Positions 1 to 64,000 of a DNA stretch of 64,000 bases are shown piece by piece (position 1 is the stretch's first letter; each line of letters starts with the position of its first letter). The translations under genes and the position numbers were made by a program. The stretch is from positions 341,683-405,682 of the forward strand of contig CAWFMG010000003.1 in the NCBI GenBank assembly GCA_963816875.1. Direction: 5' to 3'. Under the pieces are notes generated by a model. The model was not told the origin of the DNA. It saw nothing but the letters and a program-made list of their open reading frames with translations, and ran no database searches. Source of the stretch: an uncultured Actinomycetota bacterium (GTDB taxonomy: Bacteria > Actinomycetota > Actinomycetes > Streptomycetales > Streptomycetaceae).

Positions 1-380
1 GCGACACGTGGCTGGACGCGGTGCCGCTGCCGTTCCTGACGTCCTGGGGCATTCTCGCGCTGACGATGTTCACCGCCGGCATGGTCTTCACCATGTTCAA
101 CACCCTGATCGGGCGGTGGGCGATCCTGCCGACCTGGGGCCTGATGGTGATGATCGGCAGTCCCTCCTCCGGCGGCGCGGTCTCCTGGCCGCTGCTGCCC
201 TCCCCGTTCGGCCTCGTCGGCCGCTACCTCCCGCCCGGCGCCTCGGTCAACGCCCAACACACCGCTATCTACTTCCGCGACGCCCAACACCTCCAGCCCT
301 ACCTGGTCCTCGCCACCTGGTCCCTGGTCTCCTGCGCCATCTTCTTCACCTGGCGCCACCGCCACCCGGGCGGCGGTTGA
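1..380 (+). CDS. C-terminal fragment of a polytopic membrane protein (ABC-2 / YhgE-Pip-like permease end); 5' end outside window
   Basis: Frame of ORF 21..380 is open from the window edge to the stop at 378-380. Hydrophobic spans LTSWGILALTMFTAGMVFTMF, WAILPTWGLMVMIG and LVLATWSLVSCAIFFTW. Family call is from memory only. Confidence 0.5.
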   Translation, partial: DTWLDAVPLPFLTSWGILALTMFTAGMVFTMFNTLIGRWAILPTWGLMVMIGSPSSGGAVSWPLLPSPFGLVGRYLPPGASVNAQHTAIYFRDAQHLQPYLVLATWSLVSCAIFFTWRHRHPGGG

Positions 381-411
381 CGACCCCGCCGGTGTGGGCC
401 TGCCTGCGTCC

Positions 412-1185
412 TCAGCCGGGCTCGTCCGCCGGTGGCGGCGCGTGCCATCCGTCGAACGACGCCAGGGTGCGGGCCCGCGCCTCCACCACCGCCATCCGCG
501 CCTCCCGTTCCCCCGCATGGGCGTGCGCCGGCTGGGACGTCGCCTGGCCCGGCCACTTCCGGTACATCAGGCCCACCTCGGGCGTGAACCACCCCGCGCT
601 CACCGCGTCCAGCGCCAGCAGCAGCCCCGTGTCCTCCGACGCCGGCAGCGCCATCCAGCCGCCCAGCGCGAGCAGCAGATCGCGCCGCACGGCCAGCGTC
701 GCCGGATGCACCTGCGCGCGGAAGTCGTTCGCCCGCCAGTGCGCCAGCACCGCGCCGCGCTCCAGCCGCCCGCCCGGCGGATCGCTGTCGAAACCGACCG
801 TCGAACCGTCCTCGCGCAGGTCGAGCGCGCGCGACGTGGTCCACGCCACCCCCGGCTCCTCCGCCAGCACCCGCAGGTCGCGGGCCAGCGCGCCGGCCGC
901 CAACAGATCGTCCGCGTCGAGCACCTTCACGTACCGGCCCTCGGCCCGCGCCAGCGCCAGCGTCCTGGCCACGCCGGGCCCGCCGGGCCGCCCCTGCCCG
1001 AAGCCGACCCGGGGATCGTCCGGCACCAGCCCCACCACCGCGTCGGTCTCGCCGTCCTCCTGGATCAGCCACTGCCACTCCCAGCCGTCCGGCAGCTCCT
1101 GCCCGCGCAGCGACTCGTAGGCGTCCGACAGGAAACGCGCGCCCGGCGCGTGCACCGCCGTGACGACCGAGATGATCCCGGTCAC
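412..1185 (-). CDS. Family 2 glycosyltransferase (about 257 aa)
   Basis: C-terminal part of ORF 412..1737. GTG at 1185 overlaps the upstream gene's stop (GTGA). Motifs IISVVTAVH and KVLDADD (DxD). About two-thirds identical by eye to the 4810..5577 product. Confidence 0.8.
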   Translation of the reverse strand: MTGIISVVTAVHAPGARFLSDAYESLRGQELPDGWEWQWLIQEDGETDAVVGLVPDDPRVGFGQGRPGGPGVARTLALARAEGRYVKVLDADDLLAAGALARDLRVLAEEPGVAWTTSRALDLREDGSTVGFDSDPPGGRLERGAVLAHWRANDFRAQVHPATLAVRRDLLLALGGWMALPASEDTGLLLALDAVSAGWFTPEVGLMYRKWPGQATSQPAHAHAGEREARMAVVEARARTLASFDGWHAPPPADEPG

Positions 1186-1982
1186 CCGCCGGGCCACCGG
1201 TCCAGCGACGTCACGAACGTCAACTCCGTCCGGTCCCCCGGCAGCAGCACGTCCGCCACCTCCACCACCCGCCCCGTCGTGTCGATCGACGTCTTCCGCA
1301 GCAGCAGCACCGCCATGCCCCGCGACATGTCCAGCGCCTCCGCCTCCTCCCGCCTCGGCGGCCGCGCGGCGATGATCCGCTCCTCCACCCGGTCGATCTC
1401 GATGCCCGCCACCAGCAGCTGGCTGTGCGTGCCGCCGGGCCACGGCTCGTTCTCCGGATCGAACAGCTCGGGGCGATCCGCCAGATGCTCGCGCACCAGC
1501 CGCGAGCGGGAGACGTTGAACGGCGCGCTCTCCTTCGCGTACCTGGTCCGGTACACCCGCTCCAGCAGCGGCGTGCCGACCTGCACCCCGAACGCCTCGG
1601 CCAGGTCCCCGTCGGCGGCCAGCTCGCGGTACTCGGAGCTGAACACCAGATCGCTCATCTCCAGACCGGTGTCGCGCTCGGTCGCCCCGGTCCCGGCGCG
1701 CACGTCCAGCGGCTCCCGCGCGCGGTCCTTCTCCCACTGATGCCGCTCGTTCGACCGGTTCGCCCCGCGCCGCGGCACCCGGACGAACGTGCCGCGCCCG
1801 TGCCGCTTGTCGATCAGCCCCTCCGCGAGCAGCACGTCGAGCGCCTGCCGAATCGTCGGCCCGCCCTTCCCGTACGCCCGCTTCAGCTCCTCCTCCGAGG
1901 GCAGCCGATCCCCCGGCTTCAACTCCCCGGACAGCAATTGCCCCCGCAACTCCCCAGCAATCACCTCATACGCCCTGGCCAT
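1182..1982 (-). CDS. GntR/HutC-family transcriptional regulator (wHTH + UTRA-like C-terminal domain)
   Basis: ORF 1182..1982. N-terminus has LPSEEELKRAYGKGGPTIRQALDVLLAEGLIDKRHGRGTFV. Stop overlaps the GT2 start by 4 nt. Confidence 0.85.
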   Translation of the reverse strand: MARAYEVIAGELRGQLLSGELKPGDRLPSEEELKRAYGKGGPTIRQALDVLLAEGLIDKRHGRGTFVRVPRRGANRSNERHQWEKDRAREPLDVRAGTGATERDTGLEMSDLVFSSEYRELAADGDLAEAFGVQVGTPLLERVYRTRYAKESAPFNVSRSRLVREHLADRPELFDPENEPWPGGTHSQLLVAGIEIDRVEERIIAARPPRREEAEALDMSRGMAVLLLRKTSIDTTGRVVEVADVLLPGDRTELTFVTSLDRWPGG

Positions 1983-2151
1983 CCCCCCACCCTAGGTCCT
2001 CTTGAGGACTCCCGCCCGTTGAGCCTTCCGCGGGGCGTGCGTCATTCACGCAAGCGACGCACATCACCGACCGCGGTCCAGGAGCGCGGCCTCCCCGTTT
2101 CCTCGCCCGGCGGACCGCTCTGACCCGACGGCGTCGCCGACCCCGGGCGGC

Positions 2152-2898
2152 TCAGCGCGCGGCGCGCATCTGCGCGGCCCAGGCCTCGACGCCCTCGAAG
2201 TGCTCGGCCATGGCCCGCCTGGCCCCCTCCGCGTCGCGGGCGCGCAGGGCCGTGACGATGTCCCGGTGCCGGCGGGCGGTGACGGCGGGCGGCGCGTTGT
2301 CGATCCACCCGCGGGCGTCGGCGACCCGGTGACAGACGTCCCAGAAGACGCAGAGGAACTGCGGCACGAGCGTGTTGTCCAGCGACCGGTAGAGCGTCTC
2401 GTGGAAGATCCGGTCCGGTTCGGGGAAACCCTGGCCCGCACGGCCGGCCACCTCCATCCGGGAGACGATCTCGTCCAACGCGTCGAGATCCTCGTCGGTG
2501 ACCGCCTCGCAGACCCGCGCCAGCAGCCCCTCTTCGAGCACCTTCCTGACCTGCAGGATCTCGGCCAGCGCCCGGGCGTCGTCCTCCTGCTGGGCCAGCG
2601 TGCGGAAGGTGAGACCGTCAACGAGCGGATCGAGGGAGGCACGGCCGACATAGGTGCCGTAGCCGTGCCTGATCTCCACGATGTCCAGTGCCTGGAGGGC
2701 CTTGAGCGCCTCGCGCACGGAGTTGCGGCTGACGCCCAGCTGCTCCATGAGACTGGTCTCCGTGGGCATCGGCGCACCGGGCCGTAGCCCTCGGTCGAGG
2801 ATGAGCTGGGTGACCTCCTGCTGCACCTGACTGCTGGCACGCACCCGCCGGGACGCGAGCACCTCGGCCCCCCTCGACTCCTCAGGCATGCGCCACAT
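2152..2898 (-). CDS. GntR/FadR-family transcriptional regulator (wHTH + FCD domain)
   Basis: ORF 2152..2898. Motifs MPTETSLMEQLGVSRNSVREALKALQALDIVEIRHGYGTYV, then a helical FCD-like C-terminus. Start may be an internal Met. Confidence 0.85.
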   Translation of the reverse strand: MWRMPEESRGAEVLASRRVRASSQVQQEVTQLILDRGLRPGAPMPTETSLMEQLGVSRNSVREALKALQALDIVEIRHGYGTYVGRASLDPLVDGLTFRTLAQQEDDARALAEILQVRKVLEEGLLARVCEAVTDEDLDALDEIVSRMEVAGRAGQGFPEPDRIFHETLYRSLDNTLVPQFLCVFWDVCHRVADARGWIDNAPPAVTARRHRDIVTALRARDAEGARRAMAEHFEGVEAWAAQMRAAR

Positions 2899-3024
2899 CG
2901 TACGTCTCCGTGGTCGGCCCCAAGGGATGGTCGTAACGGACAGCGCCGTTGAAACGCGCCACTCTGAACGGGCCTGTCTCGATCACGCCCGCCATCCTCG
3001 CAGCTCGCCGCCCGGCGGCCCGAC

Positions 3025-3999
3025 TTACGGCGTGGGGGTGAAATGCCGGTAGCTCAGCCCGGTGCCGGCCCACGCGACGCGGGAGTCGATCCGCCGGATG
3101 AGCTTGAACTGCGCGGGAACCATGCCCCGGCCGCGCCAGAACGCGTCGCTGACGACGTTCGCCGACGACCACTCGGCGCCGAACGCGCCGAAGCCACGCC
3201 CCGCCGCCCACTCCTCGACGCCGGACAGCAGCGCGGTCCCCACGCCCGCGGAGCGGCACGACTCGGCCACCATTGCGATGCCGATCGTCGCCGCGCCCAC
3301 GTGGCGGCCGTCCGGGCCGGCCTGCATCATGCCCACCAGCCGGCCGCGCTCCTCGGCGACGAGCAGCACGCGGCGGTCGTCGTCCAACGCCGCCAGGAAG
3401 CCGTCCCGAATCGCCCGCAGGTCGACCAGCGCGGGACGCAGCATCGGGGGCTCGGCGTGGAACCGCTGCAACTCCACGGTCAGGTCGAGCAACTGTGCCA
3501 TGTCCTGGGGGCGAGCGCCGCGCAACCGAATCCCCTGCACATCCCGGGGACCGGCTCCGGAGCGGGAGACGGGCCGAAAGCCCTTGATCTGGTCGACTCC
3601 GAAACCGAGTTCGAAAATGCACGTGACCGTGTCCTGGTCGTGCGCCGACACCGCGAGGGTGTGCTCGAACGCGCCGACCCCGGTCAGCTGTCCGGACAGG
3701 GCCGCATACAGGCGCCGATAGACCATCCGTCGGTTCCGCGGCGCGCACGCGTGTTGGAACAGGCGCACGCGCGCCGACGGGTCGCCGGGGAACGTCGGCA
3801 CGGCGGCCGCCATGAATCCGACCACCACGTCGTCCCGCATGGCCGCCACCGCGGGCCCCGATCCCTGCCACCCCGCTATCAGACGGCGGGCCACGCCCAC
3901 ATCCGCCAGGTCCCACCCCCCGGCAGCGTGGGCCTCGGCCAGCAACGCCGCGGCCTGCCCCACGAAACCACGCTCGAACGGAACGATCTCCACGGTCAT
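3025..3999 (-). CDS. GNAT-family N-acetyltransferase (two-lobed, about 324 aa)
   Basis: Plausible part of ORF 3025..4596, starting at ATG 3999 (MTVEIVPFERG). C-terminal lobe has RLVGMMQ...IAMVAESCRSAGVGTALLSGVEEWAAGRGF (acetyl-CoA-binding-like). The upstream 200 aa of the ORF is R/G/A-rich junk. Confidence 0.7.
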   Translation of the reverse strand: MTVEIVPFERGFVGQAAALLAEAHAAGGWDLADVGVARRLIAGWQGSGPAVAAMRDDVVVGFMAAAVPTFPGDPSARVRLFQHACAPRNRRMVYRRLYAALSGQLTGVGAFEHTLAVSAHDQDTVTCIFELGFGVDQIKGFRPVSRSGAGPRDVQGIRLRGARPQDMAQLLDLTVELQRFHAEPPMLRPALVDLRAIRDGFLAALDDDRRVLLVAEERGRLVGMMQAGPDGRHVGAATIGIAMVAESCRSAGVGTALLSGVEEWAAGRGFGAFGAEWSSANVVSDAFWRGRGMVPAQFKLIRRIDSRVAWAGTGLSYRHFTPTP

Positions 4000-4809
4000 G
4001 CCATCCCCCAACCCACCCCGTACGGCGGCCGTCCGACCAGGCACCGCGACAGAGATCGTGGCACAGCGCCCCCAGGGCGCGCCTGGGCCGAAACGGGTCC
4101 TCACTCGCCGAGGGCAGCGGGCCGACCGTCCCCCCAGAGCGTTTCGACGTGCGAGGCGAAGCGGTCGAACATCCCGTCGTCCTGCCGGCGGGCCAGGCGC
4201 AGCAGATCCGATCACGATGACTGCGAGGGTTGACCATGCCGCCTGACCAGAGCGCACACCAGCAGCCCACCCCCGCCACGGTCCAGGTCTGGGGCTCGGG
4301 CTGCCACCTGGCCGGGCCCTGCGCGAACTGGCCGGGCGGCAGAGGGCTGCGCTGGCTGGTCCTCCCACGCGACGACTGCCTGACCGACGCCCGCACGCTG
4401 CACGACGCGTTGAGCACCGCCGTGGCCCATCAACCGGGCCCTCGGTCGGAGCCGAACCGGTGACCACCGTGGTGCTGGCCCCGCGGACCGCCGCGCGGCA
4501 CCTGCCGGATGAGGTGCTACGCGGCTTGGCACGCGTGCTGTGCGATAACCGCATCCCGCCGACATGGCGAGCTGCACGACCGCTGAACGTGGTCACGGAC
4601 CACCACGGTCACGCCTACCGCCTGTTCGCCTGCCGCCCTGAATGCCCCCGTTCGACACCAGCACCGCCACGGTGCGCCGCGTCGCCCAGCGCCTCAGAGC
4701 GTTGCTTGCGGCGAGCACGCTGCCCTGAGCACTGACTTCGTGCGCGCAGCGTCCCGTTCTCCGGGACACCACGCGCACGATCTCCTGCTCCTGTTTGGCC
4801 AGGTGCCGA

Positions 4810-5577
4810 TCAACCGACCCTGGGGCCGTAGCTCCACCCGGTGGCGGCGAGCGCGCTGGCTCTGGCCTCGATGACGGCCATCCGCGCTTCCCACTCGACT
4901 TCCAGCGTGTGCGCGGGCATCTGGGTGCTCTGTCCTGGCCACTTCCGGTAGTGCAGTCCCACCTCAGCCGTGAACCAGCCGCGACTGACGGAATTCAGCG
5001 CGATGAGCAGCCCGGTGTCCTCGGAAGCGGGCAGGGCCATCCATCCCCCGGCCGCAAGCACCAGTTCACGGCGCGCGCAGAGTGTTCCCGGCACGACCGG
5101 AGCCCGGTAGTTGTGCGTGCGCCAGTGCTCGAGTACCGCCCCACGTTCGAGCGGGCCGTCCAGCGGGTCCAGATCGAACCCGACCAGCGAGCCGTTCGGA
5201 AGAAGATCGAGAACCCGGCAGGTGGTCCAGCCGACATCGGCGTTCCGTTCCAGGACCTCGATGTCTCGCGCGAGCGTTCCCGGGGTGAGCATGTCGTCGG
5301 CGTCGAGGACCTTGATGTACTCACCGTCCGCCCGAGCGAGGGAAAGCGTCCGAGTGACCCCGGCTCCGCCTCTCCGCCCCTGTTCGAAACTCACGCGGGG
5401 GTCGTCCGGAACCGCCTCTGCGACGATCTCCGTGTCTCCGTCTTCCTGGATCACCCACTGCCAGTCCCACCCCTCGGGCAGCGTCTGGTCGCACAGTGAC
5501 GTGTAGGCCGCGGCCAGGTGGTGGGCGGCGGGGGCATGGACGGCGGTGATGACAGAAACGACGCCCACGGTCACCAC
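4810..5577 (-). CDS. Family 2 glycosyltransferase, paralogue of 412..1185
   Basis: ORF 4810..5577. VSVITAVHAP, KVLDADD, and colinear similarity to the first GT2 along its full length. Confidence 0.8.
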   Translation of the reverse strand: MVTVGVVSVITAVHAPAAHHLAAAYTSLCDQTLPEGWDWQWVIQEDGDTEIVAEAVPDDPRVSFEQGRRGGAGVTRTLSLARADGEYIKVLDADDMLTPGTLARDIEVLERNADVGWTTCRVLDLLPNGSLVGFDLDPLDGPLERGAVLEHWRTHNYRAPVVPGTLCARRELVLAAGGWMALPASEDTGLLIALNSVSRGWFTAEVGLHYRKWPGQSTQMPAHTLEVEWEARMAVIEARASALAATGWSYGPRVG

Positions 5578-5811
5578 CTCTCCAACCGAGTCGCGACCGT
5601 CCGTTCCATCCGGTCACCGGGGAGCAAGACGTGCACCACCCCCACTACGGCCGGGGACACCAGTACAGGCCTTGCGGAGCTCGGTGATCGTCATGCCGGG
5701 AGACATACCCAGTGCGCGGACTTCCCCTGTGTGGGTTCCACGCGCCCCAATGACCACCATGTGAAGTCGGTCCGGCGGGCCACCGGGGAACGGTTGTCAC
5801 CCCACATGCGA

Positions 5812-5841
5812 ACGTCCCCTCCGTGATCACGGAGGGGACGT
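5812..5841 (-). terminator. Perfect 30-bp palindrome (15-bp arms) just outside attL; likely the native terminator of tRNA-Phe
   Basis: ACGTCCCCTCCGTGA/TCACGGAGGGGACGT. It lies 5 nt beyond the displaced tRNA-Phe 3' segment, in the direction of tRNA transcription. Confidence 0.55.
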
Positions 5842-5846
5842 CTGTA

Positions 5847-5905
5847 CTGGTCACTACCGGTGGCTGGGGCCGGGATCGAACCGGCGACCTTCCGCTTTTC
5901 AGGCG
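5847..5905. repeat. attL: 59-bp direct repeat, a displaced copy of the tRNA-Phe 3' part plus 14 flanking nt
   Basis: Identical base for base to 18444..18502 (checked by eye). Covers the tRNA from the anticodon stem to the 3' end. Confidence 0.9.
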
Positions 5906-5975
5906 CCTGCCGCGCTGCCCGGGTGGCTGGGGCGTTGCCACCGTGGACGCCTGATGACCGCTACTGTCCGCCGGT

Positions 5976-5998
5976 GTTGATGTCAGGGTTGATGTCAG
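5976..5998. repeat. Tandem GTTGATGTCAG x2 (12-bp period) just inside attL
   Basis: gttgatgtcag g gttgatgtcag read directly. The position suits arm-type Int/Xis binding sites (inference). Confidence 0.4.
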
Positions 5999-6035
5999 TC
6001 GGTCGCTGGCGTGTCGCCATCGAAGGCAGCCGTGG

Positions 6036-6845
6036 TCAAGCTGGAGAGCGCCCGATCGCCAGCAGGTGAGAGCTGGCCGCAAGCAGTTCGGGGTACGGCT
6101 CTGCCAGCCGAGCCGCGGTGAGGGCCGACTCGAAGAGCGAGTCACTCGGCATGCTGCCCGACTGCTGCTCCACGGCCTTGAGCAGTGACCAGGCCGGTCC
6201 CTCCACACCGAAGACGCCGACGTCCACAAGTCCCGCTTCCCGCAGTTCCTCGGCAAGTTCCTCGGCACGGTGGAAGTAGGCGATGGTGAACCGGCCGCTT
6301 CCGTCGTGCACCGCCGATTCGAGGATCTTCGACACTGACGCCTGCATGGTCTCCGTGTGGAGATGGGCCAAGGCGGTGTGTTCGAAGATCGAGGCGTAAC
6401 GGTTGATGGCTGCTGCCGCCACCAGGCCAGAGGGCCGAACGACCCGCGCCGCCTCCGTCAGTGCCTGGGCACGGTCTGCCCTGTCCGTGAGGTGATACAG
6501 CGGCCCCAGTAGGTGGACCGCGTCGTAAGTGGCGTCGTCCGCCATCAGGCTTCGAGCGTCCCCCACGACCGCGGTGCAGACCGCGCCCGCCTGTTCGACA
6601 TGGCGAGGGATGGGGTCGACCAGATCGACGCGATACCCGTCCTCGACGAGCCATCGCGCATGGACGCCGGTCCCGCCACCGACGTCCAGCACCCGTGCTG
6701 GAGCGGGCGGCAGGAAGCGACGAAGGAGTTCCTGCGTCCGAAGCATCTCCAGTCGTCCATCCGCAGAGGAGGTCAGACGAGTCCCCTCATCAACGACGTG
6801 TGAGTAGAAGTGTGCGACCTCGGGCGACAGCTCTGGTGACAACAT
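6036..6845 (-). CDS. Class I SAM-dependent methyltransferase (AICE cargo)
   Basis: Plausible part of ORF 6036..7526, starting at ATG 6845 (MLSPELS). Motif I VLDVGGGTGVHARWL, followed by DLVDPIP. Confidence 0.8.
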   Translation of the reverse strand: MLSPELSPEVAHFYSHVVDEGTRLTSSADGRLEMLRTQELLRRFLPPAPARVLDVGGGTGVHARWLVEDGYRVDLVDPIPRHVEQAGAVCTAVVGDARSLMADDATYDAVHLLGPLYHLTDRADRAQALTEAARVVRPSGLVAAAAINRYASIFEHTALAHLHTETMQASVSKILESAVHDGSGRFTIAYFHRAEELAEELREAGLVDVGVFGVEGPAWSLLKAVEQQSGSMPSDSLFESALTAARLAEPYPELLAASSHLLAIGRSPA

Positions 6846-6861
6846 GGGAGCAGTATGATTT

Positions 6862-6881
6862 GTACCGGTGGACCAGTCCAG
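6862..6881. promoter_or_regulatory. Operator-like site 1 in the divergent methyltransferase/GntR intergenic region
   Basis: GTACCGGTGGACCAGTCCAG matches the palindromes at 7645-7666 and 7745-7766 at 18 of 20 positions. Confidence 0.5.
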
Positions 6882-6902
6882 CCCTACCCGCAGCGAGGAA
6901 CT

Positions 6903-7619
6903 ATGGCACTGCTGAAGTACGAGGAGATCGCAGAGTCCCTGCGCTCCCGCATCGCGGCCGGCGAGTTCCCGCCCGGCTCGATCGTTCCGTCTGGCCGCGA
7001 CCTCGCCGAACAGTGGCAGGTCTCCCGGGCCACGGTAGTCAAAGCGATGGACGTCCTGCGAGGCGACGGTGTTGTTGAAGCCAAGCAGGGTGCGGGGTTC
7101 ATCGTGGTCGAAACTCCGATCGGCCGCCCCGCCGGTAACCGGCGATCCGGCGCGACCCGCACGACCGGCGGCATGCCGTTCGCGCGCGTCGGGACGCCCG
7201 ACCGCGCAACACCACCCGCGAGCGTGGCGACAGCACTCGGACTGGCCGCAGACGTGGAGGCGCTGCGCCGAGTCCGTCTGATGCAACTGCCGGACGGCAG
7301 TCCGCACAGCTACGTCGAAGCCTGGTTCCCGTCCGACATTGCCGACCAGGCGCCACGCCTGGAGCAGAACGCACCCATCGCGGAGGGGACCACGAGGTAC
7401 GTCCGACGTCAGACCGGCCGCTTCCCCGTGGAGGGCACCGACGTGACGTCCGTTCGCATGGCCACGGAAGACGAGGCACTGCACCTCCGCCTGTCCGCAC
7501 CCTCCGCCGTGGTCGTTGTCCTCCACACCGCGTACGACCAGGACGGACGAGCTCTGGTCTGCGAGGAAGGCGTCACGCCCGCGTCACTGTGGGAGCTCAA
7601 GGAGACCTATCCGATGTAG
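6903..7619 (+). CDS. GntR/HutC-family regulator (KorSA-like position in the AICE)
   Basis: ORF 6855..7619, trimmed to ATG 6903 (MALLKYEEIAESL). VPSGRDLAEQWQVSRATVVKAMDVLRGDGVVEAKQGAGFIV, then a UTRA-like C-terminus. Confidence 0.85.
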   Translation: MALLKYEEIAESLRSRIAAGEFPPGSIVPSGRDLAEQWQVSRATVVKAMDVLRGDGVVEAKQGAGFIVVETPIGRPAGNRRSGATRTTGGMPFARVGTPDRATPPASVATALGLAADVEALRRVRLMQLPDGSPHSYVEAWFPSDIADQAPRLEQNAPIAEGTTRYVRRQTGRFPVEGTDVTSVRMATEDEALHLRLSAPSAVVVVLHTAYDQDGRALVCEEGVTPASLWELKETYPM

Positions 7620-7642
7620 TCCTCTACACACTCCGTTCGAAG

Positions 7643-7676
7643 AGCTGGACCGGTCCGCCGGTCCAGCTTTTTTCTT
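7643..7676 (+). terminator. Intrinsic terminator of the GntR gene; also operator-like site 2
   Basis: AGCTGGACCGG-TCCG-CCGGTCCAGCT perfect 11-bp stem followed by TTTTTTCT, 24 nt after the stop. Confidence 0.75.
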
Positions 7677-7743
7677 TCCTTCAACGGCTCTCTGAGCTGC
7701 GGAAACTCCAAGCTGCCTCGGCAGGAACTCGCAGACCCACTTG

Positions 7744-7767
7744 ACTGGACCGGTCCACCGGTCCAGT
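7744..7767 (+). promoter_or_regulatory. Operator-like site 3, overlapping a TTGACT -35-like hexamer
   Basis: ACTGGACCGG-TCCA-CCGGTCCAGT, near-identical to site 2. TTGACT at 7741-7746. Upstream of the transfer/spread operon. Confidence 0.5.
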
Positions 7768-8241
7768 CTATGGATGTGGCCGACAGCCACCCGGACCTTC
7801 AAGGCCGGGCGGATCGACCACGTGTAGAGGGCGGGGACGCTGCAATCCCGCTAAAGGCCAGGTGGAACAGGGTTTCGGCCCGTACTGGCGAGGTGGCCCG
7901 GCGACCGCGAGCAACGGCCGGCGAGTGGGGACATCGATCCCCTTTGCAGTGCGTAGCCCTTGTTCGAGCCGCTGAGAGGAGCCCTGATGCGTCAGCGAAG
8001 TACCCGGGCGCTGCCGGTGCTGGACCGGTACGGCAGCTAGGCCCGTCGCGTCATCTCAGGACACACAGCTTGCAGTCGCCTGAGCTGCCCGTGATCGCCG
8101 CTCCCGTCGATACGTCGGCCGGAGCGGCGGTGCGCGGGGGGGATGCAGGACTGCCCCAACTGACATCAACGGCGCGCGGCCCCCGGGGTGCCTCCCGGGG
8201 GCCGCTGTCTGGGCCGTTGCACTTTGAGAGGACCACGACCC

Positions 8242-8502
8242 ATGGAACCCATGCTTGCACTTCAGGCGGTTACCGCCGACCCGTTCGACGGTGAGCCGTC
8301 GGATGCGGAGTTGGACGCGATCGAGCGCGAGATGCCGCTGATCATGGCGGACGTCGAGTTGCTGGACGCGCAGATCATCGCCTTGGACCGCCCCCGGAAT
8401 GAGGTGGACGACCGGCGCATCCGGCGGGCCCGGCGGCGGGTCCTGGCCGCTCGCCGGGAGCTGGCCAACCGTCCCCCGGCCGCTTCGGGGGTGGGGGCGT
8501 GA
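8242..8502 (+). CDS. Small acidic protein (resembles the DUF6284-type proteins of AICE transfer regions; from memory)
   Basis: ORF 8188..8502 trimmed to ATG 8242, preceded by GAGAGGA. DAELDAIEREMPLIMADVELLDAQIIAL. Confidence 0.55.
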   Translation: MEPMLALQAVTADPFDGEPSDAELDAIEREMPLIMADVELLDAQIIALDRPRNEVDDRRIRRARRRVLAARRELANRPPAASGVGA

Positions 8503-8690
8503 GTGAGCGCGCGTATCCGATCCGGCCGGAGCCGGAGGACGACCCGAGGTTCAGTTTCGGGTTGACGCATGACGTGGCCGAGGTGCTGGTCAGGCACGGC
8601 TACCCGCCGGTCACGGCCGGGGCTGACCTGGTCGAGCTTCAGCTGTCGCTGTTCCGGTTCCTGTACGGCCCGAGTGGTGGCGAGCGGTGA
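8499..8690 (+). CDS. Hypothetical small protein (63 aa)
   Basis: ORF 8499..8690. GTGA overlap with the upstream stop. Composition is non-repetitive. Confidence 0.5.
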   Translation: MSERAYPIRPEPEDDPRFSFGLTHDVAEVLVRHGYPPVTAGADLVELQLSLFRFLYGPSGGER

Positions 8691-8926
8691 ACGCGCGTGT
8701 GGCCCGTGTGCGGGCCGGTCTGGTGAGGCTGGCGCTGCTGGTCGGTCTGCTGGTGCTGACTCTCGTGGTGCCGAACGTGGCCGCGGCGCTGGTGTTCGCC
8801 GTGTTCGGCGTTGGTGTCGCGCTGCTGCTGTGGGCGCTGGCTGAGCCGGTCCTGGTGGTGTTCGCCGTCGGCGCCGTGGCGGGTTTCCGCGTGGCCCGGC
8901 GACACCGTTGGAGGTGGGCGACGTGA
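8687..8926 (+). CDS. Small integral membrane protein (Spd-like)
   Basis: ORF 8687..8926. GTGA overlap. Two long hydrophobic spans (LALLVGLLVLTLVVPNVAAALVFAVFGVGVALLLWALA...). Confidence 0.55.
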   Translation: MNARVARVRAGLVRLALLVGLLVLTLVVPNVAAALVFAVFGVGVALLLWALAEPVLVVFAVGAVAGFRVARRHRWRWAT

Positions 8927-9852
8927 GGGGGCACCAGCGTGACATCCGACGCCTGAAGTCGGTGTTGCGGCGGCTCACGGCGGTGTTGGTGGTCATCGGG
9001 CTGATCGCGCTCGTGTTCACCGCGACGTCGGTGACGTTGTTCGCGATCCGGCATGGCGTGCACCCGGGGATCGCGTGGTTGCTCGATCCGATGGTGGCGC
9101 TGGCGCTGGGGACGGTGCTGATCACGGACGGGGTGTTGGCTGAGTACGGCATCCGTCCGCGCGGCTGGTCAACGGCCCTGCGGTACTTCGCTGGTCTGGC
9201 CACGTGGGTGATGAACTGTTGGTCGTCGGTGTGGCCGCCGGAGACGTCGTTCGGCAAGCCGGAGCACGTTGACGCCGCGGGGCTGGTGCTGCACTCGATC
9301 CCGCCTGTGCTGCTGATCGCGCTCGCGGAGGCTGTGACGCACTACCGCCGGGCGATCCTGGCGAAGATCACCGAACTGGAAGACGACGACCAGGACAGCG
9401 CCCCCGCGGTGCGGCCGGAGCCTGTGCCCGTCGTCGTACCCGAGCCCGTACCCGCGAAGGTACGCGTACCCGTCGCGTACCCGGAGCCTCCCGAGGCTGT
9501 ACCCGACGGGGTGCGGCTGCTGCCGATCGTGGCCCGGCCGCGGCCGGATGTCCGCGACATCGAGCCCGCGCGGCAGGCGCCGGTGTTCGCCGCCGTGGAG
9601 CCGCGTACCCGCCCCGAGGTACACGCCGAGTACGCGCCGCAGACCCCCGACCCCGAGCCGCAGACGGAGCCCGGCAGCGACCTTGCGCGGCCGGATGAGG
9701 ACCCGCTGACCGCACAGGTCCGGCACGACTTCGCGGCCCGCCTGAAGGCCGGCCAGTTGCCCCCGTACCGGTCGCTGAAGGCCAACTACCACATCAACCA
9801 GGACCGCGCTCAGCGCATCCGGGATGACCTGACAAAGGAGCTTGTGGCATGA
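8923..9852 (+). CDS. Membrane protein, DUF2637/SpdB-like, with a Pro-rich C-terminal half
   Basis: ORF 8908..9852. In-frame GTG 8923 gives the same GTGA overlap pattern as its neighbours. Three to four TM spans, then PEPVPVVVPEPVP repeats. Confidence 0.6.
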   Translation: MRGHQRDIRRLKSVLRRLTAVLVVIGLIALVFTATSVTLFAIRHGVHPGIAWLLDPMVALALGTVLITDGVLAEYGIRPRGWSTALRYFAGLATWVMNCWSSVWPPETSFGKPEHVDAAGLVLHSIPPVLLIALAEAVTHYRRAILAKITELEDDDQDSAPAVRPEPVPVVVPEPVPAKVRVPVAYPEPPEAVPDGVRLLPIVARPRPDVRDIEPARQAPVFAAVEPRTRPEVHAEYAPQTPDPEPQTEPGSDLARPDEDPLTAQVRHDFAARLKAGQLPPYRSLKANYHINQDRAQRIRDDLTKELVA

Positions 9853-10157
9853 GCCTGCCTGAGCACTACCACCACGGCCAGTGCCCGCACTGCCCGCCGC
9901 ACCCGCACTCCTCCCCGTACCCGATGAACCAGCAGGTGGGCGGCCCGTACCCGGTGTCCGGGTACGCGTACCCGCCGCAGCGGCCGAACCAGGCCGGGCA
10001 GGTGGCGAAGTGGGCCGCGATCGGCGGTATCGGCGCGCTGGGGCTGCTGGCGTTCGCCGTGGCGGCCGTCGCGGTCGCCGTCGGGGCGGTCGCCGTGACC
10101 ATCTGCGTCCTGGTCCTTCGGGGCCTGTGGAACGACGCGCAGAAGGAGAAGCGGTGA
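9849..10157 (+). CDS. Small His/Pro-rich membrane protein (Spd-like)
   Basis: ORF 9849..10157. ATGA overlap. C-terminal TM span WAAIGGIGALGLLAFAVAAVAVAVGAVAVTICVLVL. Confidence 0.55.
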   Translation: MSLPEHYHHGQCPHCPPHPHSSPYPMNQQVGGPYPVSGYAYPPQRPNQAGQVAKWAAIGGIGALGLLAFAVAAVAVAVGAVAVTICVLVLRGLWNDAQKEKR

Positions 10158-10591
10158 GGGCCGCGCGCGCCCGCCGCGGCGCTTCCTACGCGGCCGCCTA
10201 CGCCCTGCTGCGGGCCGCCGCTGACGTGGCCGACCACTGGGTGCAGAGCGACCACCAGGCCCGTCACAAGGCCCTGCCGGACGCGGAGGGGCACAAGGCC
10301 CTGGCCGCGCACGTCGCCTCCTATTCCGCGACGCAGGGCGCCGCGCTGCTGGTCGGGAACCGGCTGCTGGGCTTAGGTCTGCGGCCCCGCTCGATCGCTG
10401 CGGCGCTGGCGTTGTCCGCCTCGACGCACTACCTGATCGACCGCCGTTGGCCCGTGCGCCGGGCCGCCGAGCGGCTGGGCAAGGGCCGGTTCTACGAGTT
10501 GGGCGGGCCGCTGGGGGGCGCGTACCTGCTGGACCAGTCCGCGCACCACGCCGCCGAAGCCATCGCCGCGTACCTCGCCGTACGCCACTGA
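10154..10591 (+). CDS. Hypothetical protein (145 aa)
   Basis: In-frame GTG 10154 within ORF 9881..10591, with a GTGA overlap to the upstream stop. ADHWVQSDHQARHK motif and hydrophobic segments. Confidence 0.5.
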   Translation: MRAARARRGASYAAAYALLRAAADVADHWVQSDHQARHKALPDAEGHKALAAHVASYSATQGAALLVGNRLLGLGLRPRSIAAALALSASTHYLIDRRWPVRRAAERLGKGRFYELGGPLGGAYLLDQSAHHAAEAIAAYLAVRH

Positions 10592-10628
10592 CCGCCCGCG
10601 CCACCTCGTACCCGGAAGGGGCACGCCT

Positions 10629-10982
10629 GTGTCGAAGCACAGCCGCGCGGCGAAGGAGTTCGCGCGCCGCGCCAAGGTCAACCACACCTACTACGCCATA
10701 GCCACCCACCACCAGGTGGGAGGCCGGATGAAGCTCCTGACCGAGATCGTGTTCAACCGCAAGCACCCGCTGGACGGGACCCCGTGCCGGGGCGCTTCGT
10801 ACACCGCTGAGGGTGCGTTCCTGCGGGATGGACCGCTGTACGAGGACCGCGACCACCCCGACATCCGCAACCTGCCGACCCTCGCCGAGTACGAGGACGC
10901 CAAGCGGAAGTACGGCGAGGCATTCGAGGGCGGCAACGCCGCCGATGCGCGTCGCTTCCGCGCCGCCCTGTACCTCGACTGA
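10629..10982 (+). CDS. Hypothetical protein (117 aa)
   Basis: ORF 10629..10982. Balanced, non-shadow composition (KEFARRAKVNHTYYAIATHH...EYEDAKRKYGEAFEGG). Start is uncertain. Confidence 0.45.
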   Translation: MSKHSRAAKEFARRAKVNHTYYAIATHHQVGGRMKLLTEIVFNRKHPLDGTPCRGASYTAEGAFLRDGPLYEDRDHPDIRNLPTLAEYEDAKRKYGEAFEGGNAADARRFRAALYLD

Positions 10983-11075
10983 CCGCCCCCGGGGCCGTCC
11001 CACGCCTGGCAGCACACGGACGGCCCCCGGGAGCTCCCTGGCACTCCTGAGAGAAGTACCGGAGGAACCATCATC

Positions 11076-13271
11076 ATGTCCGAACCGAACCTCAACGGGT
11101 ACGACCCGGGTACACACCCCGAGCCCGTACCCGTCCGACCGGGTACGCCGGGTACGCCCGTACCCGACGACACCGCGCGACGTACCCGCGCACACCTGAC
11201 TCTCGTCAAGGACACCGACCCCACCCCGACGCCGGAGAGCACCACGCCGCCGACGGAACGCGCCCGTACCCGTCTGCGCCGCGCCCTGCTGACCGCGGCG
11301 AAGGACGAGCGGACCCGGACCGCTGGCCGCCTGGTCGTGCGGCACGGCATGTACGTGACCGGCGGCGCGCTGATCCTCGCCCGGCGGACGTGGGATGCCC
11401 GCACGGGCGCCGAGTACCAGCGGCAGATCCGCTCCGCTGAGGCGGCCGGCGACCGCGAGGCGCTGGCCATGTGGGAGGAGCGCCGGGAGGAGTTCCGCCA
11501 GAAGCGCCACACCCGGCGTATGGCGCTGCTGACCATGCCGGGGCAGCTGGCCAAGGCCGCGCTGCACACGGCCGCGCTCAGCGGCGGCGGCGCGGTCACG
11601 CTCGGCATCCTGCTGGCGCTGGCCACGGGCGACCCGGGCGACGTCCTGGTGCCCATCCACTTCGTGCTCGACATCGTGCGGTGGGCCTTCATCATCGGGT
11701 CGATCGTGTGGACTCCCGCGCTGCTCACGACCCCGTTCCTGCTGCTCCTGGCACTGTGGAACACCGGCCGCAAGCAGCAGGCCGCGCCGCAGTGGGCCCT
11801 GCCCGCCGACCAGCGCGAGCCGGAGTCCCGGGAGGTCGTGCCCGACGAGTCCGCGATCCTCAAGGCCCTGCGTCACTTGGGCATTGGCCCGCTGAACCAG
11901 GCCCTCAAGCAGGGCTGGCAGCCGCGTTGGATGGCGCCCACCACCCGCCTGGGCAAGGGCTGGCACACCCAACTCCAGCTCCCCATGGGTGTCACGGTCG
12001 AGATGATCGGCAACAAGAAGCAGGTACTCGCGCACAACCTGCTGCGCAAGCCGGTCGAGGTGTGGCCGACCGAGCCGCACGGGCAGCCCGGGGTGCTCGA
12101 TCTGTGGGTCGCTGACCAGGGCTCTTTGTCCGGGGAGGTGCCCGCGTGGCCGCTGCTGACCGACGGCACGAGCGACTACTTCAAGGGTGTGCCCGCCGGC
12201 ATCTCCCAGCGTGGCGAGCCCATCATGGGCAAGCTCATGGCCGCGAACTACATGGTCGGCGGCATCATGGGCGTAGGGAAATCTTCGCTGGTCGTGGCGC
12301 TGCTGCTCGGGGCGATGCTCGACCCCCTGGTCGAGATCGAGGTTTACGTCATGGCCTACAACGTGGACTACGACCCGATGCGCCCCCGCCTGGCCACGCT
12401 GGTCAAGGGCGACGAGGACGAACAGGTTGAAGCCGCGCTCAAGGCCCTGCGGAACCTGCGCGACGAGGTCACCGAGCGCGGCAAGCTCCTCGACGAGCTG
12501 GGCGGCGACGAGGTGCGGCTGACCCGCGATCTCGCCGAGAAGGACGCCCGGATGCGCCCGAAGGTCGTGGTGTTCGACGAGTGCCACGAGCTGTTCGAGC
12601 ACAAGAAGTACGGCCAGGAGGCCGCCGAGCTGGCCGTGAAGGTGCTGAAGAAGGCCCGGAAGGTCGGCATCACCCTGATGTTCGTGACCGTCTCCCCGAC
12701 CGCCACGAGCATCCCGAAGGACGTCACCCGCAACACCTCCCACCGTGTGGCGTTCGCCGTGGGCGACCACGTCGCCAACGACGGGTTGCTGGGCACCGGG
12801 AAGCACAAGGCGGGCATCACCGCGACCACGCTCAACCCGGCCGAGGACATCGGCACCGCGCTGACCTTCGGCTTCACCAAGAACCCGTTCGAGCTGATCC
12901 GCTCCTACTACGTCCGCAAGGACGCCAGCACCGACCAGGTCACCCCCGTCGTTCAGCGGGCCGTTGCCCTGCGCGATGGCATCACGGCGGCCCCGGCACG
13001 GCCGGCGGCCGAACCGGTCGACCACCTGACCGACATCGCCGCGGTGCTCGGCCAGGCGCCGCGGCTGCGCACGCAGGAGGTCATCCAGCGTCTCGCGGAG
13101 CGCAACCCCACCGAGTACCGCGGCTGGACCTTCGGCGACCTGACCCGGGTCCTGGAAGAGGTCGGGGCGGGCCCGCGGAAGTACGCCGGGGTCATGCACG
13201 TCAGCCGTGCCCGGGTCCTCGAAGCGCTCGCCGAACGTGCCGAGGACACCGACGGCGAACACGAAGAGTGA
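11076..13271 (+). CDS. traB: FtsK/SpoIIIE-family conjugative DNA translocase (TraB/TraSA-like)
   Basis: ORF 11076..13271, 731 aa. N-terminal TM segments, Walker A GGIMGVGKSS, Walker B VVVFDECHELF, and a C-terminal wHTH-like region. Confidence 0.9.
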   Translation: MSEPNLNGYDPGTHPEPVPVRPGTPGTPVPDDTARRTRAHLTLVKDTDPTPTPESTTPPTERARTRLRRALLTAAKDERTRTAGRLVVRHGMYVTGGALILARRTWDARTGAEYQRQIRSAEAAGDREALAMWEERREEFRQKRHTRRMALLTMPGQLAKAALHTAALSGGGAVTLGILLALATGDPGDVLVPIHFVLDIVRWAFIIGSIVWTPALLTTPFLLLLALWNTGRKQQAAPQWALPADQREPESREVVPDESAILKALRHLGIGPLNQALKQGWQPRWMAPTTRLGKGWHTQLQLPMGVTVEMIGNKKQVLAHNLLRKPVEVWPTEPHGQPGVLDLWVADQGSLSGEVPAWPLLTDGTSDYFKGVPAGISQRGEPIMGKLMAANYMVGGIMGVGKSSLVVALLLGAMLDPLVEIEVYVMAYNVDYDPMRPRLATLVKGDEDEQVEAALKALRNLRDEVTERGKLLDELGGDEVRLTRDLAEKDARMRPKVVVFDECHELFEHKKYGQEAAELAVKVLKKARKVGITLMFVTVSPTATSIPKDVTRNTSHRVAFAVGDHVANDGLLGTGKHKAGITATTLNPAEDIGTALTFGFTKNPFELIRSYYVRKDASTDQVTPVVQRAVALRDGITAAPARPAAEPVDHLTDIAAVLGQAPRLRTQEVIQRLAERNPTEYRGWTFGDLTRVLEEVGAGPRKYAGVMHVSRARVLEALAERAEDTDGEHEE

Positions 13272-13366
13272 TGGGGAGGCGGTTGGGTGCCTGGGGAGTT
13301 CTCCCCAACCGCCTCCCCACGCCTGCCTCCCCAATCTGATCAGCACAGATCACCGCTTGGGGAGGC
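13272..13366. repeat. Cluster of six TGGGGAG/CTCCCCA heptamers forming nested inverted repeats; clt-like / terminator
   Basis: TGGGGAG at 13272, 13292 and 13358. CTCCCCA at 13301, 13313 and 13327. A perfect 16-bp IR pairs 13272-13287 with 13304-13319, and a 10-bp IR pairs 13325-13334 with 13357-13366. The cluster starts 1 nt after the traB stop. Confidence 0.6.
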
Positions 13367-13497
13367 GTTGAGGCACCCCGCAGCGACCTGCGGAAACCCC
13401 GAAATCACGGTTCCCGGGGTGACCCTTGCCTCCCTCCCCACACGCAGAGTGATCAACCTTGCTCGTCTCGACGGACCACACCGACGGGAGAACTGCT

Positions 13498-13686
13498 GTG
13501 ACGACCACCCGACCCGACCCGGACACACTGCGGGACGCTGCGTACCGCGCTCACGCCGTCCTCGACCAGCTCGTCCACCGTGGCGACGCTCCCCGCGACG
13601 TCATCGCCGCTCATGACGAACTGGCCGCCGCTCTCGGCATCGGCCGGGGTGCGCGCACCAGGCGTGCCGGGGAGAGCTCCCGATGA
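13498..13686 (+). CDS. Hypothetical small protein (62 aa)
   Basis: GTG 13498 within ORF 13459..13686, preceded by GGGAGAA. DTLRDAAYRAHAVLDQLVHRGDAPRDVIAAHDELAAALG. Confidence 0.35.
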   Translation: MTTTRPDPDTLRDAAYRAHAVLDQLVHRGDAPRDVIAAHDELAAALGIGRGARTRRAGESSR

Positions 13687-13744
13687 CCGCGCCCGCCCGA
13701 CCCGGCGCCACCGCCACGCGAGACACGGGAAAGGCGGTGGCCGC

Positions 13745-14125
13745 GTGAGCACCGCCTACGCCGATGTCTACGACCCTGCCGGCGAGCGGCACGGCATCCC
13801 CACTTTCCCCTGGAAGTGGGCTCCGGAAGGGCTCGCGACCCGGCGGCAGTTACGGGCTCTGGGGTTGCGGCCGGGCGGTCAGGAACCGGCGGCGCAGGTG
13901 ATGCGCCTGCGCCGCCGGGGCCGGTCCCCGCTGGTCGCCTACCTCTACCGCACCGACCTGGCCAAGCCCGTCCGGCCGATGACGCCGGGCCGTTGGGCGG
14001 CGCTGGCCGCGGCGATGCGGGCCCGCCGCACCTGCCCCGAGTGCCGACGCGACTGCGGGTTCTGCATCTCGACGTCTCTGGGCATGTGTTGGCCCTGTGC
14101 CGACCGGACCGGGGCCGCGGGGTGA
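13745..14125 (+). CDS. Zinc-binding protein with an RRQLR motif (RRQRL-motif family of AICEs; from memory)
   Basis: GTG 13745 within ORF 13580..14125. WAPEGLATRRQLRALGLRPGG, CPECRRDCGFC...CWPC cysteine cluster. Confidence 0.6.
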   Translation: MSTAYADVYDPAGERHGIPTFPWKWAPEGLATRRQLRALGLRPGGQEPAAQVMRLRRRGRSPLVAYLYRTDLAKPVRPMTPGRWAALAAAMRARRTCPECRRDCGFCISTSLGMCWPCADRTGAAG

Positions 14126-14433
14126 GTCCCCGCGTCTGGCCGCCGTTCCTTGACTGGCGCGACCAGCGGCACTGGAACCCGGCCGGACTCGACGAATGCG
14201 TGCTGTGCGGACGACTCACACCCCTGCTGTCCGAACACGGCCGCCCCAACCACAAGACGTGCGCCGAGGCGTGGTTCGAGGCGAACCCGGACGCCTGGGA
14301 GTTCTACGAACGCCGACGCGACCACCAGCCGAACACCCCGAACACCACACCGACCCGCGCCCCCGCCGCCGATGGCCGACAGGCCGCCCGGCGCCGGGGC
14401 GATGACCTTCTGACCCTGCCCGACGCTGCCTGA
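14122..14433 (+). CDS. Hypothetical protein (103 aa), possible Cys/His metal site
   Basis: GTG 14122 within ORF 13816..14433, with a GTGA overlap. CVLCGRLTPLLSEHGRPNHKTC. Confidence 0.45.
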   Translation: MSPRVWPPFLDWRDQRHWNPAGLDECVLCGRLTPLLSEHGRPNHKTCAEAWFEANPDAWEFYERRRDHQPNTPNTTPTRAPAADGRQAARRRGDDLLTLPDAA

Positions 14434-14523
14434 ACGCGCCGGAGCGGGCCGCCACGATCTCGCCAAAGACACGCGGCCCGCTCCGGTCATCAGTCCCCTC
14501 AAAGAGAACTGGAGACCTCCAGC

Positions 14524-15386
14524 ATGACTCATGGACGCCGTGACGCGCTGCTGCGCGCGGCACTGGCCACCGCCGCGCGCGGTTGGCCCGTCTTCCCCCT
14601 GCGGCCCGGCGACAAGCGGCCCGCCGGCCACGCCGAAACGGACTGCTCGGGGACGGGCCGCTGCTCGGCTGGTCACCTCAAGCCGGAGCAGCGCGCCACC
14701 ACCGACCGCGACCTGATCCACGCCGCGTGGTCCCACCGCCCCTACAACATCGGCGTGGCGACCGGCCCGGCCGGGCTGCTCGTGGTGGACCTGGACACCG
14801 ACAAGGGCAAGGACTCGACGGACACGCCTTGCGGCGTGACGACCTTCCATGCGCTCTGCGAGCGCGCCGGGCAGGCCGTCCCTGCCACCTACCGCATCCG
14901 GACCGCGAGCGGCGGGGAACACCTGTACTTCACCGCCCCGGACGGCGTCCGCCTGCGCAACACCGCGGGCAAGCTGGGCCCGCGCATCGACACCCGCGCG
15001 CACGGCGGGTACGTCCTCGCCCCGGGCAGCACGGTCAACGGCCGCACGTACGAGGTCATCGACCCGGCGCCCGTGGCCCCGCTTCCCGCGTGGCTGCTGA
15101 CCGCGCTCACTCCGCTGCGCCCCACCCTGCGCACGATTCCCGTGGGGGACCGCTCCCGTGCCGGCCACTACGCCGCCCAGCGCTGGACAACGAAACCCGC
15201 GCCGTCGCGGCGACGGCCGAGGGCGGCCGGGACGAAGCGCTGCTACGGGGCGCCCGCGCTCTGGGGCGGTTCGTCGCGTGGGGCGACCTCCCCCGGCACG
15301 TGGTCGAGCAAGCTCTTCAGGACGCGGGGGAAGCGGGCGGACTGTCGCCGGGACAGTGCCGCTCCACGATCCGTTCAGCGCCCTGA
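14524..15386 (+). pseudogene. Bifunctional DNA primase/polymerase (Prim-Pol) replication protein, frame-disrupted near 15178
   Basis: N-terminal 215 aa in ORF 14524..15459 (WPVFPLRPGDKRP, NIGVATGPAGLLVVDLD, GGEHLYF, IDTRAHGGYVLAPGS). The conserved-looking C-terminus (ALDNETRAVAA...GRFVAWGDLPRHVVEQALQDAG) continues in ORF 14583..15386, consistent with a 1-nt deletion. Confidence 0.75.
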
Positions 15387-15640
15387 ACTGGTCGATCGCC
15401 AACAACCAACGCGCCGACCGGCGGGTGACGGCATGACCCGCCCCGAATCCCCCCGCTGAAGAGCATCCCCGCCCCCGACCGGCCGCCCGGCGCCGAACCG
15501 GCCCCGCTCCTGATCGCCGTGGGCGTCCGAAAGGTCGTCGGCCGAAGGCCGTCCCCTTTCAGCCCTGACCCAGCACCGACGCGACAACGCCAGCCACACC
15601 CGCCTGCTCGCGGAGCATCGCAGGAAGGAAGGGCCGCCGC

Positions 15641-16786
15641 ATGACCCCCACCATCGACGGGGCCGCGCTGCTGGATGAGGTGGAAGCCTTCCACCGCCGG
15701 TTCAACGTCTTCCCGCACGAAGCCGCGTACGTGGCCGTGGCGTTGTGGGACGCCCACGCCCACCTACTCGACTGCTTCGACTCCACACCCCGCCTGGCCT
15801 TCCTGAGCCCTGAACCCGGCTCGGGCAAGTCGCGGGCGCTGGAGATCGTGGAAACCCTCGTTCCCCAGCCCATGACGGCCGTCAACGCGTCCGCCGCCGC
15901 CCTGTTCCGGTCTGTGTCCAACCCCAGCGGCAAGCCGACGATCCTGTTCGACGAGATCGACACCATCTTCGGGCCCAAGGCAGGGGACAACGAGGAACTG
16001 CGCGGGTTCCTCAACGCCGGACACCGCCGCACCGGGGTCACCTACCGGTGCATCGGCGACGGCGGCAACCAGACCGTGCAAGCCTTCCCCTCCTACTGCG
16101 CGGTCGCGGTCGCCGGACTCGGCTCCCTCCCGGACACGATCATGACCCGCTCCATCGTCATCCGCATGCGCCGCCGGGCCCGCAACGAGACGCGTGGAGC
16201 CCTTCCGCGCCCGCACCCACGAGGAGCAGGGGCACAAGCTGCGCGACCGACTCGCCCAATGGGCGGAACACGCCCGGGGGTTCGTCATGGGCGCCTGGCC
16301 GGAGATGCCCGACGGCATCACCGACCGGCCCGCGGACGTGTGGGAATCGCTCCTCGCCGTCGCCGACGCCGCCGGGGGCCACTGGCCCCAGCGGGCCCGC
16401 AAGCGTGCGTGACGCTGGTGACCGCGTCCAAGGCGAACGACAAGGGCAGCCTCGGAGTCCGGCTGCTCACCGACCTCCGCGACCACGTCATGGTCGGCAT
16501 CGACCGCCTGCCCACCGTCGCCATCCTCGACCGACTCAACGCCCTGGACGACGCGCCATGGGCGGACCTCCACGGCAAGCCGCTGGACAACCGGCGCCTG
16601 TCCCGGATGCTCGCCGAGTACATGACGGCCGATAACGAGCCCATCGCCTCCCGCAACATCAAGACCGCCGGGAGCGTCCTCAAGGGCTACTACGCCGCCG
16701 ATCTGTGGGACGCGTGGGCCCGCTACTGCCCCCCACCCCCGGAAAGTCCGCTACGTCCGCTACCCGGCACCGAAAACGCGGTCTGA
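15641..16786 (+). pseudogene. DUF3631-like replication-associated protein, two frame disruptions (about 16190 and 16400)
   Basis: The sequence reads sensibly in the frame of ORF 15641 up to RMRRRARNE. It continues in ORF 16194..16412 (EPFRARTHEEQGHKLRDRLAQW...HWPQRARK), then returns to the first frame (ACVTLVTASKANDKGSLGVRLLTDLR...). Confidence 0.7.
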
Positions 16787-16910
16787 CCAGCAACAACGAG
16801 GTAGCGGCACGCGTCACCGCGCGCCGCTACCCATCCGCTACCGCTACCCCTTCCCGCTACCACAAACAGGCCCCTGACCTGCGCGGTAGCGGCCGTAGCG
16901 GAAGTAGCGG
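16748..16910. repeat. Ten copies of the heptamer CCGCTAC/GTAGCGG (6 direct, 4 inverted) between the DUF3631-like gene and xis
   Basis: CCGCTAC at 16748, 16757, 16824, 16835, 16841 and 16854. GTAGCGG at 16801, 16886, 16895 and 16904 (read directly). Confidence 0.7.
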
Positions 16911-16959
16911 ACTTCCCAGAAGGGCCCCCAGAGCTCCCCGGCAATCCCGGAGGTTCACC

Positions 16960-17161
16960 GTGCGCACCGCCACGCCCCCGACCGCCCCCCAGCACCCTCA
17001 CCGTTCCCGAGGTCATGGCCGCGCTCCGGCTCAGCCGCTCCAAGGTCTACGACCTCATCCGCTCCGGACAACTCAAGAGCTTCTGCGCGGGCCGGGCCCG
17101 CCGCATCCCCGCCGACGCCCTGCGCCGGTACATCGACGACCGAATCGGAGACAACGACTGA
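16960..17161 (+). pseudogene. xis: Excisionase-family HTH protein, frameshifted or N-terminally truncated
   Basis: LTVPEVMAALRLSRSKVYDLIRSGQLKSFCAGRARRIPADALRRYI ends at TGA 17159-17161, which shares its final A with the int ATG (17161-17163). The only in-frame start is ATG 17015, inside the HTH. A GGAGG-preceded GTG at 16960 is in another frame, upstream of a C-run at 16985-16990. Confidence 0.6.
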
Positions 17162-18370
17162 TGCCCCGCAGGAAGCGCAACCCCAACGGGGCCGGTTCGA
17201 TCACCCGCCGCAAGGACGGGCGGTACGCCGGCAGGGCCTACGTGACGACCACGTCGGGCAACCGGAAGCGGGTCTACGTCTATGGCAAGACCTGGCAGGA
17301 AGCGGACACCAAGCTGACCGAGCTGAAGGCATGGAGCACGGTGGGATCCCCGTTCCGGACTCGGATTCCACCGTGAGCGACTTCATGGCCTACTGGCTCG
17401 CTGAGGAGGTGAAGCCGAACCGGCGGCCCAAGACGTACCAGGGCTACGCCAGCGTCATCGCCGTCCACATCGTTCCTGGCCTGGGCAAGAAGAAGCTGCG
17501 CAAGCTCCGGACGCAAGAGGTCCGGACCTGGCTCAACCGCCTGCGGAACGAGTGCCAGTGTTGCAAACACGAATGGGACAAGCGACGGTCGGCCCCGCGC
17601 TGCTGTGCCGCCGGTGCGTGCTGCGAACGAAGCTGTCCACGCGCATGGTCCAGTACATCCACGCTGTGCTGCGGAACGCCCTCCAGCACGCCCTACGGGA
17701 AGAACTCGTGCTGCGGAACGTCGCCCGCCTGGTCCGCACGCCCGCACCGAGCTACACCACCGGGCAGGGGCTTTCCACGGCCCTGGCCAAGCTCGTGCTG
17801 AAGGAACTCCGGGACCTCGGTTCTACGCCCTGTACGTCCTCGCCCTCACCATGGGCATGCGGCGGGGCGAGCTGCTGGGGCTGTCCTGGACGGCGGTCGA
17901 TCTGGACCGCCGGACGCTCGTGGTGGCGACCAGATCTTCAGCGGGTCAGGGGAGAGCTCTGGCTGGTCCAGCCGAAGACGGCGTCGTCGGTCCGGACGCT
18001 GCCGTTGCCGCCGCTCGTGGTCGCCGCGCTCGCGGAGCACCAGGAGCGACAGGCGCAGGAGCGGGCCGCCGCTGGGATGGACTGGAAGGAGAACGGGCTC
18101 GTCTTCCCCTCCCGGATCGGGACGCCGTACGAGCCGGACAACCTCCGGCGGAGTTGGGAGCCGGTGCGCCGGAAGTTCGGACTGTCGCATCGCTTCCACG
18201 ACCTTCGGCACACGTGCATCACGCTGCTTCTCGACCTGGGGGTGCCGCCGCACATCGTGCAGCAGATCGCCGGGCACAGCGACCACGGCGTCACCATGCA
18301 GGTGTACGCCCATGCCTCGCTGGAAGAGAAGCGCCGGGCGCTGGAGAAGCTGAGTGGCGAGCTGACCTGA
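17161..18370 (+). pseudogene. int: Tyrosine recombinase/integrase with at least four frame disruptions (about 17335, 17628, 17818 and 17930)
   Basis: Conserved-looking segments sit in frames 1, 0, 2, 1, 2: MPRRKRNPNGAGSITRRKDGRY...; GIPVPDSDSTVSDFMAYWLAEEVKPN...; KLSTRMVQYIHAVLRNALQHA...; RFYALYVLALTMGMRRGELLGLSWTAVDLD...; LQRVRGELWLVQPKT...HDLRHTCITLLL...GHSDHGVTMQVYAH. Confidence 0.85.
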
Positions 18371-18404
18371 GTCACTGAGGTCAGCGGGTGATGTCACGTC
18401 GTTG

Positions 18405-18441
18405 AAAAAGCCCCTACCGGATGACCCCGGTAGGGGCTTTT
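18405..18441. terminator. Bidirectional intrinsic terminator between int and tRNA-Phe
   Basis: AAAAAGCCCCTACCGG-atgac-CCGGTAGGGGCTTTTT. Perfect 16-bp stem flanked by an A-tract and a T-tract. Confidence 0.8.
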
Positions 18442-18443
18442 CG

Positions 18444-18502
18444 CTGGTCACTACCGGTGGCTGGGGCCGGGATCGAACCGGCGACCTTCCGCTTTTCAGG
18501 CG
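18444..18502. repeat. attR: 59-bp direct repeat overlapping the 3' part of the intact tRNA-Phe
   Basis: Identical to 5847..5905. Confidence 0.9.
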
Positions 18503-18531
18503 GACGCTCGTACCAACTGAGCTACCCAGCC
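18458..18531 (-). tRNA. tRNA-Phe(GAA): tRNA-Phe (anticodon GAA)
   Basis: Reverse complement GGCTGGGTAGCTCAGTTGGTACGAGCGTCCGCCTGAAAAGCGGAAGGTCGCCGGTTCGATCCCGGCCCCAGCCA folds as a cloverleaf. Anticodon loop CTGAAAA. Confidence 0.95.
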
Positions 18532-18535
18532 GGAG

Positions 18536-18610
18536 CGGTCCTGACGGGATTTGAACCCGCGGCCTCCACCTTGACAGGGTGGCGAGCACTCCAAACTGCT
18601 CCACAGGACC
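18536..18610 (-). tRNA. tRNA-Asp(GTC): tRNA-Asp (anticodon GTC)
   Basis: Reverse complement GGTCCTGTGGAGCAGTTTGGAGTGCTCGCCACCCTGTCAAGGTGGAGGCCGCGGGTTCAAATCCCGTCAGGACCG. Anticodon loop CTGTCAA. Confidence 0.9.
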
Positions 18611-19088
18611 TGGCGTGTGTGCGAGAGACAGTCTCGCACAGGATCTTGCATGCCCCCAACGGGATTCTGGCCCCGCTCTGAGCCGACCATTTCGGCAGCT
18701 GACAGCGCCGATGTCGCTGAAGCAGCCTATCACGCGCCGGGGGTCCCACCGTGCCGTCGCCCAGGCCCCCCAGGCCCGGGAGGTGCCCCCATGGCCTCAC
18801 CGTCGGCGGCCTCACCGTGGCCTACGCGACGGCCGAGATCACCGCCGTCGGCGACGACGAGGTGACGTTCCGGGCGCCGGCCGCGGACGCCGAGTCGGTG
18901 GTCGTGGTGGAGGGACCGGCCCGTTGCCCGGACACCCGGGTCGCCGGCTCCGAGGGACGCACCACCATCCGCGCCGACCGGCCCGAGTTCACGGTCCGCC
19001 GCGGCTGAGCGAAGGGCCGGCGCCCACCGGTGCCGCTGCCCGACGTCCACGGGTGGTAGCGCCCGCCGACCGCTGTCACGCTGGAGTG

Positions 19089-19721
19089 ATGAACGCCAAG
19101 CGTGACCAGGACGGCGAGCAGGAACGGGCGCTGGCGGAGTACCACCGCAAACGCGACTTCTCCCGGACCGGCGAACCGCGCGGCGGCCCCGGGGATCACG
19201 GTCCGGAGCCGCGGTTCGTCGTGCAGATCCACGACGCCAGCCGCATGCATTTCGACTTCCGGCTGGAGGCGGACGGGGTGCTGAAGTCGTGGGCGATCCC
19301 CAAAGGCCCGTCCACCGATCCGAACGACAAGCGCCTCGCGATGCCGACCGAGGACCATCCGCTGGAGTACCGCGAGTTCGAGGGCGTCATCGCGGAGGGC
19401 GAGTACGGCGCGGGCCCGGTGATCATCTGGGACGAGGGCACCTGGCGGCCGGAGCGCGACCGGTCCGTGGCGGAGTCGCTGCGCCGCGGACACCTCTCGT
19501 TCCGGCTCAAGGGGAAGAAGCTGCGCGGCGGCTTCGCGCTGACCCGCTTCCGCGGCGACACGCCGGGCCAGGAGGAGGCGTGGCTGCTGGTCAAGCGCTC
19601 CGACACCGGCGCCTCCCACGAGGGCGCCGGCACCCCCGATCCGAACCGCGCCCGTTCGGCCCGCACCGGACGCACCCTCCGCCAGGTCCTGGCCGAGAGG
19701 ACCGACCACCACCCGGCGTAG
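19089..19721 (+). CDS. Stand-alone LigD-type 3'-phosphoesterase domain protein
   Basis: ATG 19089 within ORF 18579..19721. EYHRKRDFSRTGEP, FVVQIHDASRMHFDFRLE, LKSWAIPKGPS, EDHPLEY and GEYGAG are typical of the LigD PE domain. Confidence 0.8.
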   Translation: MNAKRDQDGEQERALAEYHRKRDFSRTGEPRGGPGDHGPEPRFVVQIHDASRMHFDFRLEADGVLKSWAIPKGPSTDPNDKRLAMPTEDHPLEYREFEGVIAEGEYGAGPVIIWDEGTWRPERDRSVAESLRRGHLSFRLKGKKLRGGFALTRFRGDTPGQEEAWLLVKRSDTGASHEGAGTPDPNRARSARTGRTLRQVLAERTDHHPA

Positions 19722-19863
19722 CCGCCACTCGCCCCGCCCCCGCCGCCCGTCCGGGTGCGCCGCCACGCCCGCGGTCGCACACTGCTGGTAGGAGCCCCAT
19801 CCCGACAGCGCCGATCCCAGCAGCGGGCCAGCAGGCCAGGAGGCGGAGGGAGGCGGACCGCAG

Positions 19864-22800
19864 ATGCGCAGACCGCGCCCGCGCCGGCGCCCGTTTCGGC
19901 CCGGCCCTGCGCCGGCGACCGACCCGGCGAGCGGGGTCAGCTCCCGCGGCCGATGGCGCGGCCGGCCACGCGCCCAGCGGCAGCTCGCCCTGATCGTCGC
20001 CGGCTGCGTCGTCTACGTGGGGATCTTCGTCGTCGCCGTGATCGGCCTGCTGGACGCCGATGTCCGCTGGGTGTTCGACTACGGGGGCGGGGCCGGGAAC
20101 ACCGTGCGGACCATCCTGATGTGGCCGCTCACCCTCGCGGTGGTGACCGGCCTGTTCCTGCTCTGGCGCTACCACCGGGTCTGGGGCCCGTACCGGGCCA
20201 CCGCGCAGCAGGATCCCCGCGAGCTGGTGGAGACCGCCGGCAGCATCAGCGGGGAGGTCGTCGGCCGCGACGAGCTGTGCGAGGCGCTGATCAGGGACCT
20301 GGACGTGCCGGGCTGCGCCAGCCGGACGCATCTGGTGGTGGGCCGGATGGGCTCGGGCAAGACCGCGCTGCTGGTGCTGATGACCCAGCGGCTGGCCGAA
20401 CTGCGGGCGGTGCCGGTGCCGGTTCGGCTGCGCGACGCCCGGGAGCGGCTCGACTTCTGCGAGCTGGGCTTCGCCCGTTTCCTGGAGGATGTCGGCGGCT
20501 CCGTCGCCTCCGGCGTGGAGGCCGAGAAGGTCTGGCGGCGGCTGCTCCAGGAGCGCCGGGTGGTGATCCTCGGCGACGGTCTGGAGGAGGCGCTGCTGGG
20601 CGAGGAGCGCGCCTCGGAGCGGGACAACATCATCCGGCGCGCCATCCGCACCGCCAACCACCAGGACCTGCCGCTGGTCATCGCCTCCCGCCCGCACGAC
20701 CCGCTGCGCGGGATGGACGCCACCATCAGCGAGCTGGAACCGCTCAGCGAGGAGGCGGCGCTGCGGTACGTCTCCAGCGGCGGCGGCTGGAGCGCCAACA
20801 AGGGGACGGTCGACTGGATCGTGCAGACCGCCGACTTCCCCGAGTCCCCGCTCTATCTCCAGCTCGCCCGGCAGCTGCACGGCGCGGAGCTGCTGGAGCA
20901 TTCGGCGGCGCAGCAGGCGGGGGACTTCTCCGACGTCCGCGGCCTCGACCGGGCCGGGCTGCGGCTGCACCTCTTCGAGACGTGGGTGGCGAACCTCGTC
21001 GGCGGCCACCTCTACCCGCATGTCTCGCTGGGCGTGGCGGAGCGCGGCGCGGCCGTCGACTACCTGTCGGCGCTGGCCCTGGTGGGCCTGGGCCGCAACA
21101 CCGTCGAGGTGGCCTTCACCGACCTGCTCGGCCCGCCGGACGGAAGCGGGCCGCCGTATCCGGACGTCGTCGACGAGCTGCGGCGCCGGATGGCGCTGTA
21201 CCGGCGCAGCGTCTACTGCGACGGGTACATGGCGGCCACCTGGGGGCAGCAGCTCGGCATCGTCGAGGCGTACGGCGACCGGGTCCGCTTCCGGCACAGC
21301 CTGATGCAGTCCTATCTGGGGTCCCGCCTGCTGCCGACGCTGCTCACCCCCAACGGGGCGGGTGCGAGTTTCCTCGGGACCGCGCTGCACACGCCGGGCC
21401 GGGAACTGCTCTCCGCCCTGGTGCTGTACTCGCGTTCGCGCCCCGGCCGGTGCACCCACACGGGGCCGGCCGACGCCGACCGCTGGTGCCCGGTGCGCAC
21501 CTCGCGCGAGCTGCTGCTGGCGGCCGTGGACGACACCGCACACGGCCCGGGGCCTCCTGCCGGGGGGAGTCGTCGGCCCACGGTCAAGGACGCGGAGGCG
21601 CGGGCCCTGGCGCTGCCCCGGGCCGGCGCCGAGGTGCTCGATCTGTACGCGGCGGCGATCGAGGTGGACGCGGCCGAGCGGGAGGTGACCCTGGGCCACA
21701 TGGCCGAGGAGCTCGCCGACCTGTGGGGGCAACTGCGCGACCGGGATCCGGAGGCGCTCGGCGAGGCGAAGTCCTCGCTGGTGCGGACCCTGGGCGCCGC
21801 CGTCAGGGAGCTGGCCCGCCGGAACGATCTCGACGGCGACCAGGGCCCGCGGCTCGCCGCCCCCAGCGGCGGGATCCGGACGCTGGAGCGGGTCTACCGC
21901 GCGCTGTTCCGGATGGCAGTCGAGGAGCCGTCGTACCAGGTCAGGCTGGCGATGGCGCTGCAGATCGGGATCGGCGGGGACGCGGCGTTCGCGGCGCTGC
22001 GCAAGCGCCTCACCGACCCCACGTCCCCGCCGGCGGGCGACCCGTACGGCACGGGCTCGTCCGGCACGGACGCGAACGGCGATGCCGATGCGGAGCGGGT
22101 GTGGCGGGAGCGGACGCTCTGCGCGTGGCTGCTGCCGCTGCTGGCCGGCTCGGCGGCCGGCGGGAACGGCGCCGAGTCGCCGCTGGCATACCTGCACCCG
22201 TGGCTGGCGGCCGTCGGCGAGGACCGCCCGCCGGACACGGCGCCGCTGAGCCTGCCCGTGGAGATGGCGCTGGCACAGGGCTTCAAGCTCGCCGCCAACC
22301 GGCGGCACCGCCACCCGTGCGCCCGGGGGTCGCGCAAGGCGCTGGCCGACCTCGCCTGGGAGATGATGCGCCGGACCCGTTTCTGGTACACCCGGCTGAC
22401 GCTGCTGCACGCCCGCACGCTGTGGGAGCTGCCGGACGACGTCTCCCGGCCGCCGGAGCCGCCGGCGGCCGGCGATCCGGAGGAACTGGTCAGGCAGTGG
22501 CTGACCTCCCCCGCCGGCGAGCCGGAGCGGCATCCGTTCCTGCTCGCCGGTGCCCGGCTGGCGGCCGAGACGCTGCGCACCCGGCGGCCCGAACGGTACC
22601 TGTGGACCGACGAGAGCGTGGTGGTCAGCCAGATCGGCTCCCGGGACACGGCGCAGGGCGAGCCGCGCAAGCACAACCTGTGGATCCCGTACTCGATCGG
22701 CTGGAGCGCGCTGGTGCCCGCCGCGCAGCAGCTCGTCGCCGACGTTCTGCTGCTGCTGAACCTCGCGGAGCAGAACGACCGCTCCGCCGACCGGGTGCAG

Positions 22801-23166
22801 CACCTGCGGCGCACCGACCGGCCCCTGCCGCCCTACCTGCCGCCCTGTTTCACCGAGGACCGGTCCTCGCTGCATCCGGAGCGGAGTGGGGCCGACGACG
22901 TCTGGACGGCGGGCGGGGCCACCAGCTGCGGCTGCCCCTTCGAGCTCTGCCCGTATCCGCCGCGGACCCGGCCCAGCATCAGGGCGGACTTCAGCGAGAT
23001 GTTCTGCCGCCGGCAGATGAGCCTGCTGCGCCCGGCGGGCAGGTTCCGGCGGAGGCGGCAGGCGCCCTGGCAGCGCGATATCGACGCGGAGCGGCTGGCC
23101 GTCTTCTGGGAGCGCATGGGCGACCGCCTGCGCCAGGGCAACGCGGACAATCCGCCGCCCAGCTGA
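19864..23166 (+). CDS. Membrane-anchored NACHT/STAND-like P-loop NTPase (about 1100 aa)
   Basis: ORF 19864..23166. Two N-terminal TM spans (LALIVAGCVVYVGIFVVAVIGLL, ILMWPLTLAVVTGLFLLW), Walker A VVGRMGSGKTALLVLM, Walker B-like RVVILGDGLEE, a long helical C-terminal region and a Cys-rich end (CGCPFELCPYP). Start is uncertain. Confidence 0.75.
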   Translation: MRRPRPRRRPFRPGPAPATDPASGVSSRGRWRGRPRAQRQLALIVAGCVVYVGIFVVAVIGLLDADVRWVFDYGGGAGNTVRTILMWPLTLAVVTGLFLLWRYHRVWGPYRATAQQDPRELVETAGSISGEVVGRDELCEALIRDLDVPGCASRTHLVVGRMGSGKTALLVLMTQRLAELRAVPVPVRLRDARERLDFCELGFARFLEDVGGSVASGVEAEKVWRRLLQERRVVILGDGLEEALLGEERASERDNIIRRAIRTANHQDLPLVIASRPHDPLRGMDATISELEPLSEEAALRYVSSGGGWSANKGTVDWIVQTADFPESPLYLQLARQLHGAELLEHSAAQQAGDFSDVRGLDRAGLRLHLFETWVANLVGGHLYPHVSLGVAERGAAVDYLSALALVGLGRNTVEVAFTDLLGPPDGSGPPYPDVVDELRRRMALYRRSVYCDGYMAATWGQQLGIVEAYGDRVRFRHSLMQSYLGSRLLPTLLTPNGAGASFLGTALHTPGRELLSALVLYSRSRPGRCTHTGPADADRWCPVRTSRELLLAAVDDTAHGPGPPAGGSRRPTVKDAEARALALPRAGAEVLDLYAAAIEVDAAEREVTLGHMAEELADLWGQLRDRDPEALGEAKSSLVRTLGAAVRELARRNDLDGDQGPRLAAPSGGIRTLERVYRALFRMAVEEPSYQVRLAMALQIGIGGDAAFAALRKRLTDPTSPPAGDPYGTGSSGTDANGDADAERVWRERTLCAWLLPLLAGSAAGGNGAESPLAYLHPWLAAVGEDRPPDTAPLSLPVEMALAQGFKLAANRRHRHPCARGSRKALADLAWEMMRRTRFWYTRLTLLHARTLWELPDDVSRPPEPPAAGDPEELVRQWLTSPAGEPERHPFLLAGARLAAETLRTRRPERYLWTDESVVVSQIGSRDTAQGEPRKHNLWIPYSIGWSALVPAAQQLVADVLLLLNLAEQNDRSADRVQHLRRTDRPLPPYLPPCFTEDRSSLHPERSGADDVWTAGGATSCGCPFELCPYPPRTRPSIRADFSEMFCRRQMSLLRPAGRFRRRRQAPWQRDIDAERLAVFWERMGDRLRQGNADNPPPS

Positions 23167-23465
23167 CGCTGACCGCGGATCCCTGACCGAAAATCCGGTG
23201 AATCGCCGACCGTGAATTGCCGACGGGCCGGTGCGCTCCGCCTTTCCGCACCGACCCGTCGGCTCGCTCGCCACCGGCGTCCTCCCTGGGCGACACCGTG
23301 GGACGGGAGACCAGCGGGCCTTTCCGCGTCACCGCGCCCCGCTCGGCGCCGTGACGGTCGGGCCCCCTGCGGCCGGCCCGCCGCCGGCGAGGCACAGATT
23401 TCTGTCCCGCCGGCCCCCGGGCCCATGACCCGGGAGGGCCCGTCCCGCGGCGTCGCTCCCCTGGT

Positions 23466-24446
23466 TTACGCCGTGGGAGCGGTCTCGCGGTGCCGTTCGC
23501 CCTCGTCGTCGTCGTTTCCGGCGACGGGCCCGGCACCTGTCGCCGCGACCGCCTCGGCCACCGGCTCGGCCTCTGCCTCGCGGGTGAGCCGCAGGTGCTC
23601 GCGGATGGAGTACGCGAGCGCGGCAGCCCACAGGGCGTAGAGCAGCACGTAGACGATCCAGCAGGTGGTGTCGCTCGCGTTGATCCAGTCGCCGCGCAGC
23701 AGCGTCCGCGCGTTCGTGATGATGATGAGTCCGCCGACCGCGGAGCCGAGGACGCGCGGCGGGACGTGGCGCACCAGCCAGGCCGCGATGGGGGCGGCGA
23801 TCATGCCGCCGATCAGCAGGGCGATCACCCAGCTGGTCTTGACGCCCTCGTCGCTCAGCCCCCAGAGGAAGCCGAGGCTGGCGGCGACCGCCACCAGGAA
23901 CTCGCTGGTGTCCACCGAGCCGATCACCCGGCGCGGCTCCATCCGGCCGCTGGCCAGGATCGCGGGCGTGCCGACCGGGCCCCAGCCGCCGCCGCCCGTC
24001 GCGTCGACGAAGCCGGCCACCAGGCCGAGCGGCGTCAGGAAGCGCCTCCGCAGCGGCTTGCCGAGGTTCGCCTTCGGCAGCCCGGAGAGGGTGAAGCGGG
24101 AGAAGACGTAGATGCCGAGCGCCAGCAGGATCAGCGACATCAGCGGCTCGGCCGCCTCGGTGGAGAGGTTGGACAGGACACTCGCGCCGATGAACGCCCC
24201 GACGGCGCCGGGGACGCCGATCCGGGCGACCACCCGCCAGTCCACGTTGCCGAATCGCCAGTGCGAGGCACCGGAGACCAGCGTCGTGCCTATCTCCGCG
24301 AGATGGACCGTGGCCGAGGCGGCGGCCGGGTTGGTGCCCACGGCCAGCAGCAGGGTCGTGGACGTGACCCCGTAGGCCATGCCCAGGCTGCCGTCGACCA
24401 GCTGGGCGCCCAGACCAGCGAGCGCGAGCAGGATGAGCGTCTTCAT
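23466..24446 (-). CDS. TauE/SafE-family sulfite/anion exporter (DUF81 membrane protein)
   Basis: ORF 23466..24455 trimmed to ATG 24446 (MKTLILLALAGLGAQLVDGSLGMAYGV). About eight TM spans, with an acidic C-terminal tail. Confidence 0.85.
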   Translation of the reverse strand: MKTLILLALAGLGAQLVDGSLGMAYGVTSTTLLLAVGTNPAAASATVHLAEIGTTLVSGASHWRFGNVDWRVVARIGVPGAVGAFIGASVLSNLSTEAAEPLMSLILLALGIYVFSRFTLSGLPKANLGKPLRRRFLTPLGLVAGFVDATGGGGWGPVGTPAILASGRMEPRRVIGSVDTSEFLVAVAASLGFLWGLSDEGVKTSWVIALLIGGMIAAPIAAWLVRHVPPRVLGSAVGGLIIITNARTLLRGDWINASDTTCWIVYVLLYALWAAALAYSIREHLRLTREAEAEPVAEAVAATGAGPVAGNDDDEGERHRETAPTA

Positions 24447-24797
24447 GTGCACCACCTGTGGAGCCGATGACTGTCTTCCCGACGTTTCCCAGCGAATTTA
24501 TAGGAAAATCGTTCAGACGTCACCAGGGGGCGGCGCAGGATGTACGTGGGCTCGGTCACCTGTTCGGTGACGGCCCTGGTCGGCGGCCCGGACGGGCTCT
24601 GGGTCCTGTCCTGTCGATCGATGGGGGCACCTCCCGGCCTCCCAGGCTGGGGGAGGATCAGCCCGCGGCTCCCCCAGGCCCTTGGGGGCCTGGGGGAGGT
24701 CAGTCGCAAGGCGGAGGATCGCAGCTCGTACGAATGGGGGCACCTCCCAGACGGAGTCTGGGGGGTCGCGGGCCCGGCAAGATCGGCAGGACAGGGC

Positions 24798-25256
24798 CTA
24801 GGGGTTGGTCCAGGCCTCCGGTGGTTCGACCAGGTTGGCGACCACGCTGGGCAGCCTGGCCGCGGCGACGTCGGCGAGCGTGACCTCGCCGAGGATCCGC
24901 CGGACGTTGGCGCGCACGGCGATCCACATCGGCTGCAACGATTCCGCAGGGCCGGTGTAGGAGAGCTCGGGCGGTCGCTCGCCGCGCACCGACACGAGCG
25001 GGCCGTCCACGGCCCGGATCACGTCGGCGATGCTGATCTTCTCCGGCGGCGCCGCGAGTCGGTAGCCGCCGTTGCCCCCGCGCTGACTGACGACGATGCG
25101 GCCGCGCCGCATGTCGTTGAGGATGGACTCGAGGAACTTGTGCGGGATGCCCTGGGCCTCGGCGATCGCCTCGGCCTTGACCGGGTCGCCGTCCCGTGCG
25201 GCCGCCAGTTCGAGTGCGGCACGCACGGCGTAATCTGCTCTAGCCGAGACACGCAT
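24798..25256 (-). CDS. Rrf2-family transcriptional regulator
   Basis: ORF 24798..25274 trimmed to ATG 25256 (MRVSARADYAVRAALELA). IPHKFLESILNDMRRGRIVVSQRGGNGGYRL. Confidence 0.85.
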   Translation of the reverse strand: MRVSARADYAVRAALELAAARDGDPVKAEAIAEAQGIPHKFLESILNDMRRGRIVVSQRGGNGGYRLAAPPEKISIADVIRAVDGPLVSVRGERPPELSYTGPAESLQPMWIAVRANVRRILGEVTLADVAAARLPSVVANLVEPPEAWTNP

Positions 25257-25354
25257 GTGACCATTATCCGCCACGCCGTGCGGATATCCTCTCCCCCCCG
25301 TTCGTACCTCTTGTATCTCATCTGTACCCTAGTTTTCCTACCGATAAGCTAGGG

Positions 25355-26635
25355 ATGCCGTGGCGACATAGCAAGGGGGCGCGAGGCATGGCGAGCACGA
25401 CCCGAGGTCCGAGGGGCTCTCGCCCGGGAGGTGCGCCGCAGCACCCCAGGTCAGCGCGCCCGGGGCCGGCGGGAACCCCCGCGCGGCCCGCGTCGGCGGC
25501 CCGCCCGAGATCCGACCGGCGCCCGAGCCCCGCGCTCGAGATCGTCATCGACGGCGAGCAAGGTCCAGGACGCCGGCCCCGGCTGTACGTGCTCGACGGG
25601 CTCCGGCTGGTCGCGGCCCTGATGGTGGCCGCGCACCACTACGTCGGCACGTACCGGGTCAACAAGCCGAACTCCTCGCCGTGGGGCCGCCCGGTCGAGG
25701 AGATCTTCCCCAGCGTCTTCCCGGTCGCCACCTACGGGTGGATCGGCGTCGAGTTCTTCTTCGTCATCAGCGGCTTCGTCATCTGCATGTCCTGCTGGGG
25801 CAAGCGCCCGCGCGACTTCTTCGTCTCCCGGGTGGTCCGCCTCTATCCCGCCTTCTGGTTCGCGGTGCTGCTCACCACGGCCGTCCTCACGGTCTGGCCG
25901 ATGGTGCGTCCCCCGCTGCCGCACGGCGAGATGCTGCTGAACCTCTCGATGCTCAACGAGGGCTTCGGCGTGCGCGGCGTGGACGGCGTCTACTGGACGC
26001 TCTGGTCGGAGCTCCGCTTCTACCTGCTCTTCCTGCTGCTGATGTCCACCGGGCTGACCTACCGCAAGGTCGTCCTCTTCTGCTGCGGCTGGGGCCTCGC
26101 CGCGGCGATCGCGGCCGAGGCCGACTCCGAACTGCTGACCCTCGTCGCCAACCCGTCGGGGGCGCCGTTCTTCATCGCCGGCCTGATCCTCTACCTGATG
26201 CACCGCTTCGGGCCCGACCTGATGCTGTGGGGGATGCTCGGCATGACCTGGCTGCTCGGCCAGTACCAGCTCATCGACCGGGTCGCGTACGAGAGCGTCT
26301 CCTCCTGGAAGGGCGCCACGCTGCTCTTCACCGCGTTCCTGGCGCTGATGGTGGCGATCGCGCTGGGGAAGCTGAACCGGGTACGGGGCAACTGGCTGGT
26401 CGTCGCCGGCTCGTTGACCTACCCCTTCTACCTGATCCACTACGCGATCGGGCTGACCGCCATCTACCTGCTGCACGACGAGATCGACCCGCGGCTGCTG
26501 GTCCTCGCCCTCTTCGCGGCCGGACTCACCGCCGCCTGGCTGATCCACCGCCTGATCGAACGCCCGGTCTCCCGCCTCCTCAGAACCCGCCTCAACCACT
26601 CCCTGGACCGGATGAGAACCCTCCGCGAGACGTAG
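25355..26635 (+). CDS. Acyltransferase family 3 membrane protein (OafA-like)
   Basis: ORF 25355..26635. LDGLRLVAALMVAAHHY, GVEFFFVISGFVI, RLYPAFW and about 10 TM spans. The basic low-complexity N-terminus leaves the true start uncertain. Confidence 0.85.
   Translation: MPWRHSKGARGMASTTRGPRGSRPGGAPQHPRSARPGPAGTPARPASAARPRSDRRPSPALEIVIDGEQGPGRRPRLYVLDGLRLVAALMVAAHHYVGTYRVNKPNSSPWGRPVEEIFPSVFPVATYGWIGVEFFFVISGFVICMSCWGKRPRDFFVSRVVRLYPAFWFAVLLTTAVLTVWPMVRPPLPHGEMLLNLSMLNEGFGVRGVDGVYWTLWSELRFYLLFLLLMSTGLTYRKVVLFCCGWGLAAAIAAEADSELLTLVANPSGAPFFIAGLILYLMHRFGPDLMLWGMLGMTWLLGQYQLIDRVAYESVSSWKGATLLFTAFLALMVAIALGKLNRVRGNWLVVAGSLTYPFYLIHYAIGLTAIYLLHDEIDPRLLVLALFAAGLTAAWLIHRLIERPVSRLLRTRLNHSLDRMRTLRET
26561..26622. 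repeat. Direct repeat copy A (3' end of the acyltransferase gene)
   Basis: 59 of 62 nt identical to 30051..30112 (mismatches at 26578, 26584 and 26596). Confidence 0.85.
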
Positions 26636-26746
26636 CCACAACGTTGGCGCGTCGCGGGCGAGGGCCAGCAACGCTTGTTTCTGGCCTTCCCTTCGTCTCG
26701 CCTTGGCTGGCAGTGCGCCCTGGAGGCGGGACAGGGCGGGGCCCCG

Positions 26747-28006
26747 TCATGACAACAGGGCCCTCGCATGCATCGTCATCCAGTCGCCAACGGCCCTGCG
26801 GAGCCCACGTGAGGTGGGAATCGCCGTCTCGTGCTCGGGCCAGCGCAGCAGGACGCCTCGCGCGGTTTCGACGGCGATGGATTCCAGATCGGCGTCGATG
26901 CTGCCCAGGCGACGCTCCAGACGGTGCTGGAGTTGCTTGAACTTCTCCGGGCTCACGTCATCGAACCGCCTGCTGCCGCAGAGTTTGAGGCCGAGGTCCT
27001 CGGTTTCCCCCATCGGTGCGTAGGGGGCGGTGGCCACCATGTCGTAGGCCGGAGAGAGGGCGGGCGTCCTCTTGTCCCGGTAGATCAGTGACCAGTTCTT
27101 CAGATGGGCGTCTCCGTTGCCGATGACCACGCAGAACGCGATACGGCGGACCGCTTCCGCCAGTGCTGACACATCGTGACCGCGGTGGGCGAGAGCGGCC
27201 ACCGTCTCGAAGGTGCCTTCGTACTTCGCCTCCGGATACTTGTCACGGACCTGCGCGAAATCCTCGATGTGGACCAGTGTGCGGTGGCCGTCGGACAGTC
27301 GGTCGAACCGGCGGACCGCGTAGGCCCATTCCTCGCTGTCCGGCCACATCCGAGGCGGCACGCCATCCAGTTCATCGCGGTGGACCAGCCGCACGTCCGG
27401 TACATCGATGCCGACCGAGCGGGCCAGCGACATCATGGCGAACTCGTTGCGGGGCACGTTGTGATACCGGTTGTCGGGGAACTTCACCAGCCAGTCGCCG
27501 TGGACGCCGAACGACGGAACGGTGAGTCTGTCGCCCTGCGCGAGCATGGAGAACTTCAACGCGACACCGGCCAGCGAGAAACGCCAAGGGGTGTCGCGCA
27601 GTGCCGATCCGACGCGGTCGACGTGCTCTGCTTCCGACTCTCCGTGCCACTCCCATTCGTCGTCCGGTCCATCGGCGGGCATGACCTGTACGGCACCGGG
27701 CAGGTCATGCCCCACCTGCGCGAGGAGTTCCATCTCCCGGTCAAGCGAGACGCCTCGGTCCTGCGCGATCCACTCCCGCAAGGGCCCTTCTGGCAGCAGA
27801 TTGGAGAACCACCTCGGCAGACGAAGCGCCGAGGAGTACGGCCTTCGCAGGTTCTCCTCGAAACGCAGTCCCAGCACCGGGCGGTGCGCGTCATCCAGGT
27901 AGGACTCGTTGAGGACGAAGCGTGTGAAGTCTCCCCGCTGGCAGAGCGTGCCGATGCGGCGGCCGTGCAGCAGTACGGCGTGGCACTTCTCTTCGAGGGC
28001 GTTCAT
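26747..28006 (-). CDS. hipA: HipA-family serine/threonine kinase (toxin-type), 419 aa
   Basis: ORF 26747..28006. N-terminal coupling domain (VLLHGRRIGTL...RLPRWFSNLLPEG), kinase core with GNGDAHLKNWSLIY. ATG overlaps the upstream stop (ATGA). Confidence 0.9.
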   Translation of the reverse strand: MNALEEKCHAVLLHGRRIGTLCQRGDFTRFVLNESYLDDAHRPVLGLRFEENLRRPYSSALRLPRWFSNLLPEGPLREWIAQDRGVSLDREMELLAQVGHDLPGAVQVMPADGPDDEWEWHGESEAEHVDRVGSALRDTPWRFSLAGVALKFSMLAQGDRLTVPSFGVHGDWLVKFPDNRYHNVPRNEFAMMSLARSVGIDVPDVRLVHRDELDGVPPRMWPDSEEWAYAVRRFDRLSDGHRTLVHIEDFAQVRDKYPEAKYEGTFETVAALAHRGHDVSALAEAVRRIAFCVVIGNGDAHLKNWSLIYRDKRTPALSPAYDMVATAPYAPMGETEDLGLKLCGSRRFDDVSPEKFKQLQHRLERRLGSIDADLESIAVETARGVLLRWPEHETAIPTSRGLRRAVGDWMTMHARALLS

Positions 28007-29715
28007 TCCCCCCGTTCCTGCAACTCGTCCATGTCGTCCGCTTCGTCAAAGTTCAGGCTCGCCAGCGAGGGCGTGTCCTCGTATTCCCATTCGGCCATCC
28101 GATCGAGGAACTCGCGCAGTTGCGCGCCGACGGCCGTCTGTCGCCGGGCCAGGAACGCGTCGCGGGCGCCGGAGCGGAGGAGGTCCGTCATCTCCCGGTC
28201 CAGACAGTGCGAGGCGAGCACGGCATCCCAGGCGGCGTGATCCAGCTGCACTGGTTGGTCGCTCAGCAGATGAGGAATCTCGTCTGCCGGATCGGCGTCG
28301 GTCGGCAGGAGAAGGCGGTTCGAGGCCAGGAACTGCTGCTGGGGGGAGAGCCCACGGCGGAAGATCCGATAGGCCACGGTGGCCGCGGTCGGCTGGTCGC
28401 CGAGGAGTGCGGCGAGATCCTGACTGTCGAACGACTCGCCAGTGACGAGGGAACGCGGGCGCAATGACCACCACGCGCTCAGGATCACCTTTGCGGTGGC
28501 CTCGTTGGTCTTGAATCGCGCGGGGTTCGGGATCGTGGGGCGTGCCTCGGCCATCGCCTCCATAAGCCCCTTGACGGAGCCGCGCTCGTCGCCCTGCCTG
28601 ATGCGTGCCGACAGCGCGCGGCCGACCTGCGTAAAACTTCCCTTGAATACGGCAGGCCCGGACACAGCGACCCGCCAGTAGAGGCGACGAAGCAGCCTCA
28701 GGCTGTTCTCCTCGGGCTCCGGGAAGTGAGCGAAAAAGCGGGTGAGCACGACGAGGAGCTGGCGATAGACGAGGAAGGAGAGATGGGGGACCCCGATGTG
28801 CTTCTGAAGGAAGGTGACCGCCCGCACCACCGCCTCCTCGCCCTCGGCAAAGGCCGTGTCGCGGTCCTCGGCGGAGAACTCGGGGGCAGTGCGCCGTCCG
28901 GCTGGGTCGAATTCGTTACGGATGTCGCGGGCGGGGTCGGGCCCTCGTCGCGCCAGGACGGACGCCAGGACGGTGTCGGTGTCGATGGTGCCGAATCCGG
29001 TGCGAGCCGCGACGTTATCCGCGATCCGTGACAGTGTCAGCCGTTCCTCCTGTCCCTTCTCCGGCCCTGCGAACAGGGCGGAGAAGATCTCCGCCCTGCT
29101 GAGGCGTTTGCCGTAGTTGTTCATCCGGTCGAAGATGTCCGTCAGGATCCGCTCGTCGTCCTGCCGCACCAGATAGGCCGGGACCTTGAACTGCCGCAGC
29201 AGCTTCGCGACCCTCTGAGCTTCCTGGACGTAGGGACCCGCCGCTTCCTGCTCCCTGAACCAGGTGAGCAGCAGCTCCAGGTCGAAGAGCACCGGCAGCG
29301 GGATGTGCCGTGGCTCCCGCGTCTTCGGCGCGGAGACGAACTGCCGGTCGGCGAGGTCGTAGTACACGTCGAACGGGGCGTGGAGGTGACCCTGCGGATG
29401 CAGCGCGTTGGCAAGGCTCGTGATGCGCTGCTGGCCGTCGACCACCCACAGGGTGTTCTCGTCGGCCGGCGCGTCGATCTTCAGGCTGCCGAGCGTGATA
29501 GCGGCCGCCGGGGACTTACGCACCCAGAGCAGGAGGCTGCCGACCGGGTACCCCTTGACGATGCTGTCGAAGAGGCGCAGGACGTCCTGCGTGCCCCATC
29601 GGAAATCGCGCTGGAAATGAGGCACGCGCACCTTGCCGGACCAGGCGGAGGCGATCAGGTCGTCCAGCTCGTACGTGGTCGCACTCGGCTGTGTTTCCAG
29701 GCCCGCGCTTTCCAT
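28003..29715 (-). CDS. DUF262-domain protein (GmrSD/ParB-Srx-like N-terminus), 570 aa, no recognisable intact HNH/DUF1524 motif
   Basis: ORF 28003..29715. VPHFQRDFRW, GYPVGSLLLW, VVDGQQRITSL and FDRMNNYGKRLSRAEIF. The C-terminal half is helical, with AYRIFRRG...ASNRLLLP where EHIxP...GNLxLL would be expected. Acidic tail NFDEADDMDELQERGE. Confidence 0.85.
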   Translation of the reverse strand: MESAGLETQPSATTYELDDLIASAWSGKVRVPHFQRDFRWGTQDVLRLFDSIVKGYPVGSLLLWVRKSPAAAITLGSLKIDAPADENTLWVVDGQQRITSLANALHPQGHLHAPFDVYYDLADRQFVSAPKTREPRHIPLPVLFDLELLLTWFREQEAAGPYVQEAQRVAKLLRQFKVPAYLVRQDDERILTDIFDRMNNYGKRLSRAEIFSALFAGPEKGQEERLTLSRIADNVAARTGFGTIDTDTVLASVLARRGPDPARDIRNEFDPAGRRTAPEFSAEDRDTAFAEGEEAVVRAVTFLQKHIGVPHLSFLVYRQLLVVLTRFFAHFPEPEENSLRLLRRLYWRVAVSGPAVFKGSFTQVGRALSARIRQGDERGSVKGLMEAMAEARPTIPNPARFKTNEATAKVILSAWWSLRPRSLVTGESFDSQDLAALLGDQPTAATVAYRIFRRGLSPQQQFLASNRLLLPTDADPADEIPHLLSDQPVQLDHAAWDAVLASHCLDREMTDLLRSGARDAFLARRQTAVGAQLREFLDRMAEWEYEDTPSLASLNFDEADDMDELQERGE

Positions 29716-30042
29716 GATCGCCCTCCCACTTGGTGTACACCTCCAGCCTGGCCACCACCGCGCTGAAGGGCAAAGGGTTACCGCTGCGTCCCATGATTAC
29801 ACAAAGCATTGACACCTTTACGACGAGTCGAGCGGGCGGGCTCAGAGGAGTTCGGTCAGTCGCGCCGCGCGCCGTCGGCGGTGCCGCCGAGCCGGGCTGG
29901 TGACACGATACTGACGTACATACCTGACGTAGCGTCAGAAGCTTGATCCTGCCTGAGCCTCGATCTATCCGCTCCAAGCGTCGTTTCGGAGTGGTTCTCC
30001 GGACTCGGGCCAACGAGACGAAACGTGGATTCTTGTGCATGG

Positions 30043-30125
30043 CCATCCACCGCCCGGTCTCCCGCCTTCTCAGGACCCGCCTCAATCACTCCCTGGACCG
30101 GATGAGAACCCTGCCCTCCGGGTAG
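30043..30125 (+). pseudogene. Orphan remnant of an acyltransferase-3 gene 3' end
   Basis: Encodes IHRPVSRLLRTRLNHSLDRMRTLPSG, compared with LIHRLIERPVSRLLRTRLNHSLDRMRTLRET at the end of 25355..26635. No acyltransferase-like sequence lies upstream of 30043. Confidence 0.7.
30051..30112. repeat. Direct repeat copy B
   Basis: 59 of 62 nt identical to 26561..26622. Confidence 0.85.
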
Positions 30126-30134
30126 GCCGGGGGG

Positions 30135-30992
30135 TCATGCCGTGAAGAAGTCCGCCAGGGCGCGTGCCACCGCGGCGGCGTCGTTCTCCATGGGAATGTG
30201 GCCGGCCCCCGAGATGCGGACCAGTTCGGTGTGCGGCATCTCCGCGGCGAACCGCTCGGCGTAGGTGATCGGCTGGAAACGGTCCTCCTCGCCCCATACC
30301 AGCAGCTTCGGCGCGGTCGAGGCCGCGAGCGCGGGCTGCACGGACCGGGTGTGGCGGCTGTCGGCCGCGGCGGCCAGGCAGAGCCACGAGCGGGCCGTGC
30401 GCGGTGCGGTCCACGGGTGCAGGTACTCGGCGATCTCCGGTTCGCCCGCCGGGCGGCCGAGCGCGGCGGTCAGGGCCGTCCGTCGCGAGGCCAGCAGTTC
30501 CTCGGTGGTGACGGCGGCGCGGGCGGCCGGGTCGCGGAAGCGGGCCACGGCGGGGACCGGCCAGGAGTCGTAGGTCACCGAGTTCACCAGCGCCAGCCGC
30601 TCCACCTCCGCGGCGTCGCCGACCAGCAGGTGCTGGGCGACGGCCCCGCCGATGTCGTGCCCGGCCACCCGGAGCGGCTCGGGCAGCCCGAGCGCGAAGG
30701 CGAACCGAGCGACCCAGGCGGCGAGCGCGGGAACGGCGGCGGTCTCGACGGTCAACTCGCCGCCCGAGCGGCCGAGCCCTGGCAGGTCGACGGCGATCGG
30801 GCGCAGCCCCGCGGCGGCCAGGGCCGGCATGACGGGCAGCCAGACCCGGCTCCAGTAGGTGCCGTGCACGAGGAGCACCGCCGGGGCCCGGTCCTCCCCG
30901 GCGACCAGGTGGCTGGCCGGTAGGCCGTCCACCTCGACCTCGGTGCGGCGGACGGGGGAGGGCGCGGGCGCGGGTTCGTTGGCGAAGGGCAT
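30135..30992 (-). CDS. Alpha/beta-fold hydrolase (Asp-nucleophile type, GHDIGG)
   Basis: ORF 30135..31037 trimmed to ATG 30992 (MPFANE), preceded by GGGAG. VLLVHGTYWS, DLPGLGRS and VAGHDIGGAV. Confidence 0.8.
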   Translation of the reverse strand: MPFANEPAPAPSPVRRTEVEVDGLPASHLVAGEDRAPAVLLVHGTYWSRVWLPVMPALAAAGLRPIAVDLPGLGRSGGELTVETAAVPALAAWVARFAFALGLPEPLRVAGHDIGGAVAQHLLVGDAAEVERLALVNSVTYDSWPVPAVARFRDPAARAAVTTEELLASRRTALTAALGRPAGEPEIAEYLHPWTAPRTARSWLCLAAAADSRHTRSVQPALAASTAPKLLVWGEEDRFQPITYAERFAAEMPHTELVRISGAGHIPMENDAAAVARALADFFTA

Positions 30993-31143
30993 GACGGGAC
31001 TCCCATCGTGAGAGGCGGGGAGAGGGCGACCGCTCATGACCTTTCCGCCGCGCCGGGCGGACGGTCAAATACCCGTTGCGGTATGTCCGCAGGCCGGGCG
31101 AGTATGGCCGCTGATCACCGGGCGCGTGGGGACGGAGGGTGTG

Positions 31144-32043
31144 ATGCGCCTCTCTCAACTGCGGATCCTGCTGGCCGTCGTCGACCACGGCGGCTTCACC
31201 GCCGCCGCGGGGCGGATCGGCTTGTCGCAGCCCGCCGTCAGCCGTGCCGTCGCCGCGCTGGAGAGCGAGCTGGGCGCACGCCTGGTGGTGCGGGGACGCG
31301 ACGGCGTGCGCCTGACCGAAGCGGGACGGCGCGCGGTCGTGCATGCGCGCGAGGCGGTGCGCCACTTCGATCAGGTGCGGACCCAGGTCGCGGCCGTCGC
31401 GGGTGAGGTGACCGGCGAACTGCGGCTGGCGAGCCTGCCGACCGCGACCGGTCCCCTGCTGGCGCCCCTGATGGCGCGGTTCGCCGACCGCCACCCGCAT
31501 GTGCGGGTCCGGCTGCTGGAGGGATTCGACCGGGACGTGCGGGCCTGGCTCCGGCAGGGCGCCGTGGAGGCCGGCGTCGTCACGCTGCCGGCCCCGGGCC
31601 TGGAGACGGTGGACCTCGGCTCGGACGAGATGGTCGTCCTCCTGCCCGCGGGGCACTGGTTGGCCGCTGCCCCGGCCGTCGAGCTGCCCACGCTGGCGGA
31701 CGAGCGGTTCATCCTCTCCACGGGCGGCTGCCGCCCGCTGGTCACGAGCGCCGCGCGCGAGGCGGGGGTGGAGTTGGCGGTGGCCTACGAGGCGGGCGAG
31801 CTCTCCGCGATCGCCGGCATGGTGGCCGGAGGGCTGGGCATCAGCATCGTCCCGACCCTGGGACGGTCGGCGTGGGAGGGGCCCGGGGACGCCCAGGGCC
31901 CGCTCGTGACCCGGCCGCTGCGCCCCCGCCTGCGGCGGACGCTCGCGCTCGCCTTCCCCACCACCCCGTCCGACGAGGACCCGCCCGTGGCGGCGCGCGC
32001 CTTCCGTGACCTGGCCGAACAGACCGTCGCCCCCACCATCTGA
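31144..32043 (+). CDS. LysR-family transcriptional regulator, divergent from the hydrolase
   Basis: ATG 31144 within ORF 31036..32043. MRLSQLRILLAVVDHGGFTAAAGRIGLSQPAVSRAVAALESELG. Confidence 0.9.
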   Translation: MRLSQLRILLAVVDHGGFTAAAGRIGLSQPAVSRAVAALESELGARLVVRGRDGVRLTEAGRRAVVHAREAVRHFDQVRTQVAAVAGEVTGELRLASLPTATGPLLAPLMARFADRHPHVRVRLLEGFDRDVRAWLRQGAVEAGVVTLPAPGLETVDLGSDEMVVLLPAGHWLAAAPAVELPTLADERFILSTGGCRPLVTSAAREAGVELAVAYEAGELSAIAGMVAGGLGISIVPTLGRSAWEGPGDAQGPLVTRPLRPRLRRTLALAFPTTPSDEDPPVAARAFRDLAEQTVAPTI

Positions 32044-32058
32044 GGCCGGGCCGGCGTG

Positions 32059-32511
32059 TCACACGGCCGAGCCGGGGCCGGCCAGTGGCTCGATGTCCTT
32101 CGCGTGCATCGGCTCGCCGCAGTGGGAGCAGCGCAGGTCAACATCGCTGACCTCGCCGCAGGCGTGGTGGCGGTAGAGCACGGGCGGGCCGGCCTCGCCG
32201 GCGAGCCATTTGTCTCCCCAGGCGGTCATGACCATGAGCAGGTCGACCAGTTCGGTGCCCTTCTCCGTCAGCACGTACTCGTAGCGCGGTCGCCGGTCGT
32301 AGGGCCGGCGCTCGAGAACGCCCTGGTCGACAAGGTGGTTCAGCCGCTCGGTCAGGACCTTGCGGGAGATCCCGAGGTCGGCCTGGAGCTGCTCGAACCG
32401 GGTGAGCCCGACCCACACGTCACGCAGGACCAGGGGCGACCAGGGCTCCCCGATGACGTCGAGCGTGCGCGCGATCGAGCACGCCATTCTGCTGAAGTCC
32501 GTGCGCTGCAT
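32059..32511 (-). CDS. HxlR-family transcriptional regulator with a C-terminal Cys cluster
   Basis: ORF 32059..32511. CSIARTLDVIGEPWSPLVLRDV...RFEQLQADLGISRKVLTERLNHLVDQGVLERRPY. Confidence 0.85.
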   Translation of the reverse strand: MQRTDFSRMACSIARTLDVIGEPWSPLVLRDVWVGLTRFEQLQADLGISRKVLTERLNHLVDQGVLERRPYDRRPRYEYVLTEKGTELVDLLMVMTAWGDKWLAGEAGPPVLYRHHACGEVSDVDLRCSHCGEPMHAKDIEPLAGPGSAV

Positions 32512-32602
32512 GGGACCAGTCTAGCGATTCGAGTTCCCTTAGGGAACTTAGGATGCTACGATCCCGGCGTCTCCTAAAGGAACTCCAGAAGGGATCGCGG
32601 AG

Positions 32603-33196
32603 ATGAGCAAGGTCATCAGCGCCCATGCGGTGTCGGTCGACGGGTACATCACCGGTCGCGAGCCCGGTGCCGGGCGAGGGCTCGGCGACGGCACGATGCT
32701 CTTCGACTGGTACTTCGGCGGCGACACGCCCAGCCAGGTGTTCGACGGATTCGGGCTGAGCGAGCCCAGCGCCCGGGTCTTCGACGCACTCGCCGGGCGC
32801 GTGGGCGCGGTCGTGGCGGGCCGCAACACCTACGAGGACTCCGACCACTTCGGTGGCGGCAGCCCGCACCCGACGGCCCGCCTGATCGTCCTCAGCCACC
32901 GAGGGGCACCGGAGATCACCGAACGGCAGACGCTCGTCACCACCGGCATCGAGGACGCGGTCGCCGCTGCTCGGGAGGCCGCCGGCGACAAGGACGTCGG
33001 CCTCATGGGCGGCGGCGTGGTGACCGCGGCGTTGACGGCGGGGCTCGTGGACGAGGTGGTCCTCCACCAGGTGCCCGTCCTGCTCGGCGCCGGCCGGCCC
33101 TTCTTCCAGTCGCTCCCCGAGCACGTGCGCCTCCGCCTCGTCGAAGCCGTCCCGGCACCCGGCGTCACCCACCTCCACTACGCGGTCGAGCGATGA
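32603..33196 (+). CDS. Dihydrofolate reductase-like (RibD C-terminal domain) family protein
   Basis: ORF 32603..33196. VISAHAVSVDGYITG, VVAGRNTYE, LIVLSH and GLVDEVVLHQVPVLLGAGRPFF. Confidence 0.8.
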   Translation: MSKVISAHAVSVDGYITGREPGAGRGLGDGTMLFDWYFGGDTPSQVFDGFGLSEPSARVFDALAGRVGAVVAGRNTYEDSDHFGGGSPHPTARLIVLSHRGAPEITERQTLVTTGIEDAVAAAREAAGDKDVGLMGGGVVTAALTAGLVDEVVLHQVPVLLGAGRPFFQSLPEHVRLRLVEAVPAPGVTHLHYAVER

Positions 33197-33239
33197 CCGT
33201 CGCCGCCACCACCACCACCACCGCCACCGCCACCAGGAG

Positions 33240-33632
33240 ATGACCACGATGCTCGCCCCCGATGTTCGCCGCGTGCTCGACGGCACCTCGATCGCCCACC
33301 TCGCCAGCGTCCTGCCCGACGGCGCGCCCCACTCCGTCCCCGTCTGGATCGGCACGCACGGCGACCACGTCGTGTTCCTCACCGGCCCGGGCACCCGCAA
33401 GGCCCGCAACCTGCGCCGCGACCCGCGGGTCGCGCTCTCCCTCACTCCAGCCGACAACCCGTTCCAGCCGGTCATCGTCCGCGGCCGCGTCGTCGAATGG
33501 CTCGAGGGCGACGAGGCCTGGACGATCGTCGACCAGCTGGCGGCCAAGTACATCGGTCAGCCGTACCCGCGAGACGAAGAGCGCGTCGTCGCGGTCATCG
33601 AACCCGAACGGCGGACGGTAGGCGTCGCATGA
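33240..33632 (+). CDS. Pyridoxamine 5'-phosphate oxidase-family (PPOX class, probably F420-dependent) protein
   Basis: ORF 33240..33632. AHLASVLPDGAPHSVPVW, KARNLRRDPRVALSL. AGGAG RBS before the ATG. Confidence 0.8.
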   Translation: MTTMLAPDVRRVLDGTSIAHLASVLPDGAPHSVPVWIGTHGDHVVFLTGPGTRKARNLRRDPRVALSLTPADNPFQPVIVRGRVVEWLEGDEAWTIVDQLAAKYIGQPYPRDEERVVAVIEPERRTVGVA

Positions 33633-33662
33633 GGTCTCATGAGGTCTCATGAGCGGCAACGG

Positions 33663-34349
33663 CTAGGACTGGAAGAGGTCCAGCAGCTCCGTCAGGGACG
33701 CGATGGAGGGCAGGTCCGAGATGGCGGATCCCCGACAGACCGCGCGTCCCGCATAACCGAGTTCGATGGCGGCGGCGACCAGGCTCGGATCGTCGTCGAG
33801 GAACAGGCACTGCGCGGGCGCGAGATCCAGCGCGGTGCTGGCGTGGTGGTACATGCGCGGGTCCGGTTTGTTGCAGCCGAGTTCGGCGGATATCGCGTAC
33901 GCCTCGAAGAAATGCCCGATACCGAGTCCCGCGTGGAGGTCCGGCAGATCGGGCCAGGCATCCGACACCACCGCCATCCGCACGCCCCGCCGGCTCAACT
34001 CCTCCAGGGTTCCCACCACCTCGGGAAACGTCTCCAGGACCGTGGCCGGGGGGACCTCGCGGCGCAGGTCGGCGAGGAGCCGTGGGGTCGGGGCCACGCC
34101 GAGGTCGTGGAGTAAGACCCGGTGGTAGTCGTCGTAGTCGGGCGTTGACGAGGAGGTGGCGAAATAACGGTCGCCCGCGGCGATGGCCGCCGCGAACCGT
34201 TCCGGTGTGATCGAGGGCTCGTGGGCGAGGACGGTCTGCTCGAAGTCCGCCCGTGGGTTCCACCGGCCGCCGATCGGCTGCATCAGCACGCCGCCCGAGT
34301 CGAAGAGAACAGCACGGAGACCTTCGGGAGAGGATCGTGTCGCCATCAC
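33663..34349 (-). CDS. HAD-superfamily hydrolase
   Basis: ORF 33663..34349. AVLFDSGGVL (motif I), VVSDAWP, and CNKPDPRMY...FLDDD (motifs III/IV). Confidence 0.8.
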   Translation of the reverse strand: MMATRSSPEGLRAVLFDSGGVLMQPIGGRWNPRADFEQTVLAHEPSITPERFAAAIAAGDRYFATSSSTPDYDDYHRVLLHDLGVAPTPRLLADLRREVPPATVLETFPEVVGTLEELSRRGVRMAVVSDAWPDLPDLHAGLGIGHFFEAYAISAELGCNKPDPRMYHHASTALDLAPAQCLFLDDDPSLVAAAIELGYAGRAVCRGSAISDLPSIASLTELLDLFQS

Positions 34350-34405
34350 CTCAGTATGGTGAGCGAGCGCCGCGGCGTACGATCTGCCCGGTGAAGGACG
34401 TCGTC

Positions 34406-34948
34406 ATGCTGCGCGCGGATGCGACGCGGACCGCTCCCGCCCTCGTTCTTCGGCCGTGGTGTGCGGCGGATGCGCTCGCGCTGGTCGGGACCTCGTTCGC
34501 CGTGGGGAACGAGGCCGACGCCGTGCGGTGGTTGGGGGACCGCGAGCGGGCATGGGCGGCGGGGGAGCGGTTCGGCTTCGCGGTCCTTGAGGCGCAACCG
34601 GATGGCGGCCAGGGGAGGTTGCTCGGCAGCGTGGTCCTCAAGGAGATAGCCCCGGACAAGCCGTCGGCCGAGGTGGGCTACTGGACCGCGGCGCACGCCC
34701 GCGGGCGTGGCGTGGCGCCCCACGCCCTGGAGGCGCTCACCGGCTGGGCCTTCGACACCTTCCAGGCCGGCGGGCTCCGGCGTCTCGAACTCCTCCACCA
34801 GGTGGACAACCTGGCGTCCTGCCGCGTGGCGCAGAAGAGCCGGTACGACTTCGACAGAACCCTGCCCGCCGCCCCACCCACCTTCCCCCTCGAAGGCCAC
34901 CTCCACACCCGCCACCCGACACGGCTGAACGCAATCCGAGGAACCTGA
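34406..34948 (+). CDS. GNAT-family N-acetyltransferase (RimJ/RimL-like)
   Basis: ATG 34406 within ORF 34253..34948. LVLRPW, EVGYWTAAHARGRGVAPHALEALTGWAF and LELLHQVDNLASCRVAQKSRY. Confidence 0.7.
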   Translation: MLRADATRTAPALVLRPWCAADALALVGTSFAVGNEADAVRWLGDRERAWAAGERFGFAVLEAQPDGGQGRLLGSVVLKEIAPDKPSAEVGYWTAAHARGRGVAPHALEALTGWAFDTFQAGGLRRLELLHQVDNLASCRVAQKSRYDFDRTLPAAPPTFPLEGHLHTRHPTRLNAIRGT

Positions 34949-35141
34949 CCGAGCGCGTGACAGAGGCCTCGTGCGCGGGGAGTCCCGTCCCGCGGGACTC
35001 CCCGCGCACGACGCTCTCGGCAGCGCCGTAGCTATGGCGAAGACGCGGCGACGCTTGGCGCGGCACGATGACCCGCCAGGCCGGCGGCAACAGACGTACC
35101 ACCGGCACCGGCCTGTGCACCGAGCGGTAAGGGGACACCTC

Positions 35142-35330
35142 ATGGCAGAGCGCGAAACCCACTCACGGCTGACGAAGTGCGCCAGAACCGCGGTGAACCC
35201 GGCCCTCAACGTCCACGCGAAGCAGCAGGAGCGTGCCGCCCGCATCGCGCGGCACTTCGAGAGGGCGCGTGAGTGGGGCGCCGTCGAGGACGCGGAGGCG
35301 CTGCACCGGGCGGAGCAGCGCGGCCGGTGA
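35142..35330 (+). CDS. Possible antitoxin-like small protein (62 aa)
   Basis: ATG 35142 preceded by AAGGGGA, within ORF 34971..35330. Stop shares one nucleotide with the ATG of the PIN-like remnant (TGATG). No recognisable DNA-binding motif by eye. Confidence 0.4.
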   Translation: MAERETHSRLTKCARTAVNPALNVHAKQQERAARIARHFERAREWGAVEDAEALHRAEQRGR

Positions 35331-35591
35331 TGCACCTGCCTCGACACGTCGGGCGTCGTCCGGATACCGCGTGAACCAAAGGTGCGGGCGGCCTGGTACG
35401 ACGCGATCGCGGAGATGTTCGCTGACCTCTACCCTGACGGCCCAGGCCGCAGCGCCTCGCCCGTGGACCTGATGATTGCCGCCGCAGCGGCTCATCACGG
35501 GCTCGTGGTGCTGCACGACGACGCCGACTACCGCGTCGTCGCCCGCCACGCTCCCGACCTCGACGAGCACAGCGTGCACGAGGTCGTCTGA
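35330..35591 (+). pseudogene. PIN-domain (VapC-like) toxin remnant, frameshifted near 35339 and internally shortened
   Basis: ATG 35330 gives MHL, then the frame breaks. The next frame reads LDTSGVVRIPREPKVRAAWYDAIAE...PVDLMIAAAAAHHGLVVLHDDADY (ORF 35382..35591). Total about 87 aa, against about 130 for an intact VapC. Confidence 0.5.
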
Positions 35592-35638
35592 CGCTCATCT
35601 CTCGACCCGCCGTGAGGTACGACGGGGCCCGTGCGCGC

Positions 35639-35667
35639 TTGACAGATACCCCCTAGGGGTATGTAAT
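35639..35667 (+). promoter_or_regulatory. Sigma70-like promoter (TTGACA-17-TGTAAT) with a CsoR-type box in the spacer
   Basis: TTGACA at 35639-35644, TGTAAT at 35662-35667, ATACCCC-CTA-GGGGTAT at 35646-35662. ATG 35675 lies 8 nt after the -10, so the transcript is possibly leaderless. Confidence 0.6.
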
Positions 35668-35674
35668 GCGTGTC

Positions 35675-36622
35675 ATGAGAACACTTCACAAGGTCGTTTC
35701 CTTCGGGGCCGGGCTCTCGCTCACCCTCGGCGTTGCCTATGGCGTCGGGAACGCCGTCGGGCCCCTCGACGCCGAGCCGGAGGCGGCTCCTCATGACAGT
35801 CATCCGGCCGACGCAGGCGACGCAGACGATGCGGGTCAGGGGCATGGCGGGCACGGCGGGGGGCAGGAGGGCGGCGCGGAGTCGTCCGGGACGGCGCCCG
35901 CCGGGCTGCAGGTGGCGGAGCGTGGGTACACGCTGCACCCGATGATCACCGAGACGCCCGTGGCCGGCGACGAGACCGACTTCGCCTTCCATATCCTCGG
36001 CCCCGACGGCCAGCCCGTCACGGCCTACGAGGAGGCGCACGAGAAGGACCTGCACCTGATCGTGGTGCGCCGTGACCAGACCGGCTTCCAGCACGTGCAC
36101 CCCACGCTGGGCGTCGACGGGCTGTGGAGCGTGCCGCTAACCTTCGACAGCGGTGGCGACCACCGGGTCTTCGCGGACTTCACCCCGGCCGGCGATCCGG
36201 CGGGCCAGTTGACGCTGGGCGTGGACGTGGCCGTCGCCGGTCCGTACGAGCCGCAGCCCCAGCCCGCACCTGCCGCGACGGCGACCGTGGACGGCTACAC
36301 GGTCACCCTCGACGGCGATCTGGCCGCCGGCGCGGAGAGCGAGTTGACGTTGTCCGTCAGCCGCGACGGCCGTCCGGTCACCGACCTCCAGCCGTACCTG
36401 GGCGCGTACGGCCACCTGGTCGTGCTGCGCGCCGGCGATCTGGCCTACCTCCACGTGCACCCCGAGGGCGAGCCGGGCGACGGTCAGACCCCGTCGGGCC
36501 CCGAGATCACCTTCCACACCGAGGCGCCCAGCGACGGGACGTACCGCCTCTACCTGGACTTCCGCCACGACGGGGCGGTGCACACCGCCGAGTTCACCGT
36601 CGCCGCGGGCCACGCGCACTAG
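35675..36622 (+). CDS. Secreted or membrane-anchored His/Asp-rich protein associated with the copper ATPase
   Basis: ORF 35666..36622 (alternative ATG at 35666). N-terminal hydrophobic anchor, [24 protein letters not shown], and repeated HVHP motifs ([18 protein letters not shown]). Confidence 0.7.
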
Positions 36623-36671
36623 CCCCGACCCCCCGACCTTCGTCCCCGCCCGGGGCCCGTCTGCCCGTGGC

Positions 36672-36688
36672 ATACCCCCCGGGTGTAT
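36672..36688 (+). promoter_or_regulatory. Second CsoR-type box upstream of the copper ATPase gene
   Basis: ATACCCCCCGGGTGTAT, 14 nt upstream of the AGGAGA RBS and ATG 36702. Confidence 0.5.
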
Positions 36689-36701
36689 CGTAGGAGAAGC
36701 G

Positions 36702-39053
36702 ATGAGCACCGAGACCGAACCCTCACTCTCCGACGCCGAAACGCACGTCGAGCTGGCCATCGGCGGAATGACCTGCGCCTCCTGCGCCAACCGCATCGAG
36801 CGCCGGCTCAACAAGCTCGACGGCGTGACCGCCACGGTCAACTACGCCACCGAGGTGGCGCGGGTCAGCCACCCGGCCGGTGTCACCGTCGCCGACCTGG
36901 TGGCACAGGTCGAGGCCGCCGGCTACACCGCGGAACGGCCCTCGCCACCTGCCCCCGCCGAGACGCCGGCCGACCCGTCGGCCGCCGCACCGCCCGCCGC
37001 GCCGTCCGATGCGGACGCCGCGGAACCCGCGGACGACGCCCCGCTGCGCGCGCTGCGCGACCGACTGCTGGTCTCCGCCGTGCTCACCGTGCCGGTGATC
37101 GTCCTCGCCATGGTGCCCGCCTGGCAGTTCACCAACTGGCAGTGGCTCTCCCTGGCGCTCGCCTGGCCCGTGGTGGCCTACGGCGGCTGGCCGTTCCACC
37201 GCGCCGCCTGGACCAACCTCCGGCACGGCACCGCGACGATGGACACCCTGGTCTCGATCGGCACCCTCGCCGCGCTCGGCTGGTCGGTCTACGCCCTGTT
37301 CTGGGGCATGGCGGGCGAACCGGGCATGACCCACCCGTTCCGGATCACCATCCAGCGCACCGACGGCTCCGGCAGCCTCTACCTGGAGGCCGCGGCCGGG
37401 GTCACCACGTTCCTGCTCGCCGGCCGGTACTTCGAGGCGCGCGCCAAGCGCCGCTCCGGCGCCGCACTGCGCGCCCTGCTCCGACTCGGCGCCCGGGACG
37501 TCGCCGTGCTGCGGGCCGACGGACGCGAGGAGCGGGTGCCAGTGGACCGCCTCGCCGTCGGCGACGTCTTCGTGGTCCGGCCGGGCGAGAAGATCGCCAC
37601 CGACGGCGTCGTCGAGGACGGCACCTCGGCGGTGGACGCCTCGATGCTGACCGGCGAGTCCGTGCCCGTCGAGGTCGGGCCCGGCGACGCCGTGGTGGGC
37701 GCCACCGTCAACGCCGGCGGGCGGCTCGTGGTGCGCGCCACCCGGATCGGCGCCGACACCCAGCTCGCGCGGATGGCGCGTCTGGTGACGGAGGCGCAGC
37801 ACGGCAAGGCGCAGGTGCAGCGGCTGGCCGACCGGATCTCCGGCGTCTTCGTGCCCATCGTCATCGGCCTGGCCGTCGGCACCCTCGGCTTCTGGTGGGG
37901 CGCCGGCGAGGAGGCGGCCGCCGCGTTCACCGCCGCCGTCGCGGTGCTGATCATCGCCTGCCCGTGCGCGCTCGGCCTGGCCACCCCGACCGCGCTGCTG
38001 GTCGGCACCGGGCGCGGCGCGCAACTCGGCATCCTCATCAAGGGGCCCGAGGTCCTGGAGAACACCCGCCGCATCGACACCATCGTGCTGGACAAGACCG
38101 GCACCGTCACCACGGGCCGGATGGCGCTGGTCGCGGTGCACCCGGCGGCGGGCGAGGACGAGGCCGAGGTGCTGCGGCTCGCGGGCGCGCTGGAGCACGC
38201 CTCCGAGCACCCGATCGCCCGGGCCGTCGCCGAGGCCGCGGCCGAGCGGTCAGGCGAGGCGCCGCCGAGCGTCGGGGACTTCGGCAACGTGCCGGGGCTC
38301 GGCGTGCAGGGTGTGGTGGACGGGCACGCGGTGCTCGTCGGCCGTCCCCGGCTGCTGGCCGACTGGGCGCTGCCGCTGCCCGCGGAGTTGGACCGCGCCC
38401 TGGCCGCCGCCGAGGCCGAGGGCCACACTGCCGTGGCGGTCGCCTGGGACGGCAGGGCCCGCGGAGTCCTGGTGGTCGCCGACACGGTCAGGCCCACCTC
38501 GGCCGACGCGATCCGCCGGTTCCGCGCGCTGGGCCTCACCCCGGTGCTGCTGACCGGCGACAACGCGGCGGCCGCCGCCTCGGTCGCCCGGCAGGTCGGC
38601 ATCGCCGAATCCGACGTCATCGCCGGCGTGCTGCCCGAGGGCAAGGTGGCGGCGGTCGCGCGGCTGAAGGAGGAGGGCCGGGTCGTCGCCATGGTCGGCG
38701 ACGGCATCAACGACGCCGCCGCCCTGGCCACGGCCGACCTGGGCCTGGCGATGGGGACCGGCACGGACGTCGCGATCGAGGCCGCCGATCTGACCCTGGT
38801 GCGCGGCGACCTGCGCGCCGCCGCCGACGCGATTCGGCTCTCCCGGCGCACCCTCGCCATCATCAAGGGGAACCTCTTCTGGGCCTTCGCCTACAACGTC
38901 GCCGGGCTGCCGCTCGCCGCGGCGGGCCTGCTGAACCCGATGCTGGCCGGCGCCGCCATGGCGTTCAGCTCCGTCTTCGTCGTCAGCAACAGCCTGCGGC
39001 TTCGCGGATTCAAGCCGGCGGAGCCGGACAATGCGCGGGCCGATCGGAAATAG
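36702..39053 (+). CDS. copA: Copper-translocating P1B-type ATPase
   Basis: ORF 36702..39053. N-terminal [12 protein letters not shown] metal-binding domain, CPC ([13 protein letters not shown]), DKTGTVT and [11 protein letters not shown]. Confidence 0.95.
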
Positions 39054-39069
39054 GGAAACAGGCTCCGGA

Positions 39070-39096
39070 ATGCCACCGGCGTTTCACCGGTGGCAT
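39070..39096 (+). terminator. Stem-loop terminator after copA (no U-tract)
   Basis: ATGCCACCGG-cgtttca-CCGGTGGCAT. Perfect 10-bp stem, 17 nt after the stop. Confidence 0.55.
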
Positions 39097-39898
39097 CCGT
39101 GCATCCGGAACTGGAACTGGAACCGGAATTCCGGTCCCGGTCGGCGTTATCGAGCGATGCCGCCGTCCCCGTCGTCCTCGCCGGGGTCGTCGGCGGGCCG
39201 GGCCTCGCAGAGGCCGCGCGGCACGGAACGGGCGTCGAAGGCCAGGTCCGGGTGCTCGTCCGGGCGGGCGTGCCTTTTCTCCGCCCTTCCCGCACAGTGG
39301 CCCGCCAGCCCCCCCAACACGCCGCCCCCACGCCCCCGGGCGCGCGCACCGCCGCCCGACGACAGCCTGCTGTTCGCCTTCGTGATGCTGATGGGCTTCT
39401 TGGCCTAAGTGGAGGCGTTCGTGGTGTTCCCGTTCGCGCCTCGTCGGGCAGCCGGACAACACCGCGCACGTCCGCTGCCCACCTACCAGGCCACGGCGCA
39501 CCGTTCCGCACGAGCGCCCTCGACCGGCCACAGAACAGCCGACACGAACGCGGGCGCTCAACGCGTTGCACGTCCACGAGATCGAACGCTGGGCCGGAAC
39601 CAGGGACGTCGAACTGTACGAGAAGGCTGCGGCACGCGCGTTCGACGTCGTCTTGACGAACGACTCCAAACAGCTTCGCCGGGCCGTCGAAGTCGCAGCC
39701 GTCGCGAGGTCGGGTCTGCACCGCATCGAGTACCGCCAGAACAACAAGCACGGCGGCCTTGTGGGGCTCGGCACCGCCATCGCCACCGTGTGTGCGGCGC
39801 TGCCGCACGCGCTGGCCGAGCTTCCGGCGTGGAACCCCGCGGGCGCCGGGCCGGATGGGTCGGCTCGGTGCCCGCGGGGGACTGTGGGGGGCGGTCGG

Positions 39899-40426
39899 TC
39901 AGCAGCCGCCGCAGTTGTAGTACGTGACGTCCCAGTGGTTGCCCTCCAGGGCGTAGATGTTGCCGGAGCCCGACTCGTACATGGACGCGCCGTCGCTGCG
40001 TTCGCCGATGTAGGTGAAGTTGCCGGTGATGTAGCCGTTGATGCAGCCGCTCGTCGAGTAGTCGAGCTTGTAGCCGTTCCAGTGGCTGTACGTGCCGCTC
40101 GCGTGGCCGGTCTCCGTGCCGCCGGTGATGTTCAGCGCGCAGCCGCTCGCCGACTTCAGCGTCTGGGCGCCCTGCGCCGATGCCAGGTTGAGCTGGTCGA
40201 AGGACGTGCAGGTCGGGTTGTTGCGGTCCGAGCAGCCGCCCGAGGAGGACCAGGTGATGCCGGAGGACTGGAACCGCGAGGTCGCCTGCGAGTGGGTGAT
40301 CTTCGTGACCAGCGGCGTGACGTCGGTGACCTCAGTGGCGGTCGCCGGTGCCAGACCGGTGGCCGGCCCGGCGAGAAACGCGCCGGCGGTCAGAGTGAGC
40401 GTGGCGAGGACGGAACGAACGCGCAT
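39899..40426 (-). CDS. Secreted Cys-containing protein (possible LAS/M15-like metallopeptidase fold; weak)
   Basis: ORF 39899..40426. Signal peptide MRVRSVLATLTLTAGAFLAGPATGLAPA, motifs GHASGTYSHWNGYKLD and GNHWD, and six or more Cys. Confidence 0.7.
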   Translation of the reverse strand: MRVRSVLATLTLTAGAFLAGPATGLAPATATEVTDVTPLVTKITHSQATSRFQSSGITWSSSGGCSDRNNPTCTSFDQLNLASAQGAQTLKSASGCALNITGGTETGHASGTYSHWNGYKLDYSTSGCINGYITGNFTYIGERSDGASMYESGSGNIYALEGNHWDVTYYNCGGC

Positions 40427-40731
40427 CGGGAACCTCCTGCAGAGGATGTGGGGGAATTGCCGTGGCGGAGCGTGGGGAGAGCAAGTCGTGCAGGCGGTGC
40501 AAGCAGGATGATGCCCCAGATCTACGCGCGTAAGCCAGAGGGTGGAGGCGACGAACTCGCGGCGTTCCGCCGGCCGTTCGGTGTCGACGGGGTGTCAGCC
40601 CAGGTCAGCCAGGCAACCCCCGCGCCGGCGCACTGGCTCGTTGGGAGGGCGGTCGGGCGCGCGCCGGCCGCCCCCGAGTACGACGCGGGTAGGCCGGAGT
40701 CGATCACGATCCGACGATCGAGGAGACTCGT

Positions 40732-41595
40732 ATGAGCACCGCTGTCACGTCCGGTTCCTGGCCGACCGTCACCGCCGACACGTCCACGTTCACCGGCCTG
40801 GGCACGGACCACGTCCGATGGGGGAACGTCGCGGACGGCGCCAAGAGCGGCTACGTCTTCCGCGGCGGGACCGTGGAGGTGCAGCTGGACGGCACCGAGT
40901 TCACGCTGGGCACCTTCACGCACGAGAACTTCCCGATTCCCGCACTGTCGACGCCGCAGTTCGACGCGGACCTCACCGTGAAGGTCGCGTTCGAGGACGG
41001 CACCGAGGGCGACTTCAGCTTCCGCTTCCACCACAACGAGACGCCCAACGTGGGCCCGGCGCCGGAGGATCTGGTCGATCTGCCGACGTTCGTCTCACCG
41101 GAGGAGGTCACCGTCGACGGCCAGAAGTACCAAGTGGTCATCAGCGGGTTCAAGCAGAACGGGCAGATCGTCCGGCAGTTCGTCAGCGCGGAGGGCGGCG
41201 CCAACAGCGCGGACATCGTCGCGCTGTTCGCCCGCGCCGGCGAACCGGACGTGGTGCTCACCCAGGTGCAGTTCAGGGGCGCGGCGAAGAACCAGGCCGA
41301 CGAGTACGTCGAGATCATGAACCGCGGCGCCGAGCCCGCCGACATCTCCGGCTGGCGGCTCGGCGCCGACGACGCCGGACAGGACTACTCCTTCCCCCCG
41401 GGCACCGTGCTCCAGCCGGGCCAGCGGATCAGGGTGTACACCAACGAAACCCACCCCGAGTCCGGTGGCTTCTCCTACGGCATCAACCGCCCCATCTGGA
41501 ACAACCAGGGCGATACCGCCCTGCTCCAGACCGCCGGGGGCGAGACGGTCTCCGAGTTCCCCTACGGCAACAAGGTGCCCAGCACCACGCCGTAG
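40732..41595 (+). CDS. Choice-of-anchor-K-like N-terminal domain + lamin-tail domain protein, no obvious signal peptide
   Basis: ORF 40732..41595. GTFTHENFPI, DEYVEIMNRGAEPADISGWRL and RIRVYTN. Confidence 0.7.
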   Translation: MSTAVTSGSWPTVTADTSTFTGLGTDHVRWGNVADGAKSGYVFRGGTVEVQLDGTEFTLGTFTHENFPIPALSTPQFDADLTVKVAFEDGTEGDFSFRFHHNETPNVGPAPEDLVDLPTFVSPEEVTVDGQKYQVVISGFKQNGQIVRQFVSAEGGANSADIVALFARAGEPDVVLTQVQFRGAAKNQADEYVEIMNRGAEPADISGWRLGADDAGQDYSFPPGTVLQPGQRIRVYTNETHPESGGFSYGINRPIWNNQGDTALLQTAGGETVSEFPYGNKVPSTTP

Positions 41596-41625
41596 GCGCA
41601 GATGTCAGACCCCTGTGTTGGGATC

Positions 41626-41657
41626 GTCACAGCGTCACCGTCCGGTGACACTGTGAC
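41626..41657. terminator. Bidirectional hairpin between convergent genes
   Basis: GTCACAGCGTCACCG-tc-CGGTGACACTGTGAC (15-bp arms, one mismatch). Confidence 0.55.
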
Positions 41658-41669
41658 GAGGGCCGAGTC

Positions 41670-43355
41670 CTAGTCGTCGGAGAGGAGTGGGTCGTCGCTC
41701 GGGTCCGGCGCGGGGGTCGGCTGGGCGTCTTCGCCGAGCAGGGGCTCGGAGAGTTCGGTCAGGACCAGTTCCCGGGCCGGGTCCTCGGCCGGTTCGGGTG
41801 GTTCGACCGGTTCGACGACCTCGGTCGGCGGGGTCGGCGCGTCGGGGACCAGTTCCTCCTCGTCCGCCTGCCGGGTGGCCTCGTCGACCGGGTCGGTGAT
41901 CCGGTCGTCCGCTCCCGTCGGGGGGCCGGTGAGGATCGGAAGCAGCGGGGGCGGGGTGTCGACGGGGCAGCCGAGGTCGAGGACGACGAGGGAGAGGGCC
42001 TGGCCGTCCGGGTCCGACAGGCAGAGCAGGCCGGTCGGGGACGCGGGGCCGGCGTCGGCCTGGTCGGGCGGGGCCTGGTCGGGGCCTTCGGAGGGGCCGG
42101 CGTCCTCGGCCTCGTCCGGCGCCGGGCGCCGGTCGGGCGAGGCGGCGGCGTCGTGATGGGTGGCGACGGCGGCGACCGGGCGGGAGCCGGCGGTGCCGGC
42201 CTCGGCGCCGGTCGCCGTCGGGGCCGCCGAACCGGCCGCGAGGGCCACGGTGGTGGCCACGCCGACGGCGACCTTGCCGAGCAGGCCGCCGACGCCGCCC
42301 AGTCCGGTGGCGGTCGTGCCCGTCCCCGCGAGGCCCGACGTCCAGGCCACGGACGAGGCGGGCGGGGCCGCGGTCGTCGCGCACCAGGCCACCGCGGCGA
42401 ACGGCACAAGACCGCGCAGCGTGGCGTTGACGTCCACCAGTTCCAGATACGCCGCCCGGCAGCGGTCGCAGTCGTCCAGGTGCAGCCGCAGGCGCCGCGA
42501 GCAGGTGGTGCCGCGCACCAGCGCGCCCAGCCGCCGGGCGTACCTGCGGCAGTCCTGCCGATCGGTCAGCGAGTCGTTGACGTGCGCCTGGAGGTACGCC
42601 TGCCGCAGGCCCTCGCGGGCGCGGTGGGCCAGCACGGCGGTGGCGTTCGGGGTGAGTTCGAGCGCGGCGGACACCTCGCTGAGCGACTGCTGTTCGACCG
42701 CGGTGCGCCACAGCACGTCCCGCCAGCGCCGCGGCAGCTCACGGAACGCCCGCACGAGCAGCGCCCGGTCGGCCTCGTCCAGCGCCTGCGCCTCGGCCGA
42801 CGCGGCGGGCGGCCATGCCTCACCGAAGACCGGGGCGACGTCCTCGCCGGGCGCGCTGTCGGCGGGCAGCACGTGCCGGGCTGGGCGGTCCGCGGTCGGA
42901 GCCGCCGCCTCGGCGGCCACGGCCGCGACGTCGGCCACCGCGCGCTCGCGCCGTTCGGCCGCCGACCGCCCCGCCGCCAACCGCCGCACCGAGACGAGCA
43001 GATGGTCCCGCACGGACGCGGTCGGCCCGCCGCCCCGGCGCACCGCGCCCAGCGTCCGGGTGAACGCCTCGTCCGTCAGGTCCTCGGCGGTATGCGCGTC
43101 CAGGCCGTCGCCCCGCACCTGCCGCCGCACGGTGAGCGCGTGCCGGCGGTACAGCTCGGCGAAGGCGTCGTCGTCGCCGTCGCGGGCGCACGCCAGCAGC
43201 ACCGCGTCCGGTGTGCTCCCGTGATCCGCCCCGTGTTTCGCCCCGTGTTTCGCCCCGTGATGAGCCTGGTGGTGAGCCTGCTGAGCCGTCACGTGACCGC
43301 GTCCCCTCGTCGTGCTTCGTCGCCCGTGGCGCCGGTCCCCACTCGCGTCACCCAC
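41670..43355 (-). CDS. ECF-type sigma factor fused to a zinc-finger anti-sigma-like segment, a TM region and an acidic Pro-rich tail
   Basis: ORF 41670..43355. Sigma2 (FAELYRRH...DLTDEAF), sigma4 (LPRRWRDVLWRTAVEQQSLSEVSAALELTPNATAVLAHRAREGL), HLDDCDRC (Hx3Cx2C), a Gly/Ala/Val-rich hydrophobic stretch and a D/E/P-rich C-terminus. Start is uncertain (HGAK tandem repeat at the N-terminus). Confidence 0.7.
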   Translation of the reverse strand: MGDASGDRRHGRRSTTRGRGHVTAQQAHHQAHHGAKHGAKHGADHGSTPDAVLLACARDGDDDAFAELYRRHALTVRRQVRGDGLDAHTAEDLTDEAFTRTLGAVRRGGGPTASVRDHLLVSVRRLAAGRSAAERRERAVADVAAVAAEAAAPTADRPARHVLPADSAPGEDVAPVFGEAWPPAASAEAQALDEADRALLVRAFRELPRRWRDVLWRTAVEQQSLSEVSAALELTPNATAVLAHRAREGLRQAYLQAHVNDSLTDRQDCRRYARRLGALVRGTTCSRRLRLHLDDCDRCRAAYLELVDVNATLRGLVPFAAVAWCATTAAPPASSVAWTSGLAGTGTTATGLGGVGGLLGKVAVGVATTVALAAGSAAPTATGAEAGTAGSRPVAAVATHHDAAASPDRRPAPDEAEDAGPSEGPDQAPPDQADAGPASPTGLLCLSDPDGQALSLVVLDLGCPVDTPPPLLPILTGPPTGADDRITDPVDEATRQADEEELVPDAPTPPTEVVEPVEPPEPAEDPARELVLTELSEPLLGEDAQPTPAPDPSDDPLLSDD

Positions 43356-43472
43356 ATCACTGGGGTGGCACCCGGAACTCGTGCCGCACGCGTCGCGCCT
43401 GCTGTTCGTCTGCTCAGGTCTCGCGGTCGTATTCCTGGCCGCCCACTCTTATCCACCGCGGCTCACCACCCG

Positions 43473-52252: not shown

Positions 52253-53029
52253 TTGACCAAGACGACGATACGGGCGAACGAGACGATGGTGCCGCTGCTG
52301 CCGTGCGCGGACGTGGAGCAGACGCTGGCGTTCTACCAGGCGCTCGGCTTCAAGGTCACCCACCAGCAGACCCGCCCGTACCTCTACCTCGCCCTGGGAT
52401 GGAGCGGTTTCGGGGTGCACTTCGGCAGGCCGCCCCAGGGCCACGACCCGGCCAGGGAAGAAGGCGGCGGCTGTCTGGTCCTGGTGGACGAGGTCGCCCC
52501 TTACCACGCCGCCTTCACCCAAGCCATGCGCGCCGCCTACGGCAGGGTGCTGGCCAAGGGACTCCCGCGCATCACCCGCTTCCGCCCCGGCCAGACGCGG
52601 TTCACCCTGATCGACCCGTCCGGCAACTCGCTCATCTTCATCCAGCGAGACGAGCCGGCCGAACTCGAGTACGGCGGCTCCAAGAAGCTGCCGGGCCTGG
52701 CCCGGGCCCTCGACAACGCCCGCATCTTCCGCGAGTTCAAGAACGACGACCGGGCCGCCTTCCGGGCCATCTCCTCCGCGCTGCGCCGGCACGGCGACAC
52801 CGCGCCGGCCCTCGACCGGGCCCTGGCCCTGGCCACCCTCATCGAACTCGCCACCGCCCTGAACGAGCACGATCACATCGACGGATGGGCCCGCGAGTTG
52901 GCACGGATCCACCTCACCGACGCCGAACGCCAGCGCGTCGCAGCGGAACTGCACCACGCCGAAGGCCTCACCCAGTGGCTCGCCGAACCCGCCCCCGGGG
53001 CGGGAACGCAGGACGACGCCCCGCGGTGA
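52253..53029 (+). CDS. VOC/glyoxalase-bleomycin-resistance-fold protein with a helical C-terminal extension
   Basis: ORF 52253..53029. TTG start preceded by GGAGGA. VPLLPCADVEQTLAFYQALGFKV and FTLIDPSGNSLIFIQ. Confidence 0.65.
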   Translation: MTKTTIRANETMVPLLPCADVEQTLAFYQALGFKVTHQQTRPYLYLALGWSGFGVHFGRPPQGHDPAREEGGGCLVLVDEVAPYHAAFTQAMRAAYGRVLAKGLPRITRFRPGQTRFTLIDPSGNSLIFIQRDEPAELEYGGSKKLPGLARALDNARIFREFKNDDRAAFRAISSALRRHGDTAPALDRALALATLIELATALNEHDHIDGWARELARIHLTDAERQRVAAELHHAEGLTQWLAEPAPGAGTQDDAPR

Positions 53030-53150
53030 TGGGCCCGCCCGACCACCGCCCGGCGGCACCGATGTCACGCGCGAACGCAGAAAGGTGGCGGCACCTCGAC
53101 CGAACATCCGGCCGATGTGCCGCCACCTCGCGAAACGTTCTGCTCTGAGT

Positions 53151-53223
53151 ACCCCCGACGGGATTCGAACCCGCGCTACCGCCTTGAAAGGGCGGCGTCC
53201 TGGGCCACTAGACGACGGGGGCG
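53151..53223 (-). tRNA. tRNA-Glu(TTC): tRNA-Glu (anticodon TTC)
   Basis: Reverse complement GCCCCCGTCGTCTAGTGGCCCAGGACGCCGCCCTTTCAAGGCGGTAGCGCGGGTTCGAATCCCGTCGGGGGTA. Anticodon loop CTTTCAA. Confidence 0.9.
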
Positions 53224-53343
53224 GGAGAGGCCGCCTGGGCACCTGGAGGATGCCGCCGGAGACGCCAGCAGCATAGGCGATGCCGCGACTGATCAGCAAA
53301 ACGGTATCCGGCCGGCCACGCGGCCGGATGACCCGTCCGTGGC

Positions 53344-53694
53344 TCAGGCCCAGCCCAGGTCGTGGAGCCGGGCGTCGTCGATGCCGAAATGGTGCGCCAC
53401 CTCGTGCACCACGGTGGTGGCCGCCTCCTCCACCACCTCCTCGCGCGTCTCGCACAGACGCAGCGTGGGGCCCATGTAGATCGTGATGCGGTCCGGCAGC
53501 GCACCGGCGTACCACTCGCCGCGTTCCGTGAGCGGGGTGCCCTCGTACAGCCCGAGGAGCTCGGGGTCCTCGGGCGGGGGCTCGTCCTCGACGAACACGG
53601 CGACGTTGTCCATCAGCCGCGTCAGCTCGGGCGGGATCCGGTCCAGTCCCTCGCTGACCAGTTCCTCGAACTCCTCGCGCGTCATCTCCAGCAC
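53344..53694 (-). CDS. Metallopeptidase-family (zincin-like, DUF1025-type) small protein
   Basis: ORF 53344..53694. VVHEVAHHFGIDD (HExxH). Confidence 0.85.
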   Translation of the reverse strand: MLEMTREEFEELVSEGLDRIPPELTRLMDNVAVFVEDEPPPEDPELLGLYEGTPLTERGEWYAGALPDRITIYMGPTLRLCETREEVVEEAATTVVHEVAHHFGIDDARLHDLGWA

Positions 53695-53742
53695 CCGTCC
53701 ATTGTCCCGCGCCCCCGGCCCTCCGGCGGGCTCGGGGGTCCG

Positions 53743-54648
53743 CTACACGCCGCGGCCCGGGGAGGCGAGGGATTCGATGGTCCGGGCCACGCTGGCCGCG
53801 CCGTGGCCGGCGGCGACCTCCCCCCGGAAGAGCTCCTGCAACGGCGCCAGCAGCGCGTCGCCGACCCCGCGGGCGCGGCTGGCCGTCAGGATCGCGCCGA
53901 GCCCCCACGCGTTGATGTCGAGGGTGGAGGTCTCCGTGGCGTAGTCGCCGGAGTCGATCTCCGCCGCGAACCCCGGCAGCGCCGCGGCCGCCTCCGTCAG
54001 CCACCGCACCATGTGCCGGGTGATGTCCGCGGCCTTGATCCCCTCCGTCCCAGCCAGCGCCACGCCGTGGAAGAACCCGGCGAACATCCCGTACATCCCG
54101 CTGAGCACCGCCATGTCGTGCACCGACGCCAGCGTCGGGTCCACGCCGGTGAACGTGCCGCCGCCGAGCACCGCGTCCAGCGTGTCGCGGTGGGTGTCGA
54201 AGACCGTCCGCGACCCGCTGTAGAGGACGAACGCCTCCGGTGTGCCGATCGTCTGCGGGACGGCGTAGACCGCCCCCGCGAGGTAGTGCGCGCCCTGCTG
54301 GCCCGCCCAGTCCGCCAGCTCCCGCACCGGTTCCGGGGTGCCCGAGGTGATGTTGACCACCGCCCGGCCGGCGAGCCCCGCGGCGGCCGGGGTCAGCACG
54401 GCGCGGGCGGCGTCGTGGTCCAGCAGGCAGACGATCACCAGGTCCCCGGCCGCCACCGCCTCGGCGACCGTGTCCGCACGCCGCGCACCCCGCGCGACGA
54501 GCGGGTCGGCCCTGCCGGCCGTGCGGTTCCACACGGTGGTGGGGTGGCCGCGTTCGACGAGCGCCGTGGCCAGTGCCCGGCCCAGGTTGCCCAGGCCGAT
54601 GACGCTGACCGGCGTGCCGGCCGGTGTCCCCTGCGGTGCGCTGTTCAT
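53743..54648 (-). CDS. NAD(P)-dependent oxidoreductase, 6-phosphogluconate-dehydrogenase-like (imine-reductase-like family)
   Basis: ATG 54648 within the giant ORF 53743..59085. VSVIGLGNLGRALATALVERGHPTTVWNRT Rossmann motif. Confidence 0.85.
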   Translation of the reverse strand: MNSAPQGTPAGTPVSVIGLGNLGRALATALVERGHPTTVWNRTAGRADPLVARGARRADTVAEAVAAGDLVIVCLLDHDAARAVLTPAAAGLAGRAVVNITSGTPEPVRELADWAGQQGAHYLAGAVYAVPQTIGTPEAFVLYSGSRTVFDTHRDTLDAVLGGGTFTGVDPTLASVHDMAVLSGMYGMFAGFFHGVALAGTEGIKAADITRHMVRWLTEAAAALPGFAAEIDSGDYATETSTLDINAWGLGAILTASRARGVGDALLAPLQELFRGEVAAGHGAASVARTIESLASPGRGV

Positions 54649-54780
54649 CTGCTTCCTCCGGTGCGGACGGGTGCGAACGGGTGCGAACGCTTGGGCCCAG
54701 GGTGGACGTCCCGGCTTGCGGTCCACTGCCGGTTTGCTGCCGGTCCGCTGCGGAACGCGCCGTCGGCCTATCGTTGCCGC

Positions 54781-57700
54781 GTGCGATTCGGAGTCCTGGG
54801 CCCGCTGGCCGTGTGGGCGGCCAGCGGCGCGCCCGTGCGCGTTCCGGAGCGCAAGGTCCGCGCGGTGCTGGCGCGGCTGCTGGTCCGCCCCGGACAGCCG
54901 GTGTCCGCCGACCGGCTGGTGGACCAGCTGTGGGCGACCCGCCCGCCCCGGAACCCCGCCGGCGCCCTCCAGGGCAAGGTCGCGCAGCTGCGCCGGGCCC
55001 TGGAACAGGCCGAGCCGGGCGGTCGGCGGCTCGTGGTCTCCGGCCCCGCCGGGTACCGGCTGGACATCGCCCCCGAGGACGTCGACGCGGGCCGGTTCGC
55101 CGAGCTCGCCGGCCGGGCCCGGGCCGCCGCGGACCCGGCCGGACGCGCCGGTCTGCTCGTCGAGGCCCTGGCCCTGTGGCGGGGTCCGGCGTTCGCGGAC
55201 CACGCCGACGAGCCGTTCGCGCGGGCGGCGATCGACCGGCTCACGGAGGACCGCCTCGGCGCGCTGGAGGAACTCGCCGAGGCCCGCCTGGAACGGGGCG
55301 AACACCGCCTGGTGATCGGCGAGCTCGCCGACCTCGTGGCCCGGCACCCGCTGCGGGAACGCCTGCGCGCCGCCCAGCTGCGCGCCCTGTACGGCGCGGG
55401 CCGGCAGGGTGAGGCGTTGGCCGGCTACGAGGCGTTCCGCCGCCGCCTCGCCAGCGAACTCGGCCTGGACCCGGGACCAGAGCTGGCCGCCCTGCACGAG
55501 GCGATCCTGCGCCAGGACCCGATCCTGGATCCGGCACCGGATCCGGCGCTGGGCCCCGAACCGGGCCGGATCAGGGAGGCGGCACCGGCCGCCCGGCCAC
55601 GGACCAACCTCCCCGCCCCCCTCACCGAACTGATCGGCCGCTCCGCCGCTGTGGCCGAGCTGCGCGGGCTGCTCGGCACCGCGCGCCTGGTGACGCTCAC
55701 CGGCCCGGGCGGGGTCGGCAAGACCCGGCTGGCGGTGGAGACGGCGCGCGGCCAGCTCGACGCGTTCCCCGAGGGCGCGTGGCTGGTCGAGCTGGCCGGG
55801 CTCGCGTCCGCCGCGCCCGCCGAGGAGGTGCTGTGCGAGCTGGCCGAGTCGGTCCTGGAGGCCCTCGCCATCCGGCCGGAGGCCGGGCCGGATTCCGACT
55901 CCACCCCCGGGTCCGACTCCGGCATCGGCTGGCTGGCCGCCGCGCTGCGCGGCAGACCTCCGCTGCTGCTCGTGCTGGAAAACTGCGAACACGTGGTCGA
56001 GCCGGTGGCCGAGTTCGCCGAGGCGCTGCTGCGGGCCGTGCCCGACCTGCGGATCCTGGCCACCAGCCGGGAGCCGCTCGGCATCGGCGGCGAGACGGTT
56101 CTGCGCGTTCCGCCGCTGGACCAGGCCGGCGCCACGCGGCTCTTCCTGGCCCGGGCCGGCCGCCCGCCGGACGCGGCTCTCGACGCGGCCGACGCCGAGG
56201 CCGTGGCGGCGATCTGCCGGCGGGTCGACGGGCTTCCGATCGCCCTGGAGCTGGCCGCCTCCCGGGCCAGGACGCTGGGCCTGCACGGCCTGCTCGCCCG
56301 CCTGGACGACCGGTTCTCCGTGCTGACCGGCGGCTACCGGGACGCCCCGCCCCGACAGCGCACCCTGCGCGCGGTGCTCGACTGGAGCTGGGAGCTGCTC
56401 ACCGCCGTCGAACGCACGGTGCTGCGCCGGCTGGCCGGGCAGGTGGACGGTTGCACGGTGGAGGCGGCGGAGGAGCTGTGCGCCGGGGGCGAGGTGCGGC
56501 CCGCGGAGGTCCTGGACGCGTTGGCCCGGCTCGTCGACCGGTCCCTGGTGGTGCTCGACGACCGGCTGGGCGGCCCGCGGTACCGGCTGCTGGAGTCCGT
56601 CCGCGAGTACTGCGCCGAGCGACTGCGGGAGGCCGGCGAGTACCGGGAGGCGGAGCGCCGGCACGTCCGTTTCTACGCCCGACTCGCCGAGCACGCCGAG
56701 CCGTTGCTGCGCGGGGCGGAACAACGGCGCTGGCTGGCGCGGCTGGACGCGGACAGCGGCAACCTGCGCCGGGCGGTCGACCTGGCCGTGGAACGGGGCG
56801 CCGCGGCGGAGGCACTGCGGCTGGTCACCGCGCTGACCTGGTACTGGGTCCTGCGCGGCCGGCTCCGCGAGGCCCGCAGAGCCCTGGAACGCGCCCTCAC
56901 CACGGTTGCCGCCGACGCACTGCCCGCTGTCGCGGGTCTTGCCGATCCGGCGCCCGCCGACCGCGGCCCCACCACCGACCCGATCCCCGCCGCGGTCCCC
57001 GGCACCGCCGTTCGCTCTGCCGTGCTGCCCGCCGCCGTGGTGCCGGCCGCCCTGGTGCCTGCCGATCCGGGTCCCGCAGCGGGCTCTGGCGATCCGAGCC
57101 CTGCCGTCGACCCGGTCCCCGACGCCGTTCCGGCCGCCGAACCGGTGGCCCCGGCCCCCGACCCCGCCGCCGTCGGGGACCGCGCCGCCGGGCTCCGCGT
57201 CGACGTGGTTCGGGTCCGGGACCGAGCCCGGGCGTGGCATGCCGGGGTCGTGTTGCTGGTGTCCCGGGCCGAGAGCGAGGACCCGCGGGCCGTGCTGGAC
57301 GCGCTGACCGCCGCGGGCGACGCGGCCGGGCTGGCCACCGCACGGTGGTTCCTGGCGTTCGCCCAGATGGGCACCGCCGCCGTGGCGACCGGGGAGCGCC
57401 TGAGCCGGCAGGCCGCCGAGGACTTCCGCGCGCTCGGCGACCGCTGGGGCGAGGCTGCCGCCCTCAGCCTGCTGGCCCGCCACGCCCTCGCCCGCGGCGA
57501 TCTGGCGGCGGCCCGGGACCACGGGGAGCGCGCCGCCCGCCTCTTCCGCGTGCTCGGCGACCGTTGGGGGCGGGCGCAGACGGTCTTCCCGCTGGCCACC
57601 CTCGCCGAGATCGCCGGGGACTACCCGCGGGCCGCGGACCTGCACCGGGAGGGGCTCGGCATGGCCGAGGAGCTGGGCCTGTGGGCCGAGGCCGTGAACC

Positions 57701-58290
57701 GGCTGTGCGGTCTCGGCCGGATCGCGCTGCTGACCGGCGACCACGCCCGGGCCGACGGCCTGCACGGCCGGGCCCTGGCGCTGGCCACCGAGCAGAACCT
57801 GCGGCGGGGCCAGGCCGGCGCCGAGCTCGGCCTCGCCCTCGGCGCCCGCCGCGCGGGCGACCTCGACGCGGCGGAGTCCCGGCTGCGGCCCCTGCTCGAC
57901 TGGTTCCGGGCCGCCGACTACGGTCCCGGGCTCACCCTGGTCCTCGCCGAACTCGGCTTCGTCGCGGAGCTGCGCGGCGACGCGGTGACCGCGGACGCCC
58001 GGCACGCGGAGGGGCTCGTCCAGGCGCGGCTGCTGGGCGATCCGCGGGCCGTGGCCCTGGCCTGGGAGGGCCTGGCCGGCGCGGCGGGCCGCGCCGGGCG
58101 GCACCGCCGGGCCGCCACACTGCTCGGCGCCGCCGCGGCGGCCCGCGACTCCGTGCGGGCCCCGCTGCCCGCGGCCGAACGCGGCGATGTGGACCGAATC
58201 ACCGCCGCCGCGCGCGCCGCCCTGGGGGAGGAGGCCTTCGCCGCCGCGTTCGCCCACGGCGGCGAACGCCTCGACGAGCCCGACGCGTAG
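54781..58290 (+). CDS. AfsR/SARP-family regulator (BTAD + NB-ARC ATPase + TPR), 1169 aa
   Basis: GTG 54781 within ORF 53362..58290. VRFGVLGPLAVW, LALWRGPAFAD, LVTLTGPGGVGKTRLA, LLLVLENCEHV and TPR-like C-terminal repeats. Confidence 0.9.
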   Translation: MRFGVLGPLAVWAASGAPVRVPERKVRAVLARLLVRPGQPVSADRLVDQLWATRPPRNPAGALQGKVAQLRRALEQAEPGGRRLVVSGPAGYRLDIAPEDVDAGRFAELAGRARAAADPAGRAGLLVEALALWRGPAFADHADEPFARAAIDRLTEDRLGALEELAEARLERGEHRLVIGELADLVARHPLRERLRAAQLRALYGAGRQGEALAGYEAFRRRLASELGLDPGPELAALHEAILRQDPILDPAPDPALGPEPGRIREAAPAARPRTNLPAPLTELIGRSAAVAELRGLLGTARLVTLTGPGGVGKTRLAVETARGQLDAFPEGAWLVELAGLASAAPAEEVLCELAESVLEALAIRPEAGPDSDSTPGSDSGIGWLAAALRGRPPLLLVLENCEHVVEPVAEFAEALLRAVPDLRILATSREPLGIGGETVLRVPPLDQAGATRLFLARAGRPPDAALDAADAEAVAAICRRVDGLPIALELAASRARTLGLHGLLARLDDRFSVLTGGYRDAPPRQRTLRAVLDWSWELLTAVERTVLRRLAGQVDGCTVEAAEELCAGGEVRPAEVLDALARLVDRSLVVLDDRLGGPRYRLLESVREYCAERLREAGEYREAERRHVRFYARLAEHAEPLLRGAEQRRWLARLDADSGNLRRAVDLAVERGAAAEALRLVTALTWYWVLRGRLREARRALERALTTVAADALPAVAGLADPAPADRGPTTDPIPAAVPGTAVRSAVLPAAVVPAALVPADPGPAAGSGDPSPAVDPVPDAVPAAEPVAPAPDPAAVGDRAAGLRVDVVRVRDRARAWHAGVVLLVSRAESEDPRAVLDALTAAGDAAGLATARWFLAFAQMGTAAVATGERLSRQAAEDFRALGDRWGEAAALSLLARHALARGDLAAARDHGERAARLFRVLGDRWGRAQTVFPLATLAEIAGDYPRAADLHREGLGMAEELGLWAEAVNRLCGLGRIALLTGDHARADGLHGRALALATEQNLRRGQAGAELGLALGARRAGDLDAAESRLRPLLDWFRAADYGPGLTLVLAELGFVAELRGDAVTADARHAEGLVQARLLGDPRAVALAWEGLAGAAGRAGRHRRAATLLGAAAAARDSVRAPLPAAERGDVDRITAAARAALGEEAFAAAFAHGGERLDEPDA

Positions 58291-58441
58291 GTCCGCCGGC
58301 GCTGCCCGGGGTCGGGGCCGGCCGTTCCTGGCCCGCGCAAACGTGCCCCCGTGCGGGGCGTGTCCTCCGCGGGGTACGGGAGTTGAGCAGCGGAGAGGCC
58401 CTTGCCCAGCCGCCGTCCCCGCCCCTCGGAGGTAGTCCGCC

Positions 58442-59014
58442 GTGCGCCGATCCGTCCGCCGTCTCGTTCCCGCCGCCGCCGTGTCCCTCATCGCCGTCGC
58501 CGTGGGGGCGCTCACGGGGTGCGTGAGCGCCGGCTCGGACGACGTGCGCCAGAACGATCCGGCCGAAGTGGGGAACGCCTCACCCGACCCCGGCCACTCC
58601 GTCGAGGTGAGCGTCGACCCGCGCGGCGAGCAGTCCGACCGGCCGAGCCCGGACGGCGAGGGTGCGGCGGGTGCCGCCACCGGCCCCGGGCCCACCGCGG
58701 CGGACAGCTCGTCGGGCGGCGCCGACTCGGGGGCCTCGAACCAGCGCGACACGCCCGCGGGGGAGCAGGAGAACGGGTCGGACGCGTCAGACCCGGGCGA
58801 CCCGGCGCGCACGCCGACGCCCGCGCCCACCCGCGCGCCGGAGTCCACCAAGAAGCCCACGCCGTCCCCGGACCCGACGCCCTCTGCTGAGCCCAGCGAC
58901 GAGCCCAGCCCCAGCCCCGAGGAGCCGTCCCCGTCCCCCACCCCGACGCCGACCGGCGACGGTGACACGGGAGGCAACGGAGGCGGTGGAGGCGGTGGCG
59001 ACGGCGGGAACTGA
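58442..59014 (+). CDS. Lipoprotein with a Pro/Ser/Asp/Gly-rich low-complexity body
   Basis: ORF 58442..59014. Signal plus lipobox LIAVAVGALTGC. Confidence 0.6.
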   Translation: MRRSVRRLVPAAAVSLIAVAVGALTGCVSAGSDDVRQNDPAEVGNASPDPGHSVEVSVDPRGEQSDRPSPDGEGAAGAATGPGPTAADSSSGGADSGASNQRDTPAGEQENGSDASDPGDPARTPTPAPTRAPESTKKPTPSPDPTPSAEPSDEPSPSPEEPSPSPTPTPTGDGDTGGNGGGGGGGDGGN

Positions 59015-59218
59015 TGCGCGAGGGGTGAATCCCGTTTGCATGGCAGACGGCGCCCTGCGTATGCTTGTAGATCGTTTGATCCCACTTGCCCGGCGCCCCA
59101 CGTAGCGCGCCGTGTGGCGCGTTCCTCGTTAAGCCGTGGCTGACCGCATCAAGGCGGTCAAGAGCACCTACGGAGCAAAGGCGCGTGCCGACCCGACTCC
59201 GGAAGGTTCTCATCTCGC

Positions 59219-61033
59219 ATGTCCGTCACCACGCCTGAAGCCGTCCTACCCCTGGACGAGCCGACGGTCACCTTCGCCGACCTCGGCCTGCCGCAGCAGA
59301 TCGTGCGGAAGCTCGCCGAGAACGGCGTCACCACCCCGTTCCCCATCCAGGCCGCCACCATCCCTGACGCCATGGCCGGGCGCGACATCCTCGGCCGGGG
59401 CCGCACCGGCTCGGGCAAGACCCTCAGCTTCGGCCTGCCGACCCTGACCCGCCTGGCCGGCGAGCGCACCCGCCCAGGCCACCCGCGGGCCGTCATCCTG
59501 ACGCCCACCCGCGAGCTGGCCATGCAGGTCTCCGCCGCCCTGGAGCCCTACGGCGAGCTGCTCGGCCTGCGGATGAAGGTCGTCTGCGGCGGCACCTCCA
59601 TGGGCAACCAGATCTACGCCCTGGAGCGCGGCGTCGACATCCTGGTCGCCACCCCCGGCCGGCTGCGTGACGTGATCAAGCGCGGCGCGTGCTCGCTGGA
59701 CAACGTCGAGGTCGCCGTGCTCGACGAGGCCGACCAGATGGCCGACCTCGGCTTCCTGCCCGAGGTCACCGAGCTGCTCGACCTGGTGCCGCCGGGCGGA
59801 CAGCGGATGCTGTTCTCCGCCACCCTGGAGCGCGAGATCGACACCCTGGTCAAGCGCTACCTCGTCGACCCCGTCCGCCACCAGGTCGACGCCGCCCAGG
59901 GCGCGGTCTCGACCATGAGCCACCACGTCCTGGTGGTCAAGCCGCAGGACAAGGCGCCGCTCACCGCCGCCATCGCGGGGCGTGACGGCCGCACCATCGT
60001 CTTCGTCCGCACCCAGCTGGGGGCGGATCGGGTCGCGGAGCAGTTGCGCGACGCCGGCGTGCGCGCCGACGCGCTGCACGGCGGCATGACCCAGGGCGCC
60101 CGCACCCGCACCCTCGCCGACTTCAAGGAAGGCCGGATCGGGGTGCTGGTGGCCACCGACGTCGCCGCCCGCGGCATCCACGTCGAGGGCATCGACGTGG
60201 TGCTGAACGTGGACCCGGCCGGCGACCACAAGGACTACCTGCACCGTTCCGGACGCACGGCGCGGGCCGGACGCTCCGGCACCGTCGTCTCGCTGGCCCT
60301 GCCGCACCAGCGGCGCACCATCTTCCGGCTGATGGAGGACGCGGGCGTCAAGGCCGCCCGCCACATCATCGGCCGGGGCGACCTGTTCCACGACGACCTC
60401 GCCGACATCATCGGCGCCCGGTCGCTCAGCGAGGTTCAGGCCGAATCCGCGTCGCGCGCCGCCCGGCAGGCGGAACGCGAGGTGGCGCGGCTCGGCCGCG
60501 ATCTGGAGCGGGCCAGGGAGCGCGCCACCGAGCTGCGCGGCGACGCCGAGCGGCTCACCGGACGCGCCGCCCGGGAGCGCGGCGAGGACCCGGCCGAGGC
60601 GATCGCCCGCGCCGCTGCCGAGACGGCGGCCGAGGCCGAGCGCGAGGCGGCCCGCGAGGCCGAGCGGGAGGCCGCCGCGGCGGCCCGCGCCGCGGCCGCG
60701 GCGGCCCGTGCCGAGCAGCGCGGCCGCCGGGACGACCGGGGCGACCGTGGTGACCGGGACCGCCGTCCGTTCTCGCATAACAACCGTGGGGGCGGCGGCT
60801 TCCGCCGCGACGACCGGGACCGTGACCGGGACCGCCGCGGCGACGACCGGCGCGGTGGTTTCCGCGACCGTGACCGGGATCGGGATCGGGACCGCGACCG
60901 GGACCGTGACCGGAACGGGGACCGCGATCGCCGCCCGTTCGGCCACAACCGCCGTGGAGAGGGCATCCGCCGCGACGACCACCGTCGCGACGAGCACCGC
61001 AGCACCGACAAACCCCGCTGGAAGCGGGGCTGA
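59219..61033 (+). CDS. DEAD-box RNA helicase with an Arg/Asp/Gly-rich repetitive C-terminal tail
   Basis: ORF 59219..61033. Q-motif TPFPIQ, GRTGSGKT, DEAD (VLDEADQM), SAT and HRSGRTARAG. Tail has RDRDRDRDRDRDRDR and two DRDRRPF(S/G)HN repeats. Confidence 0.9.
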   Translation: MSVTTPEAVLPLDEPTVTFADLGLPQQIVRKLAENGVTTPFPIQAATIPDAMAGRDILGRGRTGSGKTLSFGLPTLTRLAGERTRPGHPRAVILTPTRELAMQVSAALEPYGELLGLRMKVVCGGTSMGNQIYALERGVDILVATPGRLRDVIKRGACSLDNVEVAVLDEADQMADLGFLPEVTELLDLVPPGGQRMLFSATLEREIDTLVKRYLVDPVRHQVDAAQGAVSTMSHHVLVVKPQDKAPLTAAIAGRDGRTIVFVRTQLGADRVAEQLRDAGVRADALHGGMTQGARTRTLADFKEGRIGVLVATDVAARGIHVEGIDVVLNVDPAGDHKDYLHRSGRTARAGRSGTVVSLALPHQRRTIFRLMEDAGVKAARHIIGRGDLFHDDLADIIGARSLSEVQAESASRAARQAEREVARLGRDLERARERATELRGDAERLTGRAARERGEDPAEAIARAAAETAAEAEREAAREAEREAAAAARAAAAAARAEQRGRRDDRGDRGDRDRRPFSHNNRGGGGFRRDDRDRDRDRRGDDRRGGFRDRDRDRDRDRDRDRDRNGDRDRRPFGHNRRGEGIRRDDHRRDEHRSTDKPRWKRG

Positions 61034-61240
61034 CCCCCTCGCCGCCGGCGGGCCCCGCGCCCGCCGGCGGCCCCGTCTCACCCACCGTGGCCGGATAACG
61101 ACGAAACGGGATCGCGCGACCCGCATGCGCGCCCCCGCGCTACGCGAGTTGCACCCCAAGAAACCAGGACATTCGCCCCGCACCACGGGCCCAGAATCAC
61201 CTCGGACCCGGCCAACCAGTGGGGCTATGCTGCTCCCGAG

Positions 61241-61313
61241 GGGCCGTTAGCTCAATTGGCAGAGCAGAGGACTTTTAATCCTTTGGTTCCGGGTTCGAGT
61301 CCCGGACGGCCTA
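61241..61313 (+). tRNA. tRNA-Lys(TTT): tRNA-Lys (anticodon TTT)
   Basis: GGGCCGTTAGCTCAATTGGCAGAGCAGAGGACTTTTAATCCTTTGGTTCCGGGTTCGAGTCCCGGACGGCCTA. Anticodon loop CTTTTAA. Confidence 0.9.
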
Positions 61314-61873
61314 CCGAAGAACGATCACCTACATAGCCCCTGACCTGCACATCATCGCCCCGGACGCCTCGCAGGCGCCGGGGCGATCATGCTTCCGGAG
61401 CCTCCTGCGTGAGCGATGCGTGAGCGGGCGCTCCGTCAACCGCCTTCCGAACTCCCGGGACGACGGCCGCCATGCTCTCGGCGATCGAGGAGTGCCGCAG
61501 CTTCGCCTTGGCGTCGTGGATGTCCCCGCCGCCGGCCTTCACCAGCCCGGCCGTTCCGTGCCGGTCGATAGGGCGAACTTGTCGGGTCTCGTCGGCGTCG
61601 TCTCGGCGAGCTCTGAGCGACAGTTGCGGGGGATTCGGTTCCGCAAGGCACCCGATCCGGGCCGCAGATGAACGCCCGCAACGCCTCGGATCGTTCCTTC
61701 GCCGCGCCGTTTCCCCAGGTCACGTCCATGGAACGTTCCTAGGCGTTTTGTCGGGGCACACGCGTCTGGCCGCGCCGGCACGATTCACATGATGATCAGC
61801 GTCGGCAGGCCGTCACGGACCGGCAAGCCAACGGAGTTGTATCGAGGTTGCATCGAGCCGAAGCGAGGCGGCA

Positions 61874-62218
61874 ATGGAGTACGAGGAAGTCAAGCTCTCT
61901 CCGGACGAGGTCGATCGCGTCAAGGGGATCATCGGCCAGGCGTTCACCGACATGGCCGAGGTGTCCACCGGCATCGGCGGACACAGCGCCAACATGGCTA
62001 CGGCCTACAACGGTGCCGGTACCGCGACCGCGATGGAGACCTACGAGAACCTCGGCCGGGCCGGCCAGGCGCTGGCCGACGCGCTCGACGGCCTGTCCCA
62101 GGACCTCGGCATCACGGCCAACACCGGCCGGGAGACCGACGACGAGGCGCACAACGCCCTGAGCCAGGTCGTTGCCCCGACCACCCCCTCCGACCTGAGC
62201 ATCGCCGCTCAGATCTGA
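61874..62218 (+). CDS. WXG100/ESAT-6-like small helical protein (YNG in place of WxG)
   Basis: ORF 61874..62218. Helix-turn-helix-hairpin layout: ...ANMATAYNGAGTATAMETYENLGRAGQALADALDGLSQDL...DDEAHNAL. Confidence 0.5.
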   Translation: MEYEEVKLSPDEVDRVKGIIGQAFTDMAEVSTGIGGHSANMATAYNGAGTATAMETYENLGRAGQALADALDGLSQDLGITANTGRETDDEAHNALSQVVAPTTPSDLSIAAQI

Positions 62219-62256
62219 CACCAGCCGCCCAGACACACGGACAGGACCGAGGAACC

Positions 62257-62568
62257 ATGGGCTCCAACGGCATGATCCACTTCAGGAACGAAGGTCTTAC
62301 CAGCATCCAGTCGCAGACCTCCGGTCAGCAGGAGCAGTACATCGCGATCTGGGACAACGTGCGCACCCAGATCATGCAGCTCATCGAGAACGGCCTGGTC
62401 GACGCCCAGGTCGGCACCGTACTGAACGAGCGTGACGAGATCTTCCGCCGCGAGGCGACCGGCTTCGACGACAGCGTCTCGTCGCAGAACCTCGCGATGC
62501 GCAACGTCCAGTCGATCGGCGGCGAGGGCGGCGCCGCGATGGTGCGGGCGGCGGCGGGCGGGCGCTGA
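62257..62568 (+). CDS. Small helical protein, possible WXG100-like partner
   Basis: ATG 62257 preceded by GAGGA, within ORF 61789..62568. QEQYIAIWDNVRTQIMQLIENG... Confidence 0.45.
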   Translation: MGSNGMIHFRNEGLTSIQSQTSGQQEQYIAIWDNVRTQIMQLIENGLVDAQVGTVLNERDEIFRREATGFDDSVSSQNLAMRNVQSIGGEGGAAMVRAAAGGR

Positions 62569-62571
62569 TCC

Positions 62572-64000: not shown

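Follow-up and report, generated by a model that had tools for sequence, protein, structure and literature searches.

A HipA-family kinase gene coupled to the gene of a nuclease-less DUF262 protein: a probable toxin-antitoxin or abortive-infection module

The growth-arresting HipA kinases usually come with a small antitoxin. In the window analysed here, a stretch of 64,000 nucleotides from an uncultured Actinomycetota bacterium (contig CAWFMG010000003.1), that antitoxin is replaced by a large nuclease-less DUF262 protein, which points to an undescribed module and raises the question of whether the two genes belong together and, if they do, what kind of system they form.

Two coupled genes and their products

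Both genes are read from the reverse strand (Table 1), the forward-strand TCAT at 28003–28006 being the ATGA that joins them; this overlap and the full length of the kinase, both claimed in an earlier sequence-only reading, were verified. A Shine-Dalgarno-like G-rich run (GGGGGGA) lies just 5' of the hipA start, within the DUF262 gene, and GGGAGGG sits 6 nt 5' of the ATG of the DUF262 gene itself. In the upstream non-coding region, neither a match in a sigma-70 consensus scan nor an HTH gene was found. The same reading had seen no small HTH ORF upstream and no HipB, and a wider search agreed: none of the six small ORFs around the pair has a Pfam match or is an HTH gene, no small ORF 5' or 3' of the pair is conserved in 80 related loci, and no operator-like motif common to the upstream regions of the 80 loci was found.

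Table 1. Position of the features of the locus in the window
Feature	Position	Strand	Details
Direct repeat, left copy, 68 nt	26555..26622	+	Present 3' end of acyltransferase_3 gene; repeat finding, alignment
HipA-family Ser/Thr kinase gene	26747..28006	-	419 aa; putative toxin/effector; Pfam Couple_hipA and HipA_C
SPAYDM	27038..27055	-	aa 318-323; Mg-binding Asp322 (DFG-equivalent)
Catalytic loop GNGDAHLKNWS	27089..27121	-	aa 296-306; catalytic Asp299, Asn304
Gly-rich (P-) loop FSLAGVALKFS	27548..27580	-	aa 143-153; alignment to HipT chains
DUF262 protein gene	28003..29715	-	570 aa; ORF and translation; first operon gene, antitoxin/sensor position
ATGA stop/start overlap	28003..28006	-	TGA of DUF262 gene over ATG of hipA; couples both genes
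Acidic tail NFDEADDMDELQERGE	28006..28053	-	aa 555-570; predicted disordered
C-terminal domain, mostly helical, no recognisable nuclease	28057..28908	-	aa 270-553
Conserved C-terminal motif MAEWEYEDTPSL	28063..28098	-	aa 540-551; candidate HipA-contacting element
Possible vestigial beta-beta-alpha (His-Me finger) element	28261..28377	-	aa 447-485; AYRIFRRG...ASNRLLLP...helix
DUF262 (ParB/Srx-like NTPase) domain	29071..29661	-	aa 19-215; Pfam GmrSD_N E=1.6e-28
Upstream non-coding region	29716..30044	-	63-64% GC; presumed promoter; sequence and composition
Direct repeat, right copy, 68 nt	30045..30112	+	93% identical; orphan remnant of acyltransferase 3' end

The DUF262 hallmarks noticed earlier in the 570-aa ORF were located at aa 31–40 (VPHFQRDFRW), 91–101 (VVDGQQRITSL) and 195–211 (FDRMNNYGKRLSRAEIF), and in a Pfam profile search of both proteins GmrSD_N (DUF262) was the sole match of this one. 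The domain holds the motifs FQR (aa 34–36), RLFDS (aa 47–51) and DGQQR (aa 93–97), the last two of which are the nucleotide-binding/hydrolysis motifs of BrxU and HEC-06, needed for function (bioRxiv 10.1101/2024.01.29.577857); residues H33–R36, L48, D50, S51 and D93–R97 are invariant across 55 homologues. About 120 full-length homologues were found, at 55–79% identity. The AlphaFold2 model of the protein (pLDDT 84) has its best PDB match in BrxU (7P9M, E=1.3e-9), with SspE at E=2e-5, and the PADLOC model PDC-M55C matches it full length (215 bits, model positions 3–539 of 554). The protein is composed of a BrxU/GmrSD-like N-terminal domain and a family-specific C-terminal domain.

No Pfam match was obtained for this C-terminal domain (aa 270–553), none of 55 family members matches DUF1524 at E<=1, and the 55 homologues have no conserved triad of His, Asp or Asn there. 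The model of the domain alone (pLDDT 79), searched against the PDB, gave nothing below E=0.48. Its profile collects 1078 clusters at 50% identity (E<=1e-3), and among the 150 matches listed of these 1078, the position of the domain in full-length proteins is approximately constant. Judged from sequence and model, the protein keeps the NTPase module and is without a functional HNH nuclease, as had been suspected from the apparent loss of the nuclease motif.

The sequence-only reading had also placed AYRIFRRG (aa 447–454) and ASNRLLLP (aa 464–471) at the position of DUF1524. This is plausible, since the AlphaFold2 model has strands at aa 448–450 and 467–469 and a helix at aa 477–485. The consensus of the 55 homologues reads xRIFPRG...AANRLFLP, with a varying residue where His would be expected, and its xRIFP resembles the HNH motif of BrxU, DHIYP (EHICP in HEC-06; bioRxiv 10.1101/2024.01.29.577857). 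The catalytic Asp/Glu-His is missing. We regard the element as a possible vestigial His-Me finger, a homology that we infer and that is not statistically demonstrable.

In the conserved C-terminal motif, E542 and W543 never vary among the 55 homologues, and conservation reaches at least 90% for E546, D547, T548, P549 and L551. When seven HipA-paired relatives were compared with three that have no HipA pairing, the form A-x-W-x-x-x-(D/R)-x-P was found in six of the seven, distant ones included, and in none of the three; the seventh paired relative (L126) has Tyr in place of the Trp. The acidic tail, which had been described correctly, occurs with varying sequence throughout the family (55 homologues), and pLDDT is below 50 at aa 554–556 and 564–570 of the model.

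By its motifs, the partner is a catalytically intact HipA-type Ser/Thr kinase. Couple_hipA covers aa 10–108 (76.8 bits) and HipA_C aa 143–383 (146 bits). The nearest solved relative by sequence is HipT of E. coli O127 (7AB4, E=6e-19), and that of the N-terminal domain is HipS (E=2e-4). The motif GNGDAHLKNWSL, noticed earlier, lies at aa 296–307 and takes in the catalytic loop. Ser144 of the Gly-rich loop aligns with the autophosphorylation serine Ser57 of HipT, the catalytic loop with GNNDMHLRNF and SPAYDM with APVYDF. Among 121 family members, conservation is at least 98% for S144, L145, A146 and K151, for GNG and HLKNW of the catalytic loop and for S318, A320, Y321 and D322, and at least 90% for Asp299.

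Conservation and mobility of the pair

A neighbourhood survey bore out the expectation that the pairing would recur in other genomes, and it was seen in at least some 150 sampled loci besides the window. In 75 of 80 DUF262-anchored genomic loci, hipA lies directly 3'; of the five exceptions, two are truncated at the end of a contig, and three loci (L014, L047 and L066) have the DUF262 protein without HipA. Reciprocally, a full-length DUF262 homologue lies directly 5' in 73 of 76 informative HipA-anchored metagenomic loci, which range from 44 to 73% GC, and three metagenome loci have HipA without a DUF262 gene. HipA likewise follows the DUF262 gene of three distant representatives of the clusters (E ~1e-33 with the C-terminal profile), and the pair is present on two Azospirillum plasmids with ~30% identity. 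Across the 75 paired loci the junction spans -20 to +72 nt; the genes most often overlap by 14 nt, as at 33 loci, or by 4 nt, as at 10. The two proteins diverge in step (correlation of pairwise identities r=0.92, 111 pairs), nucleotide similarity between loci ends at the gene ends, and no third gene conserved with the pair, HipB-like or other, was found. The linkage is tight, reciprocal and cross-phylum, and is not due to chance.

The distribution is patchy: a search of 185,579 species genomes yielded no more than 168 stretches that encode a relative. In about 8 of 75 loci hipA is interrupted, but in about 4 of 73 metagenome loci it is the DUF262 gene that is interrupted while hipA appears intact, a decay pattern that does not clearly follow toxin-antitoxin logic. 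Some of the interruptions and missing partners may be assembly errors.

In the window, the pair is carried by a 3.4-kb insert of lower GC flanked by the 68-nt direct repeat, the left copy of which belongs to an acyltransferase_3 gene (25355–26635, Pfam Acyl_transf_3), while the right copy retains an in-register TAG. GC is 63–68% between the repeats versus 72–78% in the flanking DNA past the acyltransferase gene, and GC3 is 0.82–0.85 in the pair versus 0.90–0.96 in neighbour genes. These features suggest that the pair came in from another source and is horizontally mobile. Its surroundings differ in each genome, with housekeeping or metabolic genes around it in the window and in four actinomycete chromosomal contexts. 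Within 10 kb, Pfam annotation of the four actinomycete loci showed no defence-associated or integrase gene, and no copies of the pair were found on phage or viral contigs. The housekeeping surroundings and the absence from phage and viral contigs weaken the defence reading.

Possible roles of the two proteins

The pair represents a new type of operon for HipA-family kinases, undescribed within the literature searched, and probably serves as a toxin-antitoxin or abortive-infection module. With slightly better than even confidence, we read it as a horizontally mobile two-gene operon in which a DUF262 protein controls a HipA kinase, for defence of the toxin-antitoxin or abortive-infection type. 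By analogy with HipA and HipT, the kinase would stop growth through phosphorylation of an aminoacyl-tRNA synthetase or of some other component of translation. The DUF262 protein would fill the place of HipB or HipS, binding the kinase, perhaps through the family-specific C-terminal domain and its conserved Trp-containing motif, and holding it inactive. Once the NTPase/DNA-sensing module detects a cue, for instance phage DNA or altered nucleotide pools, the kinase would be released or activated, with growth arrest as the outcome. We infer that the kinase is toxic and that the DUF262 protein neutralises it, and likewise the anti-phage role and the trigger, for which the sequence-only reading had suggested modified DNA or nucleotides. 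The three points of the earlier idea that were open to computation, namely the conserved pairing, the lack of DUF1524 and the lack of HipB, all favour it.

A partner gene in the 5' position with overlapping stop and start codons, a lone insertion amid housekeeping genes in a new context per genome, the presence on large Azospirillum plasmids, the lack of any phage association found and the NCBI name of the kinase ("type II TA HipA family toxin") would also suit an ordinary addiction or type II toxin-antitoxin module without infection sensing. The DUF262 protein would then be an unusually large antitoxin that represses the operon through a ParB-like DNA-binding capacity, and the module would be selfish or stabilising, or aid persistence. 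We consider this a serious if rather unlikely alternative, given that 570 aa with strictly conserved RLFDS and DGQQR are far beyond the needs of a passive antitoxin, that the DUF262 relatives are all defence proteins or candidates (BrxU, SspE, Menshen, PDC-M55), and that no operator is conserved upstream in the 80 loci. Moreover, DS-6/HipAD, the only HipA system with a partner other than HipB to have been tested, is anti-phage (PMC13092281).

It is improbable that the roles are reversed, with the DUF262 protein as a restriction-like DNA-binding or NTP-consuming effector and HipA as a phosphorylating regulator or sensor instead of a translation toxin. The DUF262 protein has no detectable nuclease domain or catalytic triad, characterised HipA-family kinases are growth-arresting toxins (PMC8262856), and this kinase retains the autophosphorylation serine that self-limiting toxins typically have. 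These points have to be set against the enzymatic activities that ParB/Srx-fold proteins can have of their own (PMC12065111), the stronger conservation of the DUF262 protein, in its N-terminal half, the three loci where its gene occurs without HipA, and the existence of kinase-regulated defence, for example the prophage kinase-kinase-phosphatase module (PMC11341870). Finally, that an ordinary GmrSD-type restriction gene lies beside an unrelated hipA by chance, which a single window by itself leaves open, has next to no probability and is refuted by the neighbourhood survey, with adjacency in 75 of 80 DUF262-anchored and 73 of 76 HipA-anchored loci and across phyla, short overlaps, two genes that diversify together and a DUF262 protein without DUF1524.

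Comparison with known systems

The sequence-only reading knew of no DUF262-HipA system, and no description of HipA paired with DUF262/GmrSD was found in the literature searched; none of the 10 organisations in the survey of Hip operons has DUF262 (Gerdes et al. 2021, PMC8262856). Like hipBA of E. coli K-12 and these 10 types, the locus encodes a full-length kinase with N-terminal Couple_hipA, a Gly-rich loop with Ser, a catalytic Asp/Asn loop and an Mg-binding Asp, and has an upstream partner gene translationally coupled to the kinase gene. The partner, however, is not an HTH HipB of ~90 aa, as in hipBA, and none of the HipS, HipS-HIRAN, Stl-like repressor or resolvase-like protein of the other types; it is a 570-aa DUF262/ParB-like NTPase protein. 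In hipBST of E. coli O127 (PDB 7AB3–7AB5), HipT is nearest to the kinase core and HipS, which inserts Trp65 to block HipT (PMC10627512), resembles its N-terminal domain. HipS is separate there, whereas the HipS-like domain of the window forms one chain with the kinase, as it does in HipA, and because of this fusion cannot be a separate antitoxin; hipBST also has the HipB that is missing here.

On the DUF262 side, BrxU (PDB 7P9K/7P9M), SspE and HEC-06 are of similar size and have the same N-terminal DUF262 with FQR, RLFDS and DGQQR. The window protein differs from these GmrSD-family type IV restriction enzymes in the absence of DUF1524/HNH and of the (D/E)H catalytic dyad, and its family is encoded beside a kinase. 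A PADLOC search, which had been proposed as a check, returned only a sister with different partners, component C of PDC-M55, an untested PADLOC candidate (Payne et al. 2024 preprint, bioRxiv 10.1101/2024.01.29.577857). This component is a full-length sister with DUF262 and the same kind of C-terminal domain, and scores 417 bits in the bona fide PDC-M55 on Paracoccus yeei plasmid pYEE5 (the window protein, 215). The motif with Trp at the C-terminus of the HipA-paired family is missing from it, and its partners, an NsnB/AriA-like ABC ATPase (A) and a ~350-aa protein of unknown function (B), are both missing at the window locus.

Menshen (NsnABC), PD-T4-2 and Dazbog likewise have a DUF262 protein without a fused nuclease or DUF1524, proposed to be the sensor for a separately encoded effector (PMC12065111). 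NsnA matches the window protein weakly, in the N-terminal domain only (42 bits). Menshen has the ATPase transducer NsnB and the nuclease effector NsnC; the window locus has neither, and its effector candidate is the kinase. DS-6/HipAD (PADLOC PDC-M66) has a partner (DUF3037/DUF1829) unrelated to the DUF262 protein, and the window kinase has no match to the PDC-M66 models and only a weak one to PDC-M03A (26 bits). Its plan is nonetheless that of the window locus, two genes for a HipA-family kinase and a large non-HipB partner; it is validated as anti-phage with kinase activity required, and has been proposed to be a toxin-antitoxin-like abortive-infection system (PMC13092281; PMC12548924).

The gene pair and its apparent insertion

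Both open reading frames, the ATGA on the coding strand in which the stop codon of the DUF262 gene overlaps the start of hipA, and the peptide motifs quoted in the sequence-only reading were all found where expected in the window. The sole Pfam match of the upstream product was GmrSD_N (DUF262), at aa 19–215 (E=1.6e-28). The downstream product was assigned its domains by scores above the Pfam gathering thresholds, matching Couple_hipA at aa 10–108 (76.8 bits, cut-off 22.5) and HipA_C at aa 143–383 (146.1 bits, cut-off 30.5). That reading had noticed no helix-turn-helix (HTH) partner for the kinase, and none came to light here: six small ORFs flanking the pair were blank in Pfam, with no hidden HipB among them, and no small ORF proved to be conserved when every ORF of 40 aa or more lying up to 1.2 kb from the pair was clustered across 80 loci. 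The gene calls at related loci gave GmrSD_N, then HipA, and nothing else. An RNA antitoxin was not detected by Rfam (no match at E<=0.1), and no meaningful tandem repeats were present.

A consensus scan found no promoter or terminator. Canonical hipBA has palindromic operators in its upstream region, to which the antitoxin-toxin complex binds. Upstream of the DUF262 gene, TGACG elements are repeated at 29904–29945 (ACTGACGTACATACCTGACGTAGCGTCAGA), and among them, near 29921–29937, lies a local palindrome, TGACG-N3-CGTCA (CTGACG-N3-CGTCAG), that could be a local operator. The upstream regions of the 80 related loci had no inverted repeat or 8-mer in common, and the operators of the pair could be lineage-specific.

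Features of the window around the DUF262–hipA pair
Feature	Position in window	Strand	Remarks
LigD 3'-phosphoesterase-domain protein gene	18579–19721	+	380 aa; LigD_N E=8e-44; directly upstream of NACHT gene
NACHT NTPase-domain protein gene	19864–23166	+	1100 aa; Pfam E=2.3e-7
Acyltransferase_3 gene	25355–26635	+	flanking
Direct repeat, left copy	26555–26622		68 nt; present 3' end of acyltransferase_3 gene
hipA kinase gene	28006..26747	-	ORF, 419 aa
DUF262 gene	29715..28003	-	ORF, 570 aa
Direct repeat, right copy	30045–30112		68 nt; orphan remnant, in-register TAG kept
Alpha/beta hydrolase gene	30135–31037	-	flanking
Very long ORF	43473–50063	-	2196 aa; GC3 0.90

The pair is enclosed by two repeat copies that are 93% identical. 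The 3.4 kb between them holds the two genes alone, with a GC content of 63–68%, against 72–78% in the flanks beyond the acyltransferase gene, and a GC3 of 0.82–0.85, against 0.90–0.96 in the neighbouring genes. From this arrangement, the segment appears to have inserted into the 3' end of the acyltransferase gene, restoring that end in the process. No integrase gene is present within the 3.4-kb insert. On the conjugative plasmid p5 of Azospirillum argentinense (L169), a serine recombinase gene (2005–2667) lies directly upstream of the pair. Another stands just upstream of a PDC-M55 operon, a PADLOC candidate system whose layout is Menshen-like, on the Paracoccus yeei plasmid pYEE5. These recombinase genes may be a clue to how the cassettes move.

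Occurrence of the pair in other genomes

The coupling proposed from the window holds elsewhere, from whichever gene the search is begun. Among 80 loci found through the DUF262 protein (47–80% identity, one genome scanned per species), a HipA homologue was directly downstream on the same strand in 75, the junction ranging from -20 to +72 nt and being most commonly an overlap of 14 nt (33 loci) or 4 nt (10 loci). Two of the five remaining loci were cut by contig ends, and three (L014, L047, and L066) were genuinely unpaired. A metagenome scan anchored on HipA gave a further 80 loci (44–67% identity), and in 73 of the 76 with enough upstream sequence a DUF262 homologue, in most cases full-length, was directly upstream. 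Distant relatives are also paired: HipA follows three cluster representatives whose C-terminal domain matches only at about E=1e-33, and two Azospirillum plasmids carry an overlapping pair at about 30% identity. Chance adjacency of the two genes was ruled out by this neighbourhood survey. Pairwise identities of the DUF262 and HipA proteins are correlated (r=0.92, 111 pairs).

Between the window and the other loci, similarity at the nucleotide level ends where the two genes end, and no third gene was conserved, synteny being confined to one group of closely related Pseudonocardiaceae MAGs. Because of this, and since no small ORF is conserved, the unit consists of exactly two genes, in a different context in each genome. 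Its distribution is patchy, with relatives encoded in only 168 stretches over 185,579 species genomes; nor is it restricted to high-GC actinomycetes, since the HipA-anchored metagenome contigs span 44 to 73% GC. The two genes form a genuine and conserved operon that is mobile, and it is almost certain that they are functionally coupled.

Some copies are interrupted. The hipA gene is interrupted in about 8 of the 75 paired loci, with a frameshifted or truncated copy beside an apparently intact DUF262 gene in L004, L044, L046, L059, L063, and L069, and the DUF262 gene is interrupted in about 4 of the 73 metagenome loci (L083, L122, L125, and L151, each with an apparently intact hipA). Decay is not separable from assembly error in these loci, many of which are MAGs or metagenome contigs, and the pattern does not discriminate for or against a role in defence. 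Three loci had HipA without a DUF262 gene. In two of them, on high-GC metagenome contigs (L149, 1396–2499; L158, 4001–5164), the gene immediately upstream of a HipA homologue of 44–47% identity encodes a serine dehydratase; the homologue is either an orphan kinase or a member of a different clade.

The two proteins

Judged by its motifs, the kinase encoded by hipA is of HipA type, full-length, and intact. Five elements, namely the Gly-rich loop (F-S144-L-A-G..K151), RFDR, H-x-EDF, the catalytic loop GNGD299AHLKN304W, and SPAYD322 with its Mg-binding Asp, are conserved in at least 90%, and mostly in at least 98%, of 121 family members; N304, D322, and S144 reach at least 98% and D299 at least 90%, and all four align with the matching HipT motifs, Ser144 with the autophosphorylation serine. 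The closest solved relatives by sequence are HipT of E. coli O127 HipBST (7AB4, E=6e-19) and that of Legionella, with HipA of E. coli further off (E about 1e-10). In its N-terminal domain, the kinase matches HipS in sequence.

At least about 120 homologues of the DUF262 protein were found, of about 570 aa and 55–79% identity, and the family alignment has a mean column identity of 64%, with HFQR, RLFDS, and DGQQR invariant. The latter two are the nucleotide-binding and hydrolysis motifs of BrxU and HEC-06, and mutation of DGQQR abolished defence by HEC-06 (bioRxiv 10.1101/2024.01.29.577857). BrxU was the best sequence match and also the best PDB match of the AlphaFold2 model (pLDDT 84; E=1.3e-9), followed by SspE. 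With GmrSD, BrxU, and SspE, the window protein shares the N-terminal DUF262 domain with its DGQQR NTPase motif; it differs from them in its C-terminal half, where the DUF1524 His-Me finger with the (D/E)H...N motif was undetected.

The loss of this nuclease, which the sequence-only reading had suspected, is borne out. None of 55 family members matched DUF1524 in Pfam at E<=1, a PDB sequence profile search matched the N-terminal domain only, and the region aa 270–570, modelled alone (pLDDT 79), gave a best E of only 0.48 in a PDB fold search; a degenerate DUF1524 was undetected by all three. In the stretch that had been compared with the nuclease motif, the model places two strands (aa 448–450 and 467–469) and a helix (aa 477–485). 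The family consensus there is xRIFPRG...AANRLFLP, with the would-be catalytic His position variable, and it resembles the DHIYP/EHICP...N pattern carried by BrxU and HEC-06 (bioRxiv 10.1101/2024.01.29.577857). A vestigial His-Me finger at aa 448–485 of the modelled structure is plausible but not demonstrable, and the DUF262 protein is very likely not an HNH nuclease.

Searching with the C-terminal domain as profile retrieved 1078 clusters (50% identity, E<=1e-3) from 1.84 billion representatives, and in the full-length proteins (about 530–590 aa) among the 150 matches listed the location of the domain varies little. The C-terminal motif MAEW543xYEDTPxL and the acidic tail that follows are nearly invariant in the family. 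A pattern of the form A-x-W-x-x-x-(D/R)-x-P was present in six of seven aligned HipA-paired members, distant ones included (L126 has Tyr for Trp), and missing in all three aligned relatives not paired with HipA. Because of this distribution, in a small sample of seven against three, the motif is a candidate HipA-contacting element. There is a precedent in HipT, which is inhibited by HipS wedging Trp65 beside the Gly-rich loop (PMC10627512).

Proposed function and relation to known systems

On balance, we lean towards a reading in which a toxic HipA kinase is under the control of the DUF262 protein, the two forming a toxin-antitoxin-like module that may act in abortive-infection defence. The DUF262 protein would neutralize the kinase and would probably also sense a trigger. 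The relatives known for this protein (BrxU, SspE, HEC-05/06, Menshen NsnA, and PDC-M55) act in defence or are candidates for doing so, and DUF262 proteins without DUF1524 are thought to be sensors for separately encoded effectors (PMC12065111). Moreover, DS-6/HipAD, a HipA-family kinase with a DUF3037/DUF1829 partner, protects E. coli from phage, and a catalytic mutant leaves it unprotected (PMC13092281; PMC12548924).

The surroundings of the pair speak against a role in defence or are neutral. In the inspected Streptomyces, Micromonospora, and Frankia chromosomes it sits amid metabolic and housekeeping genes, with no defence-associated or integrase Pfam annotation within 10 kb, and the context in the window is likewise metabolic or housekeeping, except for the protein with a NACHT domain, encoded 3.6 kb from the pair; NACHT proteins of bacteria can have an antiviral role. 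No phage, prophage, or viral copy of the pair was found, IMG/VR being blank, and the sole match to a phage record was weak, partial, and within the N-terminal domain (7.7-kb record). The main rival explanation is that the pair is a plain addiction or persistence toxin-antitoxin system, which we regard as rather unlikely.

The control of the kinase by the DUF262 protein, as we prefer to read it, can also be put in a bolder form, to which we give only tentative credence: DUF262–HipA as a widespread, cross-phylum, hitherto undescribed anti-phage system, in which a BrxU-like NTPase sensor that derives from type IV restriction enzymes and has lost its own HNH nuclease gates a separate kinase, so that foreign or modified DNA or a nucleotide imbalance would lead to translational shutdown, not DNA cleavage. 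If the DUF262 protein does gate the kinase, a fused nuclease has been swapped for a separately encoded kinase, and such an effector swap, if true, would give a handle on what DUF262 modules sense. The pair would join kinase toxins to the DUF262-family sensors of type IV restriction. Among actinomycetes, Streptomyces included, where phage defence is less explored, it is a candidate defence system. It lends itself to testing, having just two genes and obvious mutants to make: in the kinase D299A and D322A, and in the DUF262 protein Q95A, R97A, W543A, and loss of the tail.

Relatives of the DUF262 protein also occur with other partners. The plasmid pYEE5 (L167, 1672–5671) carries a bona fide three-gene PDC-M55 operon, consisting of component A (262 bits), an NsnB/AriA-like AAA/ABC ATPase, component B (112 bits), 347 aa long and of no known function, and component C (417 bits), in which DUF262 is joined to the C-terminal domain also found in the window protein. 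The window protein matches PDC-M55C over its full length at 215 bits, and distant HipA-paired members do so at 147–233 bits; the 215 bits, compared with 417, fit a sister family better than a member. On the conjugative IncFII/IncR plasmid OW969918.1 of Klebsiella pneumoniae (L166, 3979–6572), a relative with 274 bits to PDC-M55C is preceded and overlapped by a 338-aa ORF with a weak AbiP-like match, which may be yet another partner type. The combination of DUF262 and this C-terminal domain thus has two or more types of partner. Genes embedded in BREX, DISARM, or type I RM loci were the source of the PDC systems, which are untested candidates (bioRxiv 10.1101/2024.01.29.577857).

Membership of PDC-M55, Menshen, HipAD, hipBA, and hipBST is ruled out, their defining partner genes being absent. 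PDC-M55 components A and B are missing, the insert having two genes of which neither product matches PDC-M55A or PDC-M55B. The match to Menshen NsnA is confined to aa 13–218 (42.5 bits), and genes for the NsnB ATPase and the NsnC effector (inactive PIN plus nuclease) are not adjacent to the pair. In HipAD (PDC-M66) the partner has DUF3037/DUF1829, whereas the partner in the window has only GmrSD_N, and the window kinase has no PDC-M66 match, matching PDC-M03A weakly and nothing else. With HipA_C, Couple_hipA, and the catalytic residues, the kinase belongs to the HipA family by domains and active site alike. The adjacent small HTH antitoxin and repressor HipB of canonical hipBA is absent from the pair and its relatives. 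In hipBST the kinase is without N-subdomain 1 and HipS and HipB are encoded separately, whereas the window kinase has a HipS-like domain fused to it (Couple_hipA) and the locus has neither separate gene.

The suggestion that the pair is undescribed also agrees with the literature searched, in which no HipA–DUF262 pair was reported. Searches for HipA with DUF262, GmrSD, or ParB-like proteins as a pair, for PDC-M55, and for DUF262 with kinase and toxin-antitoxin returned no description; one paper containing both HipA and DUF262 concerns an unrelated DUF262 operon, ptuXYZ. In NCBI annotation each gene is named independently of the other, the first as 'DUF262 domain-containing protein' and hipA as 'type II toxin-antitoxin system HipA family toxin'. 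In a 2021 survey of Hip kinases, ten operon organizations were distinguished, none with DUF262, the partners being HipB, HipS, HipS-HIRAN, Stl-like HipR, and resolvase-like proteins, and some kinases being solitary (PMC8262856). The pair is not categorically new, because HipAD shows that HipA kinases defend with non-HipB partners and DUF262 sensors with separate effectors are known. We file it as a toxin-antitoxin or defence module built on HipA, with a partner that is unorthodox; it speaks to the question of how HipA kinases, the textbook persistence toxins, are controlled beyond the HipB and HipS paradigms. Beside the ten organizations of 2021 it would be an eleventh, with good conservation and a range of two phyla or more.
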